A stretch of DNA of 63,973 nt, the filler included, from Perkinsus olseni (lineage: Eukaryota), in NCBI GenBank assembly GCA_013115125.1. It is 4 parts of 4 records of this genome, joined end to end, with 100 filler letters (N's around TTAATTAATTAA, not from the genome) between each part and the next. Parts side by side here need not be neighbours in the genome. Positions count along the whole stretch, not along the records: positions 50,546 to 63,973 come from JABANN010000757.1; 3 more parts are not named here. The stretch is one strand, 5' to 3'. The stretch's first letter is position 1. Each line of letters starts with the position of its first letter. This document shows, in pieces, positions 1 through 63,973 of this stretch. The notes beneath the pieces were generated by a model. The model had not been told where the DNA came from, did no database searches, and worked only from the letters and a program-made list of their open reading frames with translations. The translations under genes and the position numbers were made by a program.

Positions 1-13000: not shown

Positions 13001-15400
13001 ATCTGTATGAACCACATCATCGTGAAGACTCTCTTGGTGATGCCACTGCAAGCGGGCAGCGCGTTAGTGCTCTGTGCGTGAGGATCCGGGCTGGAGGAGG
13101 TATGTACTCCACAAACTCGAATAGCCCTCGCTGAGCCAACGGCATGACCATCAAGTTGTGTGCAAAGCGTCAACAAGGTTTAACACCTATTCTCCGGTTC
13201 GGCGCTCGATGGTTAGCCCTAGGCCCTACCGTGATGCTGCAGCTGCAGCTGTTGCTCTCGATCCAGGCGCTACACTTGACATAGGGGTGTACAATGCCGA
13301 GCAATACAGGAGGGATGCTGCAGGGCCGTGGCCTCCCCGACTGCCCGAATCCCCCGACTTAGGGGTCTCCCCAGACGCCATCTGAAAACGGGTCTTCTAC
13401 CAAGGCGAGGGATGCCGTGCTGTATCATACCCTCTGCTGCTCATGGGAGGACATGCCCTCCATGAGAACCTCCTTTTGGAAGTCCAATACGAATAGGGAC
13501 TTCTCCGACTTCCGCACCTATCGGTTCCAGTAACAATGGGCTGTAGTTGAAAAGGGGCACGTACCAAGGACAACGCATGGTCTAGATCGCTGGCTAGCTG
13601 GCCATTGTGGACATTCAACCCACTCAGGCCACTCGACCTCGCCCGAAAAATCAACTTTTCCATCAGCAGCAGCCTCTGAGAAGACATCTCGGAGGTGCGC
13701 ACCGCCTCCTGTCCGATAATCCCACCTTATGCGTCAGCTGCATCTGTGTGACCCGCGTAGCCTTGTCATTAGAACTATCGAAGGCTACTATGGTACGTTC
13801 GAGCACCTGCAGCATCAGCAACAACAACGGCATCGGGTCGTCACACAGAGGACCTGCTGTGAGGACCCACATCGATCCGCCGTTGAGAGACTTCCAGACG
13901 AAGGAAGTTGGTCCTTTGGAAGAGTTCAAGTCGATACTTTCCCGTTAGGCAGAGAATTGAGCTCAGAATGAGCACCAAGGTCAACGATCTGCAAGGGCCC
14001 ATGCTGCTGTGTTGATGGCAGGGAGTACTACAGGGCGAACCAGCGGTCTGTCGAAGATGATTCTATCACATCCGAGTTGGTGCCATAGGAAGGGACGCCG
14101 AAGCCGATAGAGATACCAGCGTAAAGGCAATTGATGGCTACCGCAACCGGGAAGAGGCGACGAATCCTCAGGGGGGTGTAGACCGAAAAGTACATACTGA
14201 GAAATACATAGCGGTGGTTCACGAGCTGAGTTGAATCGCCTTACATGGTGATAAGGTCCAAGAAAACTGATATGTCGGCGACGCCAAGGTTGGCGCCCGG
14301 AAATGCTACACTATAATCTGTACCTGATCGGTGTTGGTGGATGAGGAACTGGAACAGGGCGAGGCACGTCGTACCTGTGATAGTGGCGACTCGATAAGGT
14401 GTACCAAATATGGTAGCAGCGGTCATGGTGAAGCCTGTCCAGACCTGGATGTATAACTCTAAATAACGACTTGGAGGCAAAGAAAAGGGGAACGTGAAAA
14501 GAACGAATAGACCTGAGAGACGGCATGTCTTGAGAATCTCCTCAGGAAGGCTGGGAGCAGCTCACCAAGGGAGGCAATTACTAACCAGCATAAATTAAAT
14601 AGTATATTGGCAGAGGTGTCCCATTTAGAGACCCATATTGAGGGGTAGAGCAGGCACACCAAGGCAAACCTAGAACAATACAGCTGTTGAACGCCGCTCG
14701 GACTGGCGTAATGGGCCACTACGCTATAAAGGCCACTGCCGGCACCCAGAGGCTTCGCCGCAGCTTGGGCTCCAAGGAAAGAAGATATGCTCTCTCGAAT
14801 CGCGGTACGGAGAATACCATGGTCCGCCTGAACGCATCGGGTATGTTCTATCGGCCAGTGGACCGTCGAGTCAATCATCCACGCGAGGCGACGACACATG
14901 TAGTCGACAAACTTGAACGGCTTTCCGCCCTTTACACCAGGGCAACGGGTCACACCGGCAGTAGCCGCGGTCGGTCCTCGATCGCGCCGTTGCGATCAGC
15001 AATGATCAGCAGTTACCCTCATTTACTACTTATGTAACTTCACCCTTTCCCACTGCATCAGCTTCTCTCGCCGCTCGTCGATCTCCCCAATCGGCTTCAG
15101 TACGTCTTCCGGTACCGGTTCGGGTATGGCCGGCAATGCGCGGGACGAGATGTTGGTGGATTCCGCGCCACCAGGAGCATTAGTAAGATCAGGAATGAGA
15201 AGAAATGGAGGCTCAACCTCAGAAGCTGCGCTCGAACCGGCGGCGCCCACGTGGACCTACCCACCAACAGATAACGATCTCCTTGTCCGCTCAAATGCGC
15301 TCACCTGTGACCGCAGGCCTTCCGACGATGCACTTTCGGCTGATAAGGAGGGACGCCCGGCATCAGTACCTGGACGAATGCTATGGGCTTCATGCCTTGA
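10050..15400 (-). CDS. Class I 3',5'-cyclic-nucleotide phosphodiesterase with N-terminal transmembrane region (multi-exon; ends approximate)
   Basis: Minus-strand exons at ~11700-12540 encode PYHNAVHAAQVTHH, CMCHDVGHFGRTNKFLV, YNDRSVMENYHAA, LILSTDL, ADCGH and later QISFIE; hydrophobic exons lie at ~13700-14700. Confidence 0.85.
11595..11627. repeat. (CCT)n microsatellite encoding poly-Gly in the PDE
   Basis: About 10 CCT units; the minus frame reads RGGGGGGGGGGLG. Confidence 0.9.
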
Positions 15401-16703
15401 ACTGCGCAGATCCGCAGGTTCCAAGTAAGATTTCCCTCAGTTCAGTTTTATTGCATCAACAGTAGGACCCTGGACGATACCAAATACCGGGAGAAATATA
15501 TCGTCAACCAATTGCACTGTGTAGCCTCATTAAGTCCATAGAGCTGTGGAGATTCATCCGCAGCACTCAGATACCGAGGTTGGTGGGAACTGCTCGAACG
15601 GCTTTTTATGAACCACGGAGCATCATCTAGCTCTCGCCCATTAGCCCTAATACGGAATGCATTCGGTGCTCCAATTCTACCGACTGTCATACAGCAGGCC
15701 GATCGGCGAATCAGGGTGAATGCTGATCCAATTGCCAATGAGAACGTCTGAGTCAGAATTCTCTGGTAATGAAGGAGCGTGTCGGGTTTGTTGGCGATAG
15801 GAATCTATCCCCCACGAAGTTCCAACCGTGTAAGCAATTATTGAACCAAATTGCCTTAATCAACTGACGATCCTACTCGACTATTTAACCGTCTGCCAAC
15901 GCTTCAACGGCGGGACGAATGCACTGTATTGCAGCTTGGTATTCGGTCGGCCAATAACGCAAGCGCCCTCGTGGATCCATTCGTGGATGGGCAACGTAAC
16001 CCTGCACTCTGCCTTCTTCGACAGCAACTAACCTAGAAACTTCGCGTTTCAGTGCGGTTGGGAAATGCTAAAATAAATTCCGCTAGGATCGCGCCGTATA
16101 ATGGCGAAACCACCGATAGCAACCGGTGGCACATTCGTGGATGCTTCTTCAGAGGGCCCCGGACTTCTATTGTGTTATGGTTGTCAATAGATTCAGAATT
16201 CGGAAACGAAGCCGCCGGCAAGAGCATGAATATGCAATATAAATTTACCTATTTTGGGCCTATCATCGAGGAGCTGATACGCTAGTTTTGGCATCTTCGA
16301 GGTTGAGCGTGAAGAAGACCTTGCGATCCATTACGAACCTTCTTCCCTTACTACCAGCACTCCTCCGCCGCCTGTGCAATGGCTCCGACCTCATACCAGG
16401 TGATGTAGATGGCATTGTGATAACTGTGAAGTCAATACCGAATCTTCCCCTGTGGATACTCAACACAACTCAAGCCCATACATGAAGGGAGACGCTTCGT
16501 GGAGCCTGGGGCGTGTGTCACCATTGGTTACGTCACTTCATGATTGTAAGTCGCACCGTTCGGCCGACACATGAATCTTTCACGGGCCCCATCATAGTGG
16601 GTATTTGCCATAATCTCCCCGTCGTACCATTCCTCGCATCTTGTTAACTGACACGGTAGGCACCTGATGAGCCGATGGACTCGTTAGTTTTCGGAGTTGT
16701 TTC

Positions 16704-16776
16704 TCAAATTCAATTCAATTCAATTCAAACTTTATTGCCCGGGCGTTACAAGCTCAAAGCTTATCGCCCATCACAC
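16704..16776 (-). mobile_element. 3' tail of a non-LTR retrotransposon cut by the contig end
   Basis: Minus strand reads ...AATAAAGTTTGAATTGAATTGAATTGAATTTGA: a polyA signal followed by a (TTGAA)n tail, as seen in CR1/L2/Rex-type LINEs. Confidence 0.55.
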
Positions 16777-16876
16777 NNNNNNNNNNNNNNNNNNNNNNNN
16801 NNNNNNNNNNNNNNNNNNNNTTAATTAATTAANNNNNNNNNNNNNNNNNNNNNNNNNNNNNNNNNNNNNNNNNNNN
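16777..16876. other. Artificial contig linker
   Basis: N44-TTAATTAATTAA-N44 (stops in all six frames). Confidence 0.99.
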
Positions 16877-17246
16877 GTTTCGCAACTCGTCCCAGTTGGA
16901 GCTGGCGGCGAGAAAATCACGATATTCCAAATTTATTTGGAGGGCTGTATGACGCCAAAGCGCGTGTACCTAGTTGCAATTTACTGATGAGTCTGTACTT
17001 CTGTGAGCACAGCCGGTATATTGGTCTGTCTGGGACCGAATGCTACCACTAATTCCTCCTGAGGCCGCCACTAGCACTCTAGTCACGTACGGTTCAAGCT
17101 GCGGAACCTACAGATAGGACGGCAGGTTGTTGTGCCAAAACCCCCACCATAGAGCCTTCAGTCGGGGCACGGTCTCGCGAGGGTGTGCGAACGCCCATCT
17201 TCCGCGACCTACTGTCCGCCCATGCCTGACCCGATATCCTGCTCAG

Positions 17247-20200
17247 GTTTGTATTCGAGCCCAGCAGCGGCGAGATCCCGGTTGGTGAGAGTATCGACAT
17301 AACAGCTAGTTTCAATCCGAATGAGCTCGGAGACTTCTACGAGGTACAGCCTGCGTTATGCGGCTTCTCGTCCTTCTTGGCAATGTCCCTGGGTGGTGGG
17401 GATCATTCTATGCGATCTGCTGTGCAGGTCTTCCACTGCCAATTGACTGGGTCCACGTCTACCGTACCACTGGTCTTCAAGGGGCGGAGCGTAGCTCCTA
17501 GTTTCACCTTCGACGTTGAGGCCATTGACTTTGGCCTAGTCTCTGTGGGTTTTCTCAACACCAAGACTATCACCCTCACCAATACGTACGTGCCTTCCGT
17601 CTCGCTAGATACCACACCTTCGACTCTTCCTGGAACAGGTCCGACGTCTCTTTCAACTACGTCCTTCGAGTCCCCGGGGACGGCCGACTGGATGAGAAGG
17701 AGTTTGATCTCGTACCGAGCCGAGGGTCTCTGAAGCCGCTAGCTAGGCAACGAATTCAAGTCGGTTCAGCCAGCCTGGCGTTCGGCGCTTTAGAGTGTCT
17801 AGCTCTCGCGCAGGTGGACCTCATTGCAGAGAACGTGAGGTCCTACGAGCTGAGTCTCTTGGTGGACTTGGAAGGGATTGGCGAGGGGCTTCTAGCCGTG
17901 CCGATCTCGGTGGGTCCTGTAGCAGCTGTTGGCAGGCTCATTCTCCCTGGTGCAGGGCCGATCTGATGTTCCCTCGATATCCTTCGAGCCAGTGGAAGTC
18001 CTCTCCTTCGGGGAAGTCTTCATTCACTACCCCTTCCACAAGCGCCTTATCCTGCACAATACGTCAACCTTGCCGGCCAAGTTTGATATCATCACCGATT
18101 CGGACGGCCCTGCAGACTCAGGTGGGGTTTGACTAAGCTACAGTGACACAGTGTGGTATGCTCAGCGGACCCCAGTGTTGCCATAGCTGAAGTTGAACCG
18201 GATCAGCCCCAGGGTAGAGTCCCCGCGGCAAGCAGCCATGTGGTAACCCTCACCTTGTACGCTAAGAGGACAGGCTCAGTCAATAGGACGGTGTAGTAGC
18301 TCCATGATGGCCTTCGACTCTGCTATGCCTCTTGACAGGTACATTAAGATCGGGGGCCACAGCGTGCCATACCCTATCACAGTAAAGGCTCGAGCAGTAG
18401 GTCCAAGAGTGTTGGTGGAACCCATGGCCATCGACTGGGGCAGCGTCAGGTGTCTGGATGTGAGTCCCTATTAGGCTCGCTCGTGAGAGGTTGAAGGTTC
18501 TTCAGGTCGTGACGAAGACGATAAAGCTGACCAATGACTGCTGCATCGCCGCACCTCTACGAGTGCTCATGAAGAGTCGGACTTCGCCGTGGACCGTGGA
18601 ACAAAAGGTTATCCACCTAGAGCCGCAAGAGGTCTACCACTTGTCAGTCAAGTAAGCTCTAGCGGCAGTGCCTGGTGTAGAAGTAAGCGGTGCGCTTCAT
18701 TCGAATACCTACGTCAGATTACGGCCTAACGAGGTGCAGAGGTTCACAGATGTCCTCTACGTCATAGTGGAGGAGGGAGAAGACTCGGCGATTAATTTCA
18801 AGTAGAAGGGCGATAATTTTGTGGCGCGTGACGCTGCTTCCAGGTGTCGCGGAACGGAGACTCCCATCGTTTGCGACCAGGACTTGGGAAGAATAGACTT
18901 TGGCACTCAGTACACAACTCAGTCCATCACGAAGGAGATCGTGCTCAAGAATCTAGGCAGAAAATCTAGGACTATTACCTGGCTGGTGAGGGACGCATGT
19001 GTGTCGCTGCTACTACGACCTCGGTGAACTCTATTGCTCGTACTTGCGTGTGGCGCACATCCTCAGATCAGTAACAGCGGGATGCGTCCATTCCGTCTCA
19101 TGTCAGTAGCGGTTGTTCCCGTGTACCGTTTTTAGGTCAATGAAGAGGCAGCTAGAGAGAAGGTATTGAAGCAGCTTGCCAAAGACGGCGTGGATCTGAA
19201 GAAGGCCAAGCTGCCGGCTGTACCTTACACGGTAGGACATGGGCTCCTCCTGCAGTGTGGTCAGGACGCGGGTCAGATACATCCGACGACGGCCGTTCTG
19301 CCCAGCAATAAGGGGTATCGATTCACGGTAACGGCGTGCAGCCAGGTTATCGACCTCGTAGAGGACACTGCGGAGTGCATTGAGTATGTTGGAGGCAACA
19401 AGAAGGGCAAGGCTATCTTTCAGCCATCCCTCAAGGTAGCTGGGGGAGGCGGCTGTCACTTCCATGCCCGAACTGCTCTATTTTTCCATGCCAGACTACT
19501 TTCGTCGCTCCGCTGTTGCGAATGTCGGACAACAACGTTCCCTATCGTTATGTGTGGAGCAAGGAAGACGGCGAGAAGGCTGCCATGATGACGCGGCCAC
19601 TGAAGATCACCAATATCTCACCATTGCCCATCACCTTCTCCCTGAAGGTCCCCGTGCCCTTTTACATCAGGTGGGGGAGGGACATGTCGTCCTTCATGGG
19701 GTCAGTGGGCTTTCTTAGGTTGCCACAAGCGGCAACTCTTGTCGGGGTCGAGGGAGTCTCTGTAGCTGAGGGATCGGTGAATCTGGATCCGGAGGCTAGC
19801 GCCACGGTGGAGGTGGACTTCGACCCGTCTTACAAGGTTGATCGACAATGTGCTGTACTGAAGCAAAACATATCGGTAAGTGGCGGGTCGATGGAGATAA
19901 GGCCAGGATCTCGGCTGACCCTCCCTTATGCAGATAACGTATAGGGACCATCCTCAGAAGGATAGCCTCGAGGCCATAGGGGAGGTCGTCTTCCCCAATC
20001 TCTCTTTCGAGCGAGCAGAGCTCGACTTCGGGGCGGTCCTCAACCGTACAGTGACGGAAAAGCAAGTCTTAGTAAGCCGCTGTTTCCTAATGCTCTCGCT
20101 CCCGCCCGTCCCTCCCTGATTTCAATCTTGCCGTACAGGTGGCCAACACATCGGAGCTGCCATGTGACTACAGCTGGGAGTTCATCGTAACTGCTAAGGA

Positions 20201-23200
20201 GGCTGACAAGGCAAGTCGTTGATCGTGGTCATGCCGTTCCCGCTCGGGATTGCAGCGTTCCTCTTCTTGACTCAGCTCAACACGATATCACCGAATATGG
20301 CGTTTGATATCGAGCCTATCGCTGGCACCATACCAGCGCACACAACGGAAACCGTATGCTTCCGGTTCAACGGCATCCCTGATAGGCTGTGCGAGGCCGT
20401 TGCCAGGTAATATGCCTACCATAGTATGCTTGCTCTTGACGGGAGGGTAGTGCAGGTGCAACGTTATCGGTGGTCAGAGCTATGACGTCATGCTCCGTGG
20501 TCGGGCTTCGGAGCTTTCCTTCCGCATCGACAAGACCCATCTAGATTTCGGCAACATGCAGTTCGACAACTTCGCGGAGCGGGAGCTCGTAATAGTCAAC
20601 AAGAGTTGCGTAACTGCCTTCTTCGCCGTGGACCTCCGTGGTCTGAAGAGAAGAGTTCTAACGGTGACTCCTGAGAAAGGGAAGATCCATGGCGACGGCA
20701 AGGCGAAGTTGACGGTCAATTTCTCGCCGGGTGAGTACGTGGTAGTTGCTTCCGATGTTGGAGGCAGGGTCGCATACTCATTGCTGGGTGGGCAGGCGTC
20801 GGAACCGATGATACTCCCAGAAATTTTGGTGGCTTCTTCAGTAGGGCCAAGCATGAGTTCCTCTTTAGGTATCCCCTCGGAAGTCTCGGAGGTGTTTTTG
20901 ATTCGAGTATCGCACCTACCGGCGGTAGCTGTGAGCGTCGAAGGCTGTGGAGTGTACCCGGCCTTGGTCTTGAACCTGCCGCGCGCCAACGCGGAGGAGC
21001 ACATGAGGAAAATGGAAGACATTGCTGAGCGGATGCCAGTCGAGGTGAGGATGACTCCGTTATTATATCGGGTCTGCTAGGCCTGTGACCGCACTGTAGG
21101 ACCGGGCCTCTCCTAGGTCCATCATACGGGCACATCGTCTAGAGGGACATCACGGCGGGCGAGCTTCATGAGTACTACGCCAGTGGGAAGTGTTATATTA
21201 TCTGAGCACCCTGGTACCTCCAAATCGGGGGACCCGAGAAGCTCCGGAGCTGCCAGAAGCCACAAGCTTGCCGGCACCGCGATAGCTTCGATGGCCAGCA
21301 GACGGGGCTCCTCATCGGAACTCGGAGGTGTTGCCCCGCCGCATACAGTTGTATCGTTGGGTCACCACACGTTGAAGTAGGTCTTTGAAGGGCTCTGCGG
21401 ATTGCTGTACCCGAGTTCTGGGCAGGTGCACAGTTGAGGTCGACAGAGCCAGCCTTTGTGATGCTCTCCTGGCTATTGAGCGTTTGCAGGATGCGCCGGC
21501 TTCAATGACCCCTAGCGGCCGCAAGAAGGCCCGGGCGGTAAGGGGCCGAGGATGGGATGAAATTTCTGACCATTCCCGATTCAGCTCACTGCGAAGACGG
21601 TGGCCGGGAGCTACGTGTGTGACTTTGGTGACATCGTCTTGGGTCACAGCAGACGGCAGCCTTTCACGGTGTACAACTGTCATGCCACCGACATCATGCT
21701 CAACATCAGCCGGAAAGAGCTCATGGAAGCGGGCTTCATAGTCACGCCCGAACAGGTGATGAGTCCGGGGGCTTCGAACGCCTTCTGGCGAGGGGACCGC
21801 TCCTCTTTTCAGGTTGGGAGCATAGCTCCTGGGAAGTTCCTATCCATGGCCATCATCACAGAGCTGCCGAAGGAAGCCGAGGAGGGAGTGCGGGAGCTGC
21901 TATGGGAACTTCCTATTAAGAATGGGCCAAGGTACTCCACCGTCGTTGCTGAGTCCTCAGCGACCATCCCAACGGCGCACCTTGTCTTAGGTATGCCATC
22001 CACCTCAGAGCTCGACACGAAATTCCGCAGCTCACTCTTCCCATCAACGAAGTAGACTTTGGAACAGTCGTTGTCGGGTTGCGATCGAAGTGAGATCACC
22101 CACGCAGTCGGGTCACCAGGCGGTGTCTGGAAGACCTCCACTTATAAAAGGCATTAGTCTTCATTGCTCAGGCGTTACTTGCGGCTGATCAACGACAAGC
22201 ACGTTCCTGTCGAGTGGTCCTTCCGGGTGCCCACCACTAAATTCGGTGTACCTCTGCCGCCTTGGGAGGTCCCCTTCGGAATCACCCCCACCTTCGGCAT
22301 GCTGGAACCTGGCCAAGATTCTACTGTGGAGGTAAACCGAGTCACTGAATTGTTATTATTCTCAACTCAAACGGTCTCACCGTTCACTCCCTAGTTGAAT
22401 GAATATATCCTCATGCCATCACAAATGCCGGTGTGCAACGTTGGCGCTAAGTCGGGACGAGTGCAACTTTCAATTTCGATTCACGAAGCGCAAATGAGTA
22501 TCGCCAATGCCGCCCCTGCACGCTTCTTAAACACTTGGAAACTGTTGAAGTATTCTTGACCACTAAAGCTCAAGACATGGCTGTATGATATGAAACCTAA
22601 TGGACTTAAATGAGGAATCGGTCACATACTATTCAATAGTAACTATTATAGTATTATAGTATTATAGTATTAATAGTAACTATTGTGTCTCTTCTCCTCT
22701 CGTACTAGGGCATCTCCTCCCCTCGCCCTCCTCTGGCACGTTTTCTAGAGGCGCATCTGGTAGTTGAGGTACATCTAGCTTCGCCTCCGCGTCGTGCCAG
22801 TGTTGACCTTGAGGCTGTGGCTTGGGCTGCAGCCTTGTGTTGTAATGGTGGATGTGGACGGTAGCCTGCCCCGGCTCCGCCCCAGTGCTCCGTCGGCTCT
22901 GCAAGCGGGCAGACCTCCGTCGTTTCCGCATAGCGGAAGCAGCTGCCTGTGCTCTTTGATAGCGTGTGAGGTCAACCTCCGCATCCGAGGGGCTATGGTC
23001 CGGGGATCCTTGGGAAGAGGGGAGGAACTTGTCCAGCGGATGGCTTGGCCCAATTGGCATGCTTAAAGTGCGGTCGACAAACACGCTACGATAAACGGTG
23101 CTACTCGAGCTCGGTATGATACCAAGAGAACAAGGAACAGCTAGAGTCGATAGGTTCAGGCGATCCGAGTGCTTCAATTGTGTTGCCTCAAGGCGCGCTG

Positions 23201-26200
23201 ACGACCGTGCGCGCCCAGCAACGACCAGTCGCCTGAGAATGAGGATAGTTTCTCAGCCGACGATATAGGCTTTACCCTTTCATGGGTCTTTGGAGGAATT
23301 TCTATTGGCCTGATTCTGCACTCGTATAACCTGCCTCATCGCCGTCCAGATTGTCTCTTGTGGATGTCGGGCTCTTATTCAGGTATCCTTCGCGCCCAAC
23401 GCAGCTGGAGCCTTTGCTGAAAAATTTGCTCTGCGCATTAAGGACAACAGGCAGTCGGCCGTCATATCGTTACGTGGCTCGGGGAGCGCTCTGGAAGTAG
23501 TGCCAGCACACCCTGGTATAGCCTTGTGGAGCCTCGTGTAGCAGGTCAATATTACGCCGACGTCCTTCTGCCACCTCGGGCCTGTCTTGCCGTACCAGCA
23601 AGATCCGCCTTGCCGTCAGGAGCTCACCTTGGAGAACCCGACTGACCATCCCATAGAAATATACAGTGTCGAATTCGACACCGTGAGCTCGGGAGTTGTT
23701 CGTTGGCAGTTTGTCTGTGCAAGTATTAACACTTAGGCATACGTCACTGAGGAGGAGATGCTCAGGGAGTATGATGGCTATGACGAGTACAGCATTGCGG
23801 AGATGCCGATGAGGGAGGTCGGATCATCATCCTGGCCCCGCCTCGTAGAGAACGTAGAGAAAGCTAGGGCGAAGTCGGCTAGAGCGGCGCAGGTGAGTCG
23901 AAAGCTATCAGATCATACCACTTGACATGAGTGAAGCTCCCGCCCCGACGGTGGCGTTTCTTGTAGAGGCTCGAGGTGGAAGGGTCCGCTGATGACGAGA
24001 CGGCGGAGGGTGAGAACACCATATTCGAGCCCGAAGAGGACGATGACCTCCCTGAACAGCGCGAAGAGGACTACCCCAACCGCGTCCCTCCGAGTGAACG
24101 CCTCTCCATCATTCTTCTGGGGCCACCCAAAACTGGGAAGACTACGGTTGCTCGTGCGCTAGGAGTCGAGCACTTGAGAAAGCACCTGACAGTGGATGAC
24201 TGCATCGAGTGGATCATCAGCAACCCGAAGAGCCTTCGAGACGACTATGTCGCGGAGAAGCTTATCCGAAAAGTCCGCGACGCGATCAGTGAGTGCGAGT
24301 CAGAATCGCGTGAAGGGGTGCCCGACCTTGTGAAGGCGGACGTCGTTGCAACGATACGATACCGTCTTGACCTACCGGACTGCAACGCGGGGGTTGTGTG
24401 GGACGATTGTTCCAAAGCTTCCAAGTACGTGGCCGAGGACTCAATTGAGTGCATCTCGGAGGCCCTTCCCAAGGAGGAGAGTCTGAAGTTTATCCTCTTT
24501 GATGTTGAGGGCGGGTCTGATGAGGGCTGGAGCCCGGAGACCGCCCTGGCCGCATACTATAGTAGACTTGAGGAGCTCCTCAGTCAAGAACTGCAGGAGG
24601 TCACTGAGAGTTTAGCCGAGTCGGAGCGCCAGGAGCAGTCGGAGGCGGAAGAAGCGGCAGTTGATGGTGGTGGAGTAGCCCCGAACGATGTGGAGCAGCT
24701 TGCCAGAGCTGAGCTGTCTGTAAAGATTGCCCGTAGAAAGAAGGAGCTGGAAGGCCTTCTGCAGTGGTTTGAGGATGAGAAACCGGCCACGAGGGCGGGC
24801 CAGTATGTGGAGGAGCTCTCTGCACTAGTTCGTAAAATTCGTGGAGACCCGGTCGATGGAGATGATGGCAACCATGGGGACGACGTTGTTGAAAGCGACG
24901 ATGTGAATGACGATCCTGTGGGCGAGAACGCTGCGGTAGTCACTGAGGCACAGGGCTTCGATACGGATTCGGTGACGCCGCGATCGACCACCTGGCTGGA
25001 AGTTCTGCTGGCAGCGGAGCAATCCGATGCGAGGAAGGTTACTGAGCAGGTCTTGGCATCCGTCGCTCAGCCTGCATTCCCAGCCTATAGCCGACTACCC
25101 CACCCAAAAACAGTGCAGTTGGTACGGAAGCCGATGACGCGCGAGCCTCGAGCTCCATCAGAGCTTTTCATGCTACTGACTCCTGTGGAGAACGACGAGG
25201 GTGCGGAGGAATTCCTCGAGCAAACCCGATGGGTTATACCCGCCAGATCGGAGCAGCGCATTGCTGTACAGTTCTATGCGACGAAGGCGGGCACCTTCTC
25301 TGAGCAGCTTCGGTTCGAAATCGTATCCAGCGGCCTCTCACCGGTGCAGACGTTTGTGGATGTATCGGGCACTGCGGGCTTCCCTAAGATCAACAACGAC
25401 CCTCGCAATGTCTTCATGAGGAGAATGAAGAATCGTCCTCGAGGGGGCTACCCTAAGAAGCAGTTTATCGTCTCCCAAAGCGTGTTTGACTTTGGCCCAC
25501 TTCTGGCCGGCCGAACCACTGAGATGAGGGACGCCCTACTCGCACTAGAACAGGACGATCAAGAACGTCTGGCGGGCGAGCGCTTGTTGCGTCAGCATGC
25601 CGAAACACTCCGGATCACGAACAACTCCCTGTTCCGTGCCGAGGTTCGGTGCGTTATGGCCTCCACGATGAGTGCAGGGCCGGGTCAGCCCACTGAGACC
25701 CCTGATGACTCGGAAGACTTCCCGTCGCTCTCGCTCGATGACTGTCCGTTCGTCATTGACCCGTCGCAATTCACCCTAGATCAGGATGAGACTATGGACG
25801 TGCAGCTCTGGTGCTTCCCTCAGCGGGAAGGGCAATTCCGTGATACACTAGCCGTTCTGGTGAAGGACAACCCGGAGGTGTTCAAGTGGGGGGTCGAGGC
25901 TATCGGAGCGGTTCCTAAGGCGGATCTCGACACCGATGTTGTTGACTTCGGAAGCCTCATGGTGAGGCAGCGAGATACTCGCACGATTCACATTCAGAAC
26001 GCAGCGGCCGCGCCAGTCGAGTGGGAGCTGCTCGCGGCGGATGTTAATCAGACTGAGGAATCTGAGCCCGTTCCCCCGCAAGAAATCCTCATCGAGCCCA
26101 TGGGTGGTAGACTAGGTATTGGTGAGTCTTCTGACATCAACGTCACCTTCTATGCGGAGGACCCTGTGTCACACGACTTTGTAATGAATATGCTAGTACG

Positions 26201-29200
26201 GGATTGCGAGGGACTTGGCCGCTTTGCGCCGGAACCGAGACCAGTCCACTTTAAAGCACAAAGTTTCAAGGTCCAGGTCTCCGTGGTCATCCCGGGCGAC
26301 GACGAAGCTCCTTCGAACGTCATAGACTTTGGCGACATTCGAGTCGGTCAGGTGGCTGAGAGGTCCTTCGAGCTCACCAATGACGGTGAGCATGCTGTGG
26401 ACCACTCTCTCGTAGTGAGAGGCAAGAAGATGCGGAAACTGCTGTCGGTGGACCCTGCGAGATCCACGCTCGAACCCGGGCAACGTCAGACGGTTAAGGC
26501 AGCTCTAGTCTGCCCGAGAGCCATGTCGGTCGTCAAGAGCCCGGAGATTTTCATGAAACTTGTAGAGAGTCGGACAAAGGAGGAGGTGAAACCCGAGATG
26601 CCTCCCTTCAGGATAAGTGCAGATGCTCAGTTCAATCGTGTGACGGTCAGTCCGTCGGCGGAGATTGATTTCGGACCCCTCGTGGCGGGTGAGACCGCTA
26701 GTGAGACCATTAAAGTCACCAACGATGGGGTCTTCGAAATACCATGGTCGCTCTTCGACTTGAGCAAGCCGCCGGAAACCCCCAGAGACGAGACTCTCGA
26801 GGCGCAATCAACGTTGTCAGTTGGCCCCTTCAATGTGGCACCTGCAAGCGGGACTCTGCCGCCCGGGGAGACAGCAGAGGTGACGATTGCGTTCGATGCT
26901 CTCGAAGAGAACAGCTATTCCTCCAAACTCGGCCTGCTGGTTGAGGGAACGGAGTCTGGAGAGCCTCTCCAGATCAGACTGTCGGGCGAGAGCTACATTC
27001 CGGGGATAGATACCGAAAATATGCACCTGCTGTTCGAGGAACAGTTCACCAGCAGGACGAGAGAAGACGCCGAGGCGATAGTCGGGTCCGCTGATCTCCG
27101 CGTGTATTGCGAGGACGAGAAGCTCTTCAGCTACGGGCCAATCGTGACAACCCGGTCTGTGACGGAGCGCTTCAGATTGTCCAATCCAACGGGCATCACC
27201 GTCGATGTCGAATGCAAGCTCGAGGACGTGGATAAAGACACTCCGTTCACTCTGTCACCGCCACAACTGAGTATCCCTCCCTTCGAGTACCGGTATGTGA
27301 CTATGACCTTCAGTCCTCAAGAGGTTGGAACTTTCGACGGGCGATTCTCCGCGGTAGTTCCTAAGGGAACTGACCCCTCTACGAACAGCCTGTCCTTCAA
27401 CGTGAAGGGTGAAGGTGTGGTGCCTTCACTGGAGCTGAAAGCCCCAGCTTTCACCAGCATTGACTCGAGTACTCTTGGCTTTGATTTTGGCGAGTTGCCG
27501 ATCGGAGCGTCACGGGAAGTGTCCCTTGCCCTCACCAACGAGCATCGCACAGATGCCACGTACAGACTCGAACGCAGCGGATCTGGCATGAGGTCCTTCT
27601 CCGTCACGGGACCAGTGAATGGCACGTTGAAGCCTGGAGAGACACGGCACATCAGAGTGAGCTTCGTCCCTGTGGCAGCGTCCGACGGCGATGAGTTTGT
27701 GCTGAGACTTGTCACCGTACACAACGACAATGAGAGTCGCTTGCTGAAGTTGAACGGTCGCGGCGTGACGCTTCCAGCAGAGTGGGTGCTCCCTCGAGGC
27801 ACAGGAGAGATCGATGGCGCATACAATCCTCACGACCTCCTCGATATTGGAGACATCCCTATCGGGTCTGAGAAGCAGCTCACGCTCGGGCTGAGGAATG
27901 TGTCTGGTTCCACACATAGGTTCGAGATGGTGGATATAGCGGACCCTCAGCTGCGGGGTTGCATCGACATCATGCCCTCGGCCGGACACGTACCGGCGGG
28001 AGAGACTAAGACGCTCAGGCTACGGATGAGACCAACGGACAAGATGATCCTGGAGAAGGCCACCCTGCTCTTCAGTTTGGTGGCTATCGACGTGGAGCGT
28101 CGGGGTGTGCCGTGGGATAACTTGCAGCAAGTTCGGGCCTCTGCCAGCGATGATGCAGCTACCCGGCCTGAACCTCCCTACGCCGCTCTGAGCGACGCCG
28201 CGGTCGAGCTGCCACTGAAGCTGTCGGCCAGGTCCGATTCGATAAGTTACGTGTGCAGCCAGGAGGAGAGAGTTGTCTTCTCTACCACTGTTCTCTACCA
28301 TGCGAGACAACACATCTTCGTGCTGGAAAATGCCTCGGAGATTTCCTTCGATTACTCCTGGAGGCTCGTCAATGCCGCCGCCGCCGCCCGCTCGACAGCT
28401 CATCGTGCATTCACAGTCGTCAGGCCTCAGTCAGGGACACTGCAAGCTCGAACGAAGCTCGATGTTGCCCTTCGATTCAGCCCAACGGAAGTATGTGACT
28501 TCTCTACTGTCCGGTTGGAGCTCATGCTGCCGCAAAAGGATGAAGCAACACCTGCCATGTCCCTTGCGCTCGATGCCTCGGCCACGTGCCCGGTGTGTCA
28601 CTTCGAGATTCTCGACTGTCCCACCCTGCCCGGGCGTGATGATGTCAGAATCATTGAGTTCGAATCGCTCGGCACAGGCGTCCGAAACCGCAGACGCTTC
28701 AGCGTACTCAACACGACCAAGGAGAGGTACCGCTTCTTCTGGGTCGATCACCGCCAAGCTCTGCCCGACGGCTGCGCTACTGATGATGCTGCCGGTGGTG
28801 CTGGAGGGGAAGCCACAGCGATGGGCGGCAGCCTACAGCCTTTCGGTTGCGTAACGCGTGATGGCGAAATCGCCAGCGGGAAGAAGTATGAGATGGAACT
28901 CCTCTACACTCCGATGAGCTACGGCCGTCACGAAAGCTTCTGGACGTTCCGCGTACCATCACAGAACCTGGTGGTCCCCTTCCAGTTCAAAGGAGTGGTT
29001 CGAGAGCCCAGAGTTGATGTCGACTCGCCCAGTCTCAACTTCGGCAAAGTACGCCTGTGGATGCTGACTCTGTCGAATTACCGCTTGCCATCATCTAACC
29101 GGGCGTTCGTCGCTCTCAGGTTCTGGTAAACTACGAGACTCGCCGCACAGTGAACCTCGTGAACCGAGAGCATTTACCATTCCAGTTCGTGATCGACTCA

Positions 29201-30959
29201 GCGAGCTGGTTTGATAATGCACTGTCAATATCACCTATGAAAGGTACGTGTACCCTCAGTTGCCATGCAGCCTCTGTACTATCGATCACACGCTCCCGAA
29301 GAGGCCTTGTGCAGGTGTCGTCAGCCCCGGCGGCAAGTTGGCCATCACAGTCACGTTCAAGCCTTCGGAGGAGAAGCTCTACAACTTCAACATCATCGCC
29401 AATGTCAAGAGAAAAGTAAGCTAGTCAACCTCTTGTCGCTGTTCTTACACAGTCGCATCAGGCGGAGCCCGTCGTGCTGAACGTCAAAGGCAGCGCTTAC
29501 AAGATCAAATCAACAATGACGTTGCTTGCTGCGCCTGACGCTGAGTCCGGGCAGGAGCTCTTCTCGAAAGTCCCCGCAAACCATGACTTTGGATCGCTGC
29601 AGGTGGGAAGGTCAAGTGAACCCCATCCCTTCTTCAAGTGATGCGATCTAGGTTATGGAAAAAAGGTCAGCATACCTCTCCTTGAGGAATCAGTCTTGTT
29701 TTGAACTAGAGTACCTCATACAGCTCCGGACTGCCACTCGACACGGCATGATGCAGGCGAGGGCCAGCCTTGTCCTTGTCGAGCTCTGAGCGTGCTCCTG
29801 TCTCTGATACAGGTACCGAGCAACCCTCGGATGGGTCTAGTCCCGCCCTACGTACGAGTGTCGCCAACGCATGGATCGGCTGCTGTTGATGAGCCGACGC
29901 TCATCGAAGTTGAGTACTCCCCTCCCGATACCCACATCCTGCAGGGAACTACGCTGAAGGTGGTGACCGCGAGTGGGTATTTGGCTCAGCCAGCGGAGTT
30001 ATGTCAGGTCCTCCTCGTCGGAGGCAGTGGCCCCGGCCAGAATGTATATACCATTGACCTCTCTGGCAGCTCCAGAAGGCCGGCTGTTGATTTGTCATTC
30101 ACCGAGAAAGACTTCGGTCCCACTTTCATGCTCCAGTCAGAAACCTCTTCGGACGTGATTGGTACGTCGGATCATCTCGGCAGGTTTATCCCACGTCAGA
30201 GTATTCTCCTTCAGAACGGCCGACCAGCGGTTACTTTGGCAGTCGGGCTGATCTCGTCATAACCAACAGAGATGCCGCGGTCTGTGGCATAACAGCAGCA
30301 AAGCTCGAAGATGTCGAGGAATTCATTATTGACCTGCCCGAGGATCTGGAAATTGGTGTCGGAGAGTCGTTCACAATGCCAATCATATTTGCCCCTCGGG
30401 AACTCAGCGTTTACACGGAGACGCTGGAGTTGACTTTGAACGGCTGTACGAAGATGAACCTCCGACTGAAGGGTACGGCTGTTCCTGTCGGTAGTGCACA
30501 GCACTGGACTCCTGCTCAGGTCGAGGCGTCCCACTTTACCTGGAAACGGAGTCGCCCGAAATGCAAGTTGTGGATTTTGGACATGTATCCTCCGAAAAAG
30601 CCCAGACCGTGGTTAAAGACGTTGTGCTGGTCAACCGTTCCGCCGCAAGCGTCACATTTACTTTAGCAGATCTCAACGTAAGCTGTCGCAGACTTGTCAT
30701 CAGCCGCCGCCGTAATCGTCATTCTGTCAGGATAATCTTAGCGACAAATATGTGTCTTGGCAACCAACAGGCCCCGTCGTACTCAAGCGGCGAGAGAAGA
30801 TGCAGATTCGGATATCGTTCTGTCCTGAATCACGGTTCCGACCTTTCTTGTTGCCTTTATATGCGAAGCTGACTGGTCCATTCCCCGAGGAAGACTTTTC
30901 AGTGCGTGTCCTCAATGTCAAGGCAGCCGCTTACTCCTCGACGCCGGGACCAGCGAGAG
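17247..30959 (+). CDS. HYDIN: Hydin (axonemal central-pair protein), large internal part, multi-exon
   Basis: Many ASH/Ig-like repeats (xDFGxV...xLxNx...xxPxxGxLxPG), P-loop IILLGPPKTGKTT with YRLDLPDCNAGVVWD, and Hydin-typical EQTRWVIPA and FDFGPLLAG; N- and C-termini are absent. Confidence 0.93.
22351..23180 (-). mobile_element. LTR-retrotransposon 3' relic (ORF tail, PPT, LTR) inside a ~1.05-kb Hydin intron
   Basis: Intron 22332-23382 is about 20x the local norm. On the minus strand an ORF tail (..HHYNTRLQPK..) runs into the purine tract GAGGAGGGCGAGGGGAGGAGA, then TGCCC at 22712 and an AT-rich repeat; the LTR end is uncertain. Confidence 0.55.
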
Positions 30960-32899
30960 GTGAGCAATTGGCGATTGCTGTCTACAAGTCTCAGGGCGTT
31001 GTTTAAGGTTGACTCGCAGCAGGCTCGGAGATTTTAAGGGAACGCCATGTGTTGCTCTGGCATCATCTTCTCACGGCATGCGAGTGACTGCTGTGGATAG
31101 CATGGCTTGACGTATAATGATAGTGTGTTGCGTAGGTCAGTCTTACCCCTTCATTAGCCCTGAGAGCGATCTCGTTTTTGGCCTCGCAACGCTCGTTGAA
31201 GCCCTTTACTCGAGGATCTTTCCATCTCACATCCTGACATTATCTAGAAAACTGGTTTGACCGATGGTTTATTCGGAAAATCTAGCGCTACTGACAATGA
31301 ACTAGCGCTAGTGTTCCCCTAGGGAGAATTCCTGTTACGTAGATGATGCTGGGAGATACAGCACGAATTGCTCGTTGGTGGTCGCGTCACGGTAAGGGGA
31401 TCACTTCGGTACAGTCACCGGACCGGGGATCTCCGAGAAGCTAGATATGACTATTCCCTATTCGAGCCGACTTCCGTCATGACTGTACCCCACGCTAATA
31501 ACGCCGCCAGAGGGAAGGCCTGACAAGGCAGCTATAAACCGCGTGCGAGCAGAGTCGGACTTGCCAAAGTTGCTCCCGCACGCAATTAGATGGATTCAGG
31601 AAATTCGGGTGTGTTTGCGCGTTCGTAGGCGGGCAGGGGAAAGTTTCCATCACGCGGCGACTCCTAGCTCGGGAGTCTTGGCTGAATATGTTCGGCTTGA
31701 GCTATGACGACTCACCTTCTGTAGAGGTTTCTGGCGAGCACTTTCTGTGCGCATCGAGCTGCTATGATTTGGTAGTCACTGATCACGACAAGCAACTAGA
31801 ACCGAAAATTATAATAGGAGGAGAATATCCTACGAGTTCGTGAAGAGCTCTCCATCGTGGGCCGTGCTGACCCGCCAAGAACAACTCATCCAAACTCAGA
31901 ACGTTTTACGCAGAATCGTAGAAGCACTCGGGAAGAAAGCCATCGGAACCAAAAGAGAAGACGGCAAGGGCAGAAGTCGCTTCGAAAAAGGTAGAACAGA
32001 TCAAGTGGTAGTCGATTATAGGAGATGGCTCTTCTCGAGTTATCTGAACTTGCGGTACACGGCAGCACCGACGCTGATGATTGCCAGGAGACGAACAACG
32101 GCCAACCAGTGGGGCACCTTCGACAGTGGGAACGAAGGTTTATACCATTTGGTTCGACCGCACGACAGTTATGCGAAGAATAGAAACTACTTCCCTGCAA
32201 GCCCACTCCGAGATGGCTCCTCCCGAACCTAAGTGATTACTGTACTCCAAAAGGTCCCTACTCAAAGCATATCTTTTTTCCAGACCGTATGTATTCACAC
32301 CGCGCCACCAAGAAGTGTATTTTGATTTGGTTGGCTTGATCTCGACGACTAAGAGGTTTGGTAGGGAAAGATAATAATTTAGAACTCAAGACCTCACTAA
32401 GATTTCAGAACACGTTTTGAAATTTTCAACGTACAGTTACCAGAAAATACAACAGGAAACCGCATCACGCGCTCAACATACACTCAGTTCCGGAAATATA
32501 CTCATATTTCGGACAGCGAGTGACCAAAAATGAAAACCATAACATGAGAGTTCTTGGTCAGAACAGTTAGAAATGATGGGAACAATCTTCACTTAAGTCT
32601 GAGATAATAGCGACAGAGAGAAATAAGGTATTCTCTGTATCATCACAACTCGTGACTTACCGGAGTAAGTGCAACCCCACTGCTGCGGGACACTTAACTC
32701 ACCCGAGAAGAGAAAAAAACTACCAATATCTACGGAGAGGATAGCAGATGTTGATCGTAGCTCTAAAAATGACATCAGATGTCGGACAGTTTATTGGTTT
32801 CAAATGAAAGTAGTATGCAAGTTAGATGGACACACGTGGACAGTCCTGATACATGACGGTATATCAGAATCAGCCTGCCATAATAGTCACCTATCCAGA

Positions 32900-33613
32900 C
32901 TAGTGTGGACACTCACAAGGCGTATCAGTGCCAACGCACACACTCGGGATCTGCCAATACTTGCAGTAGGTGCCAGGATGGACGGAATCACAGAAATCGT
33001 CACATTGAAGATCTCCACTACAGGGGGTGGTATTTGTTGGGGTAGCTGTTGTTGTAGCGCACGCCTTAGTTGTAGACAGTACCGATGTCGTACTGTGGGA
33101 AGCCGTTGTAGTGCGATCCCCTGTAGAAACAACACCACTGGTAGTATCACCACAAGAGCAGGCAACGTTAGTTCCACTGCATACGCTGGGATATTTGTAG
33201 TACATACAATAGCTACCACTAGATATTGAATCGCAGAAGGCATCACACATGAGACCGTCACTGCTACTGCTAGTGGTGGTGCTAGGAGTGGTGGACGCAG
33301 TCGTCGTCGTCCTCGTAGTAGTGCTGGTAGTCGTAGTGGTGCTAGGAGTAGTAGACGTGGTCGTCGTCGTGCTCGTAGTGGTGCTAGGAGTAGTAGACGT
33401 GGTCGTCGTCGTGCTCGTAGTGGTGCTAGGAGTAGTAGACGTGGTCGTCGTCGTGCTCGTAGTGGTGCTAGGAGTAGTAGACGTGGTCGTCGTCGTGCTC
33501 GTAGTGGTGCTAGGAGTAGTAGACGTGGTCGTCGTCGTGCTCGTAGTGGTGCTAGGAGTAGTAGACGTGGTCGTCGTCGTGCTCGTAGTGGTGCTAGGAG
33601 TAGTAGACGTGGT
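32900..33613 (-). CDS. C-terminal part of a mucin-like Thr/Ser-rich protein with two six-Cys modules
   Basis: Thr/Ser repeats followed by CDAFCDSISSGSYCMYYKYPSVCSGTNVACSC and CDDFCDSVHPGTYCKYWQIPSVCVGTDTPCEC; truncated by the contig end. Confidence 0.8.
   Translation of the reverse strand, partial: TTSTTPSTTTSTTTTTSTTPSTTTSTTTTTSTTPSTTTSTTTTTSTTPSTTTSTTTTTSTTPSTTTSTTTTTSTTPSTTTSTTTTTSTTPSTTTTTSTTTRTTTTASTTPSTTTSSSSDGLMCDAFCDSISSGSYCMYYKYPSVCSGTNVACSCGDTTSGVVSTGDRTTTASHSTTSVLSTTKACATTTATPTNTTPCSGDLQCDDFCDSVHPGTYCKYWQIPSVCVGTDTPCECPH
33333..33613. repeat. 42-bp coding tandem repeat (~6.7 perfect copies)
   Basis: Unit gtagtggtgctaggagtagtagacgtggtcgtcgtcgtgctc encodes STTTTTSTTPSTTT on the minus strand. 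Confidence 0.95.
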
Positions 33614-33713
33614 NNNNNNNNNNNNNNNNNNNNNNNNNNNNNNNNNNNNNNNNNNNNTTAATTAATTAANNNNNNNNNNNNNNNNNNNNNNNNNNNNNNN
33701 NNNNNNNNNNNNN
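33614..33713. other. Artificial contig linker
   Basis: N44-TTAATTAATTAA-N44. Confidence 0.99.
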
Positions 33714-34559
33714 TGTGAATATCTACGCATTACTGCTATCCCGATTGCCTCTCTCTCCCAATCTCCTGTGCACAGGCGGCTTCATGGAGGTGTCCAGTTC
33801 TCCTTCAGGATGGGCCTCAGAGCTCACTGGCTCTGTGGTCTCTCCGGAACCGTCCGTTTGGATAATCTCGGGAAGGGCCATGCTCAGCCGGTCCACTGGG
33901 ATCTGATCGCCGGTTGTGCGCAACAAGGACTTAACATTACTGAGCGACATGTCGAGTAGAGAATGTATGACGATGATTGGCGATGACTGACCGTTATGAG
34001 ACGGTTTCTAGCGTAACGCGAAACGCTTTGTGCAGGCGTGGTGCACAAATTGTAGCTTCCGTTGGTGCTGCCGGATTCGAACAGATGTTAGTGACTGAGG
34101 CCCACTGGTAGTTTATTACGGACGTACGCCCCTTCACGTAGTGTGTAACTCATAATCGAAGAAGCTGAGCATGGGCATCACATTCGAATGCCATAACCTT
34201 GGTAACACCGCAACCTGAGGCGTGGCTGCCCTTAATCATGCACTCGAGGACCTTCACTCATCTATTGCATACTAACCATGTCGCCAATAGGTGAAGTGCG
34301 AATATATTTGCCGGTCTTAATTGAAGCAGCATGATTACTTGGTTACGGTGGTTGTGCGTCGTGTTTCCGTCATTACCCACTCTTACAGGCCCGTGATGAG
34401 ATTCAATTTTGTTTGCCGTTATTGGTGTTAGTGTATCGCCTTTGGCTCACAAATATGAATGCTGTATTAAATCGTCTGTGGCTGTATGAAGCTTTGAGCA
34501 GTGTATAAGGCCTGTCTACTGGCAATGCTATCGGACTTAGGGAGGTCTTGATGAGACCG

Positions 34560-37100
34560 GTCGTGTCAGGTCGGTGCATTACTCGTGTGACGTTCTGGCA
34601 GCGGAGGCAGCAGAGCGTGCGAGGGAGGAGCAGGAAGCTTTGAGACGGAAGAACAGGGTAGGGTGGGCTGGGTGGATGTCTGCCAGGATGGGCTGCTGTG
34701 CAGAATAAAGTGACCTGGGAGGATGGGCCTTCTGGGAAGGGGGATATGAGGAAAAAGAGATGGATTACGAAAGGAACGGTATGTCATTCGGAGGCGTATC
34801 TTTGGTTGAAGCAAGGACTTGATACCACTGCAAGATTCTCGCTAGCGGAGCGAAGCTGTTGAAGTGTTTTGGCTGTCAGATTATGTTGGGTAGAATGAAG
34901 GAGGCAGGGAGGGAGAGCTCGGACGCTAAACTCGGGTACGGAGTGCGAGAAGGTCCACCGGTGAAGGTCGGGATAGACTTCTCCAGACGGAGGGTTCCGA
35001 AGCCACTTGGTAGGTTTGGGTGGTATCGAGGTGACGCACTTTTCTGTGTTTTTTGTTCCGATCTGCATCAGGGGTTTTCTGATGTCGTTTGGGGGGTTGT
35101 GAGCATTTGGACCTGTCGGTAGTCCATTGGGCTGTGAGGCTGCATCTGCTGGGAAGGCATATTTTTTGCGATTTTTTTTTGGAATGGGCGTGAATTTGAC
35201 GCGTGCTAGCTGATTTGGGAAGGTCATTGGTGGAGGGTGAAGTCTCGGAAGAGGGCGCCAGGGTTACGTTCTTTAGGCGATAAGTACGGCGAGAAGGTCG
35301 GATGGATGGGAGGGCAGCTGGGGAAGTTGGACAAGGGATGTGGGGGAGGGGGAGGGGCGGTTGATGTGTACAGAGAGGCTGATGTGGGTAGGGAGTTCGA
35401 GGCGAGGATGAGGGGAAATCACGCAGCAGCGAGCTTCAATGTAAGTGGGAAAACGACAGGTGCGGGGATCGAACTCGGGTGTATGGTAGGTTCAAAGCGG
35501 CTGTTATGTGCCAAGGCTGGAGGCGAATGATGTCAGAGGAGAGCTGAATCGGATGGGGTTACTCATCGGCGAACCTGCGGAGCCAGCGTAAGTCGAGTTG
35601 CGATTGTTGTGGTATGAGTATTGTGTGGTTCAGGCCGTGGCGGCATACGGCGGTGGGAGGCAGTAGCGGTGAGAAGTACGTGGAGGAGAGGGACTTCGAT
35701 CTGTGGAGACAGCGGGGGAGGGGGGAGAGGGTTGCATGATGGTTAAGGATGTTGAGGTCACTTGGCGTTGGGTTTAGTGTGAAGCTAAGAGGGGTTGGGT
35801 AGAGGTCTGTGGAGGGGACTTGGTCAGCGTCGCGCGCCACGAAATTAGGGGACAGTTGGGTTTAATTGATTAATACCAAAACATTCCCACTTTATTGAGA
35901 GCGAAGGTGGTACCCCACATGTCTATCAGAGGTAGCGCTAAAGGTAGTGAGGGGAGGACGATGATAGCAGCCTCAGGTCCTTTCCCGACTAGTAGGTCGG
36001 GTAGTAGATCTGGCCCTGCACGAGTTACGGCAGGAAGCCCTACGAAGTCGTATGACCCAACGGCCTGGGCCGACAAGAAAAGGCTTGCGGTAATGGTGTA
36101 TTGGGGGGGGGGGCGCTCTGAAGGATGCTACGAATGGAGTTCCTCGACGCAAATTTACTGTTTTCGAGGCGCGCACTTTCCGTAGATGGAGATAAGAGCT
36201 CACTGGCTGACAGTAGCGATAATAACAGTGAAGCAAATAACGGTCTGAGTTTCAAGTCTAATTTGATAGCGTGGCCACCCATGGTAGGGGTTAGCCCACT
36301 GCCTTAGATAGCGAGAGCCGAGAAATTGAAGGTTGAACGGAGGAAGGCGAAGGAGGCCGCGGTGTCGAGGGAAAAGGTCGTAGGGGAGGAGGAGGAGACG
36401 CTGATGGAGGTCCATGATAACGTCAAGTAGTATCTTGGGTTGAAGAGCGATGGAAACAAATTAGGGCGGAGCGAAGCTGCCTTGTTAGTTATAATCCTCT
36501 GTCGTATGTTGACAATGGTAATGCGCGTAAGGAGGAAGACGCTGGAGGGACCCTGCGTGGTGAATCGGAGTTCCTCCGGACTAAGGCGGTGAGGGGAGGG
36601 AGCCATTCCCAGTGTTTAGCAAACTAATTTCTGAAAGTCAGAATGGATTCTGGGATTGATTTTTAGTCCTGTAGTGCGGTACCGTAATCAACTCTGAGTT
36701 TCAAAAGGTTCTGAGGTTCATCGAACAGCTTCATAGACTTCAGCTCGACTCGCGGGGTGATAGAGGGGAGTATCTTAGGTTGAAGAGTATTTAAAACAGG
36801 GAGAAGGGAAGGAGGAGGTTCCTGAGGACGGAGAGAAGACAGGGCCGATGCAATGGGAGTGGATAGGCCCACCTCAGACAGAGGTGGGTGGCAGTACGGG
36901 TCCTAACGGGGGACGGTACTGGTGGTGGGTCGGTAGAAGCTTTCCTCATACATCGCGCTGTGCATGGTACAACAATCGTCACGTCTCTCAGCCGTGCACC
37001 GGCTGGCATCACGCCAATTCTACACAATAGTTGTCTCCAAAAACTCTTCTGTCGCCAGCTGCTGCGGTCTTCTCGTAGTGGGTCTGTAGTGTGAGACGTG
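34560..37100 (-). mobile_element. Highly decayed non-LTR retrotransposon (LINE ORF2 relic)
   Basis: Frameshifted motifs in LINE order: GVMP..DVTIVVP..TDP/QYRP (RT start), WGTTFALNK (late RT), QLRSASENLAV..HFILH (C-terminal region); strong strand-composition skew; no intact YADD found. Confidence 0.45.
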
Positions 37101-37841
37101 TTCCGTACCGTAATTTCCCGAGATCCTGTACGGTTGCCCAGCTCTCTCGTTCAGACTCGACCCGCGGAAGGAGCGGAGAATGGTGGGGTAGGCGAAGAAG
37201 GGAAGGTGATGCAGCAACGCTTCTGGGGTTCGAACCCAGGGCCTGAGGCTAAGCCGTTTGTAGTCGGCCTCTACTCCTGCTGAGCTACGGGATAGTGATG
37301 CAGTGGGAGGGGGTGTGCTGGACGGGAGCGCAGCTGAGCAGCAGCAGCCCGCGGATGCTCTCCCAACGAGCTTGGTAATGCTCTAGAGGATTGATACGCG
37401 CTGAGAATGATCATGCTGCAAGGTCCCGGGTTCGATCCCCGAGCCCGTCACTTTTTCTTTTCCGGAATTGAAAAGGCCTAGTACTTTTCCTGTAGGCGGA
37501 AAAGCTGAGTCGTCGGCGAGAGCCTCCAGCGGGGAGGCAGCCGAAGAGCGGTAGTGTCCGTCCGCGGTTGGTGGAGGGCAGGGGGCCTCCCGAGGGGCAC
37601 CCGCTGCAAACACGCTCCTCCAAACCCCGACTGTTGAACTCCTCCTCGGGCCGAGTGAGAGGTAGAAGGGGGGCTGCCGCTTCTGTTGGCAGCACTGGCA
37701 GGTGCGGCTGTAGCGGAGACGAAGCGTAGCGGGAAATCGAGCGAAGTGAAGACGATCGAAAGGCGGGTGGGAGGCAAGGTAGTAGCAGCTCTTTGCATGC
37801 TTCTTGGCAGGGGTGAGGGGGAGAGGCCTTCTCGGTGAGGG

Positions 37842-38116
37842 GCGCATGCAGGAGCTCCAGTTTGCGCATTGTCTATGACTATATCGCTTTTTTCTGTCGA
37901 ATAATAGGGCGTTAAGGAATGATTTTGTTCTACCAAGTTTTTCGCAACTCTTGTGAAGGGAAACCTTCTTATCTGCGAGCAGACTGCGGTGCACGCGCGC
38001 ATGCAGGAGCTCCGAGTTGCGGTATTGTCTATGGCTTGATCTGTTTCTCTGTCACAAAGCAGAGGTTCAGAATATGATTTTCCCCATACCAAATTTTTTG
38101 CAACTTTCGTGAGGGA
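37842..38116. repeat. Diverged ~155-bp tandem duplication
   Basis: gcgcatgcaggagctcc...attgtctatg...atgatttt...taccaa...gcaact...gtga.ggga at 37842 and 37997. Confidence 0.8.
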
Positions 38117-38559
38117 GGTACGTAATGTTGTGTGTATCAGGTGGCGCCGCCCACTCGTCGTCCGCCCCCGCCCCCGAAGGCTCGAGATGGAGTTAATTCG
38201 GCATCTACCCAGGCCACCACTGCCAGTGGGGATGCTAGGGTGTCCAGGAAGGGGTCGAGTTGTAGTGTAGAGGGGAGCAGGCGGAAGAGGACGGCGGTGG
38301 CAGCTAAGGCCGTACGGGAGGAGGACCCGAGTGAGACCAGGGAAGCTTTAGCGCGCGCCCGATGGTTGATGCATACCGAAAATTACGTAATAGAGTTTTC
38401 TACTGAGGTGAATAGTGAGCTTATTTTTATTGCTATCATAATTGTTCGGGAGAGTGGTCGCCTTAAGAGGCTCCGCAAGCTCTCTCATCGCTGAGGGGAG
38501 GAGTTGGGCGAGTTGTGGTATGGAATGTGGTGTAGTGGAGTTGAGTAGGTACTCGACAG

Positions 38560-41500
38560 ATGTACGACAAGAATACCCTTCGTATAATAGGAAGGGACAG
38601 CTTTATCAAAGCAATACGGTTGTGGAGGAAAGACAACATGAAAGGGGGCAGTGGGCCTGATGCTGGTGGAGGGACGGAGGCTAACCAGGGAGGAGGCGGA
38701 GGGGTTCATGTCTGTGTAGGAAAGCTAGGGGTGTCAGAAAAGATATTATCATAATTTTGTGGCGCGCGAGAATGTAGGAGGCTGGGTTGGATTATTTATC
38801 TCTCTCGGGTTCACGTTATCGTATTATGGCCGTCGCTGCTCGAGGAAATTCATTTCGGGCGTATTAGGGGTAACAGACTGGATAAAACTTCATACCACAT
38901 CTTCACCAGATCATACACGACATCGTTAGGTTCGAAAGAGGCCGCTGTTTGAGAAGGAAGAGAGCGTGAAGCTGGAGTATGATGTTGTGAGTTGCATTGA
39001 TGAACGTAAGTCGATACACGCTATGTGGATTGGAGCTCACGTTGGAGCTGTAAGCTCTCTTCGCAGTTGTTCCGGAAAACTCTATCCGTTAGAGAGCACT
39101 ACAAATTCCTGATCCAGTGAGGCCGCTCTCGCTCCACTATTCACAGCTTTAAATGGACTGTCCTCGCTGTCCGGAACTATCCATACCACACCTTCCCCAG
39201 ATACTGTAACTCTGCACAACTGCCTCTACCAGGCAGATCTCAAGAGGCCTCTCATCTCTCATTTATCGTGTAAATTCGCGAGGATCTTCGATGAGGGTGC
39301 TGATAATGAGTTTGTGTATAAAAACAGCGGATCGCAGCAGATGGTAGTGAAGGGAGGGGGGAAGGTCGAGCGAGGTTGTGATGCTGACAGAAGATATTTT
39401 TGTTTACGTAAGATTCAATAGTCTTTATTGGACTCATTTTTTAGTTTTTTTTATGTTCTTTATTTTCCTTTTATTTTTCTGGACTTATTCACGCTCAGTT
39501 TAGTATGAGAGTATCTTAGGTCGAACCGTGCTTTAAACGGAATTTTTACGAAGGTACTGAACGCGTGTCGGGGCGGTCTGTCGACTATGTTTATGTTTGG
39601 GCAAACCGGTAGTGGAAAAACGCATACTATGACGAGTATTGAGAGCAGATCAGCTAAGGATATCTTCCAAAGTGGGCCGGGGTGCGTTGAGGAATTGCAA
39701 GAGAGCAAGTGGTGGATGTTAGATATTCCTGAGGGGTCGTCTGTGACGGTGTCGTTTATTGAGATATGCGGCAAGCATGTGTTTGACTTGGTGCCTCCGA
39801 AAAGAACGGAAATTAGACTGCGGGATGCTGGGAAAAATACGGTAGGGAATCTTTGCAGTGCGGTGGAGGGTATCTTAGGTCGAAGCTTGCGCAGGTCATT
39901 TTGGAAGGGGCGGAGAGTGTGTCGGTGGATGATGCTGAGATGCTAATTGAGATTGCCCGGCAGAGCCACACGAGGCGGAAAACTGAGACGACCGGGGCGA
40001 ACGATGTGTCCAGTCGGTCTCACGCAGTATGCCGGTAGGAGGGTATCTTTTGTTTTGTGTTGCGCATGCTTCAACTTCAGGATTACCATAATGAGGCCGG
40101 GTGGTTCGGGGAATGGGTCCCTGGTTCTGGTTGATTGCGCAGGTAAGGGTGGGGTCTCGTCGACGGGACATCCCTATGTAGTGGTCCCGGGTTCGAATCC
40201 CAGGGAGTTCATTGTTCACGTCACATTTTCTTGGTAGCAATCCTACGTAGGAGGATAGGCGTGAGCGAAATTACCACGCAGAGGCCAGGCGCACAATACA
40301 GAAACTTGTGCGCAACGGTCCTGCGTTCCAGATCGCAGTGCTTCAATGAAACTCAAAGCTAGAGCTAGTATGGTGCTAGACGAGAAACAACCGTACAAAG
40401 TAATGGTTGTGATGGTGGCGGACGCGAGTTTGACCCAGCCCGCCACTCCCTGGATGTGGAGGTAGGATACTAGAGGTTGCTGACTCGACCCAGGCCGGGT
40501 ATGGAGTCAGGCGACTCTAGTGTCCTACTGAACAGTTGTGACAGCCAACTACTGATTGGCGGCAACCACTGGCTCCTGGCAGGAGCCTCCAACCTGGTTG
40601 CTGGCTCTGACACTGATAAGTACCGAATTAGGTCAGAGCGCGGTCACATACTGTTCACACTCCCAACCTCTGCATCATGGGAATTTCTCCTCCTATACCA
40701 GTGTAGTTGACAGTGAATGGAAAGAGGTATCTTTAAGTCACTCTGGGCTTTTTCATGTAAGGCACGGAGCGACGTAAAGATTCCTTCTACCACGACAAGA
40801 TCCGCCAGCAGGAGGGCGCCGAGATCAACGCCAGCCTCCACGCCTTGAAAGAATGCATTCGATACAGAATGCTGCGCCAGAACAACACTGGCGTGGCTGT
40901 GGAGAAGGAAGGTAGTGGAAATAGCGCACGCCTTGGTGAACGATTTGTGTCTTACCTTTTGCCGGTCTGTGAATAACAGACAGGTTTTGCTTTTCTATAT
41001 ATTACTGATCGTCCGGGCACAATCATAATCCCATGAAAGGAAATCGTCCGGAGAGTACACGAGTACGATGACTTCCGAGTGAGCATGAGCCAATTGGGCT
41101 CAGTCGAAAGTATCATGGCAGATAAGGCTGCGGTGGGAATGGAGATAATCATATGGTTATTACGTCTTCGTGCACTACTAGCTGCTCTTGATTCACGTTG
41201 TCACGGTCGTGCGAAGGTTCAACCTTCGTCCCCTTCCGAGCCTCGGCCTTGACGAGAGTCCTCGCGGAAGGGTTTGTCCGACCGGACGCCCTCCTTCACG
41301 TCATGGCTACCATCTCTCCCTGCGCCACTGATATCGAGCATAGCATTAGTAATGGCTCAGCGGAGGTATTTTCGGGCGGGCGAGATTGTTGTTGTGGGAA
41401 GGTACATTAAAGGCGGTTAGTATGCTGTCGGGTAAGGAAGATGCTTTGACGGAGGTGAGGCAGACTGAGCTGTTCCCGATCGTGAAGAAGGAGTTGCCGA

Positions 41501-41963
41501 AGCATCCTAAGCATTGGGATGAGGAGGAGGTGGGTTCGAACCCCGGCAGCGGCATTTTACATCGTCTTAGTATTGTGTGTGGTTGATTGTGTTATGACTC
41601 TCTCCTGAATATGTGGTTGGGGTCGCTTCATCCTCACCGCGCCCCTGCGACTACTGTGTGCTGAATGCTAGAGCGCGTATAGCCGAGTGGTATAATGGCT
41701 CGTTTTACATTGGAGAGGTCTCAGGTTCGATTCCGTCGCGGTGTTTTTCTCAGCTCCGAAGATGGATTGGGACAGTGTCCAATGGAGCCTTCAAGGCAGT
41801 ACAGCCAGCCTCGGGCACCACCGGCGCGATGGCCGTCCGATGGCCCGCCAAACGCTTCGTCCAACTTTGCGGAGGAGATGAGGCTCGTGGCCATCGGCTC
41901 TACAACACACTGCATAACATCATGGAGGAAGTTACTAAAGTTAAGGAGAATCAGCGAAAGTAG
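38560..41963 (+). CDS. Kinesin-13 family (KIF2/KIF24-like) motor protein, multi-exon
   Basis: Spliced VHVC|VRKRPL, FMFGQTGSGKTHTM, SFIEI, ANDVSSRSHAV, LVDCAG|TER, EGAEINASLHALKECIR, PFRASALTRVL, MATISP. Confidence 0.92.
41673..41748 (+). pseudogene. Degenerate tRNA-like sequence (Val-TAC-like) or SINE head in the last kinesin intron
   Basis: A box TAGCCGAGTGG, paired D-arm GCCG/TGGC, TTTACA loop, AGGTC, B box GGTTCGATTCC, then TTTTT; acceptor and anticodon stems pair poorly. Confidence 0.6.
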
Positions 41964-42159
41964 TAGTTCTGGCTTGGATGGGGTGGGGAGTACTGGCTTG
42001 GATGGGGTGGGGATGAATTTTAAATATTTTTCTACATTTTGTACGCCTTTTTTCATCGGCATTTCTTATTATTCACTCAATGTTACGTAATGCAAATATC
42101 GTGCATCGAAACTTTATGAATTTTTTGGCTTATTTTTTTACTGCTGTTCGGGTACGCTG

Positions 42160-42378
42160 CTGTGATGAGCATGGATTGAGCATGTGAATTGAATCGAATT
42201 TCGCTGAGTATCCGAGGTCGATCATGGTACTTCGTGGGTGAATAAGATTCACCGGAATATTTTCCGCTGTGATGAGTAGCGACTTGCCGTGGGTGTGAAA
42301 GTTCATTGGAATTCTGTTAAAGTATCCGAGGTCGATTATGGTGTTTCGCGAGTGAATTAGATTCGGTCGTATATTCCC
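42160..42378. repeat. Diverged ~110-bp tandem duplication
   Basis: ctgtgatgag...agtatccgaggtcgat(c/t)atggt...gtgaat(a/t)agattc occurs twice. Confidence 0.75.
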
Positions 42379-42885
42379 TCAGAGAGACTCGATGCTTTCA
42401 CTCGAACCAGCAGGCCAACAGGGAGAGGCTCCTGAAGGACCATGGGAGGACGGGGATCGTTGGTGGCCGAAGAGACCATATTCAATCGTAGTGGTGGTGG
42501 TACTAATATTGTTGTTGTCATCATTAATACTGGACATGAAATGAAGTCTCCAATTGGCTGTGAGAGTGTTGAGGGAAGTAGGGTTATCGATAATGGTTAT
42601 GCGAGAGTTGGGGGAAGAGTGGTATGAGTTGTCGAGGGTACCTGTGTGGAGAATCGTTTCTAATCGAGCTTCCCTGGGCACCTTGTTCCTACGGGATCAT
42701 TGTGAGGTGCACTCGCATTACTATCCGCTCCTCTAGAAGCGCACATTTGTTGCGAAAGGTGTGGTATTGTAATCGGTGTAGTTCGACGACTCCAGTTAAA
42801 TTGGATGACGATGAGTATATTTTACCCGGAATGAATCCTCTATTCGTGAGCGGTTTCGCTCAACTCAATCGTCCAGGTTTGTACT

Positions 42886-45804
42886 ATGGTAAATGCTTTC
42901 CTACGGCCATTGAAAAACAGCGATAAATCAGCCCTTCATCGGCGAGGGGGCGGAGGCCTGCCGCCGCTGCTGCCGTTGGCATCCCCTCGGAGACTGTTCT
43001 TCGCTCTCATGTGTATATTAAGTTTGGTAGTAGTAGCGGCGGCGGCGGCGGAGGAAGAGGGTGGGGACCGGCGACTTGGCCATCATCATCACCAGCATGA
43101 TGGAGGACAGGGTAGTACCGAGTGAGGGTCTTTTCGATAGGGGAACCCCTCATGTCCCGAAATAGGAATACTTGGTGTGATCGACGTCTCAATTGAAATG
43201 GCCTGCCACAATAGTGATTACTACTACTGGTATAAAAAATGGGGAAATGAATGAGTTGAATAATAGGGTTACAATGATAAACGAACTTGCTATAATGGGA
43301 GGGGTTGCCGGTGGTGGATTTCCGTGAGCTGTCCGAGCGGAGGGTGGCTCATAACCGATCAGAACTTTCGTTTGGTAGTTGCGCATGTCGATGGACTTAC
43401 TTGTCATTTCCACTTTTGTATCGGCTTTTATAGCTTCGTGCGGTGTTGGTAGTTTTCTGCACTTGCTCACTCTAAGATTCGGAGTCGACTCTGGAAATGA
43501 TTCTTCGCGTTAAATTTTCTCGAGCACTTTTGTTGACCTTTTACTCGCAGCATTCCACATTGCTTTATCAGTTCACGCTTGCCGCTGGCGAGCCGCGAGA
43601 AACTGCCAACACATTACACTCAACCTCTGTTCGCGTCCTTTCCACGACTCATCAACTCTTCTCAAGAAAATTTCCGAATCTTGTTTTTTCCGCTCTTAGA
43701 TGCCGCGTCAATTATGTCCCGTTTGACTGGTGCAGGGAGCACCTCCTTTTTCGGCGGTTTCCTGTCGTCGTTTTTGATGATTATCTGCGCGGAGTTGGGC
43801 GACAAGACTTTCTTCATAGCCGCGATACTGTCGATGCGCCACAGTGCTGTGGTGGTCTTCATGGGCGCCATCATCGCTATGGCTACGATGACGGTAGGAG
43901 GATAAGTGCTTCGCTCCGCTAGGTTTTCTCCACATTTTTGACGTACTTTCGCTGCATGGCTTTGTCGATTTCTTTCCGGAAAATTTCTTTCCTGCCAGTT
44001 CGTTCCACTGCTGTTGCTCTCCCTCCAGGTTCTCTCCGCTGGTCTTGGTCTGCTTCTACCAGCTCTACTCAGCAAGAAGGTCACCCACTACTCGTGTATC
44101 GTCTTATTTGTGTATTTCGGTAAGCCCTACTACTACCACTGCAGCTGCTGTCGGGCTCACCTCCCTTGCCAGGCCTTCGTCTGCTGAAGGACGCCTACGA
44201 TTCGGATAACGGGGACTCTGGGGACCTTGTGGAGGTGGAGATGAGTATCAAGTGAGTGGGGTCAATCTCGCTCGCCCGGAAATGATGAAACGGTTTTAAG
44301 ATGCGGTGGTTGAGGTTGGATTTGAATGTGTTGCGGATGATTTCTTGTGGGATGTTTTGTTGGGGTAATTTGTAGCGATTAGTGAATTTTTGTGTAACGC
44401 ACGGGTCGACCTAAGATACTCACTAGTTATCTCATTAACGGCGTGTGTAATCACCACGAGAAACGGCGATAGAGCGAACGCTGGCGTATGGGCCTCACTG
44501 ACGAATGGAACACGGATGAGGTCTTCCCCACTATGAGGCGGCAAAGCAGAACTAGGAGGGGATACTAGCTATAGAAGGGTGTGTTCTGCGTCACACTAGT
44601 ACTTTGACGATTTGGTATAGCGGGTAGGGCTGTTTCGGTGATAGGAAGAAGCATGAAGAGCACGACAAGAGCGCAGTCGAGGAGCAAGAAGCTCAAATAG
44701 AAGCGGGGGAAGCGGCCGCGGTTGAAGATGTAAAGGTCCAGGGATCGAGCCTCGGTGAGTGCATTATTCCCACAGGTTGCTTCCACTGCCGAAACGTCAC
44801 CATGGTACTCGGCGGAGAACAGAGCTGTGCTGTTGCAGGTGAGCGGCCCCTCGACAGTGTCGCTCGTACTTGTCCATCCTCCTCAGTCGTTTGTTATGTC
44901 CTTCTTAGCCGAGTGGGGCGATCGGAGTCAAATCTCCACCATCGCGCTGGCATCTTCTAAGAACCCCTATGGCGTCATGGTTGGGGGAATCCTTGGCCAC
45001 TGCATATGTAAGGACAATTTTGTGGCGCAGTGACGCTTTGGGTTGGAGATGTGCTTGGCGTCGGTGCATCAGTCCGCAGTTGTCACTTATAATGCGTTGA
45101 AAGTTTTCGGTTGTATGGTATGCTTATTTATTGAGTGGGCTTCCCCTGGCGTATCTTAGGTTGACCATGAGCAAAAGCAGAATTCGCTGTAGTCTTCACA
45201 GGGTCCAAGAATACACGATCGTTGTTGGCGAATTAAAAATGAAAATCACATTCACTTGCGCATTCATCGGTCTGTCCACCTGAGCTCTGTCTCACTCGCC
45301 GAGTCCTGAGACTCTTGCGGATCTGAAAGTCGGTCGGGATGTCGTCGAAAGTTTGGACCGACCTTTCGGATGGCATTCGTAATTCTCTCAGCTGTTTCCC
45401 GTTTTTGGACAAAAGTGAATTTTGTGGTTTACTCGTGAATCGCAGGCTGAACTTTGAGCGAACTCTATGTGACCTGTGCTGTGGATTCTCACAGGCCTTC
45501 ATCGCTGTAGCCGATCTTCCCGTTCAATAGAGTAAGTCGTGAACTCAGAATCGATTCTGGAATTCATTCTACACGTAAAGGCGGTTTCTCGGAGTTTCAC
45601 AATTGCTCTACTGCCTGACTCCTGTTCGTCAGCATCATCATCACGGATCTCTCAGGCTCGGGGATCGCTGTCGTTGGTGGGCGCCTGCTGGCGAGTAGAA
45701 TCTCCGAGCGGCAGGTCGCCATTGCAGGCGGCGTCCTCTTCCTTGTCTTCGCCCTGAGCTCCCTCCTCCTGGGTGTTGATGATACTGCAAGTGCAGTGAG
45801 ATGA
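42886..45804 (+). CDS. TMEM165: GDT1/TMEM165 (UPF0016) Ca2+/Mn2+ transporter, multi-exon
   Basis: Both signature motifs are present (AELGDKTF, AEWGDRSQ), plus GGILGHCIC and GIAVVGGRLLASRISER; the first exon has a hydrophobic leader and splices in frame at 43700. Confidence 0.92.
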
Positions 45805-46005
45805 AGAAACTGATGAAAAAATGGGAATTTAAGTGTCCACTGTTGCTGTAAATAAAGGAGCTGCTGTTGTCCTGTCTGCCTTTGCCAGACCGTCTGCCCC
45901 TCCTTCGATGTTACTCCTTTCACACTCGCGCAGTTTTATCGTGTTGAGTGAATTACTTATGATCTCAGAGCGGCCTGCCTCGTGTGCTTGCCCCAGTCTT
46001 CAAGT

Positions 46006-47859
46006 ATGCGAGGAATTGCCGATGAAATCTCCTCTGTTGCGGGCGATTCGACGATGGATGACTCGACCGTCCACCATCGCTCTGTCCGGTGGGAGGAGAT
46101 CCCCCAGGCAGTCACCATGGCCGCACTGATTGACCTCATGCGCCGTCACGGCTTCGATTACGGCGGCAACGTCCGGTCCATCAACTGGCCCTTCGACCGA
46201 GGCTCCCCGCAGGGATCTGCCATCATCCGCTTCGAAAGCCATGATCTCGCCAAGAGATTCATCAACACCTTCGACGGCTACACTTGGTCAGAGTCCGCCA
46301 CACCAAGCCGGTTGTGTTGGTCTCCGGAGAGGATCGACCAGCTACCGGCCGCGCTGGCCCGACCGGCCTCTTCGACCGCTGTTGTGGTCAGAGGCGTGCC
46401 GTCGAACTGCACCTACGGCAACCTTCACAGATTTATGAGACGCTTTTTCGGTCCGGTGATTCGGTGTAAGCTCGGCCCTCGCGATGGTCGCTCTTATCAC
46501 CATGTCGTTTGCGTCTTTGCCACCGTTGGTGCGGCGCGGTCGGCTCTGAAGTGCAGCAGAATGGCCGCCCAGGGAAACCGGAAGTCGACGAGAGTGCTGA
46601 AGTCACTGGGAGGCAGCTCTGTAACGATCGAACCGCATGGACAGGAGGACCACTGGAGGGGAGACGATCACAGCGACACTACAGAGCCTTCGACGCCTGG
46701 GGGCGATAGTGAGCCCTCCGACGAGGCCTGGACCGTCGATAAGAACGGTTATGGTGACGACTCGACAGACGACAGCAGCCCTCGGAAGGCGGGTGAGGAG
46801 ACAGCAGGCTTGCTAGCCAATCCCGAGCCTTGCGCGACTTTGATGTGGTACCATGTACCGCACAACTGCACGCCCGAGAAGCTCATGAGGCTCCTGTTAG
46901 ATTACGGCTGCCACTTGGGCCCCGTGTCCGCCTACCGCTCCTGTGACCTTATTATTGACGAGTACTCCAACCATGCTATGGTCCACTGCGTGTCCTGGGA
47001 GAAAGCGCGCGCCCTGATGATGGCCTTGGAGTCTTTCCCTGGTCTGCTAGGGGAGTATGGGTCGATGGAGGTCATTGACGGAAAAAAAGATACTCTTTTT
47101 TTGGACGCGATGGAGCCCTGCTGGGGTAAAGACACCAACCGCACCATCGTCGTCCTCAACATGTTCACCTGGTTGTCACGGACTGAGTTCATCAGAATCG
47201 TCTCCCACTTCGGCGACGTCCGACGGGCCCTCGTGCGCTCCTATATCACCTGCGGGAGAATCACCACCTACGGTCTTTGCCACTTCGTCCACCGGGCCGC
47301 GGCCTCGCTGGCAGCGGAGGTCGGTCGAGTCGCCCCGACCGAGCTGGGGGTCGGCTACCGAACGACGCTCTCTATGCTGGGGCAGAGGGTGAGGTTGAAG
47401 TTATTGACGTGGTTGGTGGGGAACGAGTGGTACTTTGAGATGAACCGAAGGCGTCAGCAGGCCCAGTCCTGGCCGAATTTTCAGGGCTACTACTACTGGT
47501 CTTCGGAGACGATGACCCCTGCCGCGATCGAAGGACCTCCTACGTCGGTGGAAAGTGAGGAGAATAAGGGTGGGGTGTGGTACGAGCGACGGCCACGGTT
47601 CGATAAAAATGAAAAGATACCGGGGTCGGGTGACGGCACTCGGGCCCCCTCGACGGACTCCTCTCGGGCGTCTTCAGTCGCTGCTGAGGAGACCGAGCAG
47701 CAGCAGGCCTCGGGTCACTCGAGTGGCGAGTCTCGCGATATAAAGTCAACAGTGCTGCCAGCGGCCCCTCCCCTCTGGTGTGGTGGGTACAGAGAGGTTA
47801 CCAAGGACCCGCTATGTGTAGCCCGATGGCCGCGGTATGTCCGCGAAGGCTTCCTGTAG
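46006..47859 (+). CDS. Intronless protein with several divergent RRM-like domains
   Basis: Uninterrupted ORF (625 aa from 45982; first ATG 46006) with RNP-like segments GSAIIRF, VVVRGVP, VVCVFAT, IVVLNM, YGLCHF. Confidence 0.7.
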   Translation: MRGIADEISSVAGDSTMDDSTVHHRSVRWEEIPQAVTMAALIDLMRRHGFDYGGNVRSINWPFDRGSPQGSAIIRFESHDLAKRFINTFDGYTWSESATPSRLCWSPERIDQLPAALARPASSTAVVVRGVPSNCTYGNLHRFMRRFFGPVIRCKLGPRDGRSYHHVVCVFATVGAARSALKCSRMAAQGNRKSTRVLKSLGGSSVTIEPHGQEDHWRGDDHSDTTEPSTPGGDSEPSDEAWTVDKNGYGDDSTDDSSPRKAGEETAGLLANPEPCATLMWYHVPHNCTPEKLMRLLLDYGCHLGPVSAYRSCDLIIDEYSNHAMVHCVSWEKARALMMALESFPGLLGEYGSMEVIDGKKDTLFLDAMEPCWGKDTNRTIVVLNMFTWLSRTEFIRIVSHFGDVRRALVRSYITCGRITTYGLCHFVHRAAASLAAEVGRVAPTELGVGYRTTLSMLGQRVRLKLLTWLVGNEWYFEMNRRRQQAQSWPNFQGYYYWSSETMTPAAIEGPPTSVESEENKGGVWYERRPRFDKNEKIPGSGDGTRAPSTDSSRASSVAAEETEQQQASGHSSGESRDIKSTVLPAAPPLWCGGYREVTKDPLCVARWPRYVREGFL

Positions 47860-48257
47860 CGAGGGAATGCAGTAGTAGTAATATGATGATGTCATGATGA
47901 TGATAATGATGAACAGCCGTGCTGCACAGTGCTGTCTCCATCCTCAGAATGTTGAGTTCCTCCCGCCCTTCGTGGCAGCAGCGTCCGAGCTAGGTCAATG
48001 AGGCAGCACTGGCCTGATCGTTAGCTTGCTGCCTTATCGGCATCGAGGCTTCACTAAGCCGGCGACGGCGTTGGACTCGAAGACACACACACTCGGGTTG
48101 GCTATGATTGGCGTAGCGTCTCCCTCTGTTTACTCTACCACATCATGCATTGGCAGCCTGCTGTCCGAGGGCCCTCACGAGGAGGCGTGGTCGCCAATAG
48201 AAGTCACCTGTGACTGAGTGCCTTCTTTTCAGTCAGCTTTCTGGTTACTCTGCTCTC

Positions 48258-49244
48258 ATGCTGGTTCCCAACTCTCCTGCGACCCCGCCGTCGATGAATA
48301 ACAAAGTGACGACAGTCCGCTTTCACGGCGTGCCCGGCAATGCCTCCCACGATGACATCGTGGAGGCTCTGGCCAGTCGAGGCTTCCACCACGCTGAGGA
48401 GGGAGGTCAGTACGTCTCCTGTGAGAAGATCAGAAAATCTGATGGCGCCTTTGATGCTTTGGTCCGTTGTGCCACGCGGGAAGACGCTGACCGCCTTCTG
48501 AAGGCCTTCGACTGCTTCCGATGGCCCAGGGCCAATTGCCTCACGCACACTAGTCTGGTGGAGGTGGACGGCGATGCTGAGGATGACGATATTGCCGATC
48601 GAACTGTGCTGGTGACGGGCCTCGGGAATCACTACAACAACGACCGCCTGAAGGCAGACATGGAGCGCGCCTTCGGTTCGGTGGTCGGCTGCGTGGTCGG
48701 CCGCTCCCAGCCAGAAGCGGTCAAGAGCGGCTTTTGTACGTTCGTCAGCCTCGCCTCCGCGACTATGGCGGTTTGCACGAGTAAAGCGGCGGGTATGAAG
48801 GTTGAGGAAGCCGCGAGGAAGATGAGGGTGTTCGGTGACGATTCGGGGATCGAGCGGTATAAGGCCTCGATGGGGCTTCAGCTCATGTCTCACTACATGA
48901 CTGGCCTCTTGTCGAAGGAAAACCCCAAGAAGAAGCCCGCGGGTCTGCTGCCAACTCCTAAACGCCCTACGCCTGTTAAGAAGAAGCCACCGGTGATATC
49001 CTTAGAGAAAGCCTTGCCCCCTCGTCAGGAGGCTCCCCTGTGGGTGTCGGCGGGGCCACAGGAACCGCCCTACCTGTGCCTGCAGAGGGCCTTGGGGATG
49101 CCTGCTTCGGTGAGTTCGACCGCTGATTCGAGCACTCGAGCGAGTCCCCGGCAGGGAAGTAACCCATTTCACGAGAGACTGAATCGTCCACGAAGGTCGG
49201 TTGAGGAGATCGAAGCCTCCGTGCCCGACTGTGCCCAGCAGTAG
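48258..49244 (+). CDS. Intronless RRM-like protein with C-terminal CaaX (CAQQ)
   Basis: VRFHGVP, LLKAFDCFRW (compare FINTFDGYTW in the upstream gene), VLVTGL, SGFCTF; ends PDCAQQ*. Confidence 0.7.
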   Translation: MLVPNSPATPPSMNNKVTTVRFHGVPGNASHDDIVEALASRGFHHAEEGGQYVSCEKIRKSDGAFDALVRCATREDADRLLKAFDCFRWPRANCLTHTSLVEVDGDAEDDDIADRTVLVTGLGNHYNNDRLKADMERAFGSVVGCVVGRSQPEAVKSGFCTFVSLASATMAVCTSKAAGMKVEEAARKMRVFGDDSGIERYKASMGLQLMSHYMTGLLSKENPKKKPAGLLPTPKRPTPVKKKPPVISLEKALPPRQEAPLWVSAGPQEPPYLCLQRALGMPASVSSTADSSTRASPRQGSNPFHERLNRPRRSVEEIEASVPDCAQQ

Positions 49245-49386
49245 CAGTAACATTACTATTATCGTCGTTTGTTTTTCGAGCCACCATATGGTGTCGATTA
49301 CCGCCCCTTCATTGTTGAGGAATTAACCGCTCATTTGGCAATTAATAAAAAGCAGCATTCTGTACCGTAGCGTTGAATGATGATGC

Positions 49387-50214
49387 ATGACTACTGCAGC
49401 CGCAGCCGCCCACGAGAGATCTTGCGTTAAACCAGTTGTGGGTGTCATACCAAAAATCGCAGAATTCTTGTTGTCGTCGTCAATGAAGGAGATTCTGTCT
49501 CTTGCAGAGCTCCTCCCCGAGCCCTCCATCCAGGAAGGGGACCCCTTCGGTCGCTGCATCTGCATCGAGGAACTTCAACCGTCCCTCTCGACAGCCCAGC
49601 TCAATCTCATCATGGCACAGGCGTTCGGTCCAGTGTCCGAGTCCACGGTGTTTACTAATGCTGGTTGCCCTACGTCCACCGCCATTTGCATTTTCGTCCA
49701 CAAACACTCCGCCATGGCTGCCGCGGGTGTCCCTGTTCTCGCCCGGAGAGGCGAGCCTCTCGCCCGGCGGTTTCTAACCATCTTCGGTCCCCAGGCTCGA
49801 ATAAAGTGCTACGAGCCAGCAGGGCTTGAGGAGGGTCTTCTGGTGCCCGGCCTGTGCCCTCTAGGGCTGCCAATCAGTAGGCTGCCTGGTAGAGTCATTT
49901 GCCTCGAAGAGGAGCTGCTGGGCCGACCCTCGACCCCGTCTACTGGAAGGACCCAATCTACTGCTTGGAGTGATGTGGTACCACCCCGCCGCGCTGAGGA
50001 GGAAGAGGTGAAGGTGTTGGCTAGAAGGGCACTGCGGCTCGTGTCGGGTGAGGACCTTGACGGCGGCCCGGCTGCGTCCTGCCAGTCTGTGAGCGATCGC
50101 GAGCTCAGACGGTGCTTCAGCGTTGGACGGCCTGTGGCGGCGGTTTTCAGCGGAGACAGTTCGTCTGAAGAGGGCTCTGATGTTAGCGAAGATGAGGGTT
50201 GTGCGCAACAATAA
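49387..50214 (+). CDS. Intronless single-RRM-like protein with C-terminal CaaX (CAQQ)
   Basis: ICIEELQP..AQAFGPV..AICIFVHKHSAMAA resembles the RRM-like units of its neighbours; ends EGCAQQ*. Confidence 0.65.
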   Translation: MTTAAAAAHERSCVKPVVGVIPKIAEFLLSSSMKEILSLAELLPEPSIQEGDPFGRCICIEELQPSLSTAQLNLIMAQAFGPVSESTVFTNAGCPTSTAICIFVHKHSAMAAAGVPVLARRGEPLARRFLTIFGPQARIKCYEPAGLEEGLLVPGLCPLGLPISRLPGRVICLEEELLGRPSTPSTGRTQSTAWSDVVPPRRAEEEEVKVLARRALRLVSGEDLDGGPAASCQSVSDRELRRCFSVGRPVAAVFSGDSSSEEGSDVSEDEGCAQQ

Positions 50215-50445
50215 TGGCTTATTGCCTCTTGACGACCGCAGACGAAGAAGGAACTGTAAGCATTCGATTATAGTTTTCGGATGAGCTTGGATGCCCTGAC
50301 AACTTCTAGTAGAACCAAGCACCGTTATATCCCTCTCAACGTGTTTGGTTTCGATAGTAATGGAAGAGCTTATTAGAGGAATGTCTTATTGTGTCTATCT
50401 CCCAATCTCAGTGTACATGCGTGCACCCTTTTAGCTATGGTAACA

Positions 50446-50545
50446 NNNNNNNNNNNNNNNNNNNNNNNNNNNNNNNNNNNNNNNNNNNNTTAATTAATTA
50501 ANNNNNNNNNNNNNNNNNNNNNNNNNNNNNNNNNNNNNNNNNNNN
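50446..50545. other. Artificial contig linker
   Basis: N44-TTAATTAATTAA-N44. Confidence 0.99.
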
Positions 50546-51022
50546 CAGCAGTTCCGTCCGACAAGAAGCTATAGTTATTTTGGCCTATCGATCAAGTCCC
50601 CCGCACGTACGACATAAGAGACCCCAAATAAACCTGCTCGAAAACCTATTTCCAAGGAATGCAGCCGCCCTCATAGGTCCCTACGGCCGTCACACAAAAC
50701 AGCAGCGTACCAGCGTTGCTCTCCCCAGCAAACACCTATTCTATTGTGCTGCCCTACTTCTGGGCCAGAAGTTCTGGCAACGACAGTTTACACGAAATAG
50801 CACCAAAAACCCGCTCATGAGCTAGTATTTCTAGGAAAGAGCAGCGCTGCTATTCGATGGTTCAGTAACGCATAAAAGGTGCATTCTTGAAAATCTCATC
50901 TTTCTCCAATTACCAATAGATGCTCTAACCCATTGCACTTCACAAAAACGCACCGAAAAATTAAGCAGTTATTTCAAGGCGTTGCCTACGCATCTTTCTA
51001 GGCAACGCCGCCTTGCCAACTC

Positions 51023-52128
51023 GTGAGTACATACGTGAGTCACGTAACGTGTTTGTTTATTGTGTTCATTGTGTTTCTAATTTTCGTCGATGACCTGCCG
51101 CGTCCAGTGCTCGCATGCACCTACTGGTGTGATTTGGCAGCTCCCTCTCGTCTTCTTCCCACCCTGTTCCCCTATCTCACTCTCGCGATTCTCCCTGTGG
51201 CTGCCTTGAGCAAGCTCGGGCTCGAAGCAATGGGAAACGCGAAGGATCTTGAACGCATGAGAGAGGAGCTGTTCTCGACGCGCAGCAACCGAGCGACAAA
51301 TCTTCCGGCCACCCGGAGGTATAGCAGCAGGCCTCAGGCTTATAGCTCTGAGCCCCGCGACAGACGTTCAGCGCGCGGAGCATTTCTACGTCCAGGAGTA
51401 AGTTCCCGTTATACGTCCTGTCTCGACCTCCAGTCCTGATTGAGCGGCTCGCCTCAGCAGAAAAAGCCTATGATTGCTCACGCTGTTTTACTCTTCGTCT
51501 ACGACCTGTGACGCCCTCACGCTGCCTCCACAGGTATATGTACACGAGTTAGAGTCGGGCTGTGAAATCGAGCAGACGAGTCCCCTTGAAAAGATGCGCT
51601 TCAAGTTTTTCTTCCGGTCGAAGGAGGATCCTAATGTCGGGGATGTGGTGTGCACTTCACTTTACGATAAGAAGCATTGGTATTATTTGTAAGTCTTTGG
51701 GTGGGCTTCTGCATGGAATCGACCTAATTATGCGTCCTTGAATGCTCGCCGTGCTGCTTCTCAGTGATACGAGGTTGTGGTTCTTCCGCGGCAATGTCGA
51801 CGACGTGGAGATCCGAGGTGCCAAGAAGGAGAGCTGGGACGTGGTCCAGGAGGCCGGCCTATTACCATTGCACCATCTTTCCTCTCATGCTCGACAGGTT
51901 CTCAAGCAGAACGCACCTCCGGACTCGTTTGATTATACAGGCATTGACAAGTGCCGCCGCATAGCCGAGGCCATCCTCGGTGACCCTCCCCAAGGCTACA
52001 AGCGATATGGGGACCGCTGGATACTCGAGTTCCACAGGAAGAATGCTGAGGCAATTAGAGAGATGATGGTTGAACTGAAGCGGATCTATGATGAAGAAGA
52101 GCAGCCGGCGTCAAACTTGAGTGCATAG
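51023..52128 (+). CDS. Lineage-specific hypothetical protein, about 3 exons (start uncertain)
   Basis: Three coding-like ORF segments separated by GT..AG introns (~51398-51532 and ~51689-51764); hydrophobic leader. Confidence 0.55.
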
Positions 52129-53306
52129 GGCGGGTTCAGAGTCGATAATTCTCCTTCTTCTGTGTTGTTGTTTATTCATCATGATGCTCATGTCTGTGTA
52201 CTTGCTTTGGTATGTTTAGCGTTACAAGTGTATCGAGAAGGAAGTCTATATGCCAAAAAGCTAGGAGAACCTCGGGGCGAGCCACGATGCTGTGTTGTCG
52301 ACTGGTATAGACGCTAGAAGGCCAGCGACGCCGAACTGGCATTCTTATTCGCCAATTCGATGCTACGATTTCGGCCCTACCACCGAACTGCTGTCTTCAC
52401 TCGCTAATATGATATGCTCGAGTGCTGGCATAGCGGCCGCACTCTAGGTCGGATACAGTTTCGAATGGTAGACACGACCGCATACTATTCCGACTGAGTC
52501 AGTCTGGGACACTTAGTAAGTCTAACACACCTAGTAAGTGGAGAAGTAGTTGGTTGTGACCAAGGTCCGGTTAGCGAGTGGGGTCAGCTACCTTGCCCAC
52601 CAGGAGGAGGTGCGCCTAGATGCTGCTCTCTGGTCAACACTGGTGACCTCCGCATCCTACCTCAGGGTCAAGGGATGGGAAGAAAAGCAAGTCCCTATGA
52701 TGTTCCACGGGATAGTTATCGTCATGTTGATCTGGCCTAGCCGCTACCAGAGGCCCGGCAGGGTAAGTTCAGCGTCGGTTGTACATAGTACCCTTGAGCG
52801 CTGGTCTTGCTATTGTGTTTCTTGTCCTTCTTCCTTCTGCGATTTCACTCTCGTGGAATCCTAGACTAGGATTCCTAGTCGGAATCACTACCAGTACACG
52901 CGCACGATGAAGACATCGTGGTAGGGGAGGCGTACTAGTCCGAGATGCACTCGGGGGCCAATTTTACACGACGTCCACCAGGTTTGTGGTGCTAACCCTA
53001 AGTGCCCACTCGAAAGCTGCTTTTAGGGCCAGTTGGTTTCACATGACCTATCTTGGGTGGCCACTCGTCAAAGGACTCCTGAATTCGGGGACCCGCCGCC
53101 TAGGTGCGCACTAAACCCCGTTTCACACTGAGTTTAGGGCTCCAAAAGGGCCATTTAGTGAAAGCCACAGGCTAGCCTGTGAGCAAAGTTTAAGCAAGCC
53201 GAAATCCCGGGGCTGTCCCGAGTGACACAATGTTGTGTCACGAGCTAGCAGCGCTACAACGGTCTGTAAATGTCATCATATCGAACTGTTGATTTCTTTT
53301 TTTTTC

Positions 53307-54466
53307 ATGCCAGTCGCTAACAACGTTGAGGAGAAAGTTAAAGCGTTGGCCAAGGACCTTCTGGGAGAGAACCCCATCACTGAGGACGCCTTGAACACTC
53401 TGGTCTCGAACTTGGTGAATAACGATCTAACTACGATCGACTTCTTGGCTCAAGCCCCAGTGGCACTGGTTGATGCTGTACTCAACGCTTATAACGGTGA
53501 AGCGGCCAAGGCGTCGGCTAGACTCAGGCTGGATGTTATAATAGAGGAAGCGCAAGCGCGCCGCTCTCTAAAACGCAAAAGAGCTGAGAAGGAAGTCGAG
53601 GTCTTCAACATGGCAACTGGCTTGAAGAACCTACAGGATCACGTTGGCCCGTTGGCTCTCAAAGCTCCTCCAGAGCTGATCCCGCAGAGCCGGTTCTTGA
53701 ACAAGTTGAAAGAAGACCCCTATACATATGTTCCTATGCCGGACTTACAAGTAGCCCAAGATGTCGTCGACAGCTCAGTGACAACCAAAGAGAACCTAGA
53801 AACTGGTAAGCCTGTACACATCAAGCTGTCTCCGTCGAAGCCTGTTACTAACCTAGCCCAATGGGTTAGCTGTTTTTCGCGCTTTGGAATAGCCTTGATG
53901 ATTATCATTCCTTCTGTCGAGGAGGTCAGTTCTTTGGCTATTATCGCTTACATCAACCTAATCATTAAGCTAACTGAGAACACTTCTTTCAACCAAGCAA
54001 CTGCTTTCGACGAGCAGTATCGCTCCCGGGTATCGGGTTATCACTCCAGGGGTCTGTCATAGTCGGACATTTTAGCCGACCCTGGTTCGGTAGACTCCGC
54101 CTTGCTGGTTAGTGCCCAAGTGGGTGTCCTTAACCGTGATCGTGACTCCAAGTCGGAGGGTAAGAAATCTCAGAATCGGTTCGACCAAGTCTGTCGGTAT
54201 TGGAAGCAGGGCCGTTGTAACCAAGGTTCTCGCTGCCGGTTCCGACATAGTTATCCCGACTCCCGTCAACAGCAACAGCACTCTGGCAAGTCTTTCTATG
54301 ACGTCGATGCTCTCAAGAACAATAACGATTTCTTAGAAATCATTTCTACCCTGGCTCTGGGAAAAGCAACCAGAAAGATGCTGAAGGCGCCTCTCGCGGT
54401 CGTTCTCGAAGACCAAAACGCTCGAGGTCGAGGTCATCTGACGTCAATGACTCTTCAAAAAAATGA
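53307..54466 (+). pseudogene. Gag-like ORF1 with CCCH zinc finger
   Basis: ATG at 53307, in-frame TAG at 54060, then CRYWKQGRCNQGSRCRFRH; a probable 1-nt frameshift near 54330 leads to an RS-rich tail ending in a TGA that overlaps the RT ATG. Confidence 0.75.
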
Positions 54467-56626
54467 GTAGGGGCTGTACACTTGAATCGATGTACAGTCC
54501 CGCTCGCACATCACCATCGGTTCAGCTTGAGAAAGTTCTCATTTCCTGTCCTTTCTATAAGTCTACCAAACTGGCCAATGAGGCCACTATCCCAGTCATC
54601 TCTTCTTCTGATGAACGACGTTTGTTGAGTCTTGCAAAAGCAAAGTACTTGGCGGAGTCCCAGAGCCGTCTGAACTATATAGTCGATGGGTCTGGATTAC
54701 CAAAGAATGTATCTCTACCCAAGCGGAATCTCGCTTGCCTTCTCAAGTTCGAGGAGCGTTTAAGCACCGTAGTTGCAAAGTACAAGTTAAAGCTTGCCAT
54801 TGAGCATCTCGAGACCCCCGAAAGCATCGATGCCTTTCACCAAGCGAGTTGTGACCTCGCTAGCGCGATTGAGTCTCATGTTAACTCAAACTGTCAACCT
54901 CATCCTGCCACAAGCCTGCGGCCAGCGGTGTTCAAGTTTTTCATGGAAATGTTTGACATCGACCCTTTCGAAGTCGAAACAATTCACGAAATGCTGACTC
55001 GTGGAGCATCCATTGGTGCAAATGAACCCATCCCACAGTCAATTTATTGGCCCTCGGCGAAGAGCTCCATTGCCAACAAAACTATATATAAAGTAACTAA
55101 GAATTACAAGAGTGTCGGTCAGAATGAGAAAATAGTGAATGAAAAATTCCAGGACGAAGTCGCCCGTGGATTTATGAAATGGCTCACCAAAGATGAGGAG
55201 AAGGGGAGGGATTTCGCACCCATGGCTTTACTCGTCAAGTCAAATGCACCCTCCAATGAGTCCGAGAGGAAGCTTTCTCACTATAGGCTCATAGAAGACT
55301 ACACAAGGAGCCTTCTAAACAAAAAATGCCGTTGCTCACGGACTTTGCTACTCCCAAAATTACAGGATGTGGTTAAAACTCTCTCGTCGTTGGTGGACCA
55401 GAAACGTCTGGTGCCTCCAATTGGATCTGGCATCTGCCTTTCGGCACATTCCAATCAGGCACGAAGATGCCAGTCTGCTAAATGTACGAACATCCTTAAG
55501 AGCAGCTCAACACCTGGTCTTGCCCTTCGGCTTAAAAACATCCCCGTACAACTTTGCAAGGGTCAGTGGCATGTGCCACCGTTTGATAAAACTGATCACT
55601 TCATCAATGTATGGCCAATCATCGTCTCACTCGCTATTATACGTCGATGATTTGATTCAGTTTTATCAAGGTGACGTTGAAAGCTCAACTGCGCTCACAA
55701 CTATATTGTTATGGCTATGCTTCGGCTTCAAATTGCAACTTGAAAAAATGTCCATCAACAAGAACCCCACTAAGTTTATAGGTTATTCACTTGAGTTCAA
55801 AGAGTCCGGCGATGTGTGGTTGGCGATCCCCGATGATAAGATCGAGAAGATGTCGTCATCTATCTCACACATGCTTCAGCAACAGCAGTGTTCTCTGAAG
55901 GAGTTGGAATCCATCTCCGGAAAATTGAATTGGGTATGTAACTTGATTCCACACATGCGTGTGTATCTCTCATCTTTGTATGGCGCCATCGCCATCATGA
56001 ATCGCCGGAAGATGAGATTCTTGAAAATCGGCAAGACTCTTCGTGGTGACTGCTCTCTCTGGTTGAAAGTTCTGCAAGACAAGACTGTCTACAACAAACT
56101 GGTTGTTGAAGCCTAGCCAGTACCATCCCACTTCTCAATTTTAGCGTCAGATGCCTCGCTGAACGGTATATGCGGCTTTCTCCACATCAACCGCAAGTCT
56201 TGTTATTTTTCCTTTCCTCTAAGTGCCTTTTCGTCAGCACAACGTAGGGTTTTGCTGCGTGACGAGAATCATCCCAAGTCAAGGGACATGGTTACTCTTG
56301 AACTACTAAGTGCTCTTCACACTCTCTATCTCGCAACAACTCTCAACCCGGGAAAACGAGTGCCTGTAATCATTGCTGTGGATAACACTGCTACGCAAGG
56401 CATAATCAAGAAGTTATACTCCAAGCGGAGCGTACTCCGAAATCTACTACTTAGAGCTCTACCTCGCATTGTAAATGGGTTGTCTGCAGTCTCGGTAATC
56501 CATCTGAAGTCAGAAGAGAATAAAATAGCCGATTACCTATCGCGCAATACAAAAGTGAATCTCCCCCCGGAGTGGGCCCGTTTGACTCGAAGCCCGGACT
56601 GGATACTAGGCTCGGTCGTAACGTAG
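54463..56626 (+). pseudogene. Reverse transcriptase-RNase H
   Basis: YRLIED, LDLASAF, LPFGLKTSP, YVDD, FIGY, GKLNW; RNase H SDAS, LELL, VDN, NKIADYLSR; +1 frameshift near 55400 and in-frame TAG at 56114. Confidence 0.92.
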
Positions 56627-56735
56627 GCTGCATGATGCCGTAGATACCCCTATTGCTGTTCTCTGATGATACTAGCTATGCATGCTTCAATGTGAATAAA
56701 CTAGAAAGTTGTCAGCCTACGATACAATTAATCTT

Positions 56736-57905
56736 ATGCCTTGGTAGATACATACGACATCTGGTAAATGCAGCAGCCTCCTCAAAAGACCAAAACAATC
56801 TCCGTTACCGAGCGATCGAGCTGCTGCCGTTGCTGGGGTCCTATGGAAGTCATCCGACTCAAGCTCGCAGATCGATCACTTCATCAATGACTCAAGAGCA
56901 GCTTCTACCCATCAAGGTGCAAAGTCCGCTGTGAACCTCTTCATGAAATGTCTGCCAGAGGGCGAAGCCGCCTTCCCACTGCAAATCCACTTGCTGATCG
57001 GTTTCTTGATGGTCATGGTTCACTCAGGGGCTTATTGCTACTCCACTATGAAAAGTTATGTATCTCATCTAAAGACCGTGAGCCGTCAGAAGTATCACCG
57101 CGTTTTTTCGGAGTTAGAAGAGAGCCTTCTGAGAGATGCGTTCAAATCGGCGGCAAAAAAATGCCCACCAAAAGCTCCAAAACAGAAGCGCCCTCTCACG
57201 GTTTATGAGTTAACTTCACTCGCCAGGGTTACAGTTATAGGTGGCTTGTCCAACACTAGCACCAAAACAATAGTGGTAGCCTCATTAATCGCAACCTTCG
57301 GATTATTGCGATCCAAAGAAGCCCTGAGCCTCCAAATGAGAGACATAAAGTTCTCCATACATGGCGAGTGTGAAGTCTGCTCCATCCTATTAAGGTCCTC
57401 TAAGACCGACCAGACCGGCCAGGGGCACACAGTACAGATTGGGTGTGCCCAACGAGCGCGGAATTGCGCTACACCTCATTGCGCCGTACACCGGCTTAAA
57501 GAGATGTTTTTCAGTCATCATTGTAATTTAAATAGCGCCTCAAAGGTCTTCAATTTGAAACCTGACTAATGGCGTAAGGGTTTGAGAAGCCTGCTAGAGA
57601 AGGTTCATGGCCGTTCCCTGGAACATGAGCCGTTGGGTACACATTCACTAAGACGAACAGGCTGTCAACTACTATATCGAGCAGGCCTTTCTATGTGGGC
57701 CATAATGGAATATGGCAGATGGACTAGCTCTGCGGTCGAACAATATTTGACAGGAGTCACGCTCACATCAGCCCCAATTTACTCTGACATGATGATCTGT
57801 GCCAATGATGCTGGCGGTCCTTATGTCAGTCTATCGCCGCCATTAATGCCGAGTGACGAAGACAAGAGCGACGACGCCAGTGAGAAGTTCTCGCTTGCTC
57901 AGTGA
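56736..57905 (+). pseudogene. Tyrosine recombinase
   Basis: Catalytic set GLLRSKE, SKTDQ, HSLRRTG, GRW and EQY; in-frame TAG at 56745 and TAA at 57567. Confidence 0.92.
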
Positions 57906-58543
57906 TGTGGTCAATATCTCTATGGGTGCGCCATGCCCGATACGTCAAGTATCACAGCGCATGGTGTTGAGTGTGCAAGTCATCTTGCGCACTCGAGATA
58001 CAACCCACACTCCCAAGCCTCAAGTGAGGGTGCGAGTTTAAAGCGTCGTAAAAGACGATACTGCCCTCTGAATCTCTACCGTAGTTGAGTTATTTCCAAG
58101 TAAGGGAAAGGCGCGCTTAAAGGGACCACTTGACTTGAGTGGCCCCTCAACCGAGAGGGTCCGATTCATCTGAAAAGTCCTAAGCAGTGAGGGACCTTTA
58201 CTAAGGGTCTCAAAATCCGTTCCTGAGTGTGAGTGACTGTTCCGTGGGGGTTATGTGAAATATGCCCCGGACGTTGAATAAGTATTATATTCCCCCTATA
58301 TCTGCGGCCAGTGATGGTATATTTCGTACCCCTCAACTCCAGCCGAACCGCGCAACCTCTTGGCTCGAGTTTGCACTGCTGCTGATGTGCCAAGTCTTGT
58401 TCCCAGTGACGCCGAGCAGTTCTGAGCCCTATGTCTGGTCTCAGGGGGACTCAACACCACACACCTAGTATCACACAACAAGTGACATCATTGACACGCA
58501 CATGTAGATAAACACTCCAAAAAAAACTGATTCCTGCCAACCT

Positions 58544-59365
58544 CTAAGGGCAATTGCTAGGTCTAAAGAAAGTAGGCCTACTATGAAGACTATAGTGGGT
58601 GAAGTGGTCGCGACCGTGTTTCAGTTTCGCACTATAATACAGCTGTTGCAAAACCTTGAGCTTCTCGGTACCAACAGCCTTGATAAGATCTTGAGCCTTC
58701 AGCTTGATTTTCAACCCCCACATGTCCTGCACTGAAACGACCGGCAATACGTCGGTGTCATAGTGTGCATTCATCTCGAACTTGTTTGAAGACAACTCAT
58801 AGACGTTAAGGGTAGGCTTACCGCCTCCCACGAACTCCAGCTTGAGGAAGATATTCTCCTTGGTCCAACGGGCGCAGTAAGACCCTTGCGGCATGTGAGG
58901 GTGGTGGGTGCGGATGCTCAAGGCCTTGGGAATGACCGGCTCGATACTTCGTGCCTCGGGGCAGAGGTTATTTCTATACAACCTGGTGTCCCTCCCCTCC
59001 TTAAACTTAGGGGAAAGGTAATTGAATGTTCCTTTTGGAGTGCCGAGAGAAGTGATAGAGTCGACCTCAACCGGTCCCAACTTTTTGATGAGTTCCCCGT
59101 TCGTCAGGCGAATGTGATAGTAATCGTAAGACAAGATCTCTTCGGTCTTGTACTGGACGTCCTTCTCCTTCACCCCAGACGCTTCATCGCTCACATCAAT
59201 AACAGGCTTGGAGCCATCTTTCGGGACCTTGAATGTAATCCGCGTGCACTGCCTGTCATCGAGAGAAGAGCGGCAGTAATGTCCATTCGGGTACCTCGAT
59301 ACCGCAGCCGACGGCTGCCCTTCGAAAGCAATCGTTGAGATAAGTAGAATGCGAAGACGCGACAT
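58544..59365 (-). CDS. Lineage-specific, probably secreted protein with two internal repeats
   Basis: Intronless ORF with leader MSRLRILLISTIAF; repeats begin PNGHYC and PQGSYC and each ends in ..CP. Confidence 0.7.
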   Translation of the reverse strand: MSRLRILLISTIAFEGQPSAAVSRYPNGHYCRSSLDDRQCTRITFKVPKDGSKPVIDVSDEASGVKEKDVQYKTEEILSYDYYHIRLTNGELIKKLGPVEVDSITSLGTPKGTFNYLSPKFKEGRDTRLYRNNLCPEARSIEPVIPKALSIRTHHPHMPQGSYCARWTKENIFLKLEFVGGGKPTLNVYELSSNKFEMNAHYDTDVLPVVSVQDMWGLKIKLKAQDLIKAVGTEKLKVLQQLYYSAKLKHGRDHFTHYSLHSRPTFFRPSNCP

Positions 59366-60080
59366 GGAATAACGAGATGGCTCTCCGAATACAACCACAA
59401 CTGTACATCCGCCGGGAATCGGATCCGACCACGAAGAACAAAGCGGAGGCATCTCACGTATAATCCGAGTTCTCCGACGAACCACGCGTGCAATGGATTG
59501 CTTCCTTTCCCTCCTCCAAGGCCCAACGTTAACAGTCAGTTAGGCGGCCCGTCTAATGGTCGTATTGTTAAGTTTATTGATCCACTGACCCTATCTTCCA
59601 CTGATGAGAAGCTACGCTGAAGCTAAGGCAATTGGCGGATGACAAGAAGACAGCAGATGCAAGATAGGAATCCAAATGGCAAAACTAGGGTGTTGTGTTC
59701 CCAATCAACCACTCTCTAACAGTATCAACTTTCACTTCCTATTCGAGACTCGTGAGGAGTAACTGCAGCAACTATCCTCGAGTTCAGCGGTGGAACGGTG
59801 CGGAAGAAATCTGTTGAGCGAATCTTCGCCGCCAATTCAGCGCCACGCCGAATCGGGCGATCTCGTTGCGGAATCGCTCGAACGACCCTCGTTCCGTTCT
59901 TCTGGACTTGCCTCTGGCCAAGACTGTCGCGTTCGACCGATCGCCGATGAGCAGACCGACCAAGATGAGGAGATGAGTTCGGGTCCAACACTGCCGAGTC
60001 TATTAGACTCTCCCATATGGGGGCAACCCGGCACAAGTTGAACGAGATTAGACATGACAAAGCACCACCAGAACATGTGG

Positions 60081-62408
60081 TCAAGTGTACTTGCCATCGC
60101 CGTGGCGTCCTCTGAGCAGTCGGATGCCTATCATGAGCACACCAAGCCCTAGTAGTAGCAGCAGTGGCACCACGGCAGAAGCTCCTCCATCCGGTAGGAG
60201 CTCCGTCACGCCTAAAAAATGGAAACCGACCCTCTCCCAGGATGCCGAAGCCGATGCTGCAAAGCTCTCGAACAGCCATTGAGAGATCGAGGCTATTTTC
60301 CGCTCACCTCGGAAAGTTCCACTCGGGTTGTGAAGCGAAGACTCACCAACCCTCGTCCCTTGGCACACTGGACGCTCTGCAAGACCGGGCCTTATCCAAC
60401 TCGGAGGCATCTTGTCAATAACCTCAACACTTTCAAATTCCACCGGTGTGAAGGAAGCGCCGACCACGTTATACCTGTCGTCACGAGACGGCAGCGAACA
60501 TTTCATCGAGATTTTCCCCACCATTCGACGGTCCTCTGCAGACCGGTTACCAGGTCCACAGTTTCAGGCGGTGTGAAGATTCGTCTGACTTTCTCATGGC
60601 TAGCGACGGCATTTACGACCTCCAAACGAGCAGGTTCGTACCTCGCCGGAGGAGACGCGCTGTCTACATAGCACAATGATCTTTATGTTATCATTCTAGC
60701 GTCCCGTTAGTGAACCAAATTCTCTCGACTGTTTCTCTCTTGTGATGTGCTTGCACAATGAGTGTCTTCATTCTCCATTCCTCTATGTAACAAAAATGTC
60801 CCTTCGCTCTCCTCGGTTATCTTATCGGTTATTGTTGATTTTGGAATACGACCAGTGTGGCCTATCTCATCCACTATGAGCCCATCTACTTATGATGCGC
60901 TCTACCACCACATTCGGTCCAACGAGATAGACCAAGCCCATGTCCAGTGACCAATCCACGCGCGTTCTCCTCCAGCGACCGAGGTTTCAGCAGCGGCTCT
61001 CACTTGAGAGGGTGATCAGGCTTTCCCATCGCATTAGAAATCTCCTTGGCTAGTCGATTGATATTGTACGGTGTATCGGCACCGATGTTGAAGACCTGCG
61101 AGAAGTCCACAACAGATGCCGCCTCGCAAGGTGTCCAACTTCGTTCTGAGCTGCTGTCACAAGAGGCGCCCTCGAGATGATTGGAGCCACGTCGTCTATA
61201 TACGAGAACGCTCGAAGCTGTTGACCATCTCCGAAGATCGTCAAAGGCTTCCCGTGGATGATCTGGTTCACGAAGATACCCACCACATTCCGGTACCTGA
61301 AAACTGCAGCGTAATCGCGTGAAGGATGCTGCCGAATTGAGGCCTGCCTGTCGAACATGTTCTGATGCGGACCATACACGTTGTGCGGACGGAAGACGAC
61401 GAAATTGATACCCCACATGTCGTGGGCAGCTCGGAGGTCCATCTCGAAGGCGTATCTGATGAATATTCGATAACAGTGGAAAAGGACTCGCCGGCAAAAA
61501 GCCCTCTAGGACGCAAGAAAACGGAAATTGCGAAACACCAGCTCAATAGAAGACGGGAGCGACGCACGTGAGAGAAGATTGAAGCTCGCTGCAGAGCGGC
61601 ACTGTATGGAGATCCGTCGACGGCACGGTGTAGTTTTTACTTGGATATCCCGTATGGGTCCTCGGGCTGAGGCCTGTCTTCTTCGGTGAGCGGTCTCATC
61701 TCCGCCCCATCACTGAGGTCGTCGTTCAACGGCCCGAATACCGCGATTGACGATGTGAAAACAAACGTGTGAACCTGAACAGGCGAGGCTGAAGCCAAAG
61801 AGCGAGGCATTGCCGACCTTATGGCGAACAGCTGCATTGAGTATCTCTACACTTCCGACGAGGTTGGTGCGGTAGTTGAAACTCCGCACAAAATGAGACA
61901 GGCCTTCCGCAGCGTAAGCGGCTAGATGATACACAAAGTCAAATTTGTATCTGAGGGAAAACTACAAGACTGAGAAGGCGACACTCGCGGGGCCGATACT
62001 TTTCGAATAGCCCCTCCATCGCTTCCGCATCTCTGACGTCAAGCCTCATGAAGGTGACCCCGGAGGGGACATTGGACGTAAACCCGCCTGTTAGGTCACA
62101 TCATGTGCATTCGAGACCTCTCGAAGCTACCGCTAAGGTCGTCTATCGCCACAACTTTCATTCCGAGATCTCTGCAATGCCTCGCCACATGCGAGCCGAT
62201 GAACCCTGCAGCGCCGGTCACAAGAACGGTCTGAATGAGAGGTTGGAATCCTCGTACGGTCGATCGCCATTGGGTTCACCTTTCCCTTCGCGCTGTCTTT
62301 CTCGACTTCCGAGAAGGTGTACGGTTGGTATGGTATTGGTGTCTCCCCCCTCCCGCCGAAACTTTTGCCCGCAATGATCAGGAGAAGACAGAAGCAGCGG
62401 TACGCCAT
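60081..62408 (-). CDS. Extended-SDR NDP-sugar epimerase/dehydratase (UDP-glucose 4-epimerase-like) with signal peptide and C-terminal TM
   Basis: VLVTGAAGFIGSH, HLAAYAAEGLSHF, FTSSIAVFG, PYGISK|Y, RPHNVYGP, IFGDGQQLRAFSYIDD; tail VVPLLLLLGLGVLMIGIRLLR. Confidence 0.9.
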
Positions 62409-62924
62409 TCACAACTCAAACTACTGATGCAAGCGGCCCCATTACCAGTGCTGCCCTGAGAGGGGCGGGCGAAGGTGGGTTCAACTCAGCCTCTGGGGGT
62501 CCGGCAAAGGTGGGAGGGCTCACACGAAAAAGGCTTGGGGTGAGCCTCATACACACGCCGGTCGTGACACCTGCATATCATACGCTGCTTCGGCCTTGCT
62601 AGGCCGCTCGAGAGTGAGGGCTTCTCTGTCGTTTCTTAGTAATCCGATGGAACTGTCCAACAAGCAATGATATAACAGGGTTCCTTTCTTCTGCAACTCA
62701 GTCCACCATCAGGGGTCCGCGAGTTCGGTCCTCAGCGGCTCGCCTGGCAAAGAGTTCAGTCTCTGTTATTCAACCATGCACAAGAGTCGACGACTCCTAC
62801 GACTATGAGTCATTATCCTGTGACATTGCCAGAATGAGGACCTCTCCTGAACCCTCCGACTCGGAGGCTCCGAGTGCCGAAGTTCAAACTGAAGCTTTGA
62901 TTACTATCAGTGTTACACGCTAGG

Positions 62925-63298
62925 TTTAAGCGCGCCTTTCCCTTACTTGGAAATAACTCAACTACGGTAGAGATTCAGAGGGCAGTATCGTCTTTTACGA
63001 CGCTTTAAACTCGCACCCTCACTTGAGGCTTGGGAGTGTGGGTTGTATCTCGAGTGCGCAAGATGACTTGCACACTCAACACCATGCGCTGTGATACTTG
63101 ACGTATCGGGCATGGCGCACCCAGAACCTCAGATGATGGGTGCTAGAAGAAAAAAAAAGAAATCAACAGTTCGATATGATGACATTTACAGACCGTTGTA
63201 GCGCTGCTAGCTCGTGACACAACATTGTGTCACTCGGGACAGCCCCGGGATTTCGGCTTGCTTAAACTTTGCTCACAGGCTAGCCTGTGGCTTTCACT
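62925..63298 (-). mobile_element. Non-autonomous miniature derivative of the DIRS-like element
   Basis: 63149-63298 is the reverse complement of 53157-53306, and 62925-63123 is the reverse complement of 57923-58121, joined by a 25-nt linker. Confidence 0.9.
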
Positions 63299-63560
63299 TC
63301 TGAGTCACCGAAGCAGCTCGTCACTTGCAACACAACTGCTTGGCAGTCTACAAATAACACCATTGATACACGTACATTCACGGGACCATCGTCCCTAGCA
63401 TCATGAGGAGGAGTTACCAGAATGTGCCTCAGAGTAATGGGAAGAGCTTTCGAAGACCACTATTGTGTAGAACTGGCGTGATGACAGCAGCCGGGAGCGC
63501 CCTTTGTGCTGAGGGACGTGGCGATCATACCATGTACAGCACGATGTACAAGGAAAGCTT

Positions 63561-63900
63561 CTATCGAATCTTAGGACAATAGGCTGGTTTGAAGTAAACA
63601 CCAACTCGAAAATGTGTGAAGTAGTCGCGACCATATTTAACCGTCGGAGTGTACATAAGGGCTTTCAAAATTCCGACCCTCCCAGGACCAATGGCGTTAA
63701 CAAGCCCTGGTTCCTTCAGCTCAATCGCAAAGTCCCATTTCTCCTTATCTCCGTTCAACGAGGAAGAATCGACACCATAGTGGGCATCCATCTCGGACTT
63801 GTTTGAAGACAACTCATAGACGTTAAGGGTAGGCTTGCCGCCTCCCACGAACTCCAGCTTGAGGAAGATATTCTCCTTGGTCCAACGGGCGCAGTAAGAC
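63561..63900 (-). CDS. 3' exon of a paralogue of the 58544-59365 gene
   Basis: SYCARWTKENIFLKLEFVGGGKPTLNVYELSSNK is shared; the downstream part is diverged but alignable (KYGRDYFTHF..FKPAYCP). Confidence 0.8.
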
Positions 63901-63973
63901 TGTAATCCAGGGAACACAATACCCAGATATAGGAGAGGTTAATCTCAATTGCTTATCCAATCTCAATCAATCA

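Follow-up and report, generated by a model that had tools for sequence, protein, structure and literature searches.

A 372-nt unit in Perkinsus olseni is probably a solo terminal block of a split-direct-repeat tyrosine-recombinase retrotransposon

The window, a 63,973-nt stretch of Perkinsus olseni DNA (GCA_013115125.1) joined from four parts, contains a 372-nt unit without open reading frames on the minus strand (62926-63297). The unit is probably the terminal A2-linker-B2 block ("solo AB") of a split-direct-repeat, Ngaro-like tyrosine-recombinase (YR) retrotransposon of Perkinsus. Like a solo LTR, it is a remnant of an already described kind and not a new parasite of the element. The sequence-only reading had taken it for a miniature that keeps the two non-coding ends of such an element and is mobilised in trans. 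An ORF-less derivative with two ends it is, real and repeated, but its being a newly joined deletion product is not supported, as A-linker-B is a native 3' block of split-direct-repeat elements, intact in two other families of this genome.

The unit lies in the same contig (C3076, window 50546-63973) as a long copy of the element. In a self-BLAST of the window, positions 53157-53306 match 63298-63149 at 150 of 150 bases and positions 57923-58121 match 63123-62925 at 199 of 199 bases, both inverted, confirming the mismatch-free arms noted from the sequence. Also as noted, the 150-nt arm stops at the base preceding the gag ATG (53307) and the 199-nt arm begins 18 nt past the final base of the YR stop codon (57905). 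The 374-bp segment originally delimited is real and precisely bounded, but its outermost base on each side is common to the flank, and the true unit is 372 nt. We name its 5' arm A and its 3' arm B. On the minus strand, repeat A (63149-63297, 149 nt; identical to 53158-53306), which has a T-rich tract at its end, is followed by a 25-nt linker (63124-63148) and by repeat B (62926-63123, 198 nt; identical to 57923-58120), which has CTTAA at its end. An AA core is present on both sides. The target-site AA (63298-63299, minus strand) equals the last AA of B and is the probable recombination core, the empty-site joint being ambiguous by these two letters. No target-site duplication is found at the unit beyond this 2-nt AA, as the sequence-only reading had stated. 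The T-rich end of A runs on into TCTTCTAG (63134-63158, minus strand), which resembles a splice acceptor. SIRE of Trypanosoma cruzi is said to supply trans-splice acceptors, and Perkinsus mRNAs are trans-spliced.

The long copy (53158-58120, plus strand, 4963 nt) is composed of A1-gag-RT/RH-YR-B1, as defined by self-BLAST, reading frames, and Pfam, with all three coding regions in this order on one strand. Repeat A1 (53158-53306) is followed by a gag-like frame (53307-54470; PF18345, E 1.7e-6; PF16131, E 1.3e-6), in which an in-frame stop (54060-54062) precedes a CCCH zinc finger. The RT/RNase H region (54451-56626; RVT_1, E 2e-13) has a frameshift near 55400 and an in-frame stop at 56114-56116; its RNase H part has no Pfam match of its own and is recognised by likeness to P0001 and relatives. 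The YR frame (56748-57905; PF00589, E 1.9e-4, below the curated cut-off) contains the R, K, HxxR, and Y motifs and an in-frame stop at 57567-57569. Repeat B1 (57923-58120) is the sole B of the long copy, and in sequencing run X2 the B unitig is at twice single-copy depth. The coding region is thus interrupted by three in-frame stops (54060, 56114, and 57567) and one frameshift. The stop at 56114 is a sense codon in a relative; no relative covers the other two. An alternative genetic code can be rejected for the three stops, as host genes and several related elements are open at length under the standard code. Just two matches are found for the RT, and the better one, at 43% identity, is a Perkinsus olseni protein.

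No methyltransferase is found in 16 frames scanned, nor in a scan of 7 frames of the long copy, and only 121 nt separate the RNase H stop from the YR frame. There is no inverted repeat longer than 23 nt within 52600-58700, and hence neither inverted terminal repeats (ITRs) nor an ICR, and the self-BLAST reveals no split direct repeats A1..B1-A2-B2 downstream of the YR frame. The long copy is inserted in an unrelated repeat, the left part (52990-53156, plus strand) and right part (58121-58268, plus strand) of which were recognised by sequence comparison and adjoin each other in three other loci. In L022, the two ends of this non-coding repeat (loci L019-L022) are imperfect inverted matches of each other about 0.85 kb apart, resembling a MITE. 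Judged by its layout, with one A and one B, the long copy reads as a complementary remnant, A1-ORFs-B1, and not as the complete element it had been taken for.

Contigs from 4 of 10 sequencing runs were placed on positions 58900-63973 of the window, and the following results hold among the pieces listed. In X5, a different sample with its own SNPs, one 295-nt contig spans B, the linker, and 70 nt of A. In X8, which is more diverged, one contig joins the flanks of the unit and skips exactly 62926-63297, 372 nt, with two letters ambiguous at the AA core, representing the empty site. This joint is a single contig of depth 74.6, with a shorter side of 52 letters and the flag "between: not known"; in a second X8 contig (depth 19.5) the unit is likewise missing, and 39 other letters stand at the site. 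In X2, B is a 199-nt piece at a depth of 248 versus 121 in unique flank (2.04 times single-copy depth), and the pieces next to B have the ends predicted from the two assembled loci. Other ends and a third B would be expected with a B-A joint. Taken together, the bridging contig of X5, the empty site of X8, and the depth and ends in X2 indicate that the unit is no artefact, that it measures 372 nt, and that its insertion duplicated no target sequence, in line with YR integration at a short shared core (PMC7192593 and PMC3266345). Since the empty site is exact at the AA core, it also argues against the chimera and the one-off deletion that the sequence-only reading had named as objections to itself.

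X5 contains two near-identical linker-bearing copies (depth 185 versus 91), which fit a second solo but fit a spread of the short form too. Additional copies with other flanks are present in both X5 and X8, among the pieces listed. Judging from contig ends, X5 appears to carry the solo but not the long copy, and this speaks for the solo having been there first and the long copy having arrived later. X5 also lacks a 164-nt segment at 60684-60847, with 4 letters instead, another presence/absence polymorphism between isolates.

Two paralogous host frames, 58544-59539 and 63561-63938 (both minus strand), have no Pfam match and share 125 nt at 96.8% identity. Downstream of these frames, at a distance of a few hundred bases in each case, come the long copy and the solo, respectively. 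A joint from 63900 to 58900 in X2 and X8 is this 125-bp match between the two paralogous genes and not a rearrangement. We also rejected a single 10-kb composite in which A would serve as an inverted terminal repeat and B as the ICR, as the solo has its own empty site and its order is A-B, not end-to-start. A short high-copy repeat (63441-63567) lies 140 nt upstream of the solo and recurs at 36930-37049 and near 59600; in X2, its depth reaches about 7000 versus 121, with many differing flanks. Another contig of the window contains a 1720-codon open frame (23967-29129, plus strand) with Ig domains of the Hydin/CFAP65 type.

Searching the assembly, which is fragmented into 3353 short contigs, with the 374-nt query gives nine matches: the queried unit, both arms of the long copy, complete A-linker-B copies in contigs C2069 and C2824, and four fragments. 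The three complete copies have the same start and end positions and unrelated flanks, with pairwise identities of 75-83%. Thus, the assembly-wide count of copies with the same junction and ends reveals neither a single copy nor heterogeneous breakpoints. One of the fragments (C1437) is a fourth, decayed copy that retains A, the linker, and the beginning of B. Searches with the end motifs yield one additional A start, where contig C1949 ends, and no further complete copy. No burst of near-identical copies is found in this assembly, short-read assemblies being of a kind that may conceal copies. The B-A joint of this family has no match in the assembly at up to 3 mismatches and is absent from the contig ends of X2 as well, and no intact parent element of the family is found in the assembly. 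In X2 and X5, a variant of repeat A (L006:1-127, contig C2120; window 63182-63193) has a depth about 7 to 17 times that of single-copy sequence, and in C2120 this variant is followed by unrelated sequence in the assembly. Therefore, this A fragment may belong to another multi-copy unit.

The linker is present as the sequence-only reading described, but it is not new: the diverged solos in C2069 and C2824 share it, indicating that it is old and was not taken from the neighbouring long copy. Its 18-nt core, searched as a degenerate pattern drawn from these three copies, occurs with 0 mismatches at three places in the genome, all of them A-linker-B units, and none of the 11 two-mismatch matches in the assembly has similarity to the arms beside it. 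An origin from inside the long copy can be set aside, as the best match in the rest of contig C3076 is just 15 of 25 bases. The linker is not a splicing product either: the bases after A in the long copy are ATG, not GT, and the linker is foreign to the long copy. The proposed hairpin between the linker and the adjacent 3' part is absent from the predicted ensemble. There, the pairing probability of GCACCC in the linker is 1.0 for the distal GGGUGC (63013-63018) and about 0 for the adjacent GGGUGC; the predicted partner of the linker within B is 63013-63037. The predicted fold of the solo is stronger than that of 100 of 100 shuffles (z -5.9), and its linker-B pairing is significant, being reached by 1 of 300 shuffles. 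This pairing is not a general rule, as it is significant in none of three other families (reached by 38, 123, and 253 of 300 shuffles). A search of 62700-63700 against Rfam, with E values allowed up to 1, gives no match. Three other families have C-rich linkers between A2 and B2 (48-79% C; L088:6628-6651, L075:7139-7152, and L113:747-771), and the bases preceding B1 in those families are C-poor (7-17% C).

To place the unit in an element, we compare it with other YR families of this genome. A YR search gives 32 matches, and the stretches around 14 loci were examined. The full A1..B1-A2-linker-B2 layout is intact in 2 of these 14 loci. The C222 element (L088:1652-6965) has an A of 142 nt, a B of 314 nt, and a 24-nt linker confined to the space between A2 and B2; the C2780 element (L075:1776-7279) has an A of about 160 nt, a B of 127 nt, and a 14-nt linker. 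No split repeats are found in the other 12 loci, six of which run to a contig end. Free A-linker-B solos with unrelated flanks are present at 1 of 3 other loci for C222 and at 4 of 11 for C2780. The fourth family, C3013 (L076:1907-7035), has a long copy with three open frames and a single B at its end. Three of four loci examined for the B of this family carry a common upstream block of about 240 nt plus a linker, and the fourth has the last part of the block. Where its solos have the A block, the C3013 element has sequence resembling a tRNA, some 300 nt upstream of gag. The full layouts and solos of C222 and C2780, together with the C3013 blocks, indicate that the unit corresponds to A2-linker-B2 and its neighbour to A1-ORFs-B1 without it. 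As neither a B-A joint nor an intact parent is found for the family itself, the parent layout A1-gag-RT/RH-YR-B1-A2-linker-B2 is assigned by analogy.

How did the block come to stand alone? A solo LTR is the non-coding leftover of recombination between terminal repeats and marks a past insertion. Likewise, a complete element would have been inserted by its own recombinase at the AA core, and homologous recombination between A1 and A2 in place would then loop out the ORFs and B1, leaving A-linker-B. We regard this recombination in place as the most likely origin, and as a probable one. In the accepted model for split-repeat elements, the internal B-A joint is the template from which both outer ends are rebuilt. 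Having no such joint, the solo would not be expected to serve as a passenger RNA and is probably inert as a retroelement. By the same model, the block would not define the minimal cis signals of the family, as had been suggested, because it lacks the joint needed for rebuilding the ends.

Alternatively, the solo and the long copy may be halves of one element, split by a single recombination into a chromosomal remnant and a circle that was re-inserted 4.8 kb away in the opposite orientation, which we consider possible but rather doubtful. Whichever repeats recombined, the circle would bear a B-A joint, which a recombinase needs as its substrate, so that one half may have re-inserted nearby; the circle would be either the 5-kb A-ORFs-B or the 372-bp A-linker-B, inserted by a tyrosine recombinase. 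Two independent insertions would rarely place complementary halves with identical arms 4.8 kb apart, the chance being about 2.4e-4 in a 40-Mb genome if insertion is uniform, a post-hoc figure that ignores local preference. The arms of the solo and the long copy have 0 differences in 349 nt despite the three stops in the latter, for which the predictive chance is 0.02-0.13 if the stops arose in place. The repeats of C222 and C2780 are likewise 99-100% identical although their reading frames look broken, which suggests either that defective long elements are copied in trans, with their repeats reset, or that gene conversion keeps nearby repeats similar. The perfect arms thus do not point to a special partnership.

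In the version in which the solo was the circle, recombination between B1 and B2 in the neighbour excised A2-linker-B as a 372-bp circle, complete B-A joint included; a recombinase acting in trans then integrated this circle at AA, at a distance of 4.8 kb, and the donor was left as A1-ORFs-B. The long copy is missing exactly A2-linker-B, the arms are identical at a distance of 4.8 kb, the empty site is clean at the AA core, and C3013 provides another long copy with a single terminal B, all consistent with this course of events. But X5 has the solo at this place, with B continuous with the linker and no branch to YR, and its contig ends do not match the flanks of the long copy, so the presumed donor seems absent there. 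In addition, a literature search covering few subscription papers found no description of re-insertion of excised halves. We therefore consider this version unlikely.

Mobilisation as a non-autonomous retroelement, with an intact relative acting in trans to reverse-transcribe and integrate its RNA, is the reading originally proposed, and we find it unsupported and slightly more unlikely still. Three dispersed copies with identical ends and linker, copies with other flanks in X5 and X8, and a strongly folded RNA (z -5.9) would fit it, and PMC6681497, in its account of SIRE, calls the mobility of such units open. Yet the unit has no B-A joint, whereas the equivalent ICR template is described as indispensable for DIRS-1 (PMC7192593). 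Moreover, copies are few and only 75-83% alike, the end-motif searches gave no more complete ones, and all the features are equally expected from a recombination remnant, the fold being also part of the parent's repeats. What probability the reading retains is due to the two near-identical linker copies of X5, which may stand for a second site or for a tandem form that would have the joint.

An assembly chimera or a one-off internal deletion, including a single intact element mis-assembled into two pieces, is very improbable: the assembly is fragmented, the long copy and the solo sum to one canonical element, and both arms are perfect repeats, but the X5 contig runs across B, linker, and A, X8 joins the flanks of the solo, the doubled B of X2 ends at two assembled loci and not at a B-A joint, and the flanks of the long copy are two parts of one unrelated repeat.

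As a solo AB, the unit fixes the ends and the AA insertion core for one YR retrotransposon family of Perkinsus. At least four such families in this genome are accompanied by solos. With its complementary halves close together and its presence or absence varying among isolates, the locus suits a test of whether SIRE-type units move. If re-insertion were true, split-direct-repeat elements would also move at the DNA level, by excision and re-insertion without reverse transcription; this would account for long copies with a single B and for exactly bounded solos, and would bear on the question of SIRE mobility.

The parent element is Ngaro-like by its gene order, the absence of a methyltransferase, and the split repeats of its relatives, a class drawn from structural features, which are homoplasious according to the warning in PMC4157794. 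Ngaro-, PAT-, and VIPER-like elements are described with split direct repeats, A1-ORFs-B1-A2-B2 (PMC6681497, PMC12278014, PMC4157794, and bioRxiv 10.1101/2021.08.05.455354). A PAT-like element would combine these repeats with a methyltransferase, which is not found here. In VIPER, described from kinetoplastids only, the YR and RT/RH frames overlap, whereas in the long copy, in a Perkinsus host, YR begins 121 nt past the RNase H stop. Integration by a YR at a short shared core without target duplication is a feature described for DIRS-1-like elements (PMC3266345 and PMC7192593). Unlike DIRS-1, with its ITRs and ICR, the long copy has no inverted terminal repeats, ICR, or methyltransferase, and the inverted solo has the order A-B, not the end-to-start order of an ICR. 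For P. marinus, DIRS1-like elements appear as a table entry only in PMC3266345. Our literature search, which covered few subscription papers, found no description of split-direct-repeat elements or their solos in Perkinsus, and descriptions of solo AB or SIRE repeats just for Cafeteria and trypanosomes.

The closest parallels are these two. In the Ngaros of Cafeteria burkhardae, isolated AB repeats are scattered in the genome and ascribed to recombination between 5' and 3' repeats (Hackl et al. 2021, PMC8547959). The described layout, A1-ORFs-B1A2B2, and the order gag, RT/RH, YR resemble those of the Perkinsus element, the parent layout of which is inferred here. The present case differs in its host, in an empty site and a 2-nt core that are resolved, in a complementary A-ORFs-B remnant 4.8 kb away, and in that no intact parent was found. 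SIRE of VIPER in Trypanosoma cruzi joins about 185 nt from the 5' end of VIPER to 220 nt from its 3' end, with about 30 exclusive nt in between (Ribeiro et al. 2019, PMC6681497), an anatomy that, as described, is nearly that of the solo (149, 25, and 198 nt). According to the same account, SIRE was first called non-autonomous and later recognised as the A2-B2 region, its mobility being left open. SIRE is described as abundant, versus three complete solos of this Perkinsus family in the assembly. The analogy with solo LTRs is also drawn for AB repeats in PMC8547959. Unlike a solo LTR, the Perkinsus solo involves no integrase and no 4-6 bp target duplication, and is a two-part repeat with an exclusive linker.
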